Shown here: positions 1 through 64,000 of the stretch, one piece after another
Layout of the letters: every line of letters starts with the position of its first letter
How positions within the stretch are numbered: position 1 is the stretch's first letter
From: an uncultured Acidimicrobiaceae bacterium
GTDB lineage: Bacteria; Actinomycetota; Acidimicrobiia; Acidimicrobiales; Bog-793
NCBI GenBank assembly: GCA_963831155.1
Contig: CAWHOY010000006.1
Span: forward strand, 778,987-842,986
DNA length: 64,000 nucleotides
Direction: 5' to 3'
Position numbers and translations under genes: made by a program
The notes under the pieces: model-generated
What the model was told of the DNA's origin: nothing
The model's input: the letters and a program-made list of their open reading frames with translations, nothing else
The model's database searches: none

Positions 1-43
1 GCCTGAGCGGCGCATCTCCCCAGAATCCCGCCGCCGCGCGCCT

Positions 44-71
44 CCCCCGGTGCCCGTAAGGGCACCGGGGG
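44..71. terminator. Perfect GC-rich hairpin (12-bp stem, GTAA loop). Candidate terminator of the off-window upstream gene, or a leader structure.
   Basis: nt 44-55 CCCCCGGTGCCC pair perfectly with nt 60-71 GGGCACCGGGGG. An outer pairing joins TCCCCAGA (17-24) to TCTGGGGA (81-88). There is no U-tract and the strand is ambiguous. Confidence 0.35.
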
Positions 72-108
72 AGCACCATCTCTGGGGATCATCCGCGAGA
101 ATCGCGAC

Positions 109-618
109 GTGACCGATACCCAACCCGATGAACCTCAGCCGCTGATCATCGTCACCTCGCCCCAAGGCGCCCCCGCGCTCGGGAAGCCGGGAGAAAAGCC
201 GAACGACAACGAGTCGGTGGAGCGTCCGGCGAAGGTGATGCGGATCGGCTCGATGATCAAACAGCTCCTCGACGAAGTCGAAAAGGCGCCGCTCGACTCG
301 GCAAGCCGCGCCCGGATGAAGGAGATCTATGAGCGCTCGGTCGCCGAGCTCGCCGATGGCCTCTCCCCCGAGCTCGTCGAAGAGCTCGACCGACTGGCGC
401 TGCCCTTCGAATCCGAAGAGCCGAGCGATGCCGAGCTGCGGATCGCGCAGGCCCAGCTCGTCGGCTGGCTGGAAGGGCTGTTCCACGGGATCCAAGCGGC
501 GCTCTTCGCGCAACAGATCGCTGCGCAGTCCCAGCTCGAAGAGATGCGCCGCCGCAGCCTGCCAGCGGGATCGAGCGAGGAGACGCCACAACAAGATCGC
601 CCGGGTCCGTACCTCTAA
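109..618 (+). CDS. bpa: Bacterial proteasome activator Bpa (DUF2587 family)
   Basis: 169-aa ORF. The core PAKVMRIGSMIKQLL...DAELRIAQAQLVGWLEGLFHGIQAALFAQQ matches my memory of mycobacterial Bpa (Rv3780) almost residue for residue. The C-terminus ...GPYL resembles the GQYL proteasome-docking tail. Confidence 0.85.
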   Translation: MTDTQPDEPQPLIIVTSPQGAPALGKPGEKPNDNESVERPAKVMRIGSMIKQLLDEVEKAPLDSASRARMKEIYERSVAELADGLSPELVEELDRLALPFESEEPSDAELRIAQAQLVGWLEGLFHGIQAALFAQQIAAQSQLEEMRRRSLPAGSSEETPQQDRPGPYL

Positions 619-682
619 ACGACCTCTTCACCGCGCGGCGCCTCGCGGTAGAGTCGCCGGGGTTCGAATGACAACCCTGTAG

Positions 683-691
683 TTATCCACA
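683..691 (+). promoter_or_regulatory. Consensus DnaA-box 9-mer TTATCCACA in the dnaE leader
   Basis: Exact TTATCCACA lies 32 nt upstream of the dnaE ATG. It is AT-rich in a very GC-rich background. A TTCACC-16nt-TAGAGT promoter-like pair lies about 40 nt further upstream. Confidence 0.3.
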
Positions 692-722
692 CACGGGTGT
701 GGACGTCCTGTGGAGGCGCAGA

Positions 723-3700
723 ATGACGAGGTCGGATGCCGAGGCCTCATTCGTCCACCTCCACCAGCACACCGAGTTCTCGATGCTCGACGGCGCGGCG
801 CGCGTCAGAGACCTCGTCGAAGCGGCGGTCGCTGATCACCAGCCGGCGCTCGCGATCACCGACCACGGGAACATGTACGGGGTCCTCGACTTCTACGCGG
901 AGTGCAAGTCGAAGGGCATAACGCCGATCATCGGCATCGAGGCGTACATGGCGGCGAACTCGCGCTTCGACCGCCCGCTACGCCGCGGCCGTCTCGATGA
1001 CACGGGCGGCGAGGGCGAGCGCGGCGAGAAGTTGTACTACCACCTGACCGTGCTCGCGGAGACGACGACCGGCTACCGCAATTTGATGAAGCTCGCCTCC
1101 GACGCGTACTTGGAGGGCTACTTCTATAAGGCGCGGGCGGACTGGGACCTGTTCGAGCGCTACCACGAGGGCCTGATCGCGACGAGCGGATGCCTCGGCG
1201 GGGTCGTCGCGCAGGCTTTGTTGCACGGCGATGAGGCCGAAGCGAAATCGCTCGCCGGTCGTCTGCAGGACATCTTCGGACACGACAACTTCTTCATCGA
1301 GCTGCAGGACCATGGGATCCCCGATCAGCGCAAGATCAATCCGCATCTGGTCGAGATCGCCCGGGCGCTCGACGCGCCGTTGGTCGCGACGAACGATGCG
1401 CACTACTGCCGCAGAGAAGACGCCGTCGCGCACGACGCGCTGTTATGCGTGCAGACAGGAACGACTATCGACGACCCGAAGAGATTCAAGTTCGAAGGAT
1501 CCGAGCACTACCTGAAGCCGGCCGCGGAGATGCGCGACCTGTTCCGCGACCATCCCGACGCATGTGACAACACGCTGTGGATCGCGCGGCGGGCGAATGT
1601 CGAGATCGAGCTCGGCAAGCCGGTGCTGCCCGAGTTCCCGATCCCATCCGAGTTCCAGGCGGCTTCGCAAGAGGCCTCGGCGATGGCTTACCTACGCCAT
1701 CTCGCCATCCAGGGCGCAAAGGAACGCTTCGGCGATCCGTTCCCGGACGAGGTCGAAGAGCGCCTCGACTACGAACTCGGTGTCATCGAGAACATGGGGT
1801 TCGCCGCGTATTTCCTCGTCGTCTGGGACCTGATCGCCTACGCGCGCTCCGAGAACATCCGCGTCGGCCCCGGCCGGGGCTCTGCGGCTGGATGCCTCGT
1901 CGCCTACTGCCTGAGGATCGTCGACATCAACCCGATCCGGTACGGACTCGTTTTCGAGCGGTTCTTGAACCCGGGCCGCAAGCAGATGCCCGACATCGAC
2001 ATGGACTTCGACGAGCGCTACCGCTCCCAGATAATCAAGTACGCCGCCGAACGATACGGCTACGACCATGTCGCGCAGATCGTCACCTTCTCGCGCATCA
2101 AGGCCCGGGCCGCCGTGCGCGACGCGGCGCGCGTCCTCGGACTGCCGTACATCGTCGGTGATCGCGTCGCGAAGGCGATGCCGCCGCTTGTGATGGGAAG
2201 AGACACACCGCTCGACGCGTGCTTCGTAAAGCAGAAGGACTTCGAAAGCTCGTACGCCGCGGCAGCCGGGCTGCGGGAGATGTACGAAGCGGACGCCGAC
2301 GCGAAAACGGTGATCGACGTCGCCCGCGGACTCGAGGGATTGCGCCGCCAGGACGGCATCCACGCCGCTGCGGTCGTGATCACGAAAGAGCCGCTCACCG
2401 AGTACCTGCCCATCCAGCGCAAGCCGGAGCCCGGACAGGATCCGTCTGAGTCGCCGATCGTCACCCAGTACGAGATGCACGGCGTCGAAGCGCTCGGGCT
2501 GTTGAAGATGGACTTCCTCGGGCTGCGCAACCTGTCTGTGATCGAGACGGCGCTCGACCTCATCGAGCAGGCGACGGGTGAGCGACCCGACATCGACAAC
2601 GTGCCGCTCGACGACGAAAAGACCTTCGAGATGCTGCGGCGCGGCGACACGATTGGTGTCTTCCAGCTCGAAGGCGGCGCGATGCGAACGACGGTGCGCG
2701 CCCTCGCGCCGACGACCTTCGATCACGTCGCGGCGCTAGTTGCCCTCTACCGGCCCGGACCGATGGCCCAGGGATGGCACCGCGACTACCCCGAGCTGAA
2801 GAACGGCCGGATGCCGATCGTCTATCTGCATCCGGACATGGAACAGGTGCTCGGAGACACCTACGGTCTGATGCTCTACCAGGAGTCGGTGATGCGCGTC
2901 GCGCAGCGCTTCGCCGGCTACTCGCTCGAGGCCTCCGACAACTTGCGCAAGGCCGTCGGAAAGAAAGACCGCGACCTGATCGAGGCCGAGCGCGAGAAGT
3001 TCATCCAGGGTTGTGTCCACAACGGATACGGGGATCAGCTCGGCAACACGCTGTTCGAGCAGATCAAGCCCTTCGCCGACTACGCGTTCAACAAGTCCCA
3101 CGCCTACGGCTACGGGCTCGTCGCCTACCAAACCGCCTGGCTGAAGGCGAACTATCCGGTCGAGTACCTGGCCGCCTTGTTGTCCTCGGTGAAAGACGAC
3201 AAGGACAAGACCGCCGTCTACTTGGCCGAGTGCCGCAATCTCGGGATCAACGTGCGCGTGCCCGACATCAACGAATCGTCATCGAACTTCACCGCGAAAC
3301 GATCCGAGGATCCGTCTTCTGGTCCAGGGACGATCATCTTCGGGCTCTCGGCGGTCAGAAACGTCGGCGAGGGAGTCGTCGCGCAAATCGTCTCAGAGCG
3401 CCTGCGCAACGGTCCGTTCGCCGACTTCCACGACTTTTGCTGCCGGGTCGATCCGTTCGCGTTGAACAAGCGATCGGTCGAATCGCTCATCAAAGCGGGC
3501 GCCTTCGACAGCGTCGGCCATCCGAGAAAAGGGCTCTGCCTGGTCTCAGAAGAGGTCATCGATCACGTCTTGGAGCGCCGCCGCGAAGAAGAGCTCGGCA
3601 TCTCGACGCTGTTCTCGGTGCTCTCCGAGCCGGCCGCAGACGTGGCTTCCACACTCGATGAAGCACGGCGGGAAGTGCCCGACCTCGAGTTCGACAAGAC

Positions 3701-4334
3701 GGATCGGCTGGCGTTCGAAAAGGAGATGCTCGGCCTCTACGTCTCGGATCACCCGTTGATGGGACTCGAGGGCGCGCTCCGCCAGAAGACCGAGATCTCG
3801 CTGCGCGAGCTGTTGGACCAGGCGTCGGCCCCCGACGCGGTCGCCGACCTCGGCGCGCCGCGCATCGTCGGCGGCGTCGTGACGGCGCTCAACAGGCGAC
3901 GGACGCGCCGCGGTGAGCTCATGGCGACCTTCGTGCTCGAGGATTTGGAGTCGGCTATCGAGGTGTTCGTCTTCCCGTCGACGATGCGCGAGTACGGCAT
4001 GCGACTCGAGGACGACGCGATCGTCATCGTCCGGGGCCGACTCGACCTGCGGGAGGACACGCCGAAGTTCGTCGCGATGGAGGTCACCCGCCCGGAGATC
4101 TCTCCGGGCGACGGGCCGGGCCGCATCGAGGTCGCCGTCCCGGTCTCCTCGATAACCGACTCGATCGTCCAGAAGCTGAAAGAGCTCGTCACCGAGCACC
4201 CCGGCTCGGTGCCGGTTCACATCCGGCTGGGGCCGAAATTGATCCGGCTTCCTTCCCAGTTCAACGTGGAACCCGGCGCCGGTCTTGTCGGCGCCCTGAA
4301 GGAACTCCTCGGCCAGAATGCGGTCAGCGCGTAG
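723..4334 (+). CDS. dnaE: DNA polymerase III alpha subunit (DnaE1)
   Basis: The ORF opens at GTG 699. ATG 723 has GGAGG 7 nt upstream. It carries the PHP motif FVHLHQHTEFSMLDGA and is a full-length alpha subunit of about 1200 aa. Confidence 0.95.
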   Translation: MTRSDAEASFVHLHQHTEFSMLDGAARVRDLVEAAVADHQPALAITDHGNMYGVLDFYAECKSKGITPIIGIEAYMAANSRFDRPLRRGRLDDTGGEGERGEKLYYHLTVLAETTTGYRNLMKLASDAYLEGYFYKARADWDLFERYHEGLIATSGCLGGVVAQALLHGDEAEAKSLAGRLQDIFGHDNFFIELQDHGIPDQRKINPHLVEIARALDAPLVATNDAHYCRREDAVAHDALLCVQTGTTIDDPKRFKFEGSEHYLKPAAEMRDLFRDHPDACDNTLWIARRANVEIELGKPVLPEFPIPSEFQAASQEASAMAYLRHLAIQGAKERFGDPFPDEVEERLDYELGVIENMGFAAYFLVVWDLIAYARSENIRVGPGRGSAAGCLVAYCLRIVDINPIRYGLVFERFLNPGRKQMPDIDMDFDERYRSQIIKYAAERYGYDHVAQIVTFSRIKARAAVRDAARVLGLPYIVGDRVAKAMPPLVMGRDTPLDACFVKQKDFESSYAAAAGLREMYEADADAKTVIDVARGLEGLRRQDGIHAAAVVITKEPLTEYLPIQRKPEPGQDPSESPIVTQYEMHGVEALGLLKMDFLGLRNLSVIETALDLIEQATGERPDIDNVPLDDEKTFEMLRRGDTIGVFQLEGGAMRTTVRALAPTTFDHVAALVALYRPGPMAQGWHRDYPELKNGRMPIVYLHPDMEQVLGDTYGLMLYQESVMRVAQRFAGYSLEASDNLRKAVGKKDRDLIEAEREKFIQGCVHNGYGDQLGNTLFEQIKPFADYAFNKSHAYGYGLVAYQTAWLKANYPVEYLAALLSSVKDDKDKTAVYLAECRNLGINVRVPDINESSSNFTAKRSEDPSSGPGTIIFGLSAVRNVGEGVVAQIVSERLRNGPFADFHDFCCRVDPFALNKRSVESLIKAGAFDSVGHPRKGLCLVSEEVIDHVLERRREEELGISTLFSVLSEPAADVASTLDEARREVPDLEFDKTDRLAFEKEMLGLYVSDHPLMGLEGALRQKTEISLRELLDQASAPDAVADLGAPRIVGGVVTALNRRRTRRGELMATFVLEDLESAIEVFVFPSTMREYGMRLEDDAIVIVRGRLDLREDTPKFVAMEVTRPEISPGDGPGRIEVAVPVSSITDSIVQKLKELVTEHPGSVPVHIRLGPKLIRLPSQFNVEPGAGLVGALKELLGQNAVSA

Positions 4335-4489
4335 TCACACCCATTTCACCTGCGCTTGAGCAAGGGCGCGCTGGCGCCTCGTAGAATGGGAGCGTCCACA
4401 TCGCCCGTTTGGGCGGTTCCGCCTGCCCGGATAAGGACGGTGGCCCAGATTCTGGGTCGCCACACTCGAGCTGTGAGGGGTTGTCGAGA

Positions 4490-5161
4490 GTGATCGACGT
4501 CGTTACGAAAGATTGCACGGCGCTCAGCGATGCGGAAATCGCCGAGCTCGCAGACCTGTGCGCCGAGAACGACAACGGATATGAGATCGGGTTCCTCTCG
4601 AAGGTCCGTGAGGAGTGGGTGCTCGTCTCTCAGGCCCGCGAGAACAACAAGCTGCGCGGCTTTGCCTTCTCCACCCTCGAGCGGATCGGTGGTACGCCGA
4701 GCCTGCTCGTCGGTGTCGGGGCGTTCACTCGGATGAACGCCTCCGACCAGGCGCTGCGGGCCGTGATGCGCGACCTGTTCCGCCGGGCGGTCCTCGCCTT
4801 CCCCGACGAGGACGTCCTCGTCGGCACGCGGATGATCGACCCTTCGTGCTTCCGTGGCTACGGCGGGCTGTCCGACGTCGTGCCGCGCCCGGGCCACAAG
4901 CCCTCGGGCGAGGAACGGGCGTGGGGCCGCCGTCTCGCGAAGCGCTTCGGCGTCGACGGGCGCTTGGACGATCGGATCTTCGTCGTGAAAGGTGACGGCA
5001 ACGCGACCGGGATGCTCGACTATTCGCCGCGCAAAAAGCCGTCGATCGCCAACAAGCTCGACGAGCTGTTCAAGCCGGTGACGGCCTCACGTCGTGACAC
5101 TCTCGTCGCGTTCGGCTGGGCGATGGCCGAGGACCTCTCCGCTGGTTCCCTCCCCAAGTAG
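4490..5161 (+). CDS. Hypothetical protein (possible GNAT-like fold)
   Basis: ORF 4409-5161. The N-terminal 27 aa look like a non-coding read-in, so GTG 4490 (VIDVVTKD...) is my preferred start. Composition is coding-like. I recognise no motif. Confidence 0.45.
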   Translation: MIDVVTKDCTALSDAEIAELADLCAENDNGYEIGFLSKVREEWVLVSQARENNKLRGFAFSTLERIGGTPSLLVGVGAFTRMNASDQALRAVMRDLFRRAVLAFPDEDVLVGTRMIDPSCFRGYGGLSDVVPRPGHKPSGEERAWGRRLAKRFGVDGRLDDRIFVVKGDGNATGMLDYSPRKKPSIANKLDELFKPVTASRRDTLVAFGWAMAEDLSAGSLPK

Positions 5162-5920
5162 CGCTCGCACCTGCTTCTTGCCGCGGCCGGGGATCCGGCG
5201 CGGCAGCATCGCGACGACGACTTTCGGGGCGTGTCCCTCGCGTACCCGCCCCAACACGCAGACGAGGTAGCTCGGCCGGAAACCCAGCGTCTCAACGAGC
5301 GCGCCTTTCGTGAGCGGACCGGGGGAGCAGCCGAGGGCGCGCCCGGCGAGCGGATCGATGATCGGGATCTCCTGGGTGATCCCCGACCACGAGACCGACG
5401 CCACGAGTGTCCCGTCGAGGCGGGCCTGCAGCGCCAGCTCGCGCGGCGAGGTCTCCACGATCGCGACCGACTGCTGTGACCCGTCGAGGTCGGTGTAGGC
5501 GATCGAGGGTCCCGAACTGGCGAGCAGCGTCGCCCCTCGGCGCTGCGGCGCGGCGAGTTCGCGTAGCAGCCTCCGCACAGGTCGGAGGCGGGGGCGTCCG
5601 ACGTAGGTCGGCATCTCAGCGATCCCGATCGCCTCGGGGCGAGCCGGGTCGATCGTCTCGTCGTCGTTCGCGATTGGCACCGTGACGACGTCGAAGCGCG
5701 TCACGCGCCGGTCTCCTTCGGCGCTTTGAACGCGGAGGAACCTCGATGCCTCGTCGGGGCGGGACCGCAGCACCGCGCCGGTCGTGCAGTCGACGCCGAC
5801 CCATTCGCTCGACCCGGCGAACAGAACGAGGCACGTCAGCCCGGATCCGGCGACGGCACGAGGCCGCACGCCCGGGTGGATCCTTCTCGGCAGGCGGACG
5901 TGCGCCCGCGGCTCTTTCAT
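5087..5920 (-). CDS. Conserved hypothetical protein, translationally coupled to the upstream thioredoxin-domain gene
   Basis: ATG at 5920-5918 overlaps the TGA (5919-5917) of the upstream gene as ATGA. Only the C-terminal 277 aa of track ORF 5087-6874 look protein-like. The 3' end overlaps the convergent gene by 75 nt. Confidence 0.5.
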   Translation of the reverse strand: MKEPRAHVRLPRRIHPGVRPRAVAGSGLTCLVLFAGSSEWVGVDCTTGAVLRSRPDEASRFLRVQSAEGDRRVTRFDVVTVPIANDDETIDPARPEAIGIAEMPTYVGRPRLRPVRRLLRELAAPQRRGATLLASSGPSIAYTDLDGSQQSVAIVETSPRELALQARLDGTLVASVSWSGITQEIPIIDPLAGRALGCSPGPLTKGALVETLGFRPSYLVCVLGRVREGHAPKVVVAMLPRRIPGRGKKQVRALLGEGTSGEVLGHRPAERDESVTT

Positions 5921-7917
5921 CTGGCGCTGTCGATCGCGTCGCGCGCCGCGCTGGCGATCGCCCCGGCGACGCGTGAAGCGTCGTCCACCGGAGCGAGGCA
6001 GGCGCCCATCCGGCAGACGTAGACCCCTTCTTTTTCCTTGTCGCTCGCCAACGGACTCTTCGTCGACGAGCCGAGGATGACGACGCGCTCTGGCGCGTAT
6101 GGCCGCGCCGCGGCGCGGGTGAGCTGTTCGTCGCCACCGACGACGACGACTTCGACGGCGCCGACCTCGACGAACAATGCTGCCTCGACGAGCTGGGGAA
6201 AAGCGATCGGTGACTGCTTCAGCGCCACACCGGCCGCGTCGATCGTCGCACGGGCGCGTTCGGTGAACGTCTCGTCTCCGGTGATCGCGCCGAGTCGGGC
6301 GAGTGCATAGGCGGCGATCGAGCCCGCCGCAGGAGTGACGCCGTCGTGCAGCTCGCGTGGCCGCACGACGAGTGGCGTCGCGTCCAAACCGGTCTGGTAC
6401 CAGCCGCCGTCCTCGGCGGAGAACAGCGCCATGAGGTCGTGCGCGATCGCCGTCGCGGCGACGAAGTCCTCGGCGTCGCCGCTCATCTCGCCAAGGCGCG
6501 TGTAGGCGTCGACGAGCCACGCGTAGTCGTTGGCGACGGCGAGTTGTTCGGCGCGGCCTCGTGCGAAGCTGCGCAGCCACCGCCCGTCGGGACGGCGGAG
6601 GTGACCGCGCAGGAAAGCCGCGATCGCCCGCGCACCGTCGCGAAGGCGCGCGTCGCCCGTCGCACCGGCTGCTTCGGCGAGCACGGACACCGTCATCGCG
6701 TTCCACTCCGTGATCACCTGGTCGTCGAGTGACGGTCGGGTGCGCTTTGCGCGCGTCGCGAAGAGCTTCGCCCTTGCTTGTTCGATCGTCTCTGGGCGGA
6801 TCCACTCGCCGCGCACCGGTCGGTGTAGAACGTTGCGGCCTTCGAAGTTCCCCTTTTCGCTGACGCCGTACCAATCGGCCACGTGCGGGACCGCATCCCC
6901 CAGGACCGCGTCGAACTCGGATTGGCTCCAGACATAGAAGCGACCCTCTTCACCCTCCGAATCGGCGTCCTCGGCGGCGTAGATCCCGCCGCCCGGCGCG
7001 GCGAGGTCTCTCAGCACGTAGGAGAGCGTCTCGTCGACGATCTGGCGGTAACGCTGCTCACCGGTGGTCTGCCAGGCGTGGAGGTAGAGGCGGGCGAGGG
7101 CGGCCTGGTCGTAGAGCATCTTTTCGAAGTGCGGCACCTGCCATTCCCGGTCGACCGAGTAGCGGCAGAAGCCGCCGCCGAGATGGTCGTAGATGCCACC
7201 CGATGCCATCGCGTCGAGCGCGGCAAGCGCCATATCCGCCGCGCGGGTGTGACCGAGACGACCGCCATGGAGGGCGAGTTCGAGGATCGGAGCTTGCGGG
7301 AACTTCGGCGCCCGTCCGATGCCCGGGTGCTCTTCGTCGAACAGTTCGGTGAAGCGTTCGACGGCGCTGTCGGCGAGGTCGAGCGCCCGCGGCTTTGAGG
7401 CCGACGGTTCGGTGGCGTGCAAACGGCTCGCGACCGCGCTCGTGAGCGCCAACGCGTCGGCGTCGATCTCCACTCGGCGGTTCGCCCAGGCGTCGGAGAT
7501 CGCGTCGAGCACGTCCAGAAATCCGGGGGAGCCGTGGCGGGCGGTTTTCGGGAAGTACGTGCCGCCGAAGAAGGGCCGACCTTCGGGAGTCGCGAACACC
7601 GAGAGCGGCCAGCCGCCGTGCCCGGAGATCGCCTGCACGGCTTCGAGATAGATCGCGTCGATGTCCGGCCGTTCTTCGCGGTCGACCTTGATCGGGACGA
7701 ACGTCGCGTTCAGCCGCTTCGCGACCTCGTCGTCTTCGAAACTCTCGTGCGCCATGACGTGGCACCAGTGGCACGACGCGTAGCCGATCGAGATGAAAAG
7801 CGGCCGGTCGAGGTCGCGGGCGCGCTCGAGCGCCTCGTCGCCGAACGGCAGCCACTCGACTGGGTTGTCGGCGTGCTGGCGCAGATAGGGGCTGGCCTCG
7901 TCCTTGAGGGCGTTCAT
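5917..7917 (-). CDS. Thioredoxin-domain protein, DUF255/YyaL family (N-terminal Trx fold plus six-hairpin glycosidase-like domain)
   Basis: 666 aa. N-terminus SPYLRQHADNPVEWLPFGDEALERAR...FISIGYASCHWCHVMAHESF is typical of this family. Confidence 0.85.
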   Translation of the reverse strand: MNALKDEASPYLRQHADNPVEWLPFGDEALERARDLDRPLFISIGYASCHWCHVMAHESFEDDEVAKRLNATFVPIKVDREERPDIDAIYLEAVQAISGHGGWPLSVFATPEGRPFFGGTYFPKTARHGSPGFLDVLDAISDAWANRRVEIDADALALTSAVASRLHATEPSASKPRALDLADSAVERFTELFDEEHPGIGRAPKFPQAPILELALHGGRLGHTRAADMALAALDAMASGGIYDHLGGGFCRYSVDREWQVPHFEKMLYDQAALARLYLHAWQTTGEQRYRQIVDETLSYVLRDLAAPGGGIYAAEDADSEGEEGRFYVWSQSEFDAVLGDAVPHVADWYGVSEKGNFEGRNVLHRPVRGEWIRPETIEQARAKLFATRAKRTRPSLDDQVITEWNAMTVSVLAEAAGATGDARLRDGARAIAAFLRGHLRRPDGRWLRSFARGRAEQLAVANDYAWLVDAYTRLGEMSGDAEDFVAATAIAHDLMALFSAEDGGWYQTGLDATPLVVRPRELHDGVTPAAGSIAAYALARLGAITGDETFTERARATIDAAGVALKQSPIAFPQLVEAALFVEVGAVEVVVVGGDEQLTRAAARPYAPERVVILGSSTKSPLASDKEKEGVYVCRMGACLAPVDDASRVAGAIASAARDAIDSAR

Positions 7918-9053
7918 CCGCGTTGCCCAGCGAGGAGCTGGCGGACCGCGTCCCGCCGGACCTTTCCGATCGCGGTGCGCGGCAGGGCGTCAATGACGAC
8001 GACCTCGCGCGGTGCCGAGGCTGGGCCGAGAGTTTCAGCGACGTGCGCGCGCAGTTCGTCGAGACCCGGGGCTCGGTCTCCTTGTGCCTCGATGACCGCC
8101 ACGACACGTTCTTGCCACTCCGGATCGGCGACTCCCACGACCGCGACGTCACGCACGTTCTGGTGCTCGCGCAGGCGCTCTTCGACCGGCGTCGGCCACA
8201 CCATCTCGCCACCGGTGCGGATCACCTCCGCGATCCGGCCGAACACCTCGAGGCTGCCGTCTCCGCGCAGTCGGCCCGCGTCACCGGTCTTGAACCAGCC
8301 GTCGCGCTTCGGGTCGGATCCGTCGCGATAACAACGGAAGAGCATCGGGGCGCTGATCGCGATCTCGCCGCCGTCTTCGACGCGGAGCGAGACGTGATCG
8401 AGAGGCCATCCTTCATAGACGACGCCGCTTCCGGTCTCGGTCATGCCGTAGGTCGCTACGGCGTTCGCGGGTTTGTCCTTCGGGATCGCTCCGCCACCGA
8501 GAAGGATGGTGCGAAAACGCGCGGCGTCCGCTCCGAGACGCCGAGAAGCCGTTGGAACGAGCGATACCAGAGTCGCGCCGCGTCGCGCCGCGTCAATGAC
8601 GCGATCGGAGTCGAAAGAATCGTGGATCTCGAGCGGCGTCTTCGATGCGAGTGAGCGCGTGATCACGGAGAGCCCGCCGACGTGCGCGACCGGGAGGCAG
8701 CACAGCCAGCGGTCGTGGTCGGGATCGACACCGAGTCGCGTATTCGATGCCTCCGAGGAAGCCGCGATCGCGTCATGGGTAAGTACGACGCCGCGCGCCT
8801 CGCCGGTTGTCCCTGACGTCGCGATGACGAACGCATCGCCATCATCAACGGGATTCCCGCCGTCCAACGGCGTCTCGTTTCGTTCTTCGGCTACGACTGC
8901 GGCAGGTCGTAGCGTCTTCACGAGTCGGCGCTTCGCGCTTTCGGGCAGGCGCTGGTCGATCGGAAAGACGGCGTCGCCGCCGTCGTGTGCCCTGGTCATC
9001 GCCTCCACAAAGGGCGCGCCGCCGGGGAGATCAAGCGCGACCAGGCGATTCAC
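7914..9053 (-). CDS. menE: o-Succinylbenzoate-CoA ligase (short actinobacterial MenE type)
   Basis: Adenylate-forming motifs ATSGTTGEARGVVLTH, YGMTETGS and GWFKTGD. GTG 9053 is chosen because upstream ORF sequence is non-protein-like. ATGA overlap with the downstream gene. Lies in men gene context. Confidence 0.8.
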   Translation of the reverse strand: MNRLVALDLPGGAPFVEAMTRAHDGGDAVFPIDQRLPESAKRRLVKTLRPAAVVAEERNETPLDGGNPVDDGDAFVIATSGTTGEARGVVLTHDAIAASSEASNTRLGVDPDHDRWLCCLPVAHVGGLSVITRSLASKTPLEIHDSFDSDRVIDAARRGATLVSLVPTASRRLGADAARFRTILLGGGAIPKDKPANAVATYGMTETGSGVVYEGWPLDHVSLRVEDGGEIAISAPMLFRCYRDGSDPKRDGWFKTGDAGRLRGDGSLEVFGRIAEVIRTGGEMVWPTPVEERLREHQNVRDVAVVGVADPEWQERVVAVIEAQGDRAPGLDELRAHVAETLGPASAPREVVVIDALPRTAIGKVRRDAVRQLLAGQRG

Positions 9054-9074
9054 TACTACTAGCCTAACTGGGCG

Positions 9075-9926
9075 ATGAGTGCCTCTGACCTGGACCTTCC
9101 GGTGTGGAAACGCGAAGGCGACTATCGCGACATCATCTACGAACACGCCGAGGGGATCGCGAAGATCACGATCAATCGACCCGAGGTTCGCAACGCCTTC
9201 CGACCGCAGACGATCTTCGAGCTTTCCCACGCCTTTGACGTCGCGCGGGACGACTCCGAAATCGGCGTCGTCGTCCTGACGGGTCAAGGCACCGAGGCGT
9301 TCTGCTCCGGCGGTGACCAGCGCATCCGAGGTGACGACGGTTATCTCGGAGACGACGAGATCGCGCGTCGTGGCATCGGACGACTGAACGTGCTCGATCT
9401 GCAGATCCAGATACGGCGGCTGCCAAAGCCTGTCGTCGCGATGGTTGCCGGCTACACGATTGGAGGCGGTCACATCCTGCATCTCGTCTGTGACCTCACG
9501 ATCGCAGCGGACAACGCGCGCTTCGGCCAGAACGGGCCGCGGGTAGGCAGCTTCGACGGGGGATTCGGCGCAGGGTTACTCGCTCGCACGATCGGCACGA
9601 AACGGGCGAAGGAGATCTGGTTCCTCTGTCGCCGCTACGACACGCGGCGCGCCTACGAGATGGGACTGGTGAACATCGTCGTGCCACTCGACCGACTCGA
9701 GATCGAGACGGTGAACTGGTGCCGTGAGATGCTGCGTCTCTCGCCGACCGCGCTCAGATTGCTGAAGGCAGGCTTCAACGCCGCGGAGGATGGGCTCACC
9801 GGCATCCAGCAACTCGCCGGCGACGCGACGATGCTCTTCTACATGACCGAAGAGGCCCAGGAGGGCCGCGATGCATTCGTCGAGAAACGAGACCCAGACT
9901 TCAGTCGGTTTCCCCGGCGTCCGTGA
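9075..9926 (+). CDS. menB: 1,4-Dihydroxy-2-naphthoyl-CoA synthase
   Basis: 283 aa of the crotonase superfamily. [14 protein letters not shown]...GGDQ...GGGH pattern, typical MenB length and context. Confidence 0.93.
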
Positions 9927-10825
9927 GCGCGCAACGCGCGCCTGACCGCTCCTTCGACGTGGCGAGCACCTCGGACTGGATCTCCGCAGCGCGGCCGCGC
10001 ACTCTTCCGGTTTCGCTGTCGGCGGTCGCGGTCGGTGTCGGGGTCGCCCGCGCGACCGGCTATGTCGACTGGTGGCACGCGCTCTTGGCGCTCGTTGTCG
10101 CGTTCTCAATGCAGATCGGCACGAACTACGCGAACGACTATTCCGACGGCGTGCGCGGCACCGACACCCGGCGTGTCGGGCCACTGCGACTCGTCGCCTC
10201 GGGCCGGGCGAGTCCGGCGGCGATGAAGCGCGCCGCAATCGTCACCTACGCGCTCGGCGCGGTGTGCGGCCTCGTCCTTTCGATCGTCACCTCTCCGTGG
10301 CTCATCGCACTCGGCGCGGCGTCGATCGCCGCCGGCTGGCTGTACACGGGCGGCCCGCGCCCCTACGGCTACCTGGGGCTCGGGGAGGTGTTCGTCTTCT
10401 GCTTCTTCGGCCTGCTGGCGGTCGTCGGGACGACGTACGTCTCTTCGGGGACGATTCCCGGGTTGGCCTGGATCGCCGCTTCGGCCGTCGGGTTCATCGC
10501 CGTCGCACTGTTGGTGGTGAACAACCTGCGAGACCGGATTACTGACGAGGCGGCGGGGAAGCGCACCCTCGCGGTCAAGATCGGCGATCGAGCGACACGG
10601 CTTCTCTACGTGGCTCTCCTCGTCGGCGCATTCGGACTCGCGGGAGCGGCGACGGGATATCGAGGCTTTGCCGCGCTCGCTCTCGTTGCGGTGCCGATCG
10701 CTCTCCGCCCGGCGTCAATCGTCCTCGGCGGAGGAGAGGGCAAAGAACTGATTCCGGCGCTTGCGATGACCGGGCTCGTGCAACTGGTCTTTGGCGTCGC
10801 GTTGGCGATCGGGATCGCGATTTGA
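9923..10825 (+). CDS. menA: 1,4-Dihydroxy-2-naphthoate polyprenyltransferase
   Basis: 300 aa, multi-TM UbiA family. [14 protein letters not shown] motif. GTGA overlap with menB. Confidence 0.9.
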
Positions 10826-10839
10826 TGCGCGAACGGGAT

Positions 10840-11643
10840 TCAGTCGCCGTGTTCACGCATCCAGGCGTCGAGCAGGGAAAGGAAGGCGCGCGGGTTCTCG
10901 AACGGCGCAGCGTGTCCCGACGATTCGATGACCGCCGTCGTCGCGTTCTCGCCGATGACCCCCGCCAATTGATCTCCGAGCGCGCGGTACTTCGCGTCTC
11001 GCTCACCAGCGACGAGGAGGATCGGCATCGAGAGGTCGCTCAGCCGCTCGGCGGCGTGGCGCTGGGTTCCGGTTCCGAGATGGCGCAACGCCTGGGCGAG
11101 TCCGGCCGCCGAGTTCTCCTCGCGTGCTTCACGGCTCTGCGACGCCCCCGGCAGGTCCGCGAGAAGCGGTTGCGAAAGCCACTCGTCGAGGAATTCGCTG
11201 ATCGGAAGCGCCGCCCCCCCGATGCCCTGCAATCGGTCGGCGAGCGCCTCGTCGGCGCGCCGTCGATCGGCGCGATCGCGTTCGTCCGGGATGCCGGGCG
11301 AGGCGCCGACGAGCACCATCGATCGCACCGACTCGGGCGCCTGGAAGGCCGCGTGCAGGAGGATCCGGCCGCCCATCGAATATCCGACGTACGTCGCCTC
11401 GCCGACCGATTCGGCGAGCATGCGCCCGGCGACGTCGAGGTCTGCCGCCTCGATCGCCGCCGATCGACCGTGACCGGGAAGGTCGACGGTCACCACCTCG
11501 AAGCGCCCACTGAGGTCGTCGACGATCGTTCGCCACGACCTCCCGGTTTGGGTGAAGCCGTGCACGAGCGCGACGCGGGCACCCGATCCGAACCGCTCCG
11601 TGGCGAGCGGGCGCGACGAGTCGCCGAGTCGTTGATCGGACAC
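10840..11643 (-). CDS. menH: Alpha/beta hydrolase, probable SHCHC synthase
   Basis: HGF oxyanion motif and GYSMGG nucleophile elbow. Located between menA and menD. GTG 11643 is the only plausible start, and the upstream part of track ORF 10840-12069 is Arg-rich junk. Confidence 0.7.
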   Translation of the reverse strand: MSDQRLGDSSRPLATERFGSGARVALVHGFTQTGRSWRTIVDDLSGRFEVVTVDLPGHGRSAAIEAADLDVAGRMLAESVGEATYVGYSMGGRILLHAAFQAPESVRSMVLVGASPGIPDERDRADRRRADEALADRLQGIGGAALPISEFLDEWLSQPLLADLPGASQSREAREENSAAGLAQALRHLGTGTQRHAAERLSDLSMPILLVAGERDAKYRALGDQLAGVIGENATTAVIESSGHAAPFENPRAFLSLLDAWMREHGD

Positions 11644-11648
11644 GATTC

Positions 11649-13445
11649 GTGACCCTACAAGCGACGTTCGCGGTGACGCTTGTCGACGAGTGGGTGCGCG
11701 CTGGGGTTCGCGACGCGGTCGTGTCACCAGGGTCGCGTTCGGGCGTGCTCGCGACGGCACTCGCCGGCGACGGTCGGATCGAAACCCACGTCCGCGTCGA
11801 CGAACGCTCTTCGGGGTTCTTCGCGATCGGCATCGCGCTCGTTTCGGAGCGTCCCGTCGTCGTCGTGACGACGAGCGGCACGGCGGCAGCCGAATTGCAT
11901 GCCGCCGTGATCGAGGCCGATCTCGCTGGAGTGCCTCTTGTTGTCTGCACCGCCGACCGCCCTTTCGAGCTGCAGGACGTCGGCGCCCCGCAGACCGTCG
12001 ACCAACGGCACCTGTACGGGAGAGCTGTCCGCTTCTACGCCGATTTCGACGTGCCGAGCGAGGAGGCAAAGCCGCTCTGGCGGTCGCTTGCCGCCCGGCT
12101 CGTCCTCGAAGCAGAGCACTCGGTGAACGGGCCGGGCCCGGTGCACGCCAACCTGCCGTTCCGAGAGCCGCTCGGCGGCGAGCCGGAAGAGTTGCCGCCG
12201 GGACGTCCAGGCGCTCGCCCCTTCCACGAGGTCGTCGGCGCGTCGCCGCCCGCCGAGCGTGCCGTCGGCAACCTCGTCGGACTCGTCAATTCGACGAAGC
12301 GGGGAGTGATCATCTCCGGTCGCTCCGGAGCGGGCGCCGAGGCGGCGCTCGCCTTCTCGAGAGCGAGCGGCTGGCCGATCCTCGCCGACTCGCTCTCCTT
12401 TCCCCGCGAGACGAACGACGGACTCGTCGGCGCCTGGGAGACGATCGTGAAGTCCCCGCTCGCGACGACGGCGCTGCGGCCCGACGTCGTGCTGCGCGTC
12501 GGCGCGCCGCCGGCGTCCCGCCCGCTTGCGACCTGGCTCGCGAGGTGCGCCGAGGCCGGCACCCAACACGTGTTCGTCGACCCGTACGGCAAGTTCGCCG
12601 ATCCCGGTCGCACCTCGGCAACGGTGCTGCAGGCAGGACCCGAAGAGCTCTTGTTGGAAGCGGGGCGTCGCCTCGGTGGCGCCACCCCGACGCGGCCGCT
12701 GTTCGACGCGTGGACGGCCGCCGACCGGTCCGCGCAGCTCGCGATCGACGAGGTACTCGGCAATATTCCCGAGGCGAGCGAGCCCGCCGTCGCCCGCGAT
12801 CTCTTCGCGTTGATGCCCCACCGCTCGGCGATCTTTGTCTCGTCGTCGATGCCGATCCGCGACATCGACGGCTTTGCTCGGCCGCGCTCAGGTGCGCCGA
12901 TCGTCTACGCAAACCGGGGGGCGAACGGCATCGACGGCGTCGCGTCGACGGTGCGCGGCGTCGCCACCGCTCGTGTGGCGATGGCGCCGAAGGCGCCGCC
13001 GACCGTCGGCCTTCTCGGAGATCTCGCTTTCCTTCATGACCTCTCGGCGCACGTGCAGGGCGTCGATGAACAGCGCGTCGGGGTCACCTACGTTGTGATC
13101 GACAACAGGGGCGGAGGTATCTTCTCGTTCCTCCCGTACGCGCCCGAGCTGCGTCGTGACGTCTTTGAGCGTGCCTTCGCGACCCCGCAGTCGACCGACA
13201 TCGCCGCTGTGGCTACCGCGTTCGGATTCGGCGTCTTCGACCTCGACGAGCGTGCCGCGTTCACGCCGGCAGTGCTCGCGGCGATCTCGACAGGATCCGA
13301 CCAGCTCGTGCTCGTCCACACCGATCGCGCACGCAACGTCGAAATCCACGGAGAGCTCGACCGCGCCGTCGAGGCTTCGCTGGCGAGCCCGCTCGCCAGC
13401 CGCGGAGGAAAACCGAGATCTACGCGTCCTCGCCGGCCGCGCTGA
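11649..13445 (+). CDS. menD: SEPHCHC synthase (ThDP-dependent)
   Basis: 598 aa. N-terminus ATFAVTLVDEWVRAGVRDAVVSPGSRS and a ThDP-binding GDLAFLHD...N motif. men context. Confidence 0.9.
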   Translation: MTLQATFAVTLVDEWVRAGVRDAVVSPGSRSGVLATALAGDGRIETHVRVDERSSGFFAIGIALVSERPVVVVTTSGTAAAELHAAVIEADLAGVPLVVCTADRPFELQDVGAPQTVDQRHLYGRAVRFYADFDVPSEEAKPLWRSLAARLVLEAEHSVNGPGPVHANLPFREPLGGEPEELPPGRPGARPFHEVVGASPPAERAVGNLVGLVNSTKRGVIISGRSGAGAEAALAFSRASGWPILADSLSFPRETNDGLVGAWETIVKSPLATTALRPDVVLRVGAPPASRPLATWLARCAEAGTQHVFVDPYGKFADPGRTSATVLQAGPEELLLEAGRRLGGATPTRPLFDAWTAADRSAQLAIDEVLGNIPEASEPAVARDLFALMPHRSAIFVSSSMPIRDIDGFARPRSGAPIVYANRGANGIDGVASTVRGVATARVAMAPKAPPTVGLLGDLAFLHDLSAHVQGVDEQRVGVTYVVIDNRGGGIFSFLPYAPELRRDVFERAFATPQSTDIAAVATAFGFGVFDLDERAAFTPAVLAAISTGSDQLVLVHTDRARNVEIHGELDRAVEASLASPLASRGGKPRSTRPRRPR

Positions 13446-14305
13446 GTACGGCGTGCGCGCGTCGTGCCATCGGTTCGTCGATCATCGAACCGTCGATGCT
13501 GATGGCGCCCTGTCCTTTTTTCTCGGCCGCGCGATACGCGTCGACGACGCGCCGCGCATAGGCGACCTGTTCCGCGCTCGGAGTGAACGCTTCGTTCGCC
13601 AGTGGAACCTGGCGCGGGTGGATGCACATCTTGCCGGAGTACGACAGTCCGCGTGCGAGGGTGGCTTCTTCGCGGAAGCGATCGTCGTCTGAGTAGTCGG
13701 CGACGATGCCGTCGAGGGACTCGATACCCGCGACGGAAGCCGCGAGCGCGACTTTCGAGCACGGCGTAGAGGACTTCGAGACCCTTTCTGCTGCGCTCGC
13801 CACCGATGTCCGCGGCCAGGTCTTCGGCGCCGAAGTAGACCGCCGCGACCCGCGGGTGTGACGTGATGGCGCGGGCGTCGAGCACACCGCGGCCCGTCTC
13901 GATGCCGGCGACGACCAACAGGTGACCGAGCCCGAGGCTCGCGAGCAGGTCATCCGTCTCGTCGAGCTGTGACGCCTGCTCAACCTTCGGGAGCACGATC
14001 CCGGCGAGATCCGGAACGAGGCCACCCGCGAGGTCGTCGTGGAAGTGCACCGACGCCACCGAATTCACACGAACGAAGAGCGCGAACAAAGGAGCTTTGC
14101 TGGCAACCTTGGCCGATACCGAGCGCGCCTGTGCCCGAGCCTCGGCCTTTGCGGATTCGGCGACGGCGTCTTCCAAGTCGATGATGCCGAGATCGCAGCC
14201 GAGCTCGGGGAGCTTGGCTGCCCGATCGGGCGTCGTCGCCGGAGTGAAGAGCGCACTGCGCCATCGCCGGACGATCGGCGCACCCGTGCGCGCGTCGATC
14301 ATCAC
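13420..14305 (-). pseudogene. CitE-like HpcH/HpaI-family acyl-CoA lyase, interrupted by a 1-nt frameshift near nt 13758-13765
   Basis: The N-terminal 180 aa (...AAVYFGAEDLAADIGGERSRKGLEVLYA) are in the frame of ORF 13088-14305. The C-terminal 110 aa (SKVALAASVAGIESLDG...GKMCIHPRQV...) are in the frame of ORF 13420-14025. Together they reconstitute a full-length CitE-like protein. Confidence 0.75.
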
Positions 14306-14856
14306 GTCGCCGGTGTCGGCCGATTGCGGTCGGGCACGTGGCCGCGCTTGTAGATCATCGCCGTTCGCTTGAAGCTGATCACGACCTCGCCGCGTTGGTT
14401 GTACCCGGTCGTACGAACGGTGACGATGCCGGCTTCGGGGTGCGATGCCGACTCATGTGCCTCCAAGACCTCCGAACGCGAGTAGATCGTGTCGCCGTCG
14501 AAGACCGGATGCGGGAGCTTCACCTCGTCCCATCCGAGGTTCGCAACCACGTTCTGGGAGATGTCGGGAACGCTCTGTCCGGTCACCAGCGCCAGTGTGA
14601 AACACGAGTTCAGGAGGGGACGGCCGAACATGGTTTGCGCGGCGTAGTGCTTGTCGATGTGGATCGGTTGAGGATTCTGGGTGAGCAGCGAGAACCAGAC
14701 GTTGTCGGTCTCTGTGACCGTCCGCCCCGCCGCGTGCTCGAAGACGTCGCCCACCGCGAGGTCCTCGAAGAACGGACCGGCTGGCACTTCATGCAGCACC
14801 ACGTCGCCTCCCTGGATCGGAACCGGGTCGATCGTAGAAGGAGGCTCGGCGCGCAC
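14302..14856 (-). CDS. MaoC-like (R)-specific enoyl-CoA hydratase/dehydratase
   Basis: 184 aa hot-dog fold. NPQPIHID... motif. Stop overlaps the start of the CitE-like gene (GTGA). The MaoC + CitE pairing is as in mycobacterial Rv2499c/Rv2498c. Confidence 0.8.
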   Translation of the reverse strand: MRAEPPSTIDPVPIQGGDVVLHEVPAGPFFEDLAVGDVFEHAAGRTVTETDNVWFSLLTQNPQPIHIDKHYAAQTMFGRPLLNSCFTLALVTGQSVPDISQNVVANLGWDEVKLPHPVFDGDTIYSRSEVLEAHESASHPEAGIVTVRTTGYNQRGEVVISFKRTAMIYKRGHVPDRNRPTPAT

Positions 14857-14986
14857 GCTTCAAAAGGTGCTCGAGACGGGCACGCACGACGGGTGTCCGT
14901 ATCTCTGGAGGTGCACGAGCCGTGCAAGGAAGGTGCAGCGCAACCCATGGGGTCGTAGCCTTTCGGCGAACAGTTGGGGGTGACTG

Positions 14987-17900
14987 ATGCTCTGCTCAAG
15001 CTGCGGAGTGGAGAACGAACCGAGCGCGAAGTTCTGCTCGGAGTGCGGGAGTCCGCTGGCTCGCGCCTGCCCGAACTGCCACTCCGCGGTCCAGTCGACG
15101 GCGAAGTTCTGCAGCGAATGCGGGACGACGCTCGCCCAACCGGGACCGCCGATCGCCGCCGCAATCCCCCAAGCGACCGCCCCGATTCTCAGCGCGAGTT
15201 CGCCATCAGAACTGCGCCATGTCTCGGTGCTGTTCTGTGACCTCGTCGGATTCACTCCCCTTTCGGAGGCGAAGGACCCCGAGGACGTGCGGGAGCTGCT
15301 TTCCGGTTACTTCGACCTCGCGCGATCGATCGTCGGCCGAACCGGAGGCACCGTCGAGAAGTTCATCGGTGACGCCGTGATGGCGGTGTGGGGCGCGCCG
15401 GTCGCGAAAGAGGACGACGCCGAGCGCGCCGTGCGCGCCGGGCTCGAGCTCGTTTCGGCGGTCGCCGCCTACGGTGATGAGCATTCGGCGGACCTGAAGG
15501 CGAGGGTCGGCATCGTCACCGGTGGCGTCGCGACGACCGAAACTCCAGAAGAAGGCATGGTCATCGGCGACCGGGTGAACATGGCGGCGCGGATCCAGTC
15601 CGTGGCTCCTCCGGGGTGTTGCTACGTCGACGAAACAACGCGCGCCGCGACGGCCGCCGCAATCTCTTATGTGGACGCCGGTGAGCACGAACTGAAGGGG
15701 AAGGCAGAGCCCGTCCACCTCTTCCACGCGACGCGCGTCGCTGCCGCGCTCGCCGGCGTGCAGCGTTCGAGCGGCCTCGAGGCACCCTTTGTCGGCCGGG
15801 ACCACGAGCTGCGACTCGTTAAAGAGCACTTCCACGCCGCCGCCGATCGCCACTCGGCGCGGCTCGTCCTTGTCTCCGGGGTCGCCGGCGTCGGCAAGTC
15901 GCGCCTTGCGTGGGAGTTCTTCAAATATCTCGACGGCCTCGTCGAAGACACGCTGTGGCACGCCGGGCGCTGCCTTTCCTACGGCGAGGGAGTGAGCTAT
16001 TGGGCGCTGTCCGAAATGGTCCGCGCCCGGCTGCAGATCAGAGAAGAGGACCCACTGGACGTCGCCGCAGAGCGGTTGCGGGTCGGACTCGAGCGCTGGA
16101 TTCTCGATCCCGCAGATCGCGAGTTCATCGCGCCCCGCCTCGGCCAATTGCTCGGGCTATCGGCTCCCCAGCTACTCGCCAAGGAAGAGCTCTTCGCGGG
16201 CTGGCGACTGTTCTTCGAACGCCTCGCCGAGCACAGCACCGTCGTGATGCTCGTCGAGGACCTGCAGTGGGCCGACGCCGGTTTGGTCGATTTCTTGGAC
16301 CACCTCTTGGAGTGGTCGGGTGATCATGCGATCTTCCTGCTCGTCCTCACTCGACCTGAAGGGACCGAGAAACGCGGCCTCGGCCTCAGTCGCCGCAACG
16401 TCACCACCCTCTCACTTGACCCACTCGCCGACGAGGTGATTGGTGAGCTGCTCGACGGCCTCGTCTCCGGTCTTCCCTTGTCGGCACGCGCCAGCATTGT
16501 TGAACGCGCCGAAGGCATCCCGCTTTATGCCGTCGAAACCGTCCGGAGCCTTCTCGACAAAGGCGTGCTCGCCAAGGGACCTGACGAGGGTCTGCGCCTG
16601 GTAGGCGAGCTCGGCACGTTGGAGATCCCCCCCGGCTTGACGGCGCTCATCGCCTCGCGACTCGACGCCCTTTCGCTCGAAGAAAGGCGTCTTGTAAAGG
16701 AATGCTCAGTGCTCGGGTCATCCTTCCCGCGCCAGGCGATCGAGGCGGTCACCGACACTCAACCCGGCGAGCTCGACTCGTTGCTGACTTCGCTCGTACG
16801 GAAAGAGGTGCTCACCGTTCGGGCGGACAAGCTCTCCCCCGAACGCGGGCAGTACGCCTTCACGCAGTCGCTCATCCGGTCCGTCGCCTACGACACATTG
16901 ACGAAAGCCGAGCGGAAGGCCCGCCACCTCCGCACCGCCGAGCATCTTCGCAACGCCTTCCCGGACGAGGGCGCGGAAGTCGCGGAAGTGATCGCTGCCC
17001 ACCTCTACGACGCCTACAAGGTCGCCGGAGACGATCCGATTGCCGACGAACTGCGCGAAGACGCGAAACGTGCTTACGTGACCGCGGCTGAGCGGGCCGA
17101 GTCGATCGGTGCTCCCGAAGCCGCGGAGTCCGCCTTTGTCACAGCCGCCGAGCTGAGCACCGACGAAGCCGAACGGGCGGATCTCACCGAGAGCGCGGGG
17201 CGAATGGCGAGCCTCGCCGGCATCCACCAACGGGCGCGAGCCCACTTCGAGGCGGCGATCGCCGCGCACAGGGCTGCTGGGCGCGTCGTCGAGGCCGCCC
17301 GTGCGACTGCCGGGCTCGGCCGGACCGTCCAAATTCTCGGCCACGCCGAGCAGGCGATCGTCTTACTTCGCGAAGCGCTCGCTTCTCTTGACCCGGACTT
17401 ATCCCCGCCGGTCGTCGTCGCAGAGCTGCTGGAAATGCTCGGCAACGCCCTTGTCTTCGCTGGCCACCTGCGCGACGCAATTGAACCGATCGAGCGGGCT
17501 CTTACGATCTCCCAGCACTACGAACTCACCGAGACCTTCGCTCGTGCGCTCGGCGTCAAAGGCGTCTCCCTGACCTTTCTGGGACGCGTCGAGGAAGCCC
17601 GCATCAGTTTCGAAGCCACGATTGATGTCGCCCGTCGGCACGGCCTCACTGAGCCCGAAATGCGCGCCGAGCTCAACCTCGGCAATCTCTGCATGAGCTA
17701 CGACCTGCCGAGCGCTGCGGAACATTGTGAGGCGGTGCTCGTTGTCGCCCGTCGCTCGGGAGCCCGTCGTCACGAAGCCACCGCGGCCTCCAACCTGATG
17801 CACGTCCTCGCGCTGATCGGGCGATTCGAAGAGTCCTACCGGCTCGGGACAGAAGCACTGCAATCCGTTGGCCACGCTGTTGAAAGTTCGTGGATCCAGG

Positions 17901-18568
17901 TGCACCTCGCAGAGGTCGACGCGCTCCTCGGTCGCGCCGAGAGCGCCCGAGAGCATCTCGCCCGTTGCGAGGCAATGGCATCAAGCGACGACCTGCAGGA
18001 TCGAGCGACCTACGCGGCGTTTCAGAGCGGTGTCGCTCTTGCGGAGGGAGACTTCGGCGGTGCGGTGGAAGCGGCAACGCGAGCGATCGCCGAAGCGTTC
18101 GGCGGTGAACTCGGGGTCGTCATCGAAGCCGTCCGTGTGGCTTTCCCGAACGCGATCGATGCCGCCATCGCCATTAAAGACTTCCAAGAAGCCGAGCGGA
18201 TCGTCGACCTGCTCTCCAGTCGGCCGCTCGGCGAGGTGCCACCGTTTCTCAAGTTGCAGATCCGGCGCGCGCACGCCCTGCTGAGCGCTGCGAGAGGTGA
18301 CGACGAGGATGACGACGAGGGCCTTCTCGCCGCGGTACAGGGAATGCGCGATCTCGGCTACCCGTACTGGACGGCTCGATGCCAACTCGACCTGGCGGAG
18401 GCGCTCAGCCGCCAAGGACGCACGGACGAGGCGTCGGTGCAGGCGAGCGCGGCCGCGAAGACCTTCGAACAGCTCGGGGCTCAGCCGATGCTCGCGAGGG
18501 CGCGGGCGGTTCTCGCCTCTGATGGGGTGACGTCGCTCCGAGGGTTTGAGGTGCAACCGACAGGCTGA
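14987..18568 (+). CDS. Multidomain regulator: double zinc ribbon + class III adenylate/guanylate cyclase + P-loop STAND ATPase + TPR-like repeats
   Basis: CSSCG..CSECG / CPNCH..CSECG at the N-terminus. Cyclase core VSVLFCDLVGFT...GDAVMAVWGAP. Walker A GVAGVGKS. Long helical-repeat C-terminus. 1193 aa. Confidence 0.85.
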   Translation: MLCSSCGVENEPSAKFCSECGSPLARACPNCHSAVQSTAKFCSECGTTLAQPGPPIAAAIPQATAPILSASSPSELRHVSVLFCDLVGFTPLSEAKDPEDVRELLSGYFDLARSIVGRTGGTVEKFIGDAVMAVWGAPVAKEDDAERAVRAGLELVSAVAAYGDEHSADLKARVGIVTGGVATTETPEEGMVIGDRVNMAARIQSVAPPGCCYVDETTRAATAAAISYVDAGEHELKGKAEPVHLFHATRVAAALAGVQRSSGLEAPFVGRDHELRLVKEHFHAAADRHSARLVLVSGVAGVGKSRLAWEFFKYLDGLVEDTLWHAGRCLSYGEGVSYWALSEMVRARLQIREEDPLDVAAERLRVGLERWILDPADREFIAPRLGQLLGLSAPQLLAKEELFAGWRLFFERLAEHSTVVMLVEDLQWADAGLVDFLDHLLEWSGDHAIFLLVLTRPEGTEKRGLGLSRRNVTTLSLDPLADEVIGELLDGLVSGLPLSARASIVERAEGIPLYAVETVRSLLDKGVLAKGPDEGLRLVGELGTLEIPPGLTALIASRLDALSLEERRLVKECSVLGSSFPRQAIEAVTDTQPGELDSLLTSLVRKEVLTVRADKLSPERGQYAFTQSLIRSVAYDTLTKAERKARHLRTAEHLRNAFPDEGAEVAEVIAAHLYDAYKVAGDDPIADELREDAKRAYVTAAERAESIGAPEAAESAFVTAAELSTDEAERADLTESAGRMASLAGIHQRARAHFEAAIAAHRAAGRVVEAARATAGLGRTVQILGHAEQAIVLLREALASLDPDLSPPVVVAELLEMLGNALVFAGHLRDAIEPIERALTISQHYELTETFARALGVKGVSLTFLGRVEEARISFEATIDVARRHGLTEPEMRAELNLGNLCMSYDLPSAAEHCEAVLVVARRSGARRHEATAASNLMHVLALIGRFEESYRLGTEALQSVGHAVESSWIQVHLAEVDALLGRAESAREHLARCEAMASSDDLQDRATYAAFQSGVALAEGDFGGAVEAATRAIAEAFGGELGVVIEAVRVAFPNAIDAAIAIKDFQEAERIVDLLSSRPLGEVPPFLKLQIRRAHALLSAARGDDEDDDEGLLAAVQGMRDLGYPYWTARCQLDLAEALSRQGRTDEASVQASAAAKTFEQLGAQPMLARARAVLASDGVTSLRGFEVQPTG

Positions 18569-18707
18569 CCGCTCGTCGCGGCGAAGCGCCTTGGGATACC
18601 CGAACGTCAACGAGCCCGACCGAACGGCCTTCCTTCAGGAGATTTGGCCGGATCGATCCCGCGTGCGGAGTCAGATTCGGCGGTGTGCTTCCGCGTCTGC
18701 GCGCCCT

Positions 18708-19439
18708 TCAACCCGCGAAACGACGCGCGTCACGCGCTGCGTAGCGCGCGACGTCGTTGTCGGTGGACGATGCCTGCTCGATCAAACCGACGATCTCATC
18801 GAGCGAGTCAGCCGGGAACGCGCACGTCATCTCGTCGGGCGACATTCCTGTGCGAGCGCGGGACAATGCGCAGCCGACGCTCGCCGCCGGCACGCGCTGT
18901 TCCTTCGCAATCGCGACGATGTGGCACTGCGGCTTGCCGCCGATCGAAAGCGACGGGATGGCGTCGGAGATCACCATCATCTGGCGGCCGTTCACGCGGA
19001 TAAGCACGACGTCGGGCTGGACGTCTTCGGGGAAGTCCCTGAGCGGTCCGTAAGCGATGGCTTCTGGTCGCATCGAAACAGCGGGCAACCCCGCGATGTC
19101 GTCCTCGCCAACCCAGTGCGCGCCGAGGAGAGTGTTCACATCCTCGTTGTGCGCGACGTCCACCCAACTGGCGAGCCCGTGCGTCACACGACCGACGGAG
19201 CAGTTGCCGTGATCATCGGGCAACGTCGTGAAGACGCGGTCGGCTGCCTTCATCCAGAAGACACAGCCCGCTGGGACCCGTCCACGGCGTCCGTCCACCG
19301 CCGGCTCCGACATCGGTTCGTCGAAGGCCGGCACCGCGGCCGGCGTCGTCGCACAGAACGCGATCGCGATCGGCGGCGACTGCAGATGGAGCGCAGCGGC
19401 AAGCCGCCGTGAGGTCTCGGACCAGTGGGGACTCGCCAT
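18708..19439 (-). CDS. DUF169-family protein
   Basis: 243 aa. The pattern GCVFW...NCSVG...GCALSR is consistent with my memory of DUF169. Function unknown. Confidence 0.55.
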   Translation of the reverse strand: MASPHWSETSRRLAAALHLQSPPIAIAFCATTPAAVPAFDEPMSEPAVDGRRGRVPAGCVFWMKAADRVFTTLPDDHGNCSVGRVTHGLASWVDVAHNEDVNTLLGAHWVGEDDIAGLPAVSMRPEAIAYGPLRDFPEDVQPDVVLIRVNGRQMMVISDAIPSLSIGGKPQCHIVAIAKEQRVPAASVGCALSRARTGMSPDEMTCAFPADSLDEIVGLIEQASSTDNDVARYAARDARRFAG

Positions 19440-19491
19440 GGTGATCGTTTTATCGCTTCGAGGGCCCGAGTGACACCTGTGGCAGGCTGAA

Positions 19492-20778
19492 TTGGTGGTG
19501 ACGGCTTCTGACGATCTCGCGTTCCGCGGTCTTGTGCATCAGGTGAGCGACGCCGCGCTGCTCGGACGTCTCGACCGCGCGCACGAGACCGTCTACGCGG
19601 GTTTCGATCCCTCAGCCGACAGCCTGCACATCGGCAATTTGCTCCTTTTATGCACGCTCCGGCGTCTGCAGAGCTTCGGCCACCGGCCGATCGCCGTCGC
19701 AGGCAGTGGTACGGGGTTGATCGGCGACCCGGGAGGGAAAGACGTCGAACGTCCCCTCATCTCGAAAGACGAGCTCGCTGCGAACATCGAAGGGATCCGG
19801 CCGCAACTCGAGCGGTTCTTGGACTTTTCCAAGGCGGCGGGTGAGTCGCGGGCGGTCGTCGTCGACAACGGCGCCTGGCTCGAGAAGCTCGGAGTGATCG
19901 ACTTTCTTCGCGACGTCGGCAAACACTTCACCGTGAACCAGATCGTCGCGAAGGAGGCGGTGCGGGCCCGCTTCGAGCGACCTGACCAAGGGATCTCCTA
20001 CACCGAATTCTCCTACATGCTCTTGCAGGCCTACGACTATCTCCACCTGTTCGACGAGTATGGCTGCCGCCTTCAGATCGGCGGCAGCGACCAGTGGGGG
20101 AATATCACCCTCGGCGTCGAGCTGATCCGGAAGGTCCGCGGCGAGACCGCGTACGCGCTGACGACGCCGCTCGTCACGAAGCCCGATGGTACGAAGTTGG
20201 GCAAGTCCGAAGCGGGCGCGTTCTACCTCGACAAGCGGCGCACGAGCCCGTTCGATCTCTACCAGTTCTTCTTCCGCACCGACGACTCGATCGCGCCGAC
20301 ATACCTGCGCTTTTTCAGCTTCCTCGACCACGACGCGATCTCGGCGCTCGACGAGGCGACCGCGAAGCACCCCGAAAGACGCGAGGCACAGCGCGCGCTC
20401 GCCCGCGAGGTGACGACGCTCGTCCACGGAGAACAGGAGACCGAGCGCGTCGAGCGGGCATCGGAGGCGCTCTACACCGAGGACGTCGCCGGCCTCGATG
20501 AACAGACGCTGCTCGAGGTGTTCGCCGACGCACCGTCCTCGACGCTCTCGCGGAGCGCGATCGACGGCGCAGGACTAGACCCGGTCGAAGCCTTTGCCGC
20601 GTCGGGCCTCGTGCCATCGAGATCGGGGGCCCGCTCCGCGCTCGAACAGGGCGGCGCCTACGTGAACAACCGCCGACTCCAACCGGGAGAGCGGATCATG
20701 CCCGATCGGCTCATCGCCGGTCGGTATCTCGTCCTGCGCCGGGGACGTCGCGAGCTCCATCTGCTTCGGTTCGAGTGA
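19492..20778 (+). CDS. tyrS: Tyrosyl-tRNA synthetase
   Basis: HIGN (HIGH) and KLGKS (KMSKS) motifs with a C-terminal S4-like domain. TTG 19492, with GTG alternatives 3-6 nt downstream. Confidence 0.95.
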   Translation: MVVTASDDLAFRGLVHQVSDAALLGRLDRAHETVYAGFDPSADSLHIGNLLLLCTLRRLQSFGHRPIAVAGSGTGLIGDPGGKDVERPLISKDELAANIEGIRPQLERFLDFSKAAGESRAVVVDNGAWLEKLGVIDFLRDVGKHFTVNQIVAKEAVRARFERPDQGISYTEFSYMLLQAYDYLHLFDEYGCRLQIGGSDQWGNITLGVELIRKVRGETAYALTTPLVTKPDGTKLGKSEAGAFYLDKRRTSPFDLYQFFFRTDDSIAPTYLRFFSFLDHDAISALDEATAKHPERREAQRALAREVTTLVHGEQETERVERASEALYTEDVAGLDEQTLLEVFADAPSSTLSRSAIDGAGLDPVEAFAASGLVPSRSGARSALEQGGAYVNNRRLQPGERIMPDRLIAGRYLVLRRGRRELHLLRFE

Positions 20779-21230
20779 GCAGGTCGCGTCTCGTCACAGC
20801 GGCGGCCACCATCGGCATCGCGTTGATCGCCTCGGCTTGTGGGGGCTCGCATGCGACGCTCGCCGCGCGCCTGACGGCCTGGAAGTTGGGCTCGTCGTAC
20901 TCTTCGGATCAGGGTCTCATCTCGACCGACATCCGCGAGATCGCGACCGGGATTCGCACCGGTCCGGTCGAGGCGCTCCACACGGCGTGCGACGGTCTCG
21001 GGGTCGACGCGGCCGACGCCTACGGCGAGCTGCCGACGCCGGACCAGAGATTGACCGACGACCTCAACGACGAGTACCTGACGGCGGAGAACGCCGCGGA
21101 GTCGTGTTCGACGGCGGCGAAGCTGCACGGAGGACGCGTCGATCGCTACCTGACGCTGATCGCCCGCGCCGAACACGACTTCCACGCCGCGCAGGCGCGG
21201 ATCCAGACGATCCTGACAGCGACGCCTTAA
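20775..21230 (+). CDS. Putative lipoprotein
   Basis: The N-terminus MSRSRLVTAAATIGIALIASAC has a signal peptide plus a lipobox-like ASAC. GTGA overlap with tyrS. Confidence 0.55.
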   Translation: MSRSRLVTAAATIGIALIASACGGSHATLAARLTAWKLGSSYSSDQGLISTDIREIATGIRTGPVEALHTACDGLGVDAADAYGELPTPDQRLTDDLNDEYLTAENAAESCSTAAKLHGGRVDRYLTLIARAEHDFHAAQARIQTILTATP

Positions 21231-22855
21231 CCGCCCTCGAGGAGTGCCCTTTCGGCGAGGGGGATCGGCAGGGTGCCGGTTCCAGCGATCAGGTCGTGGA
21301 ACTTGCGCAGGTCCGAAGGGGCCTCGGCCAGGAACCGCTCGCGCATCCGTTCGATCTCGAGGCAGCCGGTGAGGTACGACGGCGCCTGGGTCGGCCACTG
21401 GCAGTAGCGCCCGACCTCGGCCCGGGCGACCGGTTCGGTGAGGCCGACGCGTTCTCGCATGTATGTGACGGCGTCGTCGAAGCTCATGTCGCCGATGTGC
21501 AGGCCGGTGTCGACGATGATGCGCGCCGCGCGCCAGATGCGGGCGTTGACGTGACCGAGCAGGCTCGAGTCATCGGCGAAGTAGCCCTGCTCGCGCATCA
21601 TCTTCTCCGCGTACAACGCCCAGCCCTCGGAGAAATACGAGGAATGGATGAGCTGACGCACTCGCCGCGGGTTCGCCTTCATCCACGTGAGGTGCCAGTG
21701 GTGACCCGGGTATGCCTCGTGAACCGTGACCGTCGGCACCGACTGGAAGCTGTTTGCTGCGAGACGGCGCTCGTTCTCCTCGGGCGTCGAGCCCTGCGGT
21801 GGCCAGGGGACGTTGAAGTGTCCGCGTCGACCGGGACGGAATGCCGGCGGGGCGAAGTAGGACGCAACGCCGAGGATCGGCCGCAAGACCTCTGGTGTCG
21901 GTTCGACCACACACACCTCGTCATCGGGGAAGCTGACGAGGCCGTGCTCGACGAGGTACGCACGCGCCTTTTCCGATTCGTTCTGATAGGCGATGCGCAA
22001 CCCTTCGAAGTCCGCGGCGTGGTGCGCGAGGTCCCGGTTGAAGACCTCGATCCACGACGTTGCCGAACTGTCGATGCGCGCCGCGATCTCGTTCGCCTCC
22101 TCTTCGAGCTCGGCGAGCACGCGCCGTCCGCGTTCGCGCAGCTCTCCTGCTGCGAAGTTGAAGAGCTCGCGTTTTTGCAACAGATCCGAGTACCGCTCCT
22201 CGCCGAGCGCGTACGACCCCTTCGCGGACAGCGCGAGTTCACCGAGGTGTTCCCCAAACGTCGCGCACGCTTGTGCGGCGATCCGTCCCGCCTCCGCGAC
22301 GGATTCGCGCAACTCTCCGTCGGAGAATTCCAAGGGAAGTGTTTCTTCGAAGTACGAGACGGCGGCCTCGCACTGTCTTTGGGCGCGGCCGACGATGAGG
22401 GGACTGGCGAGTTCTGGTTCGAGTGCGGCGCGTCCCGATTGGAGCGCGATCGGGACCGCGCGCAGGCGACTTTGCAAGTACCCAGCGAGCTCTGGTTCGG
22501 GGAAGCTGCGGTGGACGACGAGCGCCAAGATGCCCTCGAAGCACGGATCGACGTAGGTCATCGGGTCGCGTCGCCACGCCTCCCACGGCTCGAGGACGAC
22601 CCGTCCCCGCAACGCCGACAGCACGGCGTCGCGATCGACACGTTGCGCGGCAGACAGTCCGTCGTCGCCGACCGACTCGAGGCGTTCGATCCACTCGTGA
22701 TTTGCGCTGCGCCTTCTGGCGAACGCTTCTTTGCTCAGGTCGTCGATCTCGCCGTGCGCGCCGTCCGCGCCGAGCGCAGTCGCCAGAATCGGTGCGTCGG
22801 TGAGTTGTTCCTGCAGCCAGTCTTCGAGGACTCGGTCGAACGCGTAATCGCTCAT
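21227..22855 (-). CDS. DUF885-family protein (putative metallopeptidase-like)
   Basis: 542 aa with the HEAYPGHHWH motif characteristic of DUF885. Confidence 0.75.
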   Translation of the reverse strand: MSDYAFDRVLEDWLQEQLTDAPILATALGADGAHGEIDDLSKEAFARRRSANHEWIERLESVGDDGLSAAQRVDRDAVLSALRGRVVLEPWEAWRRDPMTYVDPCFEGILALVVHRSFPEPELAGYLQSRLRAVPIALQSGRAALEPELASPLIVGRAQRQCEAAVSYFEETLPLEFSDGELRESVAEAGRIAAQACATFGEHLGELALSAKGSYALGEERYSDLLQKRELFNFAAGELRERGRRVLAELEEEANEIAARIDSSATSWIEVFNRDLAHHAADFEGLRIAYQNESEKARAYLVEHGLVSFPDDEVCVVEPTPEVLRPILGVASYFAPPAFRPGRRGHFNVPWPPQGSTPEENERRLAANSFQSVPTVTVHEAYPGHHWHLTWMKANPRRVRQLIHSSYFSEGWALYAEKMMREQGYFADDSSLLGHVNARIWRAARIIVDTGLHIGDMSFDDAVTYMRERVGLTEPVARAEVGRYCQWPTQAPSYLTGCLEIERMRERFLAEAPSDLRKFHDLIAGTGTLPIPLAERALLEGG

Positions 22856-22923
22856 GATGTGACCTTACGCGCCAGCTCACTACCGGCGCTTTCGCATATC
22901 GGGCACTCCGGTATCGTCGACGC

Positions 22924-23478
22924 GTGCCAAAAGAGAGTGGGCCGGCGAGCAACGCTCCCGCCCACGAGGGCGACGAGGCGTACGACAGGCTGCGTCGTCG
23001 AGTCTTGTGGCTGATGCCGACGGGGCTCTATCTGATCGGCTCGCTGGCCGGACAGGAGCGCAACATGATGACGGCGAGCCTCGTCACCCAGGTGTGCGTC
23101 GACCCGAAGCTCGTCGGTGCGGCGATCGAGCGCACCTCGCGTACCCACGATCTCATCGAACGTGGAAAGGTGTTTACGCTGACGATGGTCGAACGAGATG
23201 AGCGGGCGATCGTCCGGAAGTTTGTGAAACCCGCGGCGGACGACCGTGAGGCTCGAACGTTGAACGGATACGAGTACATCGACGCGCCGGTCACCGGAGC
23301 TCCGATCCTTACCGCGGCGATCGCGTACCTTGATTGCCGGCTTGAACATGCCCTGCCACTCGGTTCGCACACGTTGTTCGTCGGCGAAGTTGTCGACGCC
23401 GCGTTCGGGCCGACGGAGACGAAAGACGATCGCAAGGTGCTGCGCGTCGAGGACACCCGGATGAGTTACGGCGGATGA
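22924..23478 (+). CDS. Flavin reductase-like FMN-binding protein
   Basis: 184 aa. Split-barrel pattern GLYLIGS....NMMTASLVTQV...P. Confidence 0.7.
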   Translation: MPKESGPASNAPAHEGDEAYDRLRRRVLWLMPTGLYLIGSLAGQERNMMTASLVTQVCVDPKLVGAAIERTSRTHDLIERGKVFTLTMVERDERAIVRKFVKPAADDREARTLNGYEYIDAPVTGAPILTAAIAYLDCRLEHALPLGSHTLFVGEVVDAAFGPTETKDDRKVLRVEDTRMSYGG

Positions 23479-23548
23479 TCGCTCCCATCGGGGGGCACAC
23501 CGAATCAGCACGCGCACAGCAACAGACCCCGAGCGATCGGGTGACGGC

Positions 23549-24778
23549 ATGAGGACGTCGCACGGTTCGGGTCCGCGCTCAGAACGTCGCGGTCGATCCC
23601 CGCGCCTTGAGGAGATCGCAGTCCGCTTCATCGACACCGACGCAAATCTCGAGATGGCCGTCACCGAACTCGACTCCATCTCGGATTACGCGATCGACAC
23701 GGAGTTCCACCGAGAGCGGACGTATTTCGCGCAGTTGGCGCTCGTGCAGCTGGCCTGGGACGGGGGCATCGCGGTGATCGACCCGCTTTCGGTCGATCTC
23801 GTGCCGTTGGCGAAGCTGTTCCGCAAAGACGCCATCGCCGTGATCCACGCCGCCGATCAAGATCTCGAGGTCCTCGAACGGGCGACCGGCGCGGTGCCGA
23901 CGCGGATGTTCGACACGCAACTCGCGGCGCGCTTTCTCGGCATGTCATCGCCGTCGCTCGTCTCCCTCGCCGAAAAGATGCTCGGTCTCCGCCTCGAAAA
24001 AGGCGACCAGCTCGCCGATTGGACGAGGCGGCCGCTGCGTTCTGAGCAGCTGCAGTACGCGGCGCACGACGTCGCCCACCTGATCGAATTGAAGAGCGAG
24101 ATCGCCGCCGAGCTCGGGCGCCGCGGCCGGCTCGAGTGGGCGGAGGAGGAGTGCGCGGCGCACCTCGAGCGGGCGCGTTCTCTCCCCCCGCCGGAGCAGG
24201 CGTGGTGGCGACTTCGCCAGGCACGCCAGCTTCGGGGCACCGCGCGCGGCGTCGCCCAGAGCGTCGCCGCCTGGCGGGAGCGGCGCGCGCAGGCGATCGA
24301 CCGACCGGTTCGCTACGTGCTCTCTGACCTCGCAGTCGCCGCGATCGCGCACCGCCCGCCGCACAGCCGCGCCGAGCTCGAACACGTCCGCAACCTGGAC
24401 ATGCGCTCGTTGTCACAGGGTCTTGTCGCCGAACTGCTCGGGGCGGTCGCCGAGGGGGAGTCACTGCGCCAGTCGGCGATCATGCTTCCTCCGGGGCCCG
24501 ACGGCGCCGTGGTGGCGAAGCCCGCTGTCGCGCTGGCGCTCGCCTACGCCGGCGAGCTCGCAAAGGCACTCGAGATCGACGCGTCGCTGCTCGCGACACG
24601 CGCCGACATCGTCGACTTTCTGCAGGCGCCGCCGACTGGCCGGCTGACGAAATCCTGGCGCCACCAGCTCGTCGGCGAGCCGCTCGCCAGGCTGGCGGCG
24701 GGGAATGCGGCGCTCGCCCTCGAGGACGGCGGCCTTGTCATCGAAGAGCGCTCGCACCGACCGATCGCGAGCACCTAA
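23549..24778 (+). CDS. rnd: Ribonuclease D (DEDD 3'-5' exonuclease + HRDC)
   Basis: IDTEF..., HAADQDLEVL and YAAHDVAHL exonuclease motifs. About 400 aa. Confidence 0.8.
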   Translation: MRTSHGSGPRSERRGRSPRLEEIAVRFIDTDANLEMAVTELDSISDYAIDTEFHRERTYFAQLALVQLAWDGGIAVIDPLSVDLVPLAKLFRKDAIAVIHAADQDLEVLERATGAVPTRMFDTQLAARFLGMSSPSLVSLAEKMLGLRLEKGDQLADWTRRPLRSEQLQYAAHDVAHLIELKSEIAAELGRRGRLEWAEEECAAHLERARSLPPPEQAWWRLRQARQLRGTARGVAQSVAAWRERRAQAIDRPVRYVLSDLAVAAIAHRPPHSRAELEHVRNLDMRSLSQGLVAELLGAVAEGESLRQSAIMLPPGPDGAVVAKPAVALALAYAGELAKALEIDASLLATRADIVDFLQAPPTGRLTKSWRHQLVGEPLARLAAGNAALALEDGGLVIEERSHRPIAST

Positions 24779-24795
24779 GAGGGCGCCCGCGTCGG

Positions 24796-25146
24796 CTAGG
24801 ACTCCGAGTTTTCGCGGTCCTTCCCGTCTGTGGCCGGGCGAAGGTCGACGCTCAGGGTGAGGATCCCGTCCTCGAGGCTGGCCTCGGCATCGCCGAGCAT
24901 GGCGAAGTCCATGTAGTCGACCTCCATCTGCTCGACGAACCGGCGGCGCTCGGGGCCCTCGATCGGCGGAATGCCCCGATTACGAACCGCCGCGGCGCGC
25001 TCGCGAAAGCGGGCCACCATTCCCTTTGGGTCGAAGACTTCTGGCACAGAGCGGACTGTATCGGGGCGTCCTCGGGCTTGCGGTGCGGGATTCGCCCACG
25101 TCGACGGCGTTATGCTCGCTGCGAACGCTGACGAGCCGAGGCTCAC
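24796..25146 (-). CDS. Hypothetical protein (start uncertain)
   Basis: 116-aa ORF. The C-terminal two thirds (VPEVFDPKGMVARFRERAAAVRNRGIPPIEGPERRRFVEQMEVDYMDF...) look protein-like. No recognised family. Confidence 0.35.
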   Translation of the reverse strand: MSLGSSAFAASITPSTWANPAPQARGRPDTVRSVPEVFDPKGMVARFRERAAAVRNRGIPPIEGPERRRFVEQMEVDYMDFAMLGDAEASLEDGILTLSVDLRPATDGKDRENSES

Positions 25147-25154
25147 GCATCAGG

Positions 25155-25189
25155 ACGCGCCGTGCGCCCGGCGGAGGGGGACGGCGCGT
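25155..25189. repeat. Inverted repeat ACGCGCCGT-N17-ACGGCGCGT followed by TTTCTC
   Basis: 9-bp perfect arms at 25155-25163 and 25181-25189. It lies in the 70-nt gap between divergent genes, immediately upstream of the AGGAG RBS of the mini-protein gene. Confidence 0.35.
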
Positions 25190-25216
25190 TTCTCGCTGGA
25201 TCTTCAGGAGTTACCC

Positions 25217-25390
25217 GTGAAAAAGGGACGTCATCGCCGCTTCGAAGAGGCACGCAGTCTGAAGCGCTCGATCGAGGTCGTCGTCGAGCCCTGTCCTGAG
25301 TGCGGTGCCGGTCCCGAGGACGACCACGCCAGCTGGTGCCTCTACGAACCCGAAGAACTCGAGGAAGACGAAGACAGCGAGCGGGCCTGA
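25217..25390 (+). CDS. 57-aa mini-protein with a basic N-terminus, a CPEC-x8-H-x3-C putative zinc knuckle and an acidic tail
   Basis: GTG 25217 is preceded by AGGAG at 25206-25210. Sequence VKKGRHRRFEEARSLKRSIEVVVEPCPECGAGPEDDHASWCLYEPEELEEDEDSERA. Third-position GC is lower than in neighbouring genes. Confidence 0.45.
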   Translation: MKKGRHRRFEEARSLKRSIEVVVEPCPECGAGPEDDHASWCLYEPEELEEDEDSERA

Positions 25391-26118
25391 TCGCGTCGCC
25401 GCACGACGGGATGGGGGAGGACGGCGCGTGCCCCCGAGCGCGTCTCCAAGTACTCGACGAGCATCCGATAGACGGTCGTCCCGATCATCTCTTTCAGCTC
25501 GTTCGCATTCGAGACGTAGACGGGTTCTTTGCCGACGAACGCCTCGGGCGCCTCGGTGCACCACCAGTGGAACTCCTCACCCGCCGGTCCCCAGTGGCGC
25601 CGGTCCCATTGGGTGACCGTCGAGGTGACGTGGCCGTCGTCTTCTTCGAAGTCCTCCCGTCGCAGCGGTAGCTGCCAGCAGACCTCGGGCTTCGTCGTGA
25701 GCGGCGTCACGCCGGCCTCGAGCGCCATGCGGTGCAGGGAACAGCCCGGTCCGCCGGGAAAGCCCGGCCGGTTCAAGAAGATGCACGCCCCGTCGACGAG
25801 GCGCGTCTTCCATTCACCTTGGTGCAGGCGATAGAAGCCGAGCTTCTTCGCCTTGTCGTAGTGCTGGAACTGTTCGGGCGTCAGCTTCGACGCCGCCTTT
25901 TCGACGCGTCGGAGATCGGCTTTGTCCGCCAGGTGTGCGCCGTAGCTGCAGCAGCCCTGGACGAGTTCGGGCGCCGGACCGGTGAGGACGCCCTGGCAGC
26001 CGGCGCCGTAGATGCACATCCATGGGCTCGTCAAGAACGTGAGGTCGAGCACCCACGTGCGCTCCTCGTCAGGATCCTCGAAGCTCACCCATTCGTGCGC
26101 GTCGTCGATTGCGGACAC
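25342..26118 (-). CDS. Cys-rich protein, putative zinc/iron-chelating (YkgJ/UPF0153-like CxxCxxCC-type) protein
   Basis: 258 aa from GTG 26118. Contains CIYGAGCQGV...GCCSYGA...GACIFL...GCSLH...CWQLP...WWC. Starts 11 nt after the radical-SAM stop on the same strand. The poly-Ser C-terminus is antisense to the acidic tail of the mini-protein gene. Confidence 0.6.
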   Translation of the reverse strand: MSAIDDAHEWVSFEDPDEERTWVLDLTFLTSPWMCIYGAGCQGVLTGPAPELVQGCCSYGAHLADKADLRRVEKAASKLTPEQFQHYDKAKKLGFYRLHQGEWKTRLVDGACIFLNRPGFPGGPGCSLHRMALEAGVTPLTTKPEVCWQLPLRREDFEEDDGHVTSTVTQWDRRHWGPAGEEFHWWCTEAPEAFVGKEPVYVSNANELKEMIGTTVYRMLVEYLETRSGARAVLPHPVVRRRDQARSLSSSSSSSSGS

Positions 26119-26129
26119 GGTGCGGAAAC

Positions 26130-27569
26130 CTACTGGCTGATCGAGCGCGCGGCGGACATCGCGACCGGCATGACCGCATCGATCTGCGCGCGGGTAGGTT
26201 CCGCGCAACAGAACCACGCCTCGGTGAGGTGTGGTCGCAGTTGTGCAGGGGGACCGAGCGGTTCTTGAGCGGCGGGGCGACCCCGATCGGGACGTCCGAG
26301 CACGGTGAATACCGTCGCGCGCACGGCGTCGTACGTTTCGGCTGCACTCGTTTCGAGTCCGCCCTTCTCCTCGATGATTGTGGCGAGCTCGTTCTGCAGT
26401 TCGTCGAGGGCCGGATCCGGCGACTTCCATCTGAAGCTCAGCGCGTCGGGGTCGAACGCGCCAAGAGCGGCGTGAAACGTCGCATCCTCGAGATCGAGGA
26501 GCAGCGACCCGGGCGGGATGAGGAGACGGATCGCATATTGCACCGCGTCGACGTTGTCGATGAGATCGTGGGTTGCGACGAAGTCCAAGATGTCGACGAC
26601 GTCGTCGCGCGTCGTCCACGGCGTGAACGGGAGGAACGAGGGCCGGATCTCCACACCGAGCGCGCGCAGCTCACGCACGGCGAACGCTGCGTCGTGCGCG
26701 TCATGCCCCTTGTCGAGTTTTTCAAGGATCGTGTCGCTCATCGATTCGAACGCGGAGACGACGAACGCCAGGCCGAGTTGCGCGAGCTCGGCAACCGCAT
26801 CGCGATGACGCAGAAGGTGTTCGACCTTGATCGTCGCGTCGAAACTTATTTGCGGGTGGCGCTCGTGCATTCCCTGCGCGACGCGGACAGCGTGCACTGG
26901 GCGGTTCAAGAAGTCGGGGTCGGCGAAGCGGATGTGCCCCGCGCCGAGGCCGACGAGCTCGTCGATGTCGGCGAGCACCGCGTCCTGATCGACGACGCGG
27001 GAGCGACCGCGGTACACGGCCGGCACCGGGCAGTGTCGGCAGCGGTGGTTGCAGCCCCTCGTCGACTCGACGGTTCCGACGAGGTGCTCGGCGTCGCCGG
27101 CGACGAAGCGCGCGTAGCGCTCGAGCGGAGAAAGGAGATCTCGCCCCGAGACCGATCCGCCCTGGCGTACGTTGCCGAGCTCGACGACCGTCGCGTCGCT
27201 TGAGCCTTCATCCCCGTCGAGCCAGGCGGTGATCGTTCCGAGCGCTTCACCCGCAACGAACAGGTCTCCCGGCTGCGCGACGCCCGAGATTCGCGCCGCG
27301 TCCGCATAGAGACCGAAGAAGCATGCCGGCACCTTTCGCCGTTGTCCGATCCGTGTGCGCGCCGCCAGCGCGAGGCGCAACGCTGTGTGCATCGGTACCG
27401 AGAAGCCGACGGCGTCTGGCCAGTCGAGATCGACGCCGTCGAATGACTCGATCGCGATGTCGGTCGTGCGCACCTCGTGACCTGCAGACCGCAGCGACCC
27501 GGCGATCGACGCGAGGCCGAGTGGCTGCGCGCCGAGCTCATAGGTCGAGACCAAAAGGACGCGGCTCAC
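26130..27569 (-). CDS. B12-binding-domain radical SAM protein with a C-terminal WFCCAEP motif (CUAEP/CCAEP-tail family, Cys form)
   Basis: 479 aa. N-terminal Rossmann-like B12-binding region. CNHRCRHC (CX3CX2C) cluster motif. CCAEP is encoded at nt 26196-26210 as TGT TGC GCG GAA CCT. GTGA overlap with the upstream ATP-grasp gene. Confidence 0.85.
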   Translation of the reverse strand: MSRVLLVSTYELGAQPLGLASIAGSLRSAGHEVRTTDIAIESFDGVDLDWPDAVGFSVPMHTALRLALAARTRIGQRRKVPACFFGLYADAARISGVAQPGDLFVAGEALGTITAWLDGDEGSSDATVVELGNVRQGGSVSGRDLLSPLERYARFVAGDAEHLVGTVESTRGCNHRCRHCPVPAVYRGRSRVVDQDAVLADIDELVGLGAGHIRFADPDFLNRPVHAVRVAQGMHERHPQISFDATIKVEHLLRHRDAVAELAQLGLAFVVSAFESMSDTILEKLDKGHDAHDAAFAVRELRALGVEIRPSFLPFTPWTTRDDVVDILDFVATHDLIDNVDAVQYAIRLLIPPGSLLLDLEDATFHAALGAFDPDALSFRWKSPDPALDELQNELATIIEEKGGLETSAAETYDAVRATVFTVLGRPDRGRPAAQEPLGPPAQLRPHLTEAWFCCAEPTRAQIDAVMPVAMSAARSISQ

Positions 27570-28828
27570 GCGTCGAGCTCTTTTGTGATGTGAAGCGACA
27601 GCTGTGCGTGACCGGCGCGCAGCGCCTTTTCCACGTCGTCGGGGTCGTCCGCCCGCGCGAAGAGGAAGCCGAGATAGCGGTCACCTTCCGGCCACGCCGC
27701 GATCGTCCGGCCGGTGGGAACAGTGATCTCGAGCTCGGTGACGTGCTCGACGGCGAGCGCCTCGTCTCGTCCGTCCACGCCTTCGAAACGCCCAGCGCTC
27801 GGGATCGGGATCATCATCACGCCGGAAGCGCCGGATTCCCGGGCGAATGGGACGTCGTCCATGCCGAGCGCGTGCGCCAGCACGAGCTCTTCGAGCGAGC
27901 GATCCGATACGAAGCGGAGCGCCTTCGAGCACTTGCCGCCGATCGTGCGCGCCGCGGCCTCGAGAACGATCACCTGCGCGTCCGGATCGGCACCCGACGG
28001 CGAGAGCCGCGCTTCGGCGTGCACGGGACCGTCGACGAGCCCGATCGCGCCGCAGGCGCGCTTGATCTCGTCTTCGACGCGCACCAAGACGCCCGGGTGA
28101 TGGCGCGACGGGGTGACGTAGATCGTCTCTTCGAAGTACGGACCGGTGAGGGGATCGGGCTTGTCGAAGATGGCGAGCGTCGAAAGCGCTCCATCGGTGA
28201 GCATGCCCTCGAGCGCGATCTCGTCGCCTCCGACGTAGCGCTCGACGAGCAGCGGCTCGTCCGGCGCACACCCGGCTGAGAGCGCGACCCGGCGCGTCCG
28301 CGCCGCAGCTCGGCGCGCACCGCCCGCGTCGTCGACGCGTTCGACGCCGCGGCTGGCAGAGAGCGAGACGGGCTTGATGACGACCGGGTAGCCGAGAAGA
28401 TCAGCCGCGTCGGCGACATCCACGTGCTCGTTCTCGCCCGCATCGATGATAGCGAACGGTGGCTGGCTGACGCCCGCTGTTGCGAGCAGTCGGCGCATCG
28501 TCACCTTGTCGCGCGTCGCCTCGATCGCCGAAAGAGGGTTCTTGTCGATCCCGAGTCGCTGCGCGGCGTACGCCGCCGCGAGCGCGCTCTCGTCGTCGAC
28601 GGCGACGACGGCGTCGATCGGCGTTGACTTCGCGAAGCGTTCGACGATTCGTGCCGCCGTGCCGGGTTCGTGCAGGGGGAGCGCGACGAAGCGCTCGGGA
28701 AACGACGCCGCCATCGCCTGAGCGGTGTCCGAGGCGGAAACGACGTCGACGCCGAGACGCGCCGCGGCGTCGAGGAACTCCTTTGCCCGGTATGTCTGTG
28801 AGGGCAGGAAGAGCATCACCCGGGGCAC
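27566..28828 (-). CDS. ATP-grasp domain protein (amino-acid-ligase-like)
   Basis: 420 aa. Pre-ATP-grasp region followed by GYPVVIKP...SRGV...VERYV.G.E motifs typical of ATP-grasp ligases. Confidence 0.85.
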   Translation of the reverse strand: MPRVMLFLPSQTYRAKEFLDAAARLGVDVVSASDTAQAMAASFPERFVALPLHEPGTAARIVERFAKSTPIDAVVAVDDESALAAAYAAQRLGIDKNPLSAIEATRDKVTMRRLLATAGVSQPPFAIIDAGENEHVDVADAADLLGYPVVIKPVSLSASRGVERVDDAGGARRAAARTRRVALSAGCAPDEPLLVERYVGGDEIALEGMLTDGALSTLAIFDKPDPLTGPYFEETIYVTPSRHHPGVLVRVEDEIKRACGAIGLVDGPVHAEARLSPSGADPDAQVIVLEAAARTIGGKCSKALRFVSDRSLEELVLAHALGMDDVPFARESGASGVMMIPIPSAGRFEGVDGRDEALAVEHVTELEITVPTGRTIAAWPEGDRYLGFLFARADDPDDVEKALRAGHAQLSLHITKELDA

Positions 28829-28901
28829 ACCTCATTGTGCCGGGAAATGGCCAGTTCGCCGTCGCTTCGGGTCGCGCGCCGGCTGGCCATACGATGGGCG
28901 T

Positions 28902-29543
28902 GTGGCTGATTCGGGTGACGGTTCTAGCGCGACTCCCCAGCTCAAGCTGACCGAGGCCGCCCGCCAGGCGGTCCTGGAAGCGCGCGCGGGTGAGGCGAGC
29001 GCGGAGAGCCTGGCGCTGTTTGTCGAGGTGACCGGCGCCCAGAACGGTACTTACACCTACGAGATGTGGTTCGAAGCCCTCTCCGACGCGACCTCACGCG
29101 ACGTCGTCAACGACTTCGACGGCCTCGCCGTGGTGGTCGGCGGGGACAGCGTCGACAAGCTCACCGGTGCCACCTTGGACGCCGGCGAGCACGGGCTCGT
29201 GATGTTGAACCCGAACACGCCACGCACCCCGGCGCCGACGTCACCGGCCCCCCAGGGCGACACGACGAGCCCGATGGCACGCTCGGTGATCGCCGTTCTC
29301 GAGGAGCAGGTGAACCCACAGATCGCGATGCACGGCGGCCGGGCGGATCTCGTCGCCGTCGACAACGGCATCGCTTACCTGCGGCTGTCCGGGGGATGCC
29401 AGGGATGTGGCCTCGCCGCGCTCACGCTTTCCCAGGGGATCCTGGTCGCGATCAAAGACGCGGTCCCCGAGATTGTCGACGTCGTCGACGTCACGGCGCA
29501 CGCCGAGGGTACGAACCCGTACTACGAACCGGCAAAGAAGTAA
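28902..29543 (+). CDS. Nfu/NifU-type Fe-S cluster carrier (HesB/IscA-like N-domain + NifU C-domain)
   Basis: The C-terminal part [36 protein letters not shown] carries the CxxC of the NifU C-domain. GTG 28902 is chosen because upstream ORF sequence is non-protein-like. Confidence 0.75.
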
Positions 29544-29553
29544 CGCGCCGGGC

Positions 29554-30760
29554 GTGCTCCGTTTCCTCACCGCCGGGGAATCGCATGGGAGGGCCCTCGT
29601 CGTCATCGTCGAAGGGCTCCCTGCCGGACTGCGCGTCTCCGCCGAAGCGATCTCGGACGAGCTATCCAGGCGCCGCCTCGGTTACGGCCGCGGACCGCGC
29701 ATGCGTTTCGAACGCGATGAGCTGACGCTCCTGGGCGGGGTGCGCCATGGGCGCACCCTCGGCTCGCCCGTCGCGATCGAGATCGCCAACACCGAGTGGC
29801 CGAAGTGGGAACAGGAGATGTCTCCGGCGCCGGGCGCGCCGACGCGCGAGCTCAGCGCACCGCGTCCCGGTCACGCGGATCTCGCCGGCATGTTGAAGTA
29901 CGGCTTTTCCGACGCCCGCGACGTCCTTGAGCGCGCCTCGGCGCGCGAGACGGCGGCGCGTGTCGCGGCAGGGGCACTGGCGAAGGTGCTCCTCGAAGAA
30001 GTCGGCGTCGCGGTTTTGAGCCACGTCGTCGCGATGGGCTCGGCGAGGGCCGCACCGGGGTCGCGGCCCGCTCCGGGAGATCTCGACGCGGTCGACGCTG
30101 TCCGAGGTGCGCTGTTTCGACGCCGCCGCCGAGCAGAAGATGATCGCCGAGATCAAAAAGGCGGCAAAGGCGGGCGACTCGCTCGGCGGCGTCGCCGAGG
30201 TGCTCGCTTACGGGGTGCCGGTCGGCCTGGGAAGCCACGTCCAATGGGACCGCAAACTCGACGGATTGCTCGCTCAGGCGGTCATGAGCATCCCGGCGGT
30301 GAAAGCGGTCGAGATCGGCGAGGCGTTCGCGATCGCCGAACGGCGCGGCTCGGAGTCGCACGACGCGATCGAGTGGGACGGCTCGACGAAGCGCTACTCG
30401 CGACCGACGTCGCGGGCGGGTGGGATCGAAGGCGGGATCTCGAACGGCTCGTTGATCGCCGTGCGCGCGGTCATGAAGCCGCTCTCGACGCTGTCGCGGC
30501 CGGTCATCGCGACGGTCGACACGAAGACGAAGGAATCGACGGTCTCTTTCAAGGAGCGCACCGATGTGACGTCGGTTCCGGCGATGGGCGTCGTCGCCGA
30601 GACGATGGTCGCGCTCGTTCTCGCCTCAGAGGCGCTCCGCAAGTTCGGCGGCGACTCGGTCGCCGAGTTCGTCCGCAATCACGCGAACTTCGAAGCCGCG
30701 ACGCACGAGACGCCGTCGGCGGCGCGGGAGCTCACCGTCGCGCCAGAGGTCGGGACGTGA
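29554..30760 (+). pseudogene. aroC: Chorismate synthase interrupted by a single extra nucleotide near nt 30100 (true pseudogene or sequence error)
   Basis: The N-terminal 182 aa ([16 protein letters not shown]...GDLDAVDA) are in one frame from GTG 29554. The C-terminal 219 aa ([31 protein letters not shown]...) are in the +1 frame, ending at 30760. Removing one nt from GAC GCT G TCC restores colinearity with M. tuberculosis AroC (DLPAIDASPVRAYD). Confidence 0.85.
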
Positions 30761-32334
30761 TGACGTTTGCCGATCCCCACGGACGCCGCCACATCGTGCT
30801 CGTCGGCATGATGGGCGCCGGCAAGACGTCGACTGGTCGCCGCCTCGCCGCGCTGTTACAGCGGAAATTCGTCGACACCGACGCGGTGATCGAAGCAGAG
30901 TCGCAGATGTCGATCGGTGAGCTGTTCCAACGTGACGGCGAGCAGGCGTTCCGGGCGATCGAGAGCCGGGTGTTCGCCGACGCGCTCTCGTCAACCGAAC
31001 CGTCGGTGATCGCCACCGGCGGCGGCGCGGTCTTGGACGACGAGAACCGAAAGCGCGCCATCCAAGAAGGGGAGGTCGTGTGGCTGCGTGCGCGGACCGC
31101 GACGCTCGCCGGGCGGGTCGAAGGGATCCCGGAGCGACCGCTGCTCGGCGACGACGCGCACGCCGCCCTGGCGGACTTGGAGCCCCAGCGCCGGCCGCTC
31201 TACGAGCAGGTGGCGGGTTCGGTCATCGACGTCGACGACCTCGATCCCGAACAGACGGTGATGGCGGTCATCCGCGCCATCCAACGGCGCGTCGACGTCG
31301 TGACGGCGCAGCGGAGCTACCCGGTCATCGTCGGCCCCGGTGCCCGTCATCTCCTCAGAGAGTTCGTCCCGAAAAGGGCGCGCACGGCGGCGATCGTCAC
31401 CCAAGCCGGACTGAACGTGACCGTCGTCCCCGGCATAAAGGAGGCCGAGTTCGTCATCGGCCTCGGCGAGGACGCGAAGTCGCTCGAGACGATCGAAGAG
31501 CTCTGTCGGGGCTTTGCCCGCGCGGGGATGCACCGTGACGACGTCGTCGTCGCGCTGGGTGGCGGCGTCGTGACCGACGTCTCGGGGTTCGCCGCGGCGT
31601 GTTTCCACCGCGGCGTGCCGGTGATCCACGTCGCGACGACCCTCCTCGCGCAGATCGACGCGGCGATCGGCGGCAAGACCGGCGTCAACCTGCCGGAGGG
31701 CAAGAACCTCGTCGGCGCGTACTGGCAGCCGCAGGCGGTCATCTGTGACACCGATCTGTTGGCGTCGCTCTCCGATGCCGAGTGGCGCTCGGGATTGGGC
31801 GAGATGGCGAAGTACGTGCTGCTGGGGCTCGGCAATCTCGACGATCTGCCGCTCCCCGATCGGGTCGCGTCGTGCGCGGCGATGAAGGCGGAGTACGTCT
31901 CGGCCGACGAACGCGACGGCGACAAAAGGCGGCTGCTCAACTACGGCCACACGCTCGCCCACGCGCTGGAGGCCGAGCACTTCGGAGACGAGGGCGGTCA
32001 CATCCGCCACGGTGAGGCCGTCGCCATCGGGCTCGTCTTCGCGGCCCGGCTCGCCCGCGTCTTGGGACGCGTCGATGATGACGTCGTCGCGCACCACATC
32101 GCCGTCGTCGAGGGCTACGGGCTGCCGAGCGCGCTTCCCACCCGGGTCGACCTCGACCGGCTCGTCGAGTTCATGGAGCGCGACAAGAAGGGCGGCGAGG
32201 GCCTCACCTTCGTGCTCGACGGTCCGCAAGGCTTCACGGTCGTGAGCGGGGTCAAAGAAGACGCGGTGCGCGAGGCGCTCATCGAGTCCCGGGCGGACGA
32301 AGTCGTCACCGGACCGTCGGGGGGATCGCGGTGA
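30760..32334 (+). CDS. aroKB: In-frame shikimate kinase / 3-dehydroquinate synthase fusion (AroK-AroB)
   Basis: The AroK part has Walker [10 protein letters not shown]. There is no stop codon before the AroB part ([10 protein letters not shown]...[14 protein letters not shown]...GHTLAHALE). 524 aa in total. TGATG junction with aroC. Confidence 0.8.
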
Positions 32335-32789
32335 GCCTGCCCGTCGTGTTGTTGTTGTCGGGGCCCAACCTCGCGCTGCTGGGCGAACGCGAACCCGAGG
32401 TCTACGGATCAGAGACCCTCGCCGAGCACGTCGAACGGGCCGAGAAGGTCGCCGCCCGCCTCGGTGCGGCGCTCGAACACGTCCAGTCCGAGAGCGAAGC
32501 AGGGCTCATCGAAGCCGTGCACCGTGCTAGGGATCGCGTGGCGGCGATCGTTGTCAACGCCGGGGCGCTGTCGCATTACGGTTGGTCGCTGCACGACGCG
32601 CTTGGCGCGTTTTCCGGGCCGATCATCGAGGTCCACCTGTCGAACCCGCTCGCGCGCGAGCGATGGAGACACGCTTCGGTGATCGCTCCGGTGGCCGACG
32701 GGTATGTGGCAGGTATGGGGGGGTTCGGCTACGAGCTGGCGGTCATGGCCGCAGCTCGGATGCTCGGTCTGTCAGGAGAGGATTCCTAG
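32331..32789 (+). CDS. aroQ: Type II 3-dehydroquinate dehydratase
   Basis: 152 aa. [20 protein letters not shown]...HLSN motifs. GTGA overlap with aroKB. Confidence 0.9.
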
Positions 32790-32857
32790 TGGTCGTGGAA
32801 GTGATCGCTGATCCAAAGCGCGCGCGCAAGAGCGCACCCGGGCGCGAGCTGGCACCG

Positions 32858-33934
32858 ATGGAGGTGTCAACGCGCCTCAACAAGTTGCGCCAGCGTCTCG
32901 AACAGGAGCACCTGGGTGGGTTGCTCGTCACGGCGCTAGCGAATGTCCGATACCTGACGGGGTTCTCGGGGTCGGCGGCGATGCTGCTCGTCACTTCGTC
33001 GCGGGCGTTGTTCCTCACCGACGGCCGGTACAAGGACCAGTCGGCGACGCAGCTTTCCGCGGCGGGCGTCGAGGCGGACCTCGTCGTCGGCAAGAACGCC
33101 GACCAGCTGAAAGCGCTCGGACGCGCGACAAAGGCGCTGAAGCGCGTCGGGCTCGAGGCCGACGCAGCGTCGTGGAAGTTCGCCACGCGCCTTTCCGAGG
33201 ACCTGGTGCCGGATGTATCGGCGACGTCTGGGGTCGTCGAAGCGCTCCGGCTCGTGAAGGACGCCGGCGAGGTGGCACGCATCGAGCGTGCCTGTGATAT
33301 CGCCGATATCGCCCTCGCGCAAACGAAGGAGCGACTGAAGTACGGCGTCACCGAATCGGAGTTCGCCGCCGAGCTCGATTTTGAGATGCGCAAGCGCGGC
33401 GCCGAGTCGCTGGGATTCGACACGATTGTCGGCTCCGGTCCGAACGCCGCGCTGCCGCACCACCAACCGACCGATCGGGCGATCGTCGAAGGGGAGCTCA
33501 TCGTCATCGACTTCGGCGCCTGTTTCGACGGCTATCGGTCAGACATGACTCGCACCGTCTGCATCGGCGAGCCGAAAGGAGCCGCGGCGGAGATCCTCGA
33601 CGCGGTCGCCGCATCGCAACGGGCCGGCCTGCTCGCCGTGAAAGCGGGTGTGCGCGCCGGCGACGTCGACAAGGCGTGCCGTGAGTCCCTCGCCGAGGCC
33701 GGGTATGCCGAGGCATTCAGCCATTCGACGGGCCACGGCGTCGGCCTCGACATCCACGAGGCGCCGAGCGTCGCCGACGGCAGCGAGGAGGTGTTGGAAG
33801 CGGGAACGGTGATCACCGTCGAACCCGGCGTCTACCTCCCCGGCGAGACGGGTGCGCGTATCGAGGACACCGTCCTCGTGACGACGTCAGGTTGCCGCCC
33901 GCTCACGAAGACGACGAAGGACGCAGTGATCTGA
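32858..33934 (+). CDS. M24B Xaa-Pro peptidase (PepP/PepQ-like)
   Basis: Creatinase-like N-domain followed by metal ligands in DFGA...D..R, HSTGHGVGLDIHE and EPG. ATG 32858 is preferred, with an alternative GTG about 32788 overlapping the aroQ stop. Confidence 0.85.
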   Translation: MEVSTRLNKLRQRLEQEHLGGLLVTALANVRYLTGFSGSAAMLLVTSSRALFLTDGRYKDQSATQLSAAGVEADLVVGKNADQLKALGRATKALKRVGLEADAASWKFATRLSEDLVPDVSATSGVVEALRLVKDAGEVARIERACDIADIALAQTKERLKYGVTESEFAAELDFEMRKRGAESLGFDTIVGSGPNAALPHHQPTDRAIVEGELIVIDFGACFDGYRSDMTRTVCIGEPKGAAAEILDAVAASQRAGLLAVKAGVRAGDVDKACRESLAEAGYAEAFSHSTGHGVGLDIHEAPSVADGSEEVLEAGTVITVEPGVYLPGETGARIEDTVLVTTSGCRPLTKTTKDAVI

Positions 33935-34494
33935 TGGCGATCTCGACGAACGACCTGAAAAACGGGATGGCGCTCGATCTCCCGGACGGTCTGTACGCGG
34001 TCGTCGAGTTCCAGCACGTGAAGCCCGGCAAGGGCGGCGCGTTCGTGCGGACGAAGCTGCGCAATATGCGGACGAAGGCGGTTTTGGAACGGACCTTCCG
34101 CGCCGACGAACGCGTTGAGCAGGCGGTTATCGACAAGCGCGAGATGCAATATCTCTACCGCGACGGCACCGACTTCGTTTTGATGGACAACGTCTCGTTC
34201 GACCAGATGACGGTCCCCGAGTCCTCTGTCGGCGAGGCGGCGAACTACTTGAAGGCCGGCGACTCGGTGATCGTCGTGTTGTACGGCACCGAGATCGTCG
34301 ACATCGAGCTGCCCGCCGCGGTCGAACTCGAGGTGACCGAGACGGAACCGGGGGCGCAGGGAGATCGCGTGTCGGGAGCCCGCAAACCGGCGACGACCGA
34401 GACCGGACTCGTCGTCCAGGTCCCGCTCTTCATCAGCATCGGGGAGCGCATCAAAGTCGACACGCGCTCTGGTGAGTACCTCACGCGCGCGTAG
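33934..34494 (+). CDS. efp: Elongation factor P
   Basis: MAISTNDLKNGMALDL...VKPGKGGAFVRTKLRN. 186 aa. TGATG junction with the upstream gene. Confidence 0.95.
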   Translation: MAISTNDLKNGMALDLPDGLYAVVEFQHVKPGKGGAFVRTKLRNMRTKAVLERTFRADERVEQAVIDKREMQYLYRDGTDFVLMDNVSFDQMTVPESSVGEAANYLKAGDSVIVVLYGTEIVDIELPAAVELEVTETEPGAQGDRVSGARKPATTETGLVVQVPLFISIGERIKVDTRSGEYLTRA

Positions 34495-34900
34495 GGGACG
34501 CGAACCCACCCCCGGCGAGCGACGCGCCGCGCGCGAGCGCGCGCTCGACCTTTTGTACGAAGCCGAGGCAAAGGACACGACGCCGAGCGACGTGCTCGCT
34601 TCCCTGCCGGTCGAACCGGATCCTTTCGCCGAAGAGCTCGTCCGCGGTGTCGAGGGCGACCTCCAGACGATCGATACGTTGATCGCGAAGCACGCCGAAG
34701 GTTGGGCCGTCGATCGCATGCCGGTGGTCGACCGGCAGCTGATGCGGATCGCGACCTACGAGTTGCTCGCGCGCGACGATGTCAGTCGGGCCGTCGTCAT
34801 CGACGAAGCGGTTGATCTGGCGAAGGACTTCTCGACGGCGGAGTCCGGTGCCTACGTGAACGGCGTGCTCTCCGCGATCGCCGACGAGCTCGGCCGATGA
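34472..34900 (+). CDS. nusB: Transcription antitermination factor NusB
   Basis: AARERALDLLYEAE... pattern and conserved position after efp. GTG 34472 overlaps the efp 3' end by 23 nt. Confidence 0.85.
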   Translation: MSTSRARRGREPTPGERRAARERALDLLYEAEAKDTTPSDVLASLPVEPDPFAEELVRGVEGDLQTIDTLIAKHAEGWAVDRMPVVDRQLMRIATYELLARDDVSRAVVIDEAVDLAKDFSTAESGAYVNGVLSAIADELGR

Positions 34901-35994
34901 ACAGCAACGACGCCTACTCCGACTCGGGCGTCGACTACACGGTCTTGGACGAGGGGAAGCGCCGGGCGCTCAGCGCGGCGCGGGCGACGGCGCAAAACCC
35001 CGCCCGGCGCGGGGCGGTGGTCGAACCGTCGAGCTACGGCGAACCGGCGGCGATCGTCCACGTCGGTGACGAGGACCTCGCCTTCGTGCTCGAGTGCCTC
35101 GGCACGAAGTCGCTCGTCGCGAGCGAGGTCGAGGCCGAGCTCGGGATCGACCGTTTCTGTGACGTCGGATACGACACCGTGGCGGCGGCGGCGAACGATT
35201 GTGTCTCTGTCGGTGCTCTTCCGTTGGTCGTTAACGCCTACTTCGCGGCCGGGGCGGACTTCTACAAGAGCGGGCGCCACGCAGCGCTCGTCGAGGGATT
35301 CCGTCTCGCCTGTGACGAAGCGGGCGCGGCGTGGGGTGGAGGTGAGTCGCCGACGCTCGCTGGACTCGTCGCCGACGGCGCCGTCGACCTCGCCGCGGCG
35401 GTTTTCGGAAGGGTGCCGAGGGGGCACGCGCCGCTGCTGGGCGGTGCGCTCCAGGCGGGCGACGAGATCGTGCTCGTCGCGTCGAACGGTCTCCACCAAA
35501 ACGGCGCCTCGCTCGCCCGTCGCGTCGCCCGGGAGGACCCGGCGTCGTGGTCGGCGAAGCTCGCATCTGGCCGCGCGCTCGGCGAGGCGGTTTTGGACCA
35601 CGGCTTGTTGTACGTCGGACTGTTCGAAGCGCTCTACGCGGCAGGCGTCATACCGCACTACGCGAGCCACATCACCGGGCATGGATGGCGCAAGCTGATG
35701 CGTGCGGATCGCGAGCTCACCTACAGGATAGAGGCGCTTCCCGAAGTGCCCGAAGTGCTCGCGTTCCTCGTCGAAAGGGCGGGGCTCGAAGCGTCCGAGG
35801 CCTACGCGACATTCAACATGGGTGCCGGCCTGGCGCTCTATGTCGCAAAAGGCGCGGCTGGAGAAGTGATCGACGTCGCGCGCTCGGTCGGGATCGCCGC
35901 GCAGGCGGCGGGTCGCGTGCAGGTCGGCCCGCGCCGGGTCGTCATCGTCCCGCTCGGCGTCGAGTACGCAAAAGAGAGCCTCGAGATCCGCTGA
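34897..35994 (+). CDS. AIR-synthase-related (PurM superfamily) protein of unknown specificity
   Basis: 365 aa. PurM-like N- and C-domains (DVGYDTVAAAANDCVSVGA...GGGESP). ATGA overlap with nusB. It does not match canonical PurM at the N-terminus. Confidence 0.65.
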   Translation: MNSNDAYSDSGVDYTVLDEGKRRALSAARATAQNPARRGAVVEPSSYGEPAAIVHVGDEDLAFVLECLGTKSLVASEVEAELGIDRFCDVGYDTVAAAANDCVSVGALPLVVNAYFAAGADFYKSGRHAALVEGFRLACDEAGAAWGGGESPTLAGLVADGAVDLAAAVFGRVPRGHAPLLGGALQAGDEIVLVASNGLHQNGASLARRVAREDPASWSAKLASGRALGEAVLDHGLLYVGLFEALYAAGVIPHYASHITGHGWRKLMRADRELTYRIEALPEVPEVLAFLVERAGLEASEAYATFNMGAGLALYVAKGAAGEVIDVARSVGIAAQAAGRVQVGPRRVVIVPLGVEYAKESLEIR

Positions 35995-36029
35995 CGAATC
36001 GGGTCAGATCTAGCCGAAGGGAGAGCCAA

Positions 36030-36401
36030 ATGGCAGAGACGAACTACGTCATCAACATGGAGCCGCTCTTTTCCTCGCTTGAGCGGTTCGACGTCGACGA
36101 GATTGCCGCCGGTGTCGACGAACCCTGGTGGAACCAGACGTTGATCGGGATCGGCGACGACCTCGTCCGTCTCGGCGTCTTCGAAGGCGAGTATCACTGG
36201 CACAAGCACGACGACCAGGACGAGTTCTTCTTCGTACTCGACGGCGCGATGCGCATCGAGCTCGAAGGTCATGACCCAGCCGAGCTCGGAAAGCACCAGG
36301 GCTTCTCTGTCCCCAAGGGCCTCAAGCACCGACCGGTCGTGCCGACGCGCTCTGTCGTTCTGATGATCGAGAAGGCGAGCATCGTTCCGACCGGAGACTG
36401 A
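36030..36401 (+). CDS. Cupin-domain protein
   Basis: 123 aa from ATG 36030 (GAAGGGAGAG upstream). Cupin motif G.YHWHKHDDQDEFFFVLDG....L.... Confidence 0.65.
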   Translation: MAETNYVINMEPLFSSLERFDVDEIAAGVDEPWWNQTLIGIGDDLVRLGVFEGEYHWHKHDDQDEFFFVLDGAMRIELEGHDPAELGKHQGFSVPKGLKHRPVVPTRSVVLMIEKASIVPTGD

Positions 36402-37076
36402 TCAGCTCGCGCGGCGGACCTCTCCGGATTCGTCCTCCCGCGGCGCGGCGATGCCGTGGCGGGGCACGATGATCTCGTCGATCAGCCCATAACAGCGTGC
36501 TTCTTCGGGCGTCAAGAAGTAGTCACGATCGATGTCGCGCTTCACTTTTTCGACGGGCTTGCCGGAATGGAAAGCGATGATCTCTGCCATCCGCTCGGTG
36601 AGCGAGAGCACCTCGCGCAGCTGGATCTCCATGTCGGTCGGCGCGCCCCGCGTTCCAGCATGTCCTTGGTGGATCATCACCTTCGACGAGGGCAGCGCGA
36701 AGCGCTTCCCCTTTGCGCCGCCGCACAACACCATTGCTGCGGCGGACATCGCCATGCCGACACAGGTCGTCGAGACGTCGCAGCGAACGTGCTGCATCAC
36801 GTCGTAGATCGCCATGCCGGCGTATGCTGCCCCGCCCGGCGAGTTGATGTAGAGAGTGATGTCCTTTTCGGGGTCTTCTGCTTCGAGGTAGAGCATCTCG
36901 GCGATGATGAGGTTGGCGACGTCGTCATCGATCTCGCTTCCGAGAAAGACGATGCGTTCTTTCAACAGCAACGAGAAGATGTCGAAGACGCGTTCACCGC
37001 GACCCGAAGACTCGATGACCGTCGGGATGACGGAACGGAGTTGGAAAGAGTTGGCGGAATCCCGTGTGGTTGGCAT
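36402..37076 (-). CDS. clpP: ATP-dependent Clp protease proteolytic subunit (catalytically intact, solitary paralog)
   Basis: 224 aa. [15 protein letters not shown] (Ser), MIHQ (His) and [11 protein letters not shown] (Asp) are all present. Its stop abuts the cupin stop with zero spacer. Confidence 0.9.
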
Positions 37077-37087
37077 CTCGGTTATGA

Positions 37088-37105
37088 TATCTCAAATATG
37101 AGATA
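37088..37105. promoter_or_regulatory. AT-rich inverted repeat TATCTCA-AATA-TGAGATA in the clpP / XRE divergent promoter region; candidate operator
   Basis: 7-bp perfect arms centred in the 49-nt gap between the clpP start (37076) and the XRE start (37126). It sits in the most AT-rich stretch I noticed by eye. Confidence 0.45.
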
Positions 37106-37125
37106 CTCGACCCGGCAGGTGCTTC

Positions 37126-37398
37126 GTGGCTGACGCAGAGCGCAAACGCCGGCTGCCCGGCTTCAAGGAGATGGCCGTACGCCAACGTGAGCTCGGCACC
37201 GAGTTCGCGCTGCGACGCCAGGCGCTCGGCCTCTCCCAGACCGAAGTCGCGGCGCGGATGGGAACATCGCAGTCAGCCGTGGCGCGTCTCGAAGCCGGTG
37301 CGCTCGACGTGCGGCTTTCGACGCTCGCTCGCTATGCGCAGGCGCTCGGCGACGACGTCGACGTGCACCTCCTCGGCGGGGAAGCAAAGCGCCGATGA
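37126..37398 (+). CDS. XRE-family helix-turn-helix transcriptional regulator
   Basis: 90 aa. LRRQALGLSQTEVAARMGTSQSAVARLEAG is a classic HTH_3/31 signature. Confidence 0.8.
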   Translation: MADAERKRRLPGFKEMAVRQRELGTEFALRRQALGLSQTEVAARMGTSQSAVARLEAGALDVRLSTLARYAQALGDDVDVHLLGGEAKRR

Positions 37399-38003
37399 AC
37401 ACGCCGGAATTTCCGGACGCGATCCGCGGGCGGCTCTTTGAAGAACGCGTCATCTCGCTTTTCGGTCCGCTCACCGACGAGGCGGTGTCGGACGTCGCCG
37501 CCCAGCTCTGGACGCTCGATGCGGCCGGAGATGACCCGGTGACGCTGATGCTGTCGTGCCGGCAGGGATCCGTGCGCTCGACGTTCGCCCTGGTCGATGC
37601 GTTCGACGTCGTCGATGTCGAGGTGCACGCCACCTGCCTCGGAGCACTCGAGGGTCCACCCATCGGAATCCTCGCCGCCTGCTCTCGCCGGCGCGCTGCG
37701 CCGAACACGCGCTTTTTCCTGCGGGACGAGCCGACATCGATCGGCGGGTCGTATCGGACCTTGCAGCAATCCGCGGAGGTGCTCTTCGAGGAGCGGCGCC
37801 AGCTACTCGAGCGGCTCGCCGCCTCGACGAACGGCCGGCGATCGCTCGGCGACCTCGTCGCCGACTTCGACAAAGGTCGCACCCTCACCGCCGAGGAGGC
37901 GATCGCCTACGGGCTGATCGACGAGGTGACGCCCGATGTCGACCGGATCGTCGCCTTGCGACGGCAGAACCCGGGGATCGGTTTCAAAAAGCCGAGGCCC
38001 TAG
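37395..38003 (+). CDS. ClpP-fold protein lacking the Ser-His-Asp triad (ClpR-like pseudoprotease)
   Basis: 202 aa, alignable along its length to the adjacent ClpP (ERVISLFGPL.., ..EEAIAYGLIDEV). Triad positions read Gly87, Arg110 and Gly161. ATGA overlap with the XRE gene. Confidence 0.75.
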   Translation: MNTPEFPDAIRGRLFEERVISLFGPLTDEAVSDVAAQLWTLDAAGDDPVTLMLSCRQGSVRSTFALVDAFDVVDVEVHATCLGALEGPPIGILAACSRRRAAPNTRFFLRDEPTSIGGSYRTLQQSAEVLFEERRQLLERLAASTNGRRSLGDLVADFDKGRTLTAEEAIAYGLIDEVTPDVDRIVALRRQNPGIGFKKPRP

Positions 38004-38030
38004 AGCCGGGCCCGGTTCTGCGCGTGCTGG

Positions 38031-39515
38031 TTAGTTCGCGCTCGCCGGGCTCGGCACGACACGCGGTTCCGTTGCCACCTCGGGAACCTCCCGCCGCGAA
38101 TTGCGGATCGTCACCAACGCGAGCAGTCCACCGGCCGCGCAAGCGCCGGCGGCGATGAGCACGGCGTTGCGAAATCCGGAGTTGAACAGCAGCGGCTTCA
38201 AATAGGAACGCCCGCCGATCCCTGCTGCTGCGGGAAGCACGGCGACGGCGATCAGGCTCGCGGCGCGCGCGACGGCGTTGTTCACCGCCGAGGCGACGCC
38301 CATGTTCTGGTCGGGTGCCGAGCCGAGCACGGTCGCGGTCAGCGGAGCGACGGTCAGGCTGAGACCGAAACCGAAGACCAAGATCGCTGGGAGCACGACT
38401 CCCTGATACGTCGCGCCGGGGCTGATGCGCGCAAAGAGCGCCAGCCCACCCCCGGCGATGATCGGTCCGAAGCCCATGAAAAAGCGCGGTCCGAAGCGCG
38501 ACGAGAGGGCGCCGAATCGCGCGGAAAAGAAAAAGAGCACCATCGACGCCGGTAACAGCCCGCCGCCTGCTTCGAGCGGTGTGAAGTGCAGAACCTGTTC
38601 GAGTTCGACCGGTGCGAGGAAGAACGCGCCACCGAACGCGGCGTAGATGAAAAATGTCGCAAGGTTGGCGGCGCTGAACTGTCGCGACGAGAAGATGCGA
38701 AGAGGAACGAGCGGATTCGCCGAGCGCCGCTCGATGAAGATGAAGGAAACCAAGACCGCAGCGCCGCCGATGATCGCGACGAGCTCGCTCGGTGACGTCC
38801 AGCCGACCGACGGTCCCTCGATCAACCCATAGGTGAGGCCGACGAGGCCGAAAGTCGCCGCCGCCGCTCCGGTGAGGTCGACGCGCCCTGTCTCGAGCGG
38901 GTTGCGGGTCTCAGGGACGTGGCGCTGTGAGAGCGCGACGACGGCGATGGCGATCGGGGCGTTGATGTAGAAGATCAGTCTCCACGAGACGGCGTCGATC
39001 AGGTAACCGCCGAGGAACGGCCCGATCGCCGCCGCGATGACGCCGAGCCCGGACCAGGCGCCGATGGCGCGCGAGCGGTCCTCTTTCGCGAAGACGGCTT
39101 CGATGATCGCCAGACTGCCCGGCGTCAACAGCGCACCGCCGACACCTTGCGCGGCGCGCGCCCCGATCAACACGCCGGTATCGGGAGCAACCCCACAGAC
39201 CATCGAGGCGACTGCGAACGCGATGACGCCGATGACAAAGATCCGGCGGCGCCCGTAGCGGTCGCCGAGTGCGCCCCCGAGGAGGATCAATCCGGAAAGG
39301 GTGAGCATGTAGGCGTTGACGAGCCACTGGAGATCCGCGACCGAGGCGTGGAAATCCTTGCCGATCGCGGGCAGTGCGATGTTCACGACGGTGCTGTCGA
39401 TGAAGGCCATCCCGGATCCGAGGACGGTCGCGGCGAGGACGAAGCGCCCCTTCGCCGTCGAATAGCGGATTGGTTCGAACCCGGCCGTGGCGGCTCCGGT
39501 CTGCTGAATCGCCAT
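38031..39515 (-). CDS. MFS transporter, DHA2/EmrB-like (14-TMS type)
   Basis: 494 aa. GSGMAFIDSTVVNIALP and LGDRYGRRR motifs with many hydrophobic segments. Confidence 0.85.
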   Translation of the reverse strand: MAIQQTGAATAGFEPIRYSTAKGRFVLAATVLGSGMAFIDSTVVNIALPAIGKDFHASVADLQWLVNAYMLTLSGLILLGGALGDRYGRRRIFVIGVIAFAVASMVCGVAPDTGVLIGARAAQGVGGALLTPGSLAIIEAVFAKEDRSRAIGAWSGLGVIAAAIGPFLGGYLIDAVSWRLIFYINAPIAIAVVALSQRHVPETRNPLETGRVDLTGAAAATFGLVGLTYGLIEGPSVGWTSPSELVAIIGGAAVLVSFIFIERRSANPLVPLRIFSSRQFSAANLATFFIYAAFGGAFFLAPVELEQVLHFTPLEAGGGLLPASMVLFFFSARFGALSSRFGPRFFMGFGPIIAGGGLALFARISPGATYQGVVLPAILVFGFGLSLTVAPLTATVLGSAPDQNMGVASAVNNAVARAASLIAVAVLPAAAGIGGRSYLKPLLFNSGFRNAVLIAAGACAAGGLLALVTIRNSRREVPEVATEPRVVPSPASAN

Positions 39516-39668
39516 CGCGCGGCCCCTTCTGAATGCTCTGAATGCGGAGAATATGGGCGTCGTCTTGATTGCGCGTCGGGTGGTTCACACAAAGACCTCG
39601 AGACGTGGCATTGTGGGAGCTACGTGAAGCGGGTCCCGTGAGGCCCGCACGGACGGAGAGGGAGCACG

Positions 39669-40238
39669 GTGGCGGAGCGTGAGCGGCGGCTGGCGCGCCC
39701 GACGGGGCGCGTCTTTGTTCCCCGCGCTTTCGTGATGGACCCCGAGGACGTCCGCCGCGCCCTGACGCGCATTGCCCACGAGATCCTCGAGCGCAACCAC
39801 GGCACCGACGACCTCGTCGTCGTCGGTCTGCAGACGGGCGGCGTCCCCCTTGCCAAGCGCATCGTCGCCGAGATCGCCCGTATCGATGGTTCCAAGGTCC
39901 CCCTTGGCACGATCGACGTCGCCTTTTACCGCGACGACTTCGGGCTCCGGCCCGTGCTACTCGAGGAGGCGACGGAGATCCCGGTCGACCTCACCGGGCG
40001 CGTCGTCGTCCTGGTCGACGACGTCTTGTTCACCGGCCGCACGGTGAGGGCCGCGCTCGACGCCCTCGCCGACCACGGTCGTTCGCGGACGATCCAGCTC
40101 GCGGTGATGGTCGACCGCGGACACCGTGAGCTGCCGATCCGGCCGGATTACGTCGGCAAGAACCTGCCGACAAGCCGCAAGGAGATGGTCGACGTGAGCG
40201 AAGAGGGCGTCGCGCTCGGCGACTTGGTTGAAGGGTGA
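39669..40238 (+). CDS. pyrR: Bifunctional pyrimidine operon regulator / uracil phosphoribosyltransferase PyrR
   Basis: PRPP-binding [26 protein letters not shown]. First gene of the pyr operon. GTG 39669 start is uncertain (MDPEDV at 39735 is possible). Confidence 0.9.
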
Positions 40239-41263
40239 TTGCCGTGAACCGTCGCCATTTGCTCGGCATCGAGGACCTCGATCGCGCGGAATTCGTCGAG
40301 CTCTTGCAGCTTTCGACCCGATTTTCCGAGGTCGCCGCCCGCCCGATACCCCGCGTCCCCGCGCTTCGGGGCAAGACGGTGGCGACGATGTTCTTCGAGA
40401 ACTCGACCCGCACCCGGCTCTCTTTCGAAGCGGCGGCGAAGCGCCTCTCCGCCGAGACGATGTCGTTTTCTGTCAGCACGTCCTCGGTCGCGAAGGGGGA
40501 GTCACTGCGCGACACCGTCGAGACGATCGAAGCGATGGGCGTCGACGCGATGGTGGTGCGCCACCACTCGGCCGGCGCGCCGCACCGCATCACGTCTTGG
40601 GTCGACGCGTCTGTGATCAATGCCGGCGACGGCCAGCACGAACATCCGACTCAGGCGCTCGCCGACTGTTACACGCTGCTCGACGCGCTCGGCGACGGTC
40701 GTCTCGCGCGAGGAGATCTTAACGATCTGTCGATCGCGATCGTCGGTGATATCCGCCACAGCCGCGTCGCGCGATCGGACGCGATCGCATTTCGGCTCCT
40801 CGGCGCACGCGTCACGTTCGTCGCGCCGACGACGCTGCTGCCGCCGTCGCTCGAGGGTTTCGATGTCGATGTCGAGCACGAGCTCGATCCGATCATCGGT
40901 GACCTGGACGTCATCTACGCGCTGCGGCTGCAGACCGAGCGGATGGCTGAGTCGTACATCCCCTCGATGCGCGAGTACGCGACGCGCTATGGGCTCAATG
41001 CCGATCGGGCACGTCGCATGCGCAAAGGGTCGTTCATCATGCACCCCGGACCGATGAATCGCGGCGTCGAGATCGAAGCCGAGGTGGCATCGGCCGAGAA
41101 TGCGCTCGTCACGCGCCAGGTGACGAGCGGAGTGGCCGTCCGCATGGCGGTGCTGTTCGCACTGTTGGCAACCCCAGGCGCAGTCGACGCCGCGGCACCG
41201 AACTTCGGCGAGCAGGGCGCCGAGATCGAGGAGATCGAGCACTCCGGACGGCGGAGTGCCTGA
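40235..41263 (+). CDS. pyrB: Aspartate carbamoyltransferase catalytic subunit
   Basis: [15 protein letters not shown] and HPGP motifs. GTGA overlap with pyrR. Confidence 0.95.
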
Positions 41264-42593
41264 ATCCCAGGACGCGAACTCGAGACGGCGTGTCGTCATC
41301 CGGGGAGGGACGCTCGTCGACGAGACCGGCGAGCGCCGCGGCGACGTCGCCGTCGAAGGCGGCCGCATCGTCGAGGTGGCGCCGTCGATCGAGCCGCCGA
41401 AGGGCGCGACGGTGCTGGACGCCGAGGGTTGCCTCGTCTCGCCGGGACTCGTCGACCTTCACGCGCACCTTCGCGAGCCGGGTGGCGAGACCGCAGAGAC
41501 GATCGAATCCGGCACGCGAGCCGCGGCCCTCGGCGGATACACGGCGGTCGTCGCGATGGCGAACACCGATCCGCCGATCGACTCGGCCGCCGTCGCCCGC
41601 GACGTCCTGTCGCTCGCCGCGGATGCGACCTGCGAGGTCGCCGTCGCCGGTGCGATCACCGTCGGCCGCAAGGGCGAGCAGCTCGCTCCGCTCGCCGAAA
41701 TGGCGGCGCTCGGAGTGCGGATGTTCTCCGACGACGGGCGCGGAGTGCAGGACGCGGGCGTCATGCGGCGCGCCCTCGAGTACGCCTCCGACCTCGGTGT
41801 GGTCGTCGCGCAGCACTGCGAGGACGAGTCGCTCTCCAAAGGTGGCCACATGCACGAGGGAGCGATCTCTTCGCGCCTCGGTATCCCCGCCCAGTCGGCC
41901 AGCGCAGAAGAACAAATGGTGTTGCGCGACATCGAACTCGCGCAGCTGACCGGCGCGAGAATCCACTTCTGCCACCTGTCGACGCGGCGATCCGTCGATC
42001 TCGTCGCGGCGGCGAAACAGATTCGGGTCGCGGTGACGTGTGAGGTCACTCCGCACCACCTGTCGCTCACCGACGCCGCTGTCGAGTCGTTCGACCCGAA
42101 GTTCAAGGTCAATCCACCGCTGCGCACCGGCGACGACGTCGAGGAACTGCGCGCCGCCTGCGCGGATGGGCGCGTCGACGCGATCGCGACCGACCACGCG
42201 CCGCATTCCGACGCGTCGAAGGAAGCGACCTTCGACGAGGCACCGTTCGGAGTGATCGGACTCGAAACGGCGTATTCGGTTGCTTACTCGGTGCTCGTCG
42301 CGGATCGCGCCAAGGACCCGACACCGATCGAGCGCTTGGTCGGGTTGGTCTCTTCGCGCCCGGCGCGCATCGCCGGATTGCACGCCTCTTCGGGACAGGG
42401 CGGGCCGATTGCGCACGGTGCGGTTGCACACTTGTGCGTCTTCGATCCGACCGAGCGCTGGGTGGTCGACCCGCAGGGATTCGCGAGCCGCTCGCACAAT
42501 TCGCCATTCGCCGGCAACACGCTCACCGGACGCGTCCGCCACACCATTTATCGCGGCGAACCGGTCGTTGTCGACGGACAGGCGACCCGATGA
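41256..42593 (+). CDS. pyrC: Dihydroorotase
   Basis: 445 aa. DLHAHLREPG metal-binding motif and ...ATDHAPH. pyr operon position. Confidence 0.9.
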   Translation: MPESQDANSRRRVVIRGGTLVDETGERRGDVAVEGGRIVEVAPSIEPPKGATVLDAEGCLVSPGLVDLHAHLREPGGETAETIESGTRAAALGGYTAVVAMANTDPPIDSAAVARDVLSLAADATCEVAVAGAITVGRKGEQLAPLAEMAALGVRMFSDDGRGVQDAGVMRRALEYASDLGVVVAQHCEDESLSKGGHMHEGAISSRLGIPAQSASAEEQMVLRDIELAQLTGARIHFCHLSTRRSVDLVAAAKQIRVAVTCEVTPHHLSLTDAAVESFDPKFKVNPPLRTGDDVEELRAACADGRVDAIATDHAPHSDASKEATFDEAPFGVIGLETAYSVAYSVLVADRAKDPTPIERLVGLVSSRPARIAGLHASSGQGGPIAHGAVAHLCVFDPTERWVVDPQGFASRSHNSPFAGNTLTGRVRHTIYRGEPVVVDGQATR

Positions 42594-43699
42594 GCCCTCG
42601 CACCAAACGGAGTCCCGCCCACCTCGTCCTGGCGGACGCCGCGGTCTTCGAAGGCGAGGCGATCGGTGCTCGGGCGACCGACGCCGCGTCGGTGTTTTCC
42701 GGTGAAGTCGTGTTCAACACCGCGCTCTCCGGCTACCAGGAGATCCTGACCGACCCTTCGTACGCCGGTCAGGTGATCGCGTTCACCTACCCGCACATCG
42801 GCAACTACGGGGTGACGCGGCGAGACAACGAGGCAGCGCGCCCGCACTGTCGCGGTGTCGTCGTGCGCGACCTCGCGTCGCGGCCGTCGAGCTGGCGGTC
42901 AGAACGCGACCTCGACCAGTTCCTTTCCGCCCACGGCATCGGGGGCATCTCCGGGGTCGACACGCGGCGTCTCACCCGGCACATCCGTGAAGCGGGCGCC
43001 ATGCCGTGCGCGTTCGGCTCCGCCCCCTTGGAGGACCTCCACGCGGCGGCGCGATCAGAGCCCGGGACGCTCGGCCAGGATCTCGTCAAGCAGGTGACGA
43101 CGGACGAGGCGTACACGATCGAAGGCGGGCCGTACCGCGTCGTCGCCTACGACTACGGGATCAAGCGCTCGATGCTCGACCAACTGAGACAGTTCGCCGC
43201 CGTCGATGTCGTCCCGGCGACGACCCCGGCGACAGACGTGCTCGCCCGGCGTCCGGACGGGGTATTCCTCTCGAACGGCCCCGGTGATCCCGCCGCGCTC
43301 GGCCACCTCACCGCTGAGGTGCGCACGCTGATCGGCGAGGTACCGCTGTTCGGTGTCTGCCTCGGCCACCAGCTCTATGCGAGCGCCCTCGGTGGACGGA
43401 CCTGCAAGCTCGCCTTCGGTCACCACGGCGCCAACCACCCGGTGCGGCGCGTCGCGACCGGAACCGTCGAGATCGCCTGTGAGAACCACGGCTACGCCGT
43501 CGAAGAAGGGAGCGTGAAGGACGCCGCTGTGACGCACGTCAACTTGAACGACGACGTCGTCGAGGGGATCGCCACCCCGTCCACGCGCGCCTTCAGCGTC
43601 CAATACCACCCGGAAGCCGGACCCGGTCCGCACGACGCCCGCTATCTGTTCGCCGAGTTCGCTCGGCTGATGGATACGGCGAATGCATCCGCCACCTGA
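42590..43699 (+). CDS. carA: Carbamoyl-phosphate synthase small (glutaminase) subunit
   Basis: ATG 42590 (ATGA overlap with pyrC). GVCLGHQ active-site Cys and HGANHPV. Confidence 0.95.
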
Positions 43700-46600
43700 T
43701 GGGGAGACGGACCGATCTCGAGTCGGTGCTCGTCATCGGTTCGGGGCCGATCGTGATCGGACAGGCGTGCGAGTTCGACTACTCGGGCACCCAGGCGTGC
43801 CGCGCGCTGAGCGACGAGGGACTGCGGGTCATCCTCGTCAACTCCAACCCAGCGACGATCATGACCGACCCTGACGTCGCCGATCGGACCTACGTCGAAC
43901 CGTTGGTGCCTGACGTGATCGCGGCGATCCTCGAGCGCGAGCGCCCGCAAGCGCTCTTGCCGACGATGGGCGGCCAGACGGCGCTCAACCTGGCGATGGC
44001 GCTCTCGCGCTCTGGGGTCCTCGCCGCTCTCGGCGTCGACCTGATAGGCGCGAACGCGGAGGCGATCGCGACCGCCGAGGACCGAGAGCTGTTCAAAGAG
44101 GCGATGACCGAAATCGGCCTCGAGGTGACGGCCTCGGGATTCGCGCACAGCGTCGAGGACGCGCTGCGCGTCGCCGATGAGATCGGCTACCCGGCGATGG
44201 TGCGCCCGTCGTTCATCCTGGGCGGTGGAGGCACGGGGATCGCGAGGTCCCGCGAGGACCTCGCCGAGCTCGCGCGGCTCGGCATCGGGGCGAGCCCGAT
44301 CGGCGAGATCCTCGTCGAGCGATCGATCGCCGGCTGGAAGGAGTACGAGCTCGAGGTGATGCGCGATCGCCTCGACAACTGTGTCGTCATCTGCTCGATC
44401 GAGAACGTCGACCCGATGGGGGTGCACACCGGCGACTCGATCACCGTCGCTCCCGCGCAGACGCTTTCGGACGTCGAGTACCAGAAGATGCGCGACGACG
44501 CGTTCGCCTGCATCCGGCGCGTCGGTGTCGAAACGGGCGGATCGAACATCCAATTCGCTGTCGATCCGCAAACCGGTCACCAGCTCGTCATCGAGATGAA
44601 CCCGCGCGTCTCGCGATCTTCCGCGCTCGCGTCGAAAGCGACCGGCTTCCCGATCGCGAAGATCGCGGCGCGGCTCGCGATCGGCTACACACTCGATGAG
44701 ATCGACAACGAGATCACCCGCGCCACGCCGGCGAGCTTCGAGCCGACGATCGACTATGTCGTGACCAAAGTGCCGCGTTGGGCCTTCGAGAAGCTGCCCG
44801 GTGTTCCAGACCGGCTCGGCACGCGCATGCAGTCGGTCGGCGAGGTGATGGCGATCGGCCGGACGTTCCCCGAGTCGTTCCAAAAGGCGCTGCGCGGACT
44901 CGAGCAGGGTCGCTTCGGCCTGAATTGTGACCCGGGCGAGGTGGCACTCGACGCGCTGCGCAGCGAGGAGTTGCTCGAGCGCGCCGCCCAACCGAGCCCG
45001 CTGCGTCCCTTCGAAGTGGAAGCGGCGCTGCGCCGCGGTGTGACCGTCGACGAAGCGGCGCGCGCTACAGGTATCGACCCGTGGTTCTTGGACCAGATCG
45101 TCGCGATCTCCGAGGCGCGGGCGGTGCTGGACGAGGCGTTCGACGCCGAGCAGCCGCTCGCCGCGCTCGACCGCGCCGACTGGCGCTACCTGAAGCGGCT
45201 CGGTTTCTCCGACGCGCAGGTAGCTTGGCGCCTCGGCGTATCCGAGGACGCCGCGCGCGCCGCGCGTCTCGTCGCCGGGGTCGTGGTGACCTTCAAGACC
45301 GTCGACACCTGCAGCGCCGAGTTCGAAGCCGAGACCCCCTACTACTACTCGACCTTCGAGGATGAAGACGAGGTCCGCCCGGCAGAAAAGCCCCGCATCG
45401 TGATCCTCGGTTCGGGCCCGAATCGCATCGGCCAGGGAATCGAGTTCGACTACTGCTGCGTGCACGCCAGCCTTGCGTTGCGCGACGCCGGATACGAAAC
45501 CGTGATGGTGAACTGCAACCCCGAGACTGTCTCGACGGATCACGACACCTCCGATCGTCTCTACTTCGAACCGATCACCGAAGAGGACGTGCGCGCGGTG
45601 ATCGACGCGGAGAACACCGCCGGTACGGGCGGCGTCGTCGGCGTGATCGTCAGCCTCGGCGGACAGACGCCCTTGAAGCTCGCCGACGTGTTGCCGGCGG
45701 GCCTCGTCTTGGGGACGCCGCCTCCGTCGATCGACCTCGCCGAGGATCGGGCACGCTTCGGCGCGTTGTTGCGCTCGCTCGAGATCGCGCAGCCTGATGG
45801 AGGCACGGCTCGCACGACCGATGAGGCGTACGACGTCGCGCGGCGGGTCGGCTACCCGGTTCTCGTCCGGCCGAGCTACGTGCTTGGCGGACGGGCGATG
45901 GAGATCGTCTACGACGACGCCGCCTTGAAGGACGCGATGGCGGCGCTCATGCACAGCGGATCTCTCGGGAAAGAGGGTGGGCTTTCCGCGGCCCGTCCGG
46001 TGCTCATCGACAGCTTCTTGGAGGACGCCACCGAGGTCGACGTCGATGCGGTGCGCGACCGCTCGGGTGAAGTGCTCATCTGCGGCGTTTTGGAGCATGT
46101 CGAAGAGGCGGGGGTGCACTCGGGAGACTCGGCCTGCGTGATCCCGCCGCCGTCGCTCGCCCCGAGCGTCGTCGCCCAGCTCGTCGAACAGACAACGAAG
46201 ATCGCCGACGCGTTGGGAGTCGTCGGTCCGATCAACATCCAGTTCGCCGTGAAACAGGACGACGTTTACGTGATCGAGGCGAATCCGCGCGCTTCGCGCA
46301 CCATGCCTTTTGTCGCGAAGGCGACGGGGCGACCCGTCGCGAAGATCGCCGCGCGGGTGATCGTCGGAGCGACGCTCGAAGATTTGCGCAAAGAAGGGCT
46401 CCTCGACGGGAACGATCCGACCGAGATGAAGCGAGTCTGTGTGAAAGAGGCCGTGCTGCCGTTCGACCGTTTCCCCGAGGTCGACGCGCTCTTGGGTCCC
46501 GAGATGCGCTCGACGGGGGAGGTGATGGGCACAGCGGCGACCTTCGGCCTCGCCTTTTCCAAGGCCCAGGCCGCGGCGGGCAACCGGCTGCCGGACTCAG

Positions 46601-47022
46601 GCGAGCTGTTCTTCTCGCTCGCTGACCGGGACAAACCAGCCGGCGTCGGTGCGGCGCGGGAATTCTCCCGCCTCGGCTTCCTGATCGCTGCGACCGAGGG
46701 GACCGCCGCCTACCTCCAATCGGCGGGAATCCCTATCCACCGCCTCGTCGCGAAGGTCGGATTCGAATCGGCGCGCGCCGACGAACTCGCCGATGCGGTC
46801 GAGCTCATTTCCTCGGGTGCGATCTCGTTCGTCGTGAACACCCCCCGCGGCCGCGGCGCTCGCGCCGATGGCGCTTATATCCGACGTGCCGCGTCGGCGA
46901 ACGGGGTGCCGATCGTGACGACGACGCGCGCCGCGCTCGCCGCGGCGCGCGGCATCGCGGAGTCGCGGGATTCCGGCGTGACTGTCGAGAGCCTGCAAGA
47001 GCTGCACGCCATCGCGCGATGA
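43699..47022 (+). CDS. carB: Carbamoyl-phosphate synthase large subunit
   Basis: 1107 aa. Duplicated ATP-grasp halves. N-terminus [21 protein letters not shown]. Confidence 0.97.
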
Positions 47023-47939
47023 ACACGTCACGCGCCTCGGTTCTCGAGACGCGTATCGGTTCGGTCGTCCTTGCGAACCCGGTGCTCGCCGCGAGCGGAA
47101 CCTCGGGCCACGGTGCCGAGCTCGGCGCGTACTTCGAACTGTCGCGGCTCGGCGCGATCGTCGTGAAATCGCTCGCCGCGTTCTCGTGGCCGGGGAACCC
47201 AGCGCCCCGGCTCCGGCCCGTCGAGGACGGGATGCTGAACAGCGTCGGCCTGCAGGGCCCGGGGGTCGCGAGCTGGCTGCGCGCTGACCTCCCGGAACTG
47301 CTGCACGCGAAGGCGCGCGTCGTTGCGAGCATCTGGGGCCGCACGGTAAGCGAGTTCGCACGAGCGGCGCGACAGCTGGCCGACGCACCCGACGCGGTCG
47401 TCGCGGTCGAGGTCAACGTCTCGTGCCCGAATCTCGACGATGGCGAGGCGATGTTCGCTGAATCCGCCTCGGCGACCGCCGCGGCGGTCGACGCAGCCCG
47501 TGCCGCGGGTCGTCCGTGCTGGGCGAAGCTGTCGCCCGCCGCCACGGACCTCGTTCTCGTTGCCAAAGCTGCGGTCGATGCGGGCGCCGAAGCGCTCGTC
47601 TTGGTGAACACGCTTCCCGCTCGAATCTGGAAGCCGGGCTTCGATGCCGCGCTCGGCTCCGGATCGGGCGGCCTGTCGGGTCCCGCGTTGCGGCCTGTTG
47701 CACTGTCCGCGGTGCGGGCGGTCGCCGAGAATATCCCCGACTTCCCGATCGTCGGCGTTGGCGGGATCCAGACCGGTGCCGACGCGCTCGGGTTCCTCGA
47801 CGCCGGCGCGGTGGCAATTGAAGTCGGGACCGCGACGCTTGTCGAGCCCCGGGCGCCGATGCGCGTGCTCGACGAACTCGAAGCCTTGTTGCACGCCGGT
47901 CACGACCGAGTCGATCCGAAAAGGACGACGCGTGGTTGA
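47019..47939 (+). CDS. pyrD: Dihydroorotate dehydrogenase (class 1 catalytic subunit type)
   Basis: 306 aa. NPVLAASGT...NSVGLQGPG...GGI motifs. ATGA overlap with carB. No adjacent pyrK seen. Confidence 0.88.
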
Positions 47940-48639
47940 CCACGCGTCGCGCTCGCCCGCGCGTGATCGCCTCGTCCTCGCGCTCGACACCGACTCGCTC
48001 GAAGAAGCGCGCCAAGTCGCGCGCTCGTTGCAGCCTTGGTTCAAGACGGTGAAAGTCGGGCTGCAGCTTTTTTCTGCGGTCGGACCTGACGCGGTGCGGC
48101 GTCTTCGCGAAGACGGCTTCGAGGTCTTTGTCGATCTGAAGCTCTACGACATCCCCCAAACTGTGCACCGCGCCGCGGCGGCCATCGCCGGCCTCGGCGC
48201 CGCCTACATGACGGTGCACGCGACGGGGGGCGCCGCGATGCTCGAGGCGGCGGCCGAGGGTCTCGCCGAAGGCGCGGAAAAGCGATCCTCGGGCGCGTCG
48301 ACGATCGGTCTCGCTGTCACGGCGCTGACGAGCGAGGTGCCGCCAGCGTCGCTCGTCGCGGAACGGACCGGCTATGCAAGGAAGGCCGGCTTCGGTGGCG
48401 TCGTCTGCGCTGTCGGCGACCTTGCCACGGTGCGTGCCAGGGCACCCGGGATGCTCACGGTGGTTCCCGGTATCCGCTTCCAGCCCGTCGAGGGGGACGA
48501 CCAGCGGCGAACGGGCACGCCGCAGGAGGCCGTCGCGGCCGGTGCAGACCTGCTCGTCGTCGGCCGACCGGTGACGGGGGCTGCCGATCCGGTTGCCGCG
48601 TCACGGCAGGTGGCGGAGGCCGTCGAGCAGGTGGGATGA
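47932..48639 (+). CDS. pyrF: Orotidine-5'-phosphate decarboxylase
   Basis: GTG 47932. LVLALD...VDLKLYDIPQTV...VGRP motifs. Confidence 0.85.
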   Translation: MVDHASRSPARDRLVLALDTDSLEEARQVARSLQPWFKTVKVGLQLFSAVGPDAVRRLREDGFEVFVDLKLYDIPQTVHRAAAAIAGLGAAYMTVHATGGAAMLEAAAEGLAEGAEKRSSGASTIGLAVTALTSEVPPASLVAERTGYARKAGFGGVVCAVGDLATVRARAPGMLTVVPGIRFQPVEGDDQRRTGTPQEAVAAGADLLVVGRPVTGAADPVAASRQVAEAVEQVG

Positions 48640-48685
48640 ATGGAAATGCTGGTCAGCGGGGGCACCCCGCGCTAGCGTGCTCGAT

Positions 48686-49006
48686 ATGCCCCAACCTCCC
48701 ATGCTGACACCGGAACAGCGCGCGAACGCCCTGGCCAAGGCGGCGCAAGCACGCAAAGCCCGGGCGGAGATCAAGGACCAGCTGAAGAACGGCCACGTCA
48801 CCTTGAAGGGACTGCTCGGCCGGGCAGAGACGGACGACATCGTCGGCAAGATGAAGGTGCTCGCCGTCTTGGAAGCCCTGCCAGGGACCGGCAAGGTGAA
48901 GGCCCGCCGGCTGATGGAACAGGTCGGCATCAGCGAAACCCGACGTCTACAGGGCCTCGGCGCGAAACAACGTGACGCGCTGCTGGAGGCTGTCGGCCGT
49001 CCCTGA
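48686..49006 (+). CDS. mihF: Actinobacterial integration host factor (mIHF/sIHF)
   Basis: 106 aa. LTPEQRANALAKAAQARKARAEIK...LEALPG.GKVKA pattern and conserved position before gmk. Confidence 0.85.
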   Translation: MPQPPMLTPEQRANALAKAAQARKARAEIKDQLKNGHVTLKGLLGRAETDDIVGKMKVLAVLEALPGTGKVKARRLMEQVGISETRRLQGLGAKQRDALLEAVGRP

Positions 49007-49560
49007 TCATCACGGTTTCCGGCCCCGGAGGGGTCGGTAAGGGAACAGTCGTCCGCGAGCTCGTCGCTCGCGACCCCAACCTCGGTCTGTCGCGTTCGTG
49101 GACGACCCGGCCACGCCGTCCGAGCGAGGCGGCTGACGCATACGTCTTCGTCGACCGGCCGACGTTCGAAAAGCGCATCGCCGCAGGCGGATTCCTCGAG
49201 CACGCAGAGATCCTCGGCGAGTGCTACGGCACGCCGATGCCCGATCCCGACGATCCCCGCGACCTCGTCTTGGAGATCGACGTACAGGGCGCCCAACAGG
49301 TGAAAAAGGCGCGCGAGAACGTCGTCTGCGTGCTGCTCGTCGCCCCCTCTGACGAGGAGCAGGTCGCGCGGCTGCGCGCCCGCGGCGACTCGGAGGAAGC
49401 GATCCGCGCCCGGCTCGAGCTCTCCCGCCACGAGGTCGAGGTCGGACGGCGATTCTGTCAGTTCGAGGTTGTAAACGACGACGTCAATCGGGCTGTCGAG
49501 GAGATCGCCGGTATAGTGGCAGCCGCGCGACGCCGCGAAAGCGCGCCGCCGACCGCCTGA
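49003..49560 (+). CDS. gmk: Guanylate kinase (no canonical start; putative CTG start inside a CTGA overlap)
   Basis: P-loop LIITVSGPGGVGKGT and RSWTTRPRRPSE. The reading frame opens at 48976. The first ATG/GTG/TTG is at 49237, 78 codons downstream of the P-loop region, which would remove the P-loop. Confidence 0.8.
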   Translation: MIITVSGPGGVGKGTVVRELVARDPNLGLSRSWTTRPRRPSEAADAYVFVDRPTFEKRIAAGGFLEHAEILGECYGTPMPDPDDPRDLVLEIDVQGAQQVKKARENVVCVLLVAPSDEEQVARLRARGDSEEAIRARLELSRHEVEVGRRFCQFEVVNDDVNRAVEEIAGIVAAARRRESAPPTA

Positions 49561-49607
49561 ACCACGAGGTCGCGAAGCTCGCTCTGTGGCGTCGGTCGAG
49601 CGCGTCC

Positions 49608-49952
49608 TTGACGGAGTGGACTGAAGGAGCGATGACCGAACCCCGCAACACGATGATCGACCCCGAGATCGAGGACCTCCTCGACAAAGTCGATTCGAAA
49701 TTCACCCTGGTGACCTTGTCAGCCAAGCGCGGCCGCCAGATCAACTCGTATTTCAACCAGCTCGGCGAGGGACTCGGCGCGATCGTGCCGCCGCAGGTGA
49801 CCTCCGTCGCCCGCAAGCCGCTCTCGATCGCCCTCGAAGAGATCGCCGCCGACAAGGTGCGCGCCGGCAAGCCGGTCGCCGAGCCGGAGACGCCCGAACT
49901 CGTCGAGGTCGAGGACGTCGTCGAGGCCGACGACGGGCTCGAGAGCTCTTAG
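49608..49952 (+). CDS. rpoZ: RNA polymerase omega subunit
   Basis: SKFTLVTLSAKRGRQINSY motif. TTG 49608 or ATG 49632. Confidence 0.85.
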   Translation: MTEWTEGAMTEPRNTMIDPEIEDLLDKVDSKFTLVTLSAKRGRQINSYFNQLGEGLGAIVPPQVTSVARKPLSIALEEIAADKVRAGKPVAEPETPELVEVEDVVEADDGLESS

Positions 49953-49976
49953 ACGGCCCGATCGGTCGGTCCGCCG

Positions 49977-51200
49977 GTGAGCGACGACCGCGCTTACCAA
50001 GCTGATCTCGCCGCCCTCTTGGGCCGCGTCGTCATCCTCGGCGTCACCGGCGGCATCGCCGCCTACAAGGCCGTCGAGGTCTGCCGCCAACTCGTCGACG
50101 CCGGCGCGACGGTCGTCCCGGTCATGACCGAGGCGGCGACGCGTTTCGTCGGACCGATGACCTTTTCTGCGCTCGCGTCCGAGCCGGCGCGCACCGACCT
50201 GTTCGACGCGCACGACCCGCTCGCGCACACGCGCCTCGCACGTCGCGCCGATCTGATCGTCGTCGCGCCGGCGAGCGCGACGTTTTTGTCCCAAATCGCG
50301 CTCGGACTCGCGCCTGACCTTTTGTCCGCGACCGTGATCGCGTCGAAGGCGCCGCTGCTCGTCGCGCCGGCGATGCACGCCGAGATGTGGACGAACGACT
50401 CCGTGCGCCGCAACGTCGCGACGCTCGTCGCTCATGGTGTGAGGCTCGTTGGACCCGATGAGGGTCGACTCGCCGGCGGAGACGAGGGAACGGGCCGGCT
50501 CTCTGCACCGGAGGTGATCGTCGCCGAGGCGGCGCGAGTGTTGGGTCACGGCGGTGACCTCGCCGGAATCTCGGTCCTCGTCACGGCGGGGGGAACCCGT
50601 GAGCCGATCGACCCGGTCCGGGTGATCACCAACCGTTCGTCCGGCCGGCAGGGCTACGCGATCGCCACCGCGGCACGAAACAGGGGCGCCAAGGTGACGC
50701 TCGTTTCGTCGGCGGAGCTGCCTTCGCCAGACGGTGTGGAGGTCGTCTTCGTCGAGACCGCCGCCGAGCTCGCGAGGGCCGTGTTCGCTCGGTCAGACGG
50801 CGCCGACGTCGTCGTCATGGCGGCCGCCGTCGCCGACTTCCGGCCGAAGGTCGCCGCCACAGAAAAGCTGAAAAAGCGCGAGGGCCTGCCCGAGATCGTC
50901 CTCGAGCCAACCGAGGACGTCCTTTCCGAGCTTTCGCAGCGGCGTCACGGCGGCCAGATCCTCGTCGGCTTCGCCGCCGAGACCGCCGACGCGCGGAACG
51001 AAGGCGAGCGAAAGCTCACAGAAAAGGGCGTTGATCTCCTCGTCGTGAACGACGTCACCCAGCCCGGCGTCGGCTTTTCTCACGAGACGAATGCGGTGAC
51101 GATCCTTGGACGGGACGGATCCGCCTCGGAGGTCGCAAGGGCACCAAAGCCTACGATCGCGGACGCCATCCTCGATGCGGTCGCCGCTTTGCGCGGCTAG
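49977..51200 (+). CDS. coaBC: Bifunctional phosphopantothenoylcysteine decarboxylase / synthetase
   Basis: 407 aa. Flavoprotein N-domain ([12 protein letters not shown]) and DFP C-domain (ITNRSSG). Confidence 0.9.
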
Positions 51201-51237
51201 TGACCGGACGAGACGACGAGTTGAGTCAGGGGTTCGA

Positions 51238-52434
51238 GTGAGCACGCACACCTTCACGTCGGAGTCGGTGACCGAGGGCCACCCGGACAAGCTCGCCGAC
51301 CAGATTTCCGACGCGGTGTTGGACGCGATCTTGGAACAGGACCGCAACGGGCGCGTCGCCTGCGAGACGCTGCTCACGACCGGTCTTGTCTGCGTCGCCG
51401 GGGAGATATCGACCACCGGCTACGTCGAGATCCCGCGCATCGTGCGCGACACGGTGTGCGGCGTCGGCTACGACCGCGAGGAGTACGGCTTCGACGGCAA
51501 CACGTGCGGCGTCATCGTCGCGATCGGCGGTCAGTCTGACGACATCGCCGTCGGCGTCGAGACCTCGATCGAAGCCCGCGCCGGCGACACAGACGAGCTC
51601 TCGGCGCAGGGTGCGGGCGACCAGGGGATGATGTTCGGCTTCGCCTGCGACGAAACGCCGGACCTGATGCCGCTGCCGATCTGGTTCGCGCACCTGCTCG
51701 CCAGACGGCTCGCAGAGGTACGCAAGGGCGGTGTCGTTCCGTACCTCCGTCCCGACGGAAAGACGCAGGTTTCGATCCTCTATGACGACGGCCGCCCGGT
51801 CGCACTGAAGACGGTCCTCATCTCGACCCAGCACAAGCCCGGCATCGATGCCGCATCGTTGCTGCAACCGGATCTGGAGGATCACGTTCTCCGCCCATTG
51901 CTCACGCGGCTGCCGACGAGCTTGGACACGAACAACTGGAAGCTGCTCGTCAACCCGACTGGCGTCTTCGAGCTCGGCGGCCCAAGAGCCGATGCGGGGT
52001 TGACGGGGCGCAAGATCATCGTCGACACCTACGGCGGCTCGGCGCATCACGGCGGCGGCGCCTTCTCCGGAAAAGACCCGTCAAAGGTCGATCGCTCGGC
52101 TGCTTACGCGGCGCGCTGGGTCGCGAAGCACATCGTCGCCGCCGGTGCGGCGCGCCGCTGCGAGATTCAGGTCGCCTACGCGATCGGAAGGGCGCGTCCG
52201 ATCTCGATCTCGGTCGAGACCTTCGGGACCGAGGCCTGCGACCCCGAGCGCATCGAAAAGGTGGTCGCGGAGCTGTTCGACTTGCGCCCGGCGGCGATCA
52301 TCGGCGAGCTGCAGCTCCGACGACCGATCTACCGACCCACCGCCGCCTACGGGCACTTCGGACGCAACGACAAAGACTTCACCTGGGAGGCGACCCCGAA
52401 GCTTGACGAGCTCCGCTCGGCGCTCGGGCTGTAA
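51238..52434 (+). CDS. metK: S-adenosylmethionine synthetase
   Basis: GTG 51238. [26 protein letters not shown] and GGGAFSGKD motifs. Confidence 0.95.
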
Positions 52435-52440
52435 CCGGCC

Positions 52441-54249
52441 TTGAGCACGGGCGAGGACCGCTCGCCCCGCCGGATCGTGGCGGTTGTCCCCGATGTGACG
52501 GGGATCGATCGCAGTTTTTCGTATGCGGTGCCGGCTGCGCTGTCGCAAGCGATCAGCGTCGGATCGATCGTCTGGGTGCCGCTGCAGGGCCGCAAGGTGC
52601 GGGGCTGGGTCGTCCACGAAGGGGGAGACGACCAGGCGTCCGTGCGTGAGCTCGATGCCGTCGTCTCGCTCGGTCCGAGCCAGGACGTCGTCGAACTCTG
52701 CGAGCTCGGCGCCTGGCGCTACGCGGGGAGGCTCCGGCCTTTCTTGCTCGCCTCGTCACCGCCGAGGCTAGTGAATCGATTGGCGCCGAAAAGGCGCGGC
52801 GAAAGACCCTCGCTCGTCGACGAAGCGAACGGCGATGTCGTCTCGCTGGCGAAAGAGGCGCTCTCGCAAAAAGCCTCGGTGCTGCGGATCCCGCCATCTG
52901 GCCCGCGCCTCGACGTCGTCGTCGCGGCGATCGAATTCGCCGCGCCACGCGACGTGCTCGCGCTCGTTCCTGAACTCCACGACGCCGACGTGCTGGCGCG
53001 TCGGTTGAAGCGACTCGGACTCGACGTCGCCCGCTATCCGGACGCGTGGTCCCTCGCCGCGGCGGGTGGTCGCGTCGTCGTCGGGACGCGTAGCGCGGTG
53101 TACGCGTCGATGCCGGATCTCGGCGCCATCGTCGTCATCGACGCGCACTCCGAGTCGTATGCGGAACAACGCGCGCCGACGTGGGACGCGACAACGATCG
53201 CGCGCCTGCGCGCGCAGCGTTCCGGCGTGCCGTGCGTGCTCGTCAGTCCGTGTCCGCCCGTCACGCACCTCAAGGGGGCACGCGTCGTCGCTCCGCCGAG
53301 AAGCTCGGAACGCGCCGGTTGGGCGCGTGTCATCGTCTTCGACCGTCGCGAGGACGACCCGCGATCGGGATTGTTCTCGCCCAAGCTCGCTGAGACGATC
53401 CGCTCCGAGCGGCTGCGCGCTCCTGATCGGCCGTTCATCTGCCTCCTCAATCGCAAAGGTCGGGCGCGCCTTTTGGTGTGCACGCGTTGTGAGGAGATCG
53501 CCCGCTGTGAACGTTGCGGCGCCGCGGTCCACGAACGCCTCGACGAGACGACGCAGACTGGCGAGCTTTTCTGCGAGGTGTGTGGCCTGACGCGTCCCGT
53601 CATCTGTGCGCACTGCTCGTCGACCGTGCTGTCGCGACGCCGTCTCGGCACCGAACGTGTCGCCGAGGAGCTGGCCGCCCTGGTCGGCGAGCGGGTGGCC
53701 GAGGTCACGGGGGATCGCCCAGAGGTCGACCTCGACGGGTCCGGCGTGATCGTCGGGACCGAAGCGGTTCTGCACCGCGTGCGGGTGGCATCGTCGGTCT
53801 GCTTCTTGGACTTCGACCAGGAACTCGTGGCGCCGCGCTTTCGTGCCTACGAAGAGGCGTTCGCTCTGTTGGCCCGGGCGAGTCGGCTCGTCGGCTGGCG
53901 CGGCACGGGTGAAACAGACACCGGCTCGGTGTTCGTGCAGACGCGTCTTCCCGGACACGAGGTCCTCGTCGCGGCGCTGAACGGAGATCCGGCGGCGCTC
54001 GCGAAAAGTGAGATGGCGCGCCGGGTGGCGCTCGGTCTTCCTCCGGCGCGCGCCCTCGCGACGGTCGAGGGCGACGACGAAGGCGCGATTCGGGAAAGCC
54101 TCGTCGAGCACGGGGTCGACGTCGGCGAGCTGCCCGATGGTCGCCTGCTCGCCCGCGCCGCCAGCTCGGCGGATCTCGCCGAGGCGCTCTCGCGGGCTGG
54201 ACTGCCAAAAGAAGGCGTGCGGGTCGTCGTCGATCCCCTGCGGCTTTGA
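52441..54249 (+). CDS. priA: Primosomal protein N' (actinobacterial PriA type)
   Basis: 602 aa. N-terminal 3'-DNA-binding domain pattern (FSYAVP...VPL.GRKV.GWV) and Cys-rich Zn region CTRCEEIARCERCGAAV...CEVCG...CAHC. Confidence 0.8.
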   Translation: MSTGEDRSPRRIVAVVPDVTGIDRSFSYAVPAALSQAISVGSIVWVPLQGRKVRGWVVHEGGDDQASVRELDAVVSLGPSQDVVELCELGAWRYAGRLRPFLLASSPPRLVNRLAPKRRGERPSLVDEANGDVVSLAKEALSQKASVLRIPPSGPRLDVVVAAIEFAAPRDVLALVPELHDADVLARRLKRLGLDVARYPDAWSLAAAGGRVVVGTRSAVYASMPDLGAIVVIDAHSESYAEQRAPTWDATTIARLRAQRSGVPCVLVSPCPPVTHLKGARVVAPPRSSERAGWARVIVFDRREDDPRSGLFSPKLAETIRSERLRAPDRPFICLLNRKGRARLLVCTRCEEIARCERCGAAVHERLDETTQTGELFCEVCGLTRPVICAHCSSTVLSRRRLGTERVAEELAALVGERVAEVTGDRPEVDLDGSGVIVGTEAVLHRVRVASSVCFLDFDQELVAPRFRAYEEAFALLARASRLVGWRGTGETDTGSVFVQTRLPGHEVLVAALNGDPAALAKSEMARRVALGLPPARALATVEGDDEGAIRESLVEHGVDVGELPDGRLLARAASSADLAEALSRAGLPKEGVRVVVDPLRL

Positions 54250-54929
54250 ACCCAAGGCGACCGGGACCGCAACGGCGGCCCTCGCCCGGTGTTCTTACCG
54301 CTGTGGCGACAGCTCCGACCGACGCCCTTTTGGACGACGCGCTCGTCGCGTCGATGATCTCCGACATCGATGCCGGCTTCGCGCGCCTCGTCGAGCACTA
54401 CGCGCCGGTCGTGATCTCGGTCGCCGGTCGGACCTCCGGTCGTGCCGAGGACGCTGAGGACCTCGCCGCCGAGACGTTCTTCCGCGCCTATCGCGCGCTG
54501 CGCTCCTACAGCGAGAAGCGCCTCTCGGAGCTGCGGGTGCGGCCCTGGCTCGTCACGATCACGCTCAACCTGGCCCGCAACTCGGCGCGCGATCGTTCGA
54601 GACGACCACGAGAGAGCACCATCAGCGAAGTAGGCGAGCCGCGTTCGTCGGCGCGCGAGCCGTCGGAGCTCGCGCTCGCCAGTTCCGAAAGAGACGACCT
54701 CGCCGAGCGGCTGTCGGCGTTGTCGGCGAACGAGCGCGCGGCGGTCGTTCTGCGTCATGTCGTCGAGATGCCGGTCGCAGAGATCGCCGAGGTGCTCGGC
54801 TGCAAGGAAGTGACCGCCCGCTCGCACATCGCGCGCGGGCTCGCACATTTGCGAGCCTCGTACGACGACGAGCGGCCGGTCGTGAAACAAACCCGTCGCG
54901 CTCTCGCGGCTCGAGGAGGTGAACGATGA
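54246..54929 (+). CDS. ECF-type sigma-70 family RNA polymerase sigma factor
   Basis: Region 2 (AEDLAAETFFRAYRAL...RPWLVTITLNLARN) and region 4 (LSANERAAVVLRHVVEMPVAEIAEVLGCKEVTARSHIARGLAHLR). TTGA overlap with priA. Confidence 0.85.
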   Translation: MNPRRPGPQRRPSPGVLTAVATAPTDALLDDALVASMISDIDAGFARLVEHYAPVVISVAGRTSGRAEDAEDLAAETFFRAYRALRSYSEKRLSELRVRPWLVTITLNLARNSARDRSRRPRESTISEVGEPRSSAREPSELALASSERDDLAERLSALSANERAAVVLRHVVEMPVAEIAEVLGCKEVTARSHIARGLAHLRASYDDERPVVKQTRRALAARGGER

Positions 54930-55699
54930 GTCCTCATCATGAAGAGGCGCTCGAGGATCGTCTCGGCGCGCTGAAGCTGACGCCGTCGCGCGCCTTTTTC
55001 GAGCGCGTCGTCGCGCACTGGGCGATCGTTCCATCGCCGATCGGTGACGTGTTCGTCTCTTGGACGACAGAGGGGATCTGCGCTGTCGACTCGGCGCGTG
55101 CCGGGACCGACGCCGAAGGTTTTGTCGAGTCGGTGCGCGCCCGACTCGATCGGCCGTTGCTGCGAGCCGGGCAGGCGCCTTCCGGTGTCGCCGCCGCGGC
55201 AAAGAGCGGCAAGGCGACCCAGCTCCGCTTCGATCTACGCGGCCTGACGCCGTTCGAGGCCGACGTGCTGCAGGCGACGCGCCGCATCCCGCCCGGCGAG
55301 ATCCGGCCGTACGCGTGGGTGGCCGCCGAGATCGGCCGGCCGAGGGCAGTGCGCGCCGTCGGGTCAGCGCTCGGTCGCAATCCGGTGCCGATCCTCATCC
55401 CTTGTCACCGCGTCACGCGCTCGGACGGGGCGGTCGGCAACTACGGCGGCGGGCCCGACATGAAAGAAGAGCTCCTGCGACTCGAAAAGGTCAACCTCGA
55501 CGAGGTGATCGAGCTCGCCCGCCACGACATCCACTTCGTCGGCAACACCTCGACGAAGTTCGTCTGCTTTCCTTCGTGTTCGGGGATCCGTCGTTCTAAG
55601 CGCGAGAACCGCGTCGGATTCCGGTCAGTCGGCGACGCCTTACAAGGGGGGTACCGACCGTGCGGCCTTTGCCGCCCGAGCCTGTCGCTTAGCGCCTAA
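54926..55699 (+). CDS. Methylated-DNA-protein-cysteine methyltransferase (Ogt/MGMT) fused to a C-terminal Ada-type zinc methyl-acceptor domain
   Basis: MGMT N-domain plus TPFEADVL...RAVGSALGRNPVPILIPCHRV (active Cys160, nt 55403-55405). The C-terminal FVCFPSCSG...RENRVGF...GYRPCGLCRP reproduces the Ada N-domain C-x3-C...C-x2-C ligand set. ATGA overlap with the sigma gene. Confidence 0.8.
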   Translation: MSPHHEEALEDRLGALKLTPSRAFFERVVAHWAIVPSPIGDVFVSWTTEGICAVDSARAGTDAEGFVESVRARLDRPLLRAGQAPSGVAAAAKSGKATQLRFDLRGLTPFEADVLQATRRIPPGEIRPYAWVAAEIGRPRAVRAVGSALGRNPVPILIPCHRVTRSDGAVGNYGGGPDMKEELLRLEKVNLDEVIELARHDIHFVGNTSTKFVCFPSCSGIRRSKRENRVGFRSVGDALQGGYRPCGLCRPSLSLSA

Positions 55700-55788
55700 A
55701 GGGCGGTTGTTCCCGAGGGGAGTACTTTGTCGGTTCGTCGTCCCGGTGTCGACCCCGCTGTTCGAGAATCCGATGCGACACTTTCGAG

Positions 55789-56673
55789 ATGCGCGTTCAC
55801 TTGCTCGACGGCACCTACGAGCTCTTCCGGCAGTTCTTCGGGCAACCCTCGAGGGCGGCGCTCGACGGCCACGAGATCGGTGCGGCGCGAGGTGTCGTCT
55901 TATCGGTCCTCGTCATGTTGGAAAAGGGCGACACCTACCTCGGCGTCGCCACGGACCATGTCATCGAGTCGTTCCGCAATGATCTGTGGCCCGGGTACAA
56001 GACCGGGGAGGGCGTCGCAGTCGAACTGCGCTCGCAATTCGAGATCCTCGAGGACGCGCTCTCCGCCCTCGGCGTCACCGTATGGCCGATGGTCGAGCTC
56101 GAAGCAGACGACGCCTTGGCGTCGGCCGCTTCAGTCGCTGCGGGCGACTCGAAAGTCGAACAGGTCGTGATCTACACGCCTGACAAGGACCTCGCGCAGT
56201 GCGTCGAAGGTGAGCGCGTCGTGCAGCTCGATCGACGGACGAACACGCTGCGCGACGAGGCGGGCGTCTGGGCGAAGTTCGGCGTGGCGCCGCGCTCGAT
56301 CCCCGATTGGCTGGCGCTCGTTGGGGATTCCGCGGACGGTTTCCCCGGTCTCAAGGGGTGGGGGCCGCGTGCCGCATCGGCCGTGCTCTCGCACTACGGC
56401 GCGCTGGGCAATGTGCCAGACGAGGTCGCCGACTGGGATCCGACGGTTCGAGGCGCGCTGCGCGGCGCGGAACGGCTCGCTGACACGCTTGCGGGTCAGC
56501 GTGAGCTGGCCGAGCTTTTTCGCAATCTCGCGACGCTGCGCGTCGACTCGACGCTGCTGGGCGAGGTCGAGGCACTGCGCTGGCGCGGCCCGACGAAGGA
56601 ATTCGACGAAATCTCCCGGCGGTTTCGCGACCCTTCGCTGGCGGCGCGCGCCGGCGCGCTCGTGCCCGGCTGA
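55789..56673 (+). CDS. 5'-3' exonuclease / flap endonuclease (Pol I N-terminal-domain family)
   Basis: 294 aa. LLDGTYELFR, EADD and the H3TH motif LVGDSADGFPGLKGWG. Confidence 0.85.
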   Translation: MRVHLLDGTYELFRQFFGQPSRAALDGHEIGAARGVVLSVLVMLEKGDTYLGVATDHVIESFRNDLWPGYKTGEGVAVELRSQFEILEDALSALGVTVWPMVELEADDALASAASVAAGDSKVEQVVIYTPDKDLAQCVEGERVVQLDRRTNTLRDEAGVWAKFGVAPRSIPDWLALVGDSADGFPGLKGWGPRAASAVLSHYGALGNVPDEVADWDPTVRGALRGAERLADTLAGQRELAELFRNLATLRVDSTLLGEVEALRWRGPTKEFDEISRRFRDPSLAARAGALVPG

Positions 56674-56680
56674 GAAGCGC

Positions 56681-57742
56681 TCAGCCCGACGTGCCGAAGA
56701 CCTCGCGAAGCTCGCTCGGGACCGGGGTGTCGAGCTGGTCGTAGGTGCACGAGGAGGCGACGCGGTCCGGGCGCCAGCGAGAAAAGGTCGTGGCGTGGCG
56801 GAACCGGTCGCCCTGCAGATGGTCGTAGGCGACCTCGGCGACGAGCTCGGTTCGAAGGGGTTCCCAGCTCAGGTCCTTGCCGGCGCTCCAACGGCTCTGG
56901 CCTCCAGGGATGCGCCCCCCCGCTGCCCCCTCGGCGAGCCAGACGTGATGCACGGCGGCGTTTTTGCGATAGGGCTCGAGCAGCTCGACGAAATCCTTCC
57001 TCCGAGCGGTGCTGAACCCGGAGGCAACCCCGACGTGGTGCAGAAATCCGCCGGCGTCGAACAGGCCAAGCAAAAGTGAGCCGACGCCGCCGCCGTCCTT
57101 GTGCCAGCGGAACCCGCCGACGACACAGTCCGCCATTCGCTCATGTTTCACCTTCTGCATCACGCGCTTGTCGGCTTCGTAAAGCAACGTCGCTGACTTC
57201 ACGATCACCCCGTCGAGCCCTGCTCCCTCGAAGCGGGTGAACCAGTCGCGGGCGACTACCGGACTCGTCGTCACCGGTGTGAGATGGATCGGTGGTTGCG
57301 CGCCCGAAAGCGCCTTTTCAAGGGCGGCCCGCCGCGAGGCGTAGGGCTGGCCGCGCAGATCCTCGTCGTCGAGGGCGAGCACGTCGAAGGCGACGAAAGA
57401 GGCGGGTGTCGTCTCGGAAAGCAGCTTGATCCGCGACGCGGCGGGGTGGATCCGCTGCGAGAGCACGTCGAAGTCGAGGCCGGTCGGCCCGGCGATCACG
57501 ACCTCGCCGTCGAGAACGCAGCGGTCGGGAACGTTCGCCCGCAGAGCTTCGACGAGCTCGGGGAAGTACCTGGTGAGCGGCTTCTCGTTGCGGCTCCCGA
57601 GGATGACGTCTTCGCCGTCGCGAAAGACGATGCACCGGAACCCGTCCCACTTCGGTTCGTAGAACAGGCCCTCTCCTTCGGGCAGGTCACGGGAGAGCTT
57701 GGACAGCATCGGTGCAACGGGCGGAACCACCGGGAGCACCAC
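56681..57742 (-). CDS. ligC: ATP-dependent DNA ligase (LigC-like)
   Basis: 353 aa. Adenylation motif I EPKWDGFR, with later nucleotidyltransferase and OB-domain motifs. Confidence 0.85.
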   Translation of the reverse strand: MVLPVVPPVAPMLSKLSRDLPEGEGLFYEPKWDGFRCIVFRDGEDVILGSRNEKPLTRYFPELVEALRANVPDRCVLDGEVVIAGPTGLDFDVLSQRIHPAASRIKLLSETTPASFVAFDVLALDDEDLRGQPYASRRAALEKALSGAQPPIHLTPVTTSPVVARDWFTRFEGAGLDGVIVKSATLLYEADKRVMQKVKHERMADCVVGGFRWHKDGGGVGSLLLGLFDAGGFLHHVGVASGFSTARRKDFVELLEPYRKNAAVHHVWLAEGAAGGRIPGGQSRWSAGKDLSWEPLRTELVAEVAYDHLQGDRFRHATTFSRWRPDRVASSCTYDQLDTPVPSELREVFGTSG

Positions 57743-57781
57743 CGACTCATCGTAGGTCTGCGGCAGATGACGACTGGCTGG

Positions 57782-58795
57782 TCAAAAGGAGTGACTCGTC
57801 GTCCAGGCAAGGAACTCGTCCATCGGCCGCGTGTTCAGGATCCGGTTCGCTGGGACTCCCGCTTCGGCCGCTTTCTCGCAGCCGTGCCACTGCCATTCCA
57901 GCTGTCCGGGTGCGTGGCCGTCGGTATCGATGACGAAGTCACAGCCGAGGGAAAGCGCCAGCTCGAGCAGCTCGCCGGGGGGGTCGAGCCGTTCGGGCCG
58001 CGAGTTGATCTCGACGGCGGTGCCGGTCTCGGCGCACATCGTGAAGACCGCCTCGGCATCGAAGTGCGAGGGCGGTCGGCCGCGTTCGCTAAGGAGGCGA
58101 CCGGTGCAGTGCCCGAGAACGTCGGTGTGCGGGTTCGCGACCGCAGCCAGCATGCGCTTGGTCATCGGCGCGCGCTCCATGCGCAGCTTGGAGTGGACGC
58201 TCGCCACGACGACGTCGAGTTCTCCGAGGAGATCTTCGTCTTGATCGAGCGACCCGTCGTCCAAGATGTCGACTTCGATGCCGGTGAGGATGCGGAACGG
58301 CGACAGCTCGACGTTCAGCTCGGAGATCACATCGAGCTGCTCGCGGAGCCGCTCGGCGCTCAAACCGTGGGCGACGGTCAGGCGCGGGCTGTGGTCGGTG
58401 AGCGTCCAGTAGCGGTGCCCGAGCTCCTTTGCGGTCTCGGCCATCTCGCGGATCGGGCTTCCCCCGTCGGACCAGTCCGAATGGCTGTGACAGTCACCTC
58501 GCAGGCGAGCACGCAATCTGGTGGCCGCGTCGCTGATGGCGGGCGGCGGGCGCGCTTCGAGCTGCGCGAGGTATTCGGGCGTGCTGCCGCCGATCGCTGA
58601 GGCGATGACCTTGGCACTCGTCGCGCCGACATGTTGAATCTCTGTCAGCTGTCGAAAAGAAAGCCTCTCGAGCTCGGCGAGTGGGATCGCTTCGATGGCA
58701 GCCGCAGCGTTGCGGAACGCGCGCACTTTGTAGGTCTCCGCGCCGTCGCGCTCCAGCAGATACGCGATGCGGCGCAGCGCAGCTCGCGGGTCCAT
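57782..58795 (-). CDS. PolX-like HhH N-domain + PHP phosphoesterase domain protein
   Basis: 337 aa. N-terminal YKVRAFRNAA...HVGATSA (helix-hairpin-helix) and PHP motif GDCHSHSDWSDG...LTDHSP. No polymerase palm is evident. Confidence 0.8.
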   Translation of the reverse strand: MDPRAALRRIAYLLERDGAETYKVRAFRNAAAAIEAIPLAELERLSFRQLTEIQHVGATSAKVIASAIGGSTPEYLAQLEARPPPAISDAATRLRARLRGDCHSHSDWSDGGSPIREMAETAKELGHRYWTLTDHSPRLTVAHGLSAERLREQLDVISELNVELSPFRILTGIEVDILDDGSLDQDEDLLGELDVVVASVHSKLRMERAPMTKRMLAAVANPHTDVLGHCTGRLLSERGRPPSHFDAEAVFTMCAETGTAVEINSRPERLDPPGELLELALSLGCDFVIDTDGHAPGQLEWQWHGCEKAAEAGVPANRILNTRPMDEFLAWTTSHSF

Positions 58796-58798
58796 GTC

Positions 58799-59809
58799 TC
58801 AGGCGCGTCGCGCCCTGCTCGGCGCGACGCGCGCCGGCTCGTCAGGTTGCTTGGGATACTGCGGCGGCCAGGGCGCGTCGTGCAACCCGCTCGCCTTGTC
58901 CCGAGCGGCGAGGTCCAGCAGCGGTTGCAGGGACTGCGGCTGATCGGCGATCTGCGACCAAGGGTCTCCCCGCCGGGCGAGGAGTTCGGGCACCGTCCGG
59001 ATCGTCAACTCGTCCGGCTCGACGTCGCCTATCTCGTCCCAGAAAAGTGGCGTCGAGACCTGACCGCCGACGCGCGGGCGGGCAAACCAGGCGCCGAAGA
59101 CCGTCTTGTGGGGCGCGTTCTGGTTGAAATCGACAAAGACCCGTTGTCCGCGCTCCTCTTTCCACCAGTTGGCCGTGATCTCGTCTGGATAACGACGCTC
59201 GAGCTCGCGGGCGAGCGCCACCGCAGCGGCCCGAACCTCGTAGCTGTCCCAGCGTTCCTCGAGACGGACATAGACGTGGAGCCCGCGGCTTCCCGTCGTC
59301 TTCGGATATCCGGCGAGGCCGAGCTCATCGAGCAGCTCGCGTACGCGACGGGCGGCGACGCGGACGTCGTCAAACGAGACGCCGGGCTGAGGGTCGAGAT
59401 CGATGCGGAGCTCGTCGGAGTGTTCCGGGTCGACGGCTCGATACGGCCAGAGGTGCAGACCGAGGCAGCCGAGGTTCACGGCCCAAACTACGTGCGCGAT
59501 GTCCGCGACGACGAGCGCGTTCGACATCGTGCCATTCGGGGTGTTCACGACGGTGGTTTCAAGCCACTCCGGAGCATGAGAGGGGACCCGCTTTTGGAAA
59601 AAGGACTTCCCGCCGGCGCCGTCGGGGAAGCGCTCGAGCAGGGCCGGGCGGCCTCGAGCGGTGTTCAACAACGCCGTCGCGACCTCGAGGTAGTACAAGA
59701 CGAGCTCGAATTTCGTGGCGCCGAATGCGGGGAAATAGACCTTGTCCGGGCTCGAGATCTCGATCGCGCGACCTGCTGCTTCGACGACGCGGGCGTTGGC
59801 TGCGGACAC
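58799..59809 (-). CDS. LigD-type polymerase/primase domain protein (Prim-PolC-like)
   Basis: 336 aa. [22 protein letters not shown] and GSRGLHVYV motifs of the archaeo-eukaryotic primase NHEJ polymerase family. Confidence 0.85.
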
Positions 59810-59981
59810 TCAACCAACGATAGGTGGTGGGTCGAAGGAGACCCCGGGCCGGTGGAGCGGGCGATTTCGCCTGCTAGCCTGCGTTTGTCGGAATTCGCCG
59901 GCAGTGGCGCGCGGCCGTGATTCGGTTAGATCCCAAAGCCGCAGGCGCCGAGGACGAGAGCTTTCGAGGATTCGCACAATC

Positions 59982-60239
59982 ATGTCCGATCACCAGGCGA
60001 CGATCGCCGAGTACCGGCTGCACGAGACCGATACGGGTTCACCCGAGGTCCAGGTCGCCATACTCTCCGAGCGCATCAACGCCCTGACCGAGCACTTGAA
60101 AGTGCACCGTGGGGACCACCACACCCGCCGCGGGCTGATGAAGCTCATCGGGCGGCGCCGTCGCCTCCTCGACTACGTGAGGGGAAACGACGTCGAGCGT
60201 TACCGGTCGCTTATCGCGCGCCTCGGCATCCGCCGTTAG
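59982..60239 (+). CDS. rpsO: 30S ribosomal protein S15
   Basis: 85 aa. [35 protein letters not shown]. Confidence 0.95.
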
Positions 60240-60302
60240 AAGCAGGCGCCGCCGGGCGAAGGCCCGCGCGGTGAATCGGGGCCGAATCCCCGAACGAAAG
60301 GC

Positions 60303-60324
60303 CGCACCCGTGATCCCACGGGTG
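60303..60324 (+). terminator. Perfect 9-bp hairpin GCACCCGTG-ATCC-CACGGGTGC downstream of rpsO
   Basis: Lies 64 nt after the rpsO stop. A smaller hairpin CGGGG-CCGAAT-CCCCG precedes it. There is no U-tract, which is common in high-GC actinobacteria. Confidence 0.45.
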
Positions 60325-60360
60325 CGCTGACATAACCACGGGCGCCCTGCGCGCCAGCTG

Positions 60361-60402
60361 CCAGTCGTCGGGGCCTCGGTGATCCGGGTGCTCGACGACT
60401 GG
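60361..60402 (+). promoter_or_regulatory. Long stem-loop in the pnp leader (CCAGTCGTCG ... CGACGACTGG)
   Basis: 10-bp perfect arms at 60361-60370 and 60393-60402, 40 nt upstream of the pnp ATG. The position is analogous to the RNase III-processed pnp leader hairpin known in other bacteria. Confidence 0.4.
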
Positions 60403-60441
60403 GAACTGGCCGGGTTGGTGCCCCAGGCACCTAGGAGTGAC

Positions 60442-62871
60442 ATGGCCGAGGCCATCTCAGTTTCGGGTCCGATCTCGGACACCGAACGCCAGCTTTCTTT
60501 CGAGACGGGCAAGCTTGCGCCCCAGGCGGACGGCGCGGTCGTCGTCCGCATCGGCGACACCCTCGTCCTCGTCACCGCTGTTGCGGCGCGAAAGGTCCGG
60601 GAAGGACAGGATTTCTTCCCGCTCACCGTCGACGTCGAAGAGCGGATGTACGCCGCGGGCAAGATCCCCGGTTCGTTCTTCCGCCGGGAGGGTCGCGCGA
60701 CCGACCAGGCGATCCTGACCGCCAGGCTCATCGACCGCCCGCTGCGTCCGAGCTTCCCCGAGGGCTTCCGTAACGAGGTACACGTCGTCGCCACGATCCT
60801 CGGAGCCGACCAGGAGAACCCGCACGACGTCGTGTCGATCAACGGCGCGTCGGCGGCGCTGATGCTGTCGGGGATCCCCTTCGAGGGACCGATCGGCGCC
60901 GTGCGCATCGCCTACACATCCGAGGGGAAGTGGCTTCCGCACCCCTCTTACCAAGAGGGCGACGCGGCGACTTTCGAACTCGTCGTCGCCGGCCGCGCCC
61001 TTTCGGACGCGCCCGACGCCGAGGTGGCGATCATGATGGTCGAGGCTGGCGGCACGGAGAAGGCGTTTGAGTTCTTCGACGCCGGTGCGCCGAAGGTCAC
61101 CGAGGACGTCATCGCCGAGGGCCTCGAATCATCGAAGCGTTGGATCCGCGAGTCGATCGAGTTGCAGCGCGAGCTCATCGCGAAGGCCGGCGCGAAGCCG
61201 AACATTGCTTACGAGGTCTTCGTCGACTACGCGGACGAGGTGCTCTCCCGCGTCGTCGAAGTCGGTGGCGAGCGGATCGAAAAGGCGAACGCGACGCCCG
61301 GAAAAGCCGAACGTTCGGCCGCTCTCGACGAGGTGACCGACGCGATCGTCGCCGAACTGTCAGATGAGTTCGAAGGCCGCGAGCGAGAACTGCGCGCTGC
61401 GATCCGTTCGCACACGAAGTCCGTCGTCCGCCGGCGCATCGTCGAAGAGGGCGTGCGCATCGACGGCCGCGGGCCAACAGACATCCGTCCCCTTTCGGCC
61501 GAGGTCGGCATCCTCCCGACGGCGCACGGCTCGGGGCTGTTCCAGCGCGGCGACACCCAGGTGCTCAGCGTCGCGACGCTCGGCATGCCGCGCATGAACC
61601 AGATGCTCGACACGATCGGGGTCGACGAGACGAAGCGCTACATGCACCACTACAACTTCCCGCCCTTTTCGACGGGCGAGCCGGGGTTCATGCGCGGGCC
61701 AAAGCGCCGCGAGATCGGCCATGGCCTGCTCGCCGAACGGGCGCTTTTGCCGGTGATCCCCTCCGAAGCGGAGTTCCCCTACACGCTGCGGGTCGTCTCC
61801 GACGTGCTGTCTTCGAACGGTTCGACGTCGATGGCGTCGGTGTGTGGATCGACGCTCTCGTTGATGGACGCCGGCGTGCCTGTTCGCGAGCCCGTCGGTG
61901 GGATCGCGATGGGTCTCGTCTACGCGGAGGGTCGCTACACGACGCTCACCGACATCTTGGGCGCCGAGGACGCATTCGGTGACATGGACTTCAAAGTCGC
62001 AGGCACCCGTGACGTCGTCACCGCGCTGCAGCTCGACACGAAGATTGACGGCATTCCGGCCGACGTGCTGGCGCAGGCGCTCCGTCAGGCGCGTGACGCT
62101 CGCCTCTTGGTGCTCGACGTGATGGACAAGGCGATCGACGCGCCACGGGCGACGGTGAACACGAACGCGCCGAAGATCGTCACCTTCGAGATTCCGCTCG
62201 ATCGGATCGGCGAGATCATCGGTCCGAAGGGCAAGGTCATCAACGCGATGCAGCAGGAGACCGGCGCCGACATTGCCGTCGACGACGACGGCACCATCGG
62301 GCGCGTGACGATCGGCGCGAAGGAGTCGTCGTCGGTCGAAGATGCACGCCAGCGCATCGAGTTGATCTTGAACCCGCCGGCGGCCGAGATCGGAAAGACC
62401 TACGACGGCAAGGTCGTGAACATCACGAAGTTCGGGGCGTTCGTGAACATCCTGCCGGGCCGCGACGGTCTTTTACACATCTCGCGCATCGGAGGCGGCA
62501 AGCGAATCGACCGCGTCGAGGACGTGCTGTCGCTCGGCGATCCCGTCAAGGTGATCGTCGAGGACATCGACCCGCAGGGCAAGGTCTCGCTCTCGCTTGT
62601 CGGCGAGGACGGGGAACCCGTCGGCGGATCACGCGAGCCCCGATCAGCTGAAGCTGAAGGCGAACGCGAATCGCGTCGTTCGCCGTCGCGCGAGCGCGCG
62701 CCACGCGCCGAGGTGGAAGAGCCATCCGACGGAGTGCGCCGGGTCTCGTTCGAGGACGAGTTCGCCCGCGAGATCGAGGGCACGTTCGGCAATCTCGGAC
62801 CAGGAGGAGTGTCGGGCGGCGGCGAGTCGCGCTCTTCGGGACCGCGCCGGCGCGGACGTCCGCGACGCTGA
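60442..62871 (+). CDS. pnp: Polyribonucleotide nucleotidyltransferase (PNPase / GpsI)
   Basis: ATG 60442 with AGGAG 5 nt upstream (the ORF opens at 60379). Two RNase PH domains plus KH and S1 domains, and an Arg/Glu-rich C-terminal tail. Confidence 0.95.
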   Translation: MAEAISVSGPISDTERQLSFETGKLAPQADGAVVVRIGDTLVLVTAVAARKVREGQDFFPLTVDVEERMYAAGKIPGSFFRREGRATDQAILTARLIDRPLRPSFPEGFRNEVHVVATILGADQENPHDVVSINGASAALMLSGIPFEGPIGAVRIAYTSEGKWLPHPSYQEGDAATFELVVAGRALSDAPDAEVAIMMVEAGGTEKAFEFFDAGAPKVTEDVIAEGLESSKRWIRESIELQRELIAKAGAKPNIAYEVFVDYADEVLSRVVEVGGERIEKANATPGKAERSAALDEVTDAIVAELSDEFEGRERELRAAIRSHTKSVVRRRIVEEGVRIDGRGPTDIRPLSAEVGILPTAHGSGLFQRGDTQVLSVATLGMPRMNQMLDTIGVDETKRYMHHYNFPPFSTGEPGFMRGPKRREIGHGLLAERALLPVIPSEAEFPYTLRVVSDVLSSNGSTSMASVCGSTLSLMDAGVPVREPVGGIAMGLVYAEGRYTTLTDILGAEDAFGDMDFKVAGTRDVVTALQLDTKIDGIPADVLAQALRQARDARLLVLDVMDKAIDAPRATVNTNAPKIVTFEIPLDRIGEIIGPKGKVINAMQQETGADIAVDDDGTIGRVTIGAKESSSVEDARQRIELILNPPAAEIGKTYDGKVVNITKFGAFVNILPGRDGLLHISRIGGGKRIDRVEDVLSLGDPVKVIVEDIDPQGKVSLSLVGEDGEPVGGSREPRSAEAEGERESRRSPSRERAPRAEVEEPSDGVRRVSFEDEFAREIEGTFGNLGPGGVSGGGESRSSGPRRRGRPRR

Positions 62872-64000
62872 GCACCGGCGCCGAGCGCCCCGCCTCGGCG
62901 GGACGCCAAGACGTCACGGTCTCGACGCTCGAAAGCGGCATCCGACTCGTCACCGAGTCGATGCCGCACGTGCACTCGGCGTGCGCCGGGTTCTGGGTCG
63001 GCACGGGCTCGCGCGACGAGTCCCCTGAACAGGCCGGGATCTCGCACTTCTTGGAGCACCTGTTGTTCAAGGGCTCTCCGACGCGCTCGGCACGATCGAT
63101 CGCCGAACAGATCGACGCGGTCGGCGGCGACATGAACGCCTTCACGACAAAAGAGTTCACCGCCTTTTACGTCCGCACGCTGGCGAGCGACGTCGAACTG
63201 GGCCTCGACATCTTGTCGGACATCTTCTGGGACCCGGCGTTGCGCGTCGACGAAGTCGACTCCGAACGCCAGGTGATCCTGGAAGAGGTACTGATGCACC
63301 GCGACGAACCCGCCGACGTCGTCCAGGAACGCTTCGCCGACGCGTGCTTCCCGGGTCACCCGCTCGGTCGCGAGGTCCTCGGTGATCCGGAGGTGATCAC
63401 GAACGTCACGGTGGACGCGATCCGAGCATTCCTCGCCGAGCACTACCGGCCGGCGAACGTCGTCGTCGCCGTCGCGGGCGACATCGATCACGATCGGATC
63501 GCCGACGGCATCGAGCGGCGCTTCGCGGGTGTGGTGGGTGGCACCTCGCCCGTACGCACCGCACCTTCGGGCGATGTGCGCCGTCTCGACGTGACGACGC
63601 GCGACTCCGAGCAAGCACAGGTCGTCCTCGGCATGCGCGCCCCCGATCGCCGCTCGCCGAGGAGGTTCGCGCTCTCGCTCTTCAACCACATCTTGGGCGG
63701 CGGCATCTCCTCGCGCCTTTTCCAGACGATTCGCGAAGAACGCGGACTCGCTTACTCGGTCGTCTCCGAGCGGCTCGCCTTCGAGGACTCCGGCGCGCTA
63801 GCGATTTCGGTCGGAACCGCGCCCGAGCGGGTCCACGAGGTCCTCGACCTGATCTCAGAAGAACTCGACCTGATTTCGGCGAAGGGCGTCACCCAAGACG
63901 AGCTCAACCGGGCGAAGGGACACGTCCACGCCGACACCTGGCTCGGACTCGAGGACTCCGGCACGCGCATGTCGCGCATCGCGTCGGGACTGTTGTTGAT
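62868..64000 (+). CDS. M16-family zinc peptidase (insulinase-like), 3'-partial. No canonical start; putative CTG inside a CTGA overlap with pnp.
   Basis: Translated by hand (not in the ORF track because no stop falls in the window). ...VTVSTLESGIRLVTESMPHVHSACAGFWVGTGSRDE...GISHFLEHLLFKG (HxxEH). The conserved position after pnp matches Streptomyces and Mycobacterium. Confidence 0.8.
   Translation, partial: MSTGAERPASAGRQDVTVSTLESGIRLVTESMPHVHSACAGFWVGTGSRDESPEQAGISHFLEHLLFKGSPTRSARSIAEQIDAVGGDMNAFTTKEFTAFYVRTLASDVELGLDILSDIFWDPALRVDEVDSERQVILEEVLMHRDEPADVVQERFADACFPGHPLGREVLGDPEVITNVTVDAIRAFLAEHYRPANVVVAVAGDIDHDRIADGIERRFAGVVGGTSPVRTAPSGDVRRLDVTTRDSEQAQVVLGMRAPDRRSPRRFALSLFNHILGGGISSRLFQTIREERGLAYSVVSERLAFEDSGALAISVGTAPERVHEVLDLISEELDLISAKGVTQDELNRAKGHVHADTWLGLEDSGTRMSRIASGLLL

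Follow-up and report, generated by a model that had tools for sequence, protein, structure and literature searches.

A conserved module of a CCAEP-tail radical SAM protein, an LAL-type ATP-grasp ligase and an NfuA-like carrier, and its relation to ArsL

ArsL makes the C-As bond of the antibiotic arsinothricin. The Cys-rich tail of ArsL binds As(III) and the core of the protein forms MTA and a 3-amino-3-carboxypropyl (ACP) radical; the enzyme functions without cobalamin. It is encoded in the order arsQ-arsL-arsM-arsN1, beside arsRBCH. In bacilysin, an L-amino acid ligase (LAL) joins an unusual amino acid from neighbouring genes to a standard one, and NfuA rebuilds the auxiliary cluster consumed by LipA. 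Here we describe a locus at which proteins resembling ArsL, the LALs and NfuA are encoded side by side. The original prediction held that no pathway of this composition had been described, and a literature search likewise gave no paper describing the system.

The window analysed is a stretch of 64,000 nucleotides from an uncultured Acidimicrobiaceae bacterium (contig CAWHOY010000006.1). Three ORFs lie on its minus strand at 27566-28828, 26130-27569 and 25342-26118. The first encodes an ATP-grasp ligase of the LAL type (420 aa) and the second a CCAEP-tail radical SAM protein (479 aa), in which a radical SAM core stands between an N-terminal Rossmann/B12-like domain and a C-terminal tail. A GTGA at 27569-27566 is common to the stop codon of the ligase gene and the start codon of the radical SAM gene, and, as judged from the sequence, the two genes are shown to be translationally coupled. 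The radical SAM gene ends in TAG and is followed after 11 nt by GTG 26118, the start of the third gene, which encodes a protein of 258 aa with 8 Cys when counted from this GTG and lies within a longer mechanical ORF. This layout, the overlap, the 11-nt gap and the motifs CNHRCRHC and WFCCAEP had all been predicted from the DNA and were confirmed. The three ORFs are judged to be real genes and not chance ORFs of GC-rich DNA because the radical SAM protein matches NCBIfam NF040546, the ligase has three Pfam domains and a match to PDB 3VOT, and homologues of the third protein number more than 7,600. Housekeeping genes, including aro genes, tyrS and RNase D, surround the module.

The radical SAM protein (26130..27569, minus strand) aligns with positions 1-467 of 468 of the NF040546 (CUAEP/CCAEP-tail) model at 486.7 bits (E 6e-146), 13 bits short of the cut-off of 500 bits. 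It had been assigned to this family, described as one without a characterised function, and the literature agrees: no member has been studied and the function of none has been reported. Pfam Radical_SAM is matched at 57.4 bits. The B12-binding-like N-domain that had been proposed is present as architecture, but the Pfam B12-binding score of 31.1 bits is slightly below the 32.1 cut-off. The best Foldseek matches of the AF2 model (pLDDT 92.3) are OxsB, AprD4, MgmA, TsrM and MiaB, and in both fold and sequence the protein is similar to MiaB and RimO and also to class-B enzymes. Among 66 aligned homologues the CX3CX2C motif (CNHRCRHC, 27030..27053, minus strand) is invariant, its residues C173, C177 and C180 being the predicted ligands of the radical SAM [4Fe-4S] cluster. 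The tail motif WFCCAEPT (26193..26216, minus strand) falls within a second set of invariant residues, E450, W452, C454, C455, E457, P458, T459 and Q462, in which P458 is 21 residues before the C-terminus. C173, C177, C180, C454 and C455 are the only invariant Cys of the protein. The codons of the tail pair are TGT TGC, so the protein is the Cys form, as had been claimed. In other lineages the second tail Cys position is occupied by selenocysteine, which was found in at least 120 metagenomic stretches and in Thermomicrobium roseum. The tail consensus of 101 metagenomic Sec forms is L-T-E-x-W-F-C-U-A-E-P-T-x-x-Q, and conservation continues beyond the UGA, with Q at +10 in 99 of the 101. Because the second Cys is Sec elsewhere and residues past the UGA are conserved, the tail is predicted to be chemically active.

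A relationship overlooked by the original prediction is that to ArsL. The radical SAM protein matches the ArsL model NF040542 over positions 1-413 of 423 at 242.7 bits, which fails the cut-off of 450; an NF040546 member above its own cut-off scores 290.5 bits against the same model. Pairwise alignment with ArsL gives 31% identity and places C454-C455 on the As(III)-binding CC of the ArsL sequence RCCLKC. On these alignments, ArsL is the nearest and the only characterised relative.

The adjacent ATP-grasp protein (27566..28828, minus strand) had been called a ligase, and its domains bear this out: ATP-grasp_4 (81 bits), LAL_C2 (48.7 bits) and ATPgrasp_N (46.6 bits) are all matched over threshold in Pfam. 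The phmmer E value is 3.4e-31 to PDB 3VOT, the solved structure of the L-amino acid ligase BL00235, and ~1e-9 to BacD. The ligase reached no equivalog in the NCBIfam search and, as anticipated, the Pfam and NCBIfam searches placed neither it nor the radical SAM protein in an equivalog with a known substrate. Of 60 Cys-form loci, 53 have the ligase gene next to that of the radical SAM protein, and the two are still adjacent in rearranged Sec-form loci. T. roseum, ~12% of Cys-form loci and many Sec-form loci have no such ligase near the radical SAM gene. In two loci (L206 and L207) an unrelated, circularly permuted ATP-grasp (PF14403) replaces the LAL-type ligase and precedes a bona fide NF040546 member (621 bits).

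Divergent from the ligase gene on the plus strand is a gene for an NfuA-like Fe-S carrier of ~213 aa (28902..29543), with a Cys-free A-type-like N-domain and an Nfu domain that contains CQGC. The protein matches Pfam NifU at 68.3 bits and aligns with positions 2-190 of 190 of TIGR03341 (NfuA) at 88.7 bits, below the cut-off of 269. The start is most likely GTG 28902, which leaves a spacer of 73 nt (28829..28901) from the ligase start. A TACGAT hexamer 7 nt before this GTG suggests that the transcript may be leaderless, and the spacer gave neither a sigma-70 consensus match nor an Rfam match. No neighbour of the radical SAM gene is more constant than the Nfu gene, which lies no more than 3 kb away in 57 of the 60 Cys-form loci; that it travels with the radical SAM and ligase genes was thus upheld. 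The suggestion that Nfu is a plausible cluster donor understated the link, since in Sec-form lineages the gene lies inside same-strand rSAM-Nfu-ligase operons. In the window aroC follows the Nfu gene after 10 nt, so Nfu possibly serves as a housekeeping gene.

The wider comparison covered 80 genome loci from Acidimicrobiia, Thermoleophilia and Chloroflexota. Conserved alongside the radical SAM gene are the genes for the LAL-type ATP-grasp and, divergently, the NfuA-like protein; DUF169 frequently joins them. The comparison shows these genes as the predicted functional unit. The rSAM-ligase-Nfu module is conserved across several bacterial phyla. Genes flanking it vary between lineages, so the association is not inherited synteny. 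A frequent fourth partner that had been missed is DUF169: in 27 of the 60 Cys-form loci its gene and that of the radical SAM protein are at most 3 kb apart, and in other lineages it adjoins the module; in the window it lies 6.7 kb away (18708..19439, minus strand; 243 aa; Pfam DUF169 72.3 bits). C59, C80, C172, C190, H77 and H87 of the DUF169 protein are invariant, and its AF2 model (pLDDT 91) has no fold match in the PDB. Sec-form (WFCUAEPT) loci keep the same theme with the genes reshuffled, for example as rSAM-Nfu-ligase on one strand, YggX-rSAM (22 loci) or CDGSH-rSAM (7 loci), and partner families are absent nearby in 6 of 19 well-flanked Sec-form loci. In the Cys-form variant L206, thioredoxin takes the place of Nfu beside the different ATP-grasp. 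Variant contexts include a VioC-like dioxygenase, a MurF-like ligase and PhyH, and that of T. roseum a PLP aminotransferase and an MFS transporter; these point towards amino acids or small molecules. The module includes neither a conserved transporter or regulator nor a conserved resistance gene or precursor peptide, and no conserved small ORF accompanies it in the loci compared.

We tentatively propose, as a reading somewhat short of an even chance, that an ArsL-like enzyme alkylates a soft atom bound by its tail to give an amino acid that is then coupled by the ligase. Reductive cleavage of SAM by the radical SAM protein, probably of its C-gamma-S bond, would yield methylthioadenosine together with a 3-amino-3-carboxypropyl radical; as no NF040546 member has been studied, this cleavage mode is extrapolated from a relative of 31% identity. 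The flexible C-terminal Cys-Cys (or Cys-Sec) dyad would carry the soft atom into the active site for alkylation. This atom would not be arsenic but, to judge from the neighbouring genes, most likely sulfur or a species that is Fe-S-derived or metal-bound. The product would be an amino acid of the 2-amino-4-X-butanoate type, which the LAL-type ligase could couple via an acyl-phosphate to a second amino acid or amine; alternatively, the ligase may make a dipeptide first, on which the radical SAM protein would act. Nfu would supply or rebuild an Fe-S cluster or deliver the tail-bound species, and keep the tail reduced, a role that YggX, CDGSH or thioredoxin may fill elsewhere, although Nfu, YggX and CDGSH could also just maintain an oxygen-labile enzyme. 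As the module lacks conserved genes for transport, regulation, resistance or a precursor peptide, the product is expected to be an intracellular metabolite or cofactor and not a secreted antibiotic. Against this reading, the tail has two conserved thiols and that of ArsL three, the radical SAM protein falls 13 bits short of its family cut-off, and, as noted above, some Cys-form loci lack the ligase and some well-flanked Sec-form loci the partners.

The original prediction read the genes for the ligase, the radical SAM protein and the Cys-rich third protein (25342..26118, minus strand) as one transcription unit, which would make them a three-enzyme pathway with the last as a metal-chelating or maturation partner. 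The third protein had been called YkgJ-like; it has no YkgJ/CxxCxxCC (PF03692) match, and its homologues carry PF11307 (DUF3109, renamed 'Rv0495c'). The gene is probably co-transcribed with the radical SAM gene in the window, as the 11-nt gap would favour, and it is directly downstream in 12 of 71 Cys-form loci and also in L201 and L205. In M. tuberculosis, redox balance and tolerance to iron are disturbed when Rv0495c is lost, which would fit an Fe-S/redox theme. It is, however, present in only 13 of the 71 Cys-form loci (absent from 58) and in 0 of 120 Sec-form loci, its family is far larger than the close relatives of the radical SAM protein, and it occurs without the radical SAM gene (L202). 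Identity across the same taxa is ~65% for this protein versus ~50% for the radical SAM protein, which fits an independent housekeeping gene. The co-occurrence expected of a three-gene unit therefore held for the ligase and radical SAM genes, with Nfu, but not for this one, which the comparison shows as an apparent lineage-specific local add-on outside the core. These counts have already largely refuted the three-enzyme pathway, which we regard as improbable. That the genes are adjacent by chance, without functional meaning, is barely credible: the housekeeping surroundings would allow it, but the association is kept across three phyla despite different flanks and gene orders and outlasts the non-orthologous replacement of two partners, so that the comparative data already contradict it.

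The other alternatives concern the chemistry. Sulfur could be drawn from an Fe-S cluster that is sacrificed and then replaced by Nfu, by the logic of LipA/MiaB and NfuA, with the CC/CU tail as a persulfide carrier or a hydrogen-atom or electron relay. The constancy of Nfu, the restoration of the LipA cluster by NfuA and the resemblance to MiaB and RimO in fold and sequence are in keeping with this, and the thioredoxin of L206 would suit a redox-cycling tail. Beyond the tail pair, however, there is no conserved Cys for an auxiliary cluster, and ArsL, the closest characterised relative, does not use 5'-dA chemistry. The module directly precedes lipB-lipA-PDH in one Chloroflexota clade, a point in favour that is limited to 7 near-identical loci. 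Overall we consider a sacrificial cluster unlikely, though deserving of attention. A biotransformation of As, Sb, Se, Te or Hg, in which the enzyme would alkylate a toxic element bound by its tail, draws on the homology to ArsL with its aligned CC pair. Vicinal Cys pairs in MerA, MerT and ArsD bind soft metals, and Haft has linked CU motifs with organometallic chemistry. Nevertheless, an ars/mer context is absent (ars genes gave no match in the window and only 3 weak ones among the 200 loci), the neighbours are housekeeping genes (aro, tyrS, RNase D) and the third As-binding Cys is missing, which leaves this reading with little likelihood. ATP-grasp enzymes also modify proteins and peptides, and in some operons Nfu lies between the radical SAM and ligase genes; the radical SAM protein might then modify Nfu, another protein or a ribosomal peptide, with the ligase adding residues in a RimK/LysX- or RiPP-like manner. 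This is quite improbable, as the ligase has the LAL-specific ATPgrasp_N and LAL_C2 domains and is nearest to free-amino-acid ligases, a conserved small ORF is absent beside the module, and Nfu is an unlikely substrate because unrelated YggX, CDGSH or thioredoxin replaces it.

The tentative ArsL-like reading can be set against the known systems part by part. ArsL and the radical SAM protein share a three-part architecture with whole-length homology, an aligned CX3CX2C, an N-terminal B12-like domain and a vicinal Cys pair near the C-terminus. They differ in the tail, which is RCCLKC with three thiols in ArsL; here it reads C[C/U]AEPT and has two, and the linker is longer. Sec forms also set the family apart from ArsL, and the module has the ligase, Nfu and DUF169 as partners in place of arsQ, arsM, arsN1 and an ars operon. 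BL00235 (3VOT) and BacD/YwfE have the same ATPgrasp_N, ATP-grasp and LAL_C2 domains as the ligase, and residues 19-401 align, but similarity is low (112 bits, no equivalog reached) and the module lacks the exporter or resistance genes of an antibiotic cluster. As with NfuA and LipA/MiaB, a two-domain NfuA-like carrier (Cys-free A-type-like domain, CXXC Nfu domain) has a genetic link with a radical SAM enzyme. Unlike E. coli nfuA with lipA/miaB, however, the genes of the module are adjacent across phyla, the radical SAM protein has no conserved auxiliary-cluster ligands, and the carrier misses the NfuA equivalog cut-off. Thioredoxin reductase (GCUG/SCCS) and MerA (C-terminal CC) are unrelated in fold and chemistry, but they offer a general parallel for a C-terminal vicinal dyad such as the tail, in which Cys and Sec interchange between lineages. 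Finally, although Dph2 is not homologous, has another fold without CX3CX2C and modifies a protein histidine, it would, if the analogy to ArsL holds, share with the radical SAM protein the generation of a 3-amino-3-carboxypropyl radical from SAM.

The window holds the three minus-strand open reading frames that had been predicted, and on their sequences all three are genuine genes. They encode an ATP-grasp ligase (27566-28828, 420 aa), a radical SAM protein with a CCAEP tail (26130-27569, 479 aa), and a Cys-rich protein (25342-26118, 258 aa counted from the GTG at 26118). The two junctions also agree with the original prediction. The ATP-grasp stop and the radical SAM start overlap in a GTGA that is seen in the sequence at 27569-27566, and the radical SAM gene is joined to the third gene by TAG, 11 nt and GTG. 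A hairpin with a perfect 6-bp stem, GACGCG-TGAGC-CGCGTC (27558-27574), lies across the overlap and may have an effect on translational coupling. Rfam and tRNA searches of the divergent spacer and the window found no riboswitch or RNA element, and a scan for consensus promoters and terminators was uninformative in GC-rich DNA of this kind.

The radical SAM protein most probably belongs to an already catalogued family, the CUAEP/CCAEP-tail radical SAM (seleno)proteins (NF040546), as an unremarkable Cys-form representative. The match covers model positions 1-467 of 468 with a score of 486.7 bits (E 6.4e-146), 13 bits short of the curated NCBIfam cut-off of 500 bits and 244 bits clear of the second-best family. 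NCBI gives the same family name to homologues that are 52-60% identical, and a relative that is 44% identical scores 621 bits. The tail motif WFCCAEPT (26193-26216, minus strand, by translation) occupies residues 452-459 of 479, at the expected C[U/C]AEP site about 20 residues from the C-terminus; it is invariant in 66 homologues and agrees with the consensus of the selenocysteine (CUAEP) forms. The CX3CX2C cluster motif is C173-N-H-R-C177-R-H-C180 (27030-27053, minus strand, by translation), and Pfam Radical_SAM scores 57.4 bits. Invariant cysteines number only five, namely the three of the radical SAM cluster and the tail pair. The protein therefore does not have its own ligand set for an auxiliary cluster.

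The AF2 model of the protein is confident (pLDDT 92.3, about 79 across the tail motif), and in Foldseek it resembles OxsB (E 6e-15, TM 0.64), AprD4 (TM 0.65), MgmA, TsrM and MiaB. From the model, the protein is predicted to have a class B-type fold consisting of an N-terminal Rossmann-like domain and a radical SAM barrel. The B12-binding domain PF02310 scores 31.1 bits, below its cut-off of 32.1, and many homologues bear a precomputed PF02310 label. AprD4, which NCBIfam assigns as a radical SAM diol-dehydratase, is not known to use cobalamin, and ArsL, the radical SAM enzyme that forms the C-As bond of arsinothricin, has been reconstituted without it; a class B-like fold therefore does not prove cobalamin use. 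Sequence searches of the PDB with the radical SAM protein returned only weak generic radical SAM matches, and the structure of ArsL was absent.

The conserved neighbourhood was determined from 80 genome loci fetched for the closest Cys-form relatives (46-89% identity), which come from Acidimicrobiia, Thermoleophilia (Solirubrobacterales, Gaiellaceae), Chloroflexota and Egibacteraceae. The related loci are all MAGs or metagenome contigs in which genes were called by a GC3 heuristic, and neighbours were scored by tblastn and by HMMs made from clustered open reading frames. Among the 60 Cys-form loci flanked on each side by at least 2.5 kb, an Nfu gene lies within 3 kb of the radical SAM gene in 57, an ATP-grasp gene in 53 and a DUF169 gene in 27. 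The order divergent Nfu, ATP-grasp, radical SAM is found in 64 of the 80 loci. Genes beyond this module vary between lineages, and so the association is not inherited synteny. The expectation that the predicted genes travel together thus holds for the ligase and for Nfu and fails for the Cys-rich gene, which is found in only 13 of the 71 Cys-form loci having downstream sequence. It is directly downstream of the radical SAM gene in 12, and all 13 loci are from close Acidimicrobiales relatives. No conserved small open reading frame accompanies the module across the loci compared; a RiPP cluster was considered and rejected, as there is no conserved precursor-peptide frame beside the module.

The ATP-grasp protein scores above the Pfam cut-offs for ATPgrasp_N (46.6 bits, cut-off 27), ATP-grasp_4 (81.0, cut-off 27) and LAL_C2 (48.7, cut-off 29.4), and by this domain content it is assigned to the L-amino acid ligase branch. 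Among solved structures it is closest to the L-amino acid ligase BL00235 (3VOT, E 3.4e-31, residues 19-401), with BacD next. It reaches no NCBIfam equivalog, the best match being the PRK02186 subfamily at 98 bits, and a search against plasmids gave matches of at most 32% identity, none of them in a characterised cluster. A substitute was looked for near the radical SAM gene in four related loci that do not have the ligase (L027, L066, L069 and L048) and was not found.

The divergent gene (28902-29543, plus strand) most likely starts at the GTG at 28902, 73 nt from the ATP-grasp start. It encodes a Cys-free A-type-like N-terminal domain and an Nfu domain (Pfam NifU, 68.3 bits) with a CQGC motif that contains both Cys of the protein. 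The TIGR03341 alignment covers profile positions 2-190 of 190, and we call the protein NfuA-like because the score is 88.7 bits against an equivalog cut-off of 269. The aroC gene (chorismate synthase, 29554-30757, plus strand) starts 10 nt past the Nfu stop and is split by one extra base at about 30100, which places residues 1-182 and 183-401 in different frames; the gene in the related locus L001, 94% identical, is in a single frame. Either the assembly is wrong at this point or the gene is a pseudogene. With at least one frameshift present, small sequence errors are possible in the window.

The remaining frequent partner, Pfam family DUF169, is represented in the window at 18708-19439 (minus strand) and does not always adjoin the radical SAM gene. 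The block between the two in the window is lineage-specific and includes the third gene, a 116-aa open reading frame, RNase D, a flavin reductase, DUF885 and tyrS. In an alignment of the DUF169 subfamily, four Cys and two His never vary, a pattern suggestive of a metal or Fe-S site. AF2 models the protein with confidence, yet the model has no PDB counterpart (best TM 0.25) and gives no functional lead.

The third protein had been described as a Cys-rich YkgJ-like protein, which the searches do not bear out: with E allowed up to 5, neither YkgJ/CxxCxxCC (PF03692) nor any other Pfam or NCBIfam family matches it. Its homologues number more than 7,600. All 120 among the matches listed (62-86% identity) are labelled PF11307 (DUF3109, since renamed 'Rv0495c') in precomputed annotation, so that we accept it by homology as a probable DUF3109/Rv0495c member. 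The blank hmmscan result is at odds with these labels, which are borne by homologues up to 86% identical. According to a preprint, M. tuberculosis without Rv0495c has more ROS, a higher NAD+/NADH ratio and greater sensitivity to free iron (10.1101/2023.08.22.554105). The family is also found without the radical SAM gene, as in the related locus L202. A 57-aa open reading frame (25217-25390, plus strand; VKKGRHRRFEEARSLK...CPECG...WCL) with GGAG 9 nt upstream is convergent with the Rv0495c-like gene, the two overlapping over the final 49 nt of that gene. At least eight related loci contain homologues, always near the Rv0495c-like gene, and the frame accompanies that gene rather than the radical SAM gene.

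The selenocysteine forms are an independent test of the module. A metagenome scan for W-F-C-TGA-A-E-P-T yielded at least 120 stretches, in which Sec takes the place of C455 in proteins about 40% identical to the radical SAM protein of the window. A Q is present at position +10 after the UGA in 99 of 101; conservation thus persists beyond the UGA, and the codon is therefore read through. Gene order is altered in these loci and the Fe-S/ligase theme recurs. One arrangement is radical SAM, Nfu and ATP-grasp on one strand with a short Nfu that is a single Nfu domain. In 22 loci YggX (Fe(II)-trafficking/oxidative-damage protection protein, 127 bits) is directly upstream of the radical SAM gene, eight of them with a convergent ATP-grasp gene. 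In seven loci a CDGSH iron-sulfur protein is divergent from the radical SAM gene, and several contain DUF169. Many Sec-form contigs are short, so absent neighbours there are weak evidence; among the well-flanked loci Nfu or YggX is present in 13 of 19 and none of the partner families in 6 of 19. An Fmt-like formyltransferase (119.9 bits against the fmt model, below cut-off) is divergent beside YggX and the radical SAM gene in about seven Sec-form loci, including L090, L114, L118, L133, L153 and L200.

Two variants extend this picture. In Thermomicrobium roseum DSM 5159, a cultured aerobic thermophile, the annotated coding sequence (L203, NC_011961.1, 8935-10440) ends at the TGA and the frame beyond it reads AEPLEDPSG, which would be either an unannotated selenocysteine or a truncated tail. 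This gene adjoins a PLP aminotransferase and an MFS transporter and has neither Nfu nor ligase. Loci L206 and L207 carry a bona fide Cys-form NF040546 member (621 bits) and keep DUF169, and in them a circularly permuted ATP-grasp (PF14403) stands in place of the LAL-type ligase and thioredoxin in place of Nfu. The exchange of the ligase for a non-orthologous ATP-grasp is the strongest single argument that ATP-dependent ligation is part of the pathway. A VioC-like dioxygenase, a MurF-like ligase and PhyH come after the swapped partners, and by its gene content this looks like an amino-acid-derived natural-product cluster around the same type of radical SAM protein. In this cluster (L206, 5248-14720, and L207) the dioxygenase is VioC/clavaminate-synthase-like; a 242-aa protein is also present, and YcaO-TfuA and a nitroreductase are nearby.

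The ArsL model (NF040542) is the second-best NCBIfam match to the radical SAM protein, nearly full length at 242.7 bits against a cut-off of 450. ArsL from a Pseudomonas amygdali plasmid is 31% identical over the whole length, has the N-terminal ExGxQPL motif in common, and aligns the CC of its RCCLKC with C454-C455. ArsL splits SAM into MTA and a 3-amino-3-carboxypropyl radical that is added to As(III) held by three tail cysteines. Deletion of the tail abolishes product formation and leaves SAM cleavage intact.

By analogy with ArsL, the radical SAM core would split SAM in the same manner, and the tail dyad would bring a soft atom other than arsenic into the active site for alkylation. Given the neighbours Nfu, YggX, CDGSH and thioredoxin, the most plausible candidates are sulfur or an Fe-S-derived or metal-bound species. 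The ATP-grasp ligase would join the 2-amino-4-X-butanoate product to a partner, and Nfu or its substitutes would either provide or mend the cluster, or else act on the tail-bound species by delivering or reducing it. The product may remain intracellular, as no exporter, regulator, resistance gene or precursor peptide is conserved. We tentatively favour this scheme over its rivals; taken as a whole it is somewhat less likely than not. An arsenic or metalloid system was rejected as the main reading for want of ars genes: the window has no ars homologue, and 200 related loci gave only three weak matches.

The main rival, which we consider unlikely, follows the LipA/MiaB model: canonical 5'-dA chemistry in which sulfur fed by Nfu is inserted. 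It draws on seven loci of one Chloroflexota clade (L052, L053, L056, L057, L070, L075 and L078, about 9400-16600) in which the module is directly upstream, on the same strand, of lipB, lipA and the PDH E1/E2/E3 genes; these loci are near-identical, however, and thus represent a single evolutionary event. Going further along the ArsL analogy, NF040546 could be a second, much larger family of enzymes that make a 3-amino-3-carboxypropyl radical. Its tail would offer a soft atom for radical C-X bonding, either sulfur (from a persulfide or from an Fe-S sulfide brought by Nfu) or another element, and together with the ligase the enzyme would build a previously undescribed intracellular thiol or metal-binding dipeptide. 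Acidimicrobiia, Thermoleophilia and Chloroflexota might use such a product as a low-molecular-weight thiol or as a cofactor for iron/Fe-S trafficking. This specific version is improbable as it stands.

The literature on NF040546 amounts to a single sentence in Haft's preprint, where the family is termed uncharacterised, and no description of a radical SAM-ligase-Nfu module, often with DUF169, was found in the searchable literature. The novelty lies in the system-level picture and in the connection to ArsL, which together open the family to experiment. Through its tie, conserved across phyla, to an amino-acid ligase and iron-sulfur trafficking proteins, a family that was an orphan becomes a defined system of two enzymes.

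The ArsL tail is a three-Cys CCxxC, all three of which are required, whereas the radical SAM protein has only the CC pair with AEP at the position of the third Cys. ArsL is found in an ars operon (arsQ, arsM, arsN1 context) and the NF040546 loci are not. To our knowledge, ArsL is the sole enzyme of canonical radical SAM fold that makes a 3-amino-3-carboxypropyl radical. Its family has 147 sequences in the NCBI listing; NF040546 comprises thousands of sequence clusters with at least 582 genome matches and abundant selenocysteine forms, through which rare ArsL-type chemistry may be widespread. Should the analogy not hold, an unexplored type of radical SAM reaction is still indicated by the tail, the link to Nfu and the Sec/Cys switch; if it is true, the rare radical chemistry of ArsL would be common in dominant soil bacteria and would yield a new metabolite or cofactor.

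Follow-up and report, generated by a model that had tools for sequence, protein, structure and literature searches.

Among bacterial proteases, ClpP has a central place, and antibiotics such as the ADEPs target it in actinobacteria; how cells regulate entry to its docking pockets is under active study. The IGF/LGF tripeptide loops of ClpX, ClpA, and ClpC dock on ClpP, and ADEPs are small-molecule mimics of these loops. To our knowledge, cyanobacteria and plastids are the only settings in which non-catalytic ClpP subunits have been studied well, and for Actinobacteria we know of a single 2026 paper that notes a non-catalytic ClpP, the context of which is not given. The regulators ClgR and PopR carry a C-terminal Ala-Ala degron. 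Both undergo Clp-dependent turnover (PMC9765437). Clp-ATPase loops bind hydrophobic pockets of ClpP through conserved tripeptide motifs (PMC8745299).

The nearest published parallels to the locus described here are ClpR and the triad-less ClpP3 of Actinoplanes. ClpP3 of Actinoplanes missouriensis (AMIS_15950) lacks the catalytic triad and the pocket aromatics and is 22-26% identical to its active paralogs; mutants without it show a phenotype, and it was interpreted by the authors as a ClpR-type subunit (PMC13689560, J Bacteriol 2026). The same paper reports the Streptomyces ClpPs SCO7280, SGR6291, and Sven0839 as lacking the triad. Here, we analyze a locus in which an active clpP lies divergent from an XRE-family regulator and a triad-less ClpP paralog (hereafter dead ClpP). 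We propose that the module is autorepressed and that its dead paralog acts as a non-catalytic, ClpP-binding partner, a reading in which our confidence is about evenly balanced.

Results

An active clpP faces a regulator coupled to a dead paralog

The locus lies within a 64-kb window, the whole stretch of DNA that was analyzed, and comprises the following features:

36402..37076, minus strand: active canonical clpP, 224 aa (PF00574 246 bits; NF001368 283 bits, above the cut-off)
36744-36746, 36669-36671, and 36522-36524, minus strand: codons of the clpP catalytic residues Ser111, His136, and Asp185, respectively
37077..37125, no strand assigned: divergent intergenic region of 49 nt, which must house both promoters
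37088..37105, no strand assigned: perfect palindrome TATCTCA-aata-TGAGATA (7-nt arms, 100% complementary), the predicted XRE operator
37126..37398, plus strand: XRE-family HTH regulator, 90 aa, GTG start (HTH_31/HTH_3)
37395..37398, plus strand: ATGA overlap between the XRE stop and the dead ClpP start
37395..38003, plus strand: triad-less ClpP-fold pseudoenzyme, 202 aa (PF00574 82.8 bits)
37653-37655, 37722-37724, and 37875-37877, plus strand: codons of the dead ClpP at the triad columns, Gly87, Arg110, and Gly161, respectively
37971..37994, plus strand: C-terminal tail of the dead ClpP, P-G-I-G-F-K-K-P, residues 193-200 (IGF, residues 195-197, at 37977-37985)

On recomputation, the coordinates, the 49-nt gap, the ATGA overlap, and the residues given in the original prediction were all correct. 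The triad of clpP is intact as claimed there, with Ser111, His136, and Asp185 residing in GMAMSAAA, MIHQ, and DRDYF, and the 202-aa ORF indeed aligns end to end with the neighboring ClpP (26% identity, E 6e-14). The XRE stop codon overlaps the start of the dead ClpP gene as had been described, and this ATGA arrangement indicates translational coupling of the two genes. A tblastn search revealed no further ClpP-like gene in the window besides these two and the locus is therefore not a clpP1P2 pair, again in line with what had been predicted. In a close relative (L001), the flanks are aro-efp-nusB and pyrR-pyrB-pyrC-carAB.

The active ClpP belongs to the ClpP family (PF00574/MEROPS S14), with triad, axial loops, and docking pocket all present, and its best PDB matches are ordinary ClpPs (~238 bits). 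ClpPs from cassettes of this type form one clade with short branches (100/100 support); docking-pocket and N-loop residues are conserved in 10/10 of them, and they retain every site that is lost in the dead-ClpP family. The clpP gene evolves under a dN/dS of 0.04-0.07 (unsaturated dS).

The dead paralog is a selected ClpP fold without catalytic, gating, or docking sites

At the Ser/His/Asp columns, the dead ClpP carries Gly87 (GALEGPPI), Arg110 (FLRD), and Gly161 (DKGRT), and loss of the triad also holds on E. coli ClpP numbering (S97/H122/D171). The original prediction had allowed for catalytic residues at shifted positions; three independent alignments rule out a shifted triad. The loss is a property of the family, as 214/219 sequences examined lack the triad, S97 being replaced by Gly in 204/214 members and D171 by Gly in 165/214. 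The other functional sites of ClpP have changed as well: the protein encoded here has no N-terminal axial loops and a degenerate unfoldase-docking pocket, and across the 214 members the N-loop columns are gapped in 171-204 sequences and the pocket columns read R, H, or Q for Y62 and R, A, or S for F112. The fold itself is predicted with confidence. The AlphaFold2 model reaches a pLDDT of 89.8 and a pTM of 0.80, and its best Foldseek matches are ClpP structures (TM 0.8-0.9, rmsd 1.5-1.9 Å).

Loss of all three catalytic residues, combined with an evolutionary rate above that of clpP, might point to a decaying, functionless pseudogene, and the original prediction had considered relaxed selection on this ORF. 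Such decay does not agree with the data: dN/dS is 0.14-0.25 (unsaturated dS), indicating purifying selection, the frame is intact with similar length in 348 50%-identity clusters at E <= 1e-10, and Gly occupies the position of Ser almost without exception. The confidently predicted fold and a conserved tail motif (see below) also speak against it. Selection and conservation thus refute the pseudogene idea, which we consider to have practically no probability of being correct.

The pace of change nevertheless differs markedly between the two paralogs: the dead ClpP, at 32-42% identity across loci, evolves far faster than ClpP, at 69-76%. In our tree, which contained no ClpR sequence, the dead-ClpP family forms its own clade (100/98). 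Among solved structures, its profile best matches ClpP2-type chains from actinobacteria (8xon_H and entries for M. tuberculosis ClpP2). A weak profile match from a streptomycete (P0234) turned out to be the ordinary clpP2 of a tig-clpP1-clpP2-clpX locus, outside the dead-ClpP family.

The C-terminal tail resembles a Clp-ATPase docking loop

Of 108 family tails of at least 15 aa, 87 carry a hydrophobic-G-[FY] motif, as compared to a mean of 2.7 and a maximum of 8 for shuffled tails. The motif mostly begins 15-20 residues past the core and is followed by R-P; the conserved form reads P-hydrophobic-G-F-R-P. In the AlphaFold2 model of the protein studied here, the tail has a low pLDDT (52-57), which is consistent with a flexible segment, and by sequence its IGF fits the Clp-ATPase docking tripeptide [LIV]-G-[FL] in such a segment. 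Among XRE-anchored loci, the tail is present in 10/24 with an adjacent clpP and in 0/19 without one (Fisher p = 0.001, shared ancestry uncorrected), with counts curated by hand to exclude the LGY/IGY motif of the core. The pocket of the adjacent ClpP showed no difference between tail-bearing and tail-less cassettes. If dead ClpP forms rings, up to seven tails per ring could match the seven pockets of ClpP. The suggestion that the paralog is a pseudoprotease acting as adaptor or inhibitor has gained support from these data, as the protein has no pocket or loops of its own and yet bears an unfoldase-like tail, which in our sample occurs only in loci with a neighboring active clpP.

A conserved regulator with a predicted palindromic operator

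The GTG start of the XRE gene is supported by 19 aligned homologs, all of which share the start column. Their alignment contains 36 invariant columns; an N-terminal extension, RRxxLPGFKEMA, is conserved and the recognition region GLSQTEVAARMGTSQSAVARLE is invariant. The regulator retains 66-70% identity even in loci whose dead ClpPs share no more than 32-42%. Its closest solved relatives are HigA3/HigA2 of M. tuberculosis and the 434 repressor, and its best NCBIfam match is the Y4mF/HipB antitoxin family, the NCBIfam antitoxin scores being far below the cut-off. The protein ends in ...GGEAKRR, and the C-termini of its homologs are variable and basic.

These similarities, together with the antitoxin-first gene order, the 4-nt overlap, and the upstream palindromic operator (recognized by sequence only), could be taken to suggest a type II toxin-antitoxin-like pair, in which XRE is a HigA-like antitoxin and the dead ClpP a toxin that poisons the Clp machinery, e.g. 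by plugging its pockets or by forming dead mixed rings. However, the regulator is unusually conserved for an antitoxin, the presumed toxin evolves faster than its antitoxin, and the module is syntenic in related genomes, unlike mobile toxin-antitoxin loci. In PADLOC, neither ClpP-fold protein matches any model and XRE matches HTH-type models only. We consider a toxin-antitoxin function very improbable, and continue to favor an autorepressed module with a ClpP-binding paralog.

The palindrome begins 11 nt beyond the clpP start codon. Its core, ATCTCA-N4-TGAGAT, has a single exact copy in the window and is kept in the matching intergenic region of 11/11 related loci inspected. Allowing up to two mismatches, it was found within 220 nt upstream of XRE in 61/78 metagenome loci, and in 0/66 control stretches; it is conserved both with and without an adjacent clpP. 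No full sigma-70 consensus was found in the 49-nt divergent region. Putative -10-like hexamers, TATGAT on the plus strand and TATCAT on the minus strand, appear to overlap the palindrome. Given that these are the only such hexamers and that the palindrome lies so close to the clpP start, its placement would suggest repression rather than activation. Most likely, XRE binds ATCTCA-N4-TGAGAT as a dimer.

The repressor-like placement bears on a further explanation, namely a circuit of the ClgR/PopR type comparable to Streptomyces popR-clpP3clpP4. Here, the HTH protein would activate transcription and be subject to degradation by the housekeeping Clp protease, and would switch on a ClpP/dead-ClpP core when the main protease fails. 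All three matching kinds of component are present, i.e. a small HTH protein, a clpP, and a triad-less ClpP. Furthermore, SCO7280, which is encoded with clpP3, has been reported as triad-less (PMC13689560), and clpP operons are controlled by ClgR and PopR, themselves substrates of Clp (PMC9765437). In contrast to these activators, the regulator has an operator whose position would suggest repression, as judged from the -10-like hexamers, and the operator itself is ATCTCA-N4-TGAGAT instead of CGC-N5-GCG (PMC3613350), the ClgR core motif, which is absent from 36950-37300. The gene order differs too, because the regulator here is coupled to the dead paralog. Moreover, the regulator ends in KRR, with variable C-termini among homologs and no Ala-Ala end, and no homolog in our search bore a ClgR name. 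On the two features compared, operator and C-terminus, it does not match ClgR/PopR. A circuit of this type is improbable in our view. Of the analogy to clpP3P4/PopR drawn in the original prediction, the similarity of components therefore stands, whereas operator, gene order, and C-terminus do not fit; its statement that the regulator does not resemble ClgR agrees with the operator and with the solved relatives, HigA2/HigA3 and the 434 repressor.

Regulator and dead ClpP form the invariant unit of the module

The arrangement of clpP divergent from an XRE-dead ClpP operon recurs in related genomes and on distant contigs with unrelated flanks. We collected 80 XRE-anchored metagenome loci, 68 of which had room for a downstream gene, and 67/68 encode a ClpP-fold ORF after XRE. 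The triad is absent from all 55 of these ORFs that were readable, and an overlap of the [AGT]TGA type at the XRE stop is present in 48/67 loci. A divergent active clpP accompanies the pair in 34/68 loci. The survey for both ClpP-fold genes, which had been proposed as a check, finds them side by side in one half of the loci, and the other half lacks an adjacent clpP. The invariant unit is the XRE-dead ClpP operon, with active clpP as an optional neighbor, a point that was not part of the original prediction. We found no recurrent upstream neighbor in loci without clpP. Two natural XRE-linker-dead ClpP fusions exist (P0213 and L058), and the trees of cassette ClpPs and their dead partners are congruent wherever both resolve.

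A profile scan of genome contigs returned only five loci from Acidimicrobiaceae/Acidimicrobiales MAGs and one ordinary clpP from Solimonas. The sequencing runs that contain the locus are soil metagenome DNA, with no RNA run among them, and the literature that we searched yielded no description of an XRE-dead ClpP module. The module recurs in many soil actinobacteria and probably controls the protease or partners with it.

The invariance of the pair raises the possibility that the dead ClpP is mainly a partner of XRE, i.e. an oligomerizing or signal-sensing co-regulator, and that the module is a transcriptional feedback device for which an adjacent clpP is merely one target. The signal in this case could consist of bound peptides or unfolded chains, or free ClpP or Clp-ATPase could act by titration. 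The conserved stop/start overlap and the two fusions would fit such a function, as would an operator that is maintained regardless of clpP and the prevalent Gly at the nucleophile position (204/214), which suggests a retained groove and not random decay. On the other hand, the fusions stem from one clade of short metagenome contigs, and the unfoldase-like tail, seen only in clpP-containing loci, is not by itself accounted for; if sensing were the job of the tail, both readings would merge. We regard a dead ClpP devoted mainly to XRE as possible, if doubtful, and retain the autorepressed module with a ClpP-binding paralog as our working model.

Discussion

The locus belongs to a module that soil Actinomycetota have conserved and inherited vertically, in this case in an Acidimicrobiaceae-like genome, and that is organized as a translationally coupled operon of a small, very conserved putative XRE-type repressor followed by a ClpP-fold pseudoenzyme. 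In the model that we favor, binding of an XRE dimer to the palindrome would repress, and since the 49-nt gap is shared with the divergent clpP, one operator would jointly set the levels of ClpP, regulator, and dead paralog. The latter is devoid of Ser/His/Asp and therefore cannot cleave, the absence of axial loops precludes gating, and docking of an unfoldase is unlikely given that the pocket aromatics are replaced by Arg/His/Ala. Most likely, it would bind the adjacent ClpP as a partner that contributes no catalysis. It might join ClpP by co-assembly, and/or by inserting its flexible P-I-G-F-K-K-P tail into the ClpP pockets used by ClpX/ClpC loops. Either route would alter the partners of the protease or the amount of unfoldase engaged. 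The ClpR-like heteromer put forward in the original prediction is a possible arrangement and forms part of this explanation. For DNA binding and repression, as well as for any contact between ClpP and dead ClpP, we infer these events from the features described above.

Several observations stand against this model. Half of the XRE-dead ClpP operons have no adjacent clpP and ~14/24 cassette members are tail-less; therefore, neither the neighbor nor the tail is essential to the core function. Fast evolution of the dead paralog is not what one would expect if it shared extensive interfaces within a ring with a partner that evolves slowly, and tight coupling to, or fusion with, an HTH protein points at least as much to a partnership with XRE as to one with ClpP.

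A more elaborate version of the model, which we think unlikely, combines both partnerships. The dead ClpP would form a seven-fold ring, the C-terminal tails of which plug the seven docking pockets of active ClpP, as a genetically encoded and symmetry-matched mimic of ClpX/ClpC loops or of ADEPs; the protease would be capped, activated, or blocked as a result. Through the co-translated XRE, which is fused in some lineages, the shared operator would receive a readout of pocket occupancy, and the module would constitute a self-measuring switch for free docking capacity.

Many uncultured soil actinobacteria thus keep a dead ClpP under selection, wired to a dedicated and highly conserved putative repressor with its predicted operator, and often bearing a peptide that resembles an unfoldase docking loop. 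Should the tail dock, nature would have provided a modulator of the ADEP/IGF pocket that is itself a protein, and a clear case in which a pseudoenzyme was co-opted for regulation of the catalytic enzyme it derives from. As all parts are small and easily expressed, these hypotheses are directly testable.

Comparison with known systems

With respect to regulation, the small and probably dimeric XRE protein, with a palindrome upstream of a two-gene operon, is reminiscent of HigA-type antitoxins and phage 434-type repressors. In contrast to HigA-type systems, its partner is a ClpP-fold pseudoenzyme and no known toxin, and the regulator is far more conserved. With popR/clpP3-clpP4 of Streptomyces, the locus has in common a small HTH gene divergent from a clpP locus that includes a triad-less subunit (PMC13689560), and with this system and the ClgR regulon it would share dedicated transcriptional control of a Clp core.

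The Actinoplanes ClpP3 is likewise an actinobacterial ClpP homolog without a triad and may be a member of the dead-ClpP family. A protein from Dactylosporangium, which belongs to the same bacterial family as Actinoplanes, matches the dead-ClpP profile (P0214, E 1e-51) and is solitary, with neither an XRE gene nor clpP alongside. Unlike for the module described here, PMC13689560 makes no mention of a partner of the XRE type, of an operator or tail motif, or of a clpP in divergent orientation.

The tail shares with the IGF/LGF loops of ClpX, ClpA, and ClpC a hydrophobic-Gly-Phe motif in a flexible, basic or proline-flanked segment, and the adjacent ClpP still has the pocket to which these loops bind. 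However, in this case the motif is located at the C-terminus of a ClpP-fold protein. Finally, ClpR of cyanobacteria, plastids, and apicoplasts, a component of ClpP3/R and ClpPR cores, is also a triad-less ClpP fold that is under selection and encoded beside or together with a catalytic ClpP, and a role as structural partner in a proteolytic core is plausible for the dead ClpP by analogy. While ClpR offers this precedent, the dead ClpP apparently represents a clade of its own that, among solved structures, is closest to ClpP2-type chains from actinobacteria, and its origin is likely independent of ClpR. It additionally lacks axial loops and docking pocket, is translated together with an HTH regulator, to which it is fused in some cases, and often carries a hydrophobic-G-F tail.

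The locus couples an active ClpP to a regulator and a triad-less paralog

The original prediction had placed three open reading frames at this locus, and their positions proved correct on the window sequence. The features are as follows:

36402-37076, minus strand: clpP, 224 aa (PF00574, 246 bits; above the NCBIfam ClpP subfamily cut-off); catalytic residues Ser111, His136, and Asp185 all present
37077-37125: divergent intergenic gap, 49 nt
37088-37105: perfect palindrome TATCTCA-aata-TGAGATA, predicted operator
37126-37398, plus strand: XRE gene, GTG start, 90 aa, HTH_31/HTH_3
37395-38003, plus strand: ClpP-fold ORF (dead paralog), 202 aa (PF00574, 82.8 bits)

The stop codon of the XRE gene overlaps the start of the dead-ClpP ORF (ATGA). 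The dead paralog aligns with the neighbouring ClpP along its full length (26% identity, E 6e-14), and no other ClpP-like genes were found within the 64-kb window. This cassette shares a variable nusB-pyrR insert with genes for an AIRS-domain protein, a cupin, and an MFS transporter (window 34897-39515; related-genome loci L001 and L004). Gene content of this slot varies among relatives; in L004, the cupin is missing and a PIN/PhdYeFM toxin-antitoxin pair separates the MFS gene from pyrR. Convergent packing is very tight on both sides. At the clpP end, the cupin-gene stop (36401) directly abuts the clpP stop (36402) with zero gap. At the other end, the stops of the dead-ClpP gene and the convergent MFS gene lie just 27 nt apart (38003-38031), and the one terminator-like hairpin in this stretch (38013-37995, minus strand) reaches into the 3' end of the dead-ClpP gene.

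The paralog is a maintained pseudoenzyme

Replacement of the catalytic triad by Gly87, Arg110, and Gly161, as originally predicted, was confirmed at the catalytic columns in three alignments, one of them anchored on E. coli ClpP (reference sequence identical to PDB 1tyf). The nucleophilic Ser is missing in 214 of the 219 family sequences examined; among these 214, it is replaced by Gly in 204 and the Asp by Gly in 165, while the His position is variable. The dead paralog also lacks the N-terminal axial loop, the columns of which are gapped in 171-204 of the 214 sequences, and the unfoldase-docking pocket of the family is no longer hydrophobic (E. coli numbering: Y62 to R/H/Q, F82 to L/V, F112 to R/A/S, and L114 to A/T). 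Triad, loop residues, and pocket are all kept in 10/10 copies of the active cassette ClpP examined.

Among 1.8 billion cluster representatives searched, 348 clusters matched the dead paralog at E <= 1e-10. Compared with close relatives at unsaturated dS, dN/dS is 0.14-0.25 for the dead gene, 0.04-0.07 for clpP, and 0.06-0.20 for the regulator. The AlphaFold2 model of the dead paralog is confident (pLDDT 89.8, pTM 0.80), with disorder limited to the last ~20 residues, and Foldseek superposes it on ClpP structures with a TM score of 0.8-0.9 (rmsd 1.5-1.9 A). This 202-aa pseudoenzyme is being maintained, and the probability that its ORF is a pseudogene is negligible.

The XRE gene and the dead-ClpP gene form the invariant unit

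In related Acidimicrobiaceae/Acidimicrobiales MAGs, the cassette occupies the same aro-efp-nusB ... pyrR-pyrB-pyrC-carAB neighbourhood. The same arrangement is present on distant contigs with unrelated flanks, and here the dead paralog is the fast-evolving member, being 32-43% identical as compared to 69-76% for the active ClpP and 66-70% for the regulator. In phylogenetic trees, the cassette ClpPs form a single clade (100/100) with short branches within the catalytic ClpPs, apart from the ClpP1 and ClpP2 of one streptomycete, whereas the dead family is a clade of its own (100/98); partner topologies are congruent where both resolve. In the cassette ClpPs (36402-37076; L001-L017), the Pro usually found past the catalytic His is a Gly (MIHQG vs. 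MIHQP in E. coli), and a C-terminal extension, ...IIVPRRGIAA, is conserved.

Since starting from the dead gene would bias the census, we used the regulator as the anchor for a metagenome scan and classified neighbours in 80 loci.

Table. Neighbours of the XRE gene in the regulator-anchored scan
ClpP-fold ORF immediately 3' of XRE gene: 67/68 loci with room
ORFs after XRE readable at all three triad positions: 55, 0 with triad
Divergent clpP immediately upstream of XRE: 34/68 loci with room
Upstream clpP with full triad: 25
Upstream clpP split or cut by contig end: 8
Upstream clpP reading S-H-H: 1

Loci without clpP showed no recurrent upstream neighbour, the genes there being mutually unrelated. 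We therefore regard the XRE-dead-ClpP operon as the invariant unit and clpP as its frequent, optional neighbour. In one locus without upstream clpP (L033:2747-4003), a triad-bearing ClpP (3380-4003, +) lies directly downstream of the dead paralog. At L065:1726-2418, the upstream clpP is broken into two frames, the Ser falling in one ORF and His/Asp in the other, which points to a frameshift or a misassembly of that contig. In operons without adjacent clpP (L043-L098), the ClpP domain begins a median 108 nt past the XRE stop (vs. 6 nt in clpP cassettes), and the dead paralogs have long N-terminal extensions, recalling Actinoplanes ClpP3, whose N-terminus is reported to be disordered.

In 48/67 loci, the XRE gene ends in a stop/start overlap of the form [AGT]TGA. 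Two proteins of one shared clade, P0213 and L058, are XRE-dead-ClpP fusions through a proline-rich linker. Both are single ORFs (P0213, 358 aa on a 1416-bp ENA contig; L058:504-1613), and in their close relative L072 a stop codon separates the two parts. Invariance of the pair, translational coupling, and natural fusions favour the main alternative to a ClpP-directed function, namely that the true partner of the dead paralog is the XRE protein, with the dead ClpP acting as co-repressor or sensor domain; we consider this possible, though rather unlikely.

A conserved predicted operator suggests possible autorepression

The regulator is exceptionally conserved, with 36 invariant columns among 19 sequences down to 59% identity (alignment A6). 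The recognition region GLSQTEVAARMGTSQSAVARLE is invariant throughout, and so is an N-terminal PGF..MA motif. Among solved structures, the regulator is closest to the HigA3/HigA2 antitoxins of M. tuberculosis and to the 434 repressor. A toxin-antitoxin-like pair is nevertheless improbable, since the strong conservation of the regulator and the synteny of the locus argue against it.

The palindrome begins 11 nt past the start codon of clpP, and exact ATCTCA-N4-TGAGAT occurs a single time in the window. It is kept in the matching intergenic region of every related locus inspected and, at <=2 mismatches and <=220 nt upstream of XRE, in 61/78 metagenome loci (equal-length controls: 0/66), both with and without adjacent clpP. 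A consensus scan of the divergent region found no full sigma-70 promoter; the only -10-like hexamers readable on either strand of the window's gap are overlapped by the palindrome. Given this position near the clpP start and over the hexamers, occupancy would most simply repress both divergent transcripts.

An activator circuit of the ClgR/PopR type is unlikely, as operator, regulator C-terminus, and gene order are all misfits. The ClgR core motif, CGC-N5-GCG (PMC3613350), is absent from 36950-37300, and none of the regulator's listed homologs carries the ClgR name.

A candidate docking peptide and its possible role

Hydrophobic-G-[FY] was present in the tails of 87 of the 108 family members with >=15 residues past the last core helix (shuffled tails: mean 2.7, maximum 8). 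The third residue is Phe in 86/87 tails; the motif mostly begins 15-20 residues past the core, and R-P follows. The window's dead paralog ends in P-G-I-G-F-K-K-P. Clp ATPases, as described in PMC8745299, dock via flexible tripeptide-bearing loops into hydrophobic pockets of ClpP. In the XRE-anchored sample, once spurious hits to the core LGY/IGY motif were discarded, the tail is present in 10/24 operons with adjacent clpP and in 0/19 without (Fisher's p 0.001, unadjusted for shared ancestry). The pockets of adjacent ClpPs showed no difference between tail-bearing and tail-less cassettes, and were equally intact. A second Gly-Phe motif of the module is found in the regulator, the pre-HTH extension of which has an invariant P-G-F after a hydrophobic residue (LPGF/FPGF; 37153-37170; A6).

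The best-supported reading, with about an even chance, is that the locus represses itself and that its dead paralog serves as a non-catalytic ClpP-binding partner. The dead paralog can neither cleave nor gate, and docking by an unfoldase is unlikely. Its output would keep a fixed ratio to that of the repressor and be co-regulated with ClpP, and beside clpP it often bears a peptide that would suit the docking pocket of ClpP. The dead paralog might stack as a ring on ClpP, mix into ClpP rings in a ClpR-like manner, or cap the docking face. If the tail were the regulator's sensor of free ClpP, partnership with ClpP and partnership with the XRE protein would merge into one reading.

Comparison with known ClpP relatives

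The observation underlying the original prediction stands, while its interpretation, which had ranged from a ClpR-like heteromeric protease to a PopR-like regulated core and an adaptor or inhibitor, was borne out only in part. The closest known kind to the dead paralog is ClpR of cyanobacteria and plastids. A comparable actinobacterial protein is ClpP3 of Actinoplanes missouriensis (AMIS_15950), which is without triad and pocket aromatics, causes a conditional sporangium-dehiscence defect when deleted, and is read by its authors as a ClpR-type subunit; the triad is also missing in some Streptomyces ClpPs, SCO7280 and others (J Bacteriol, September 2026; PMC13689560). This paper makes no mention of an XRE partner, operator, tail, or divergent clpP. 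A cultured Dactylosporangium carries a solitary member of the dead family (profile match E 1e-51) without XRE gene or clpP alongside, which may be the counterpart of Actinoplanes ClpP3. We found no published description of the XRE-dead-ClpP operon, the operator, or the tail in the full-text literature searched. The cassette is a real and conserved feature, undescribed in that literature; to the known theme of the non-catalytic ClpP paralog it adds a regulator of its own and a putative docking peptide.
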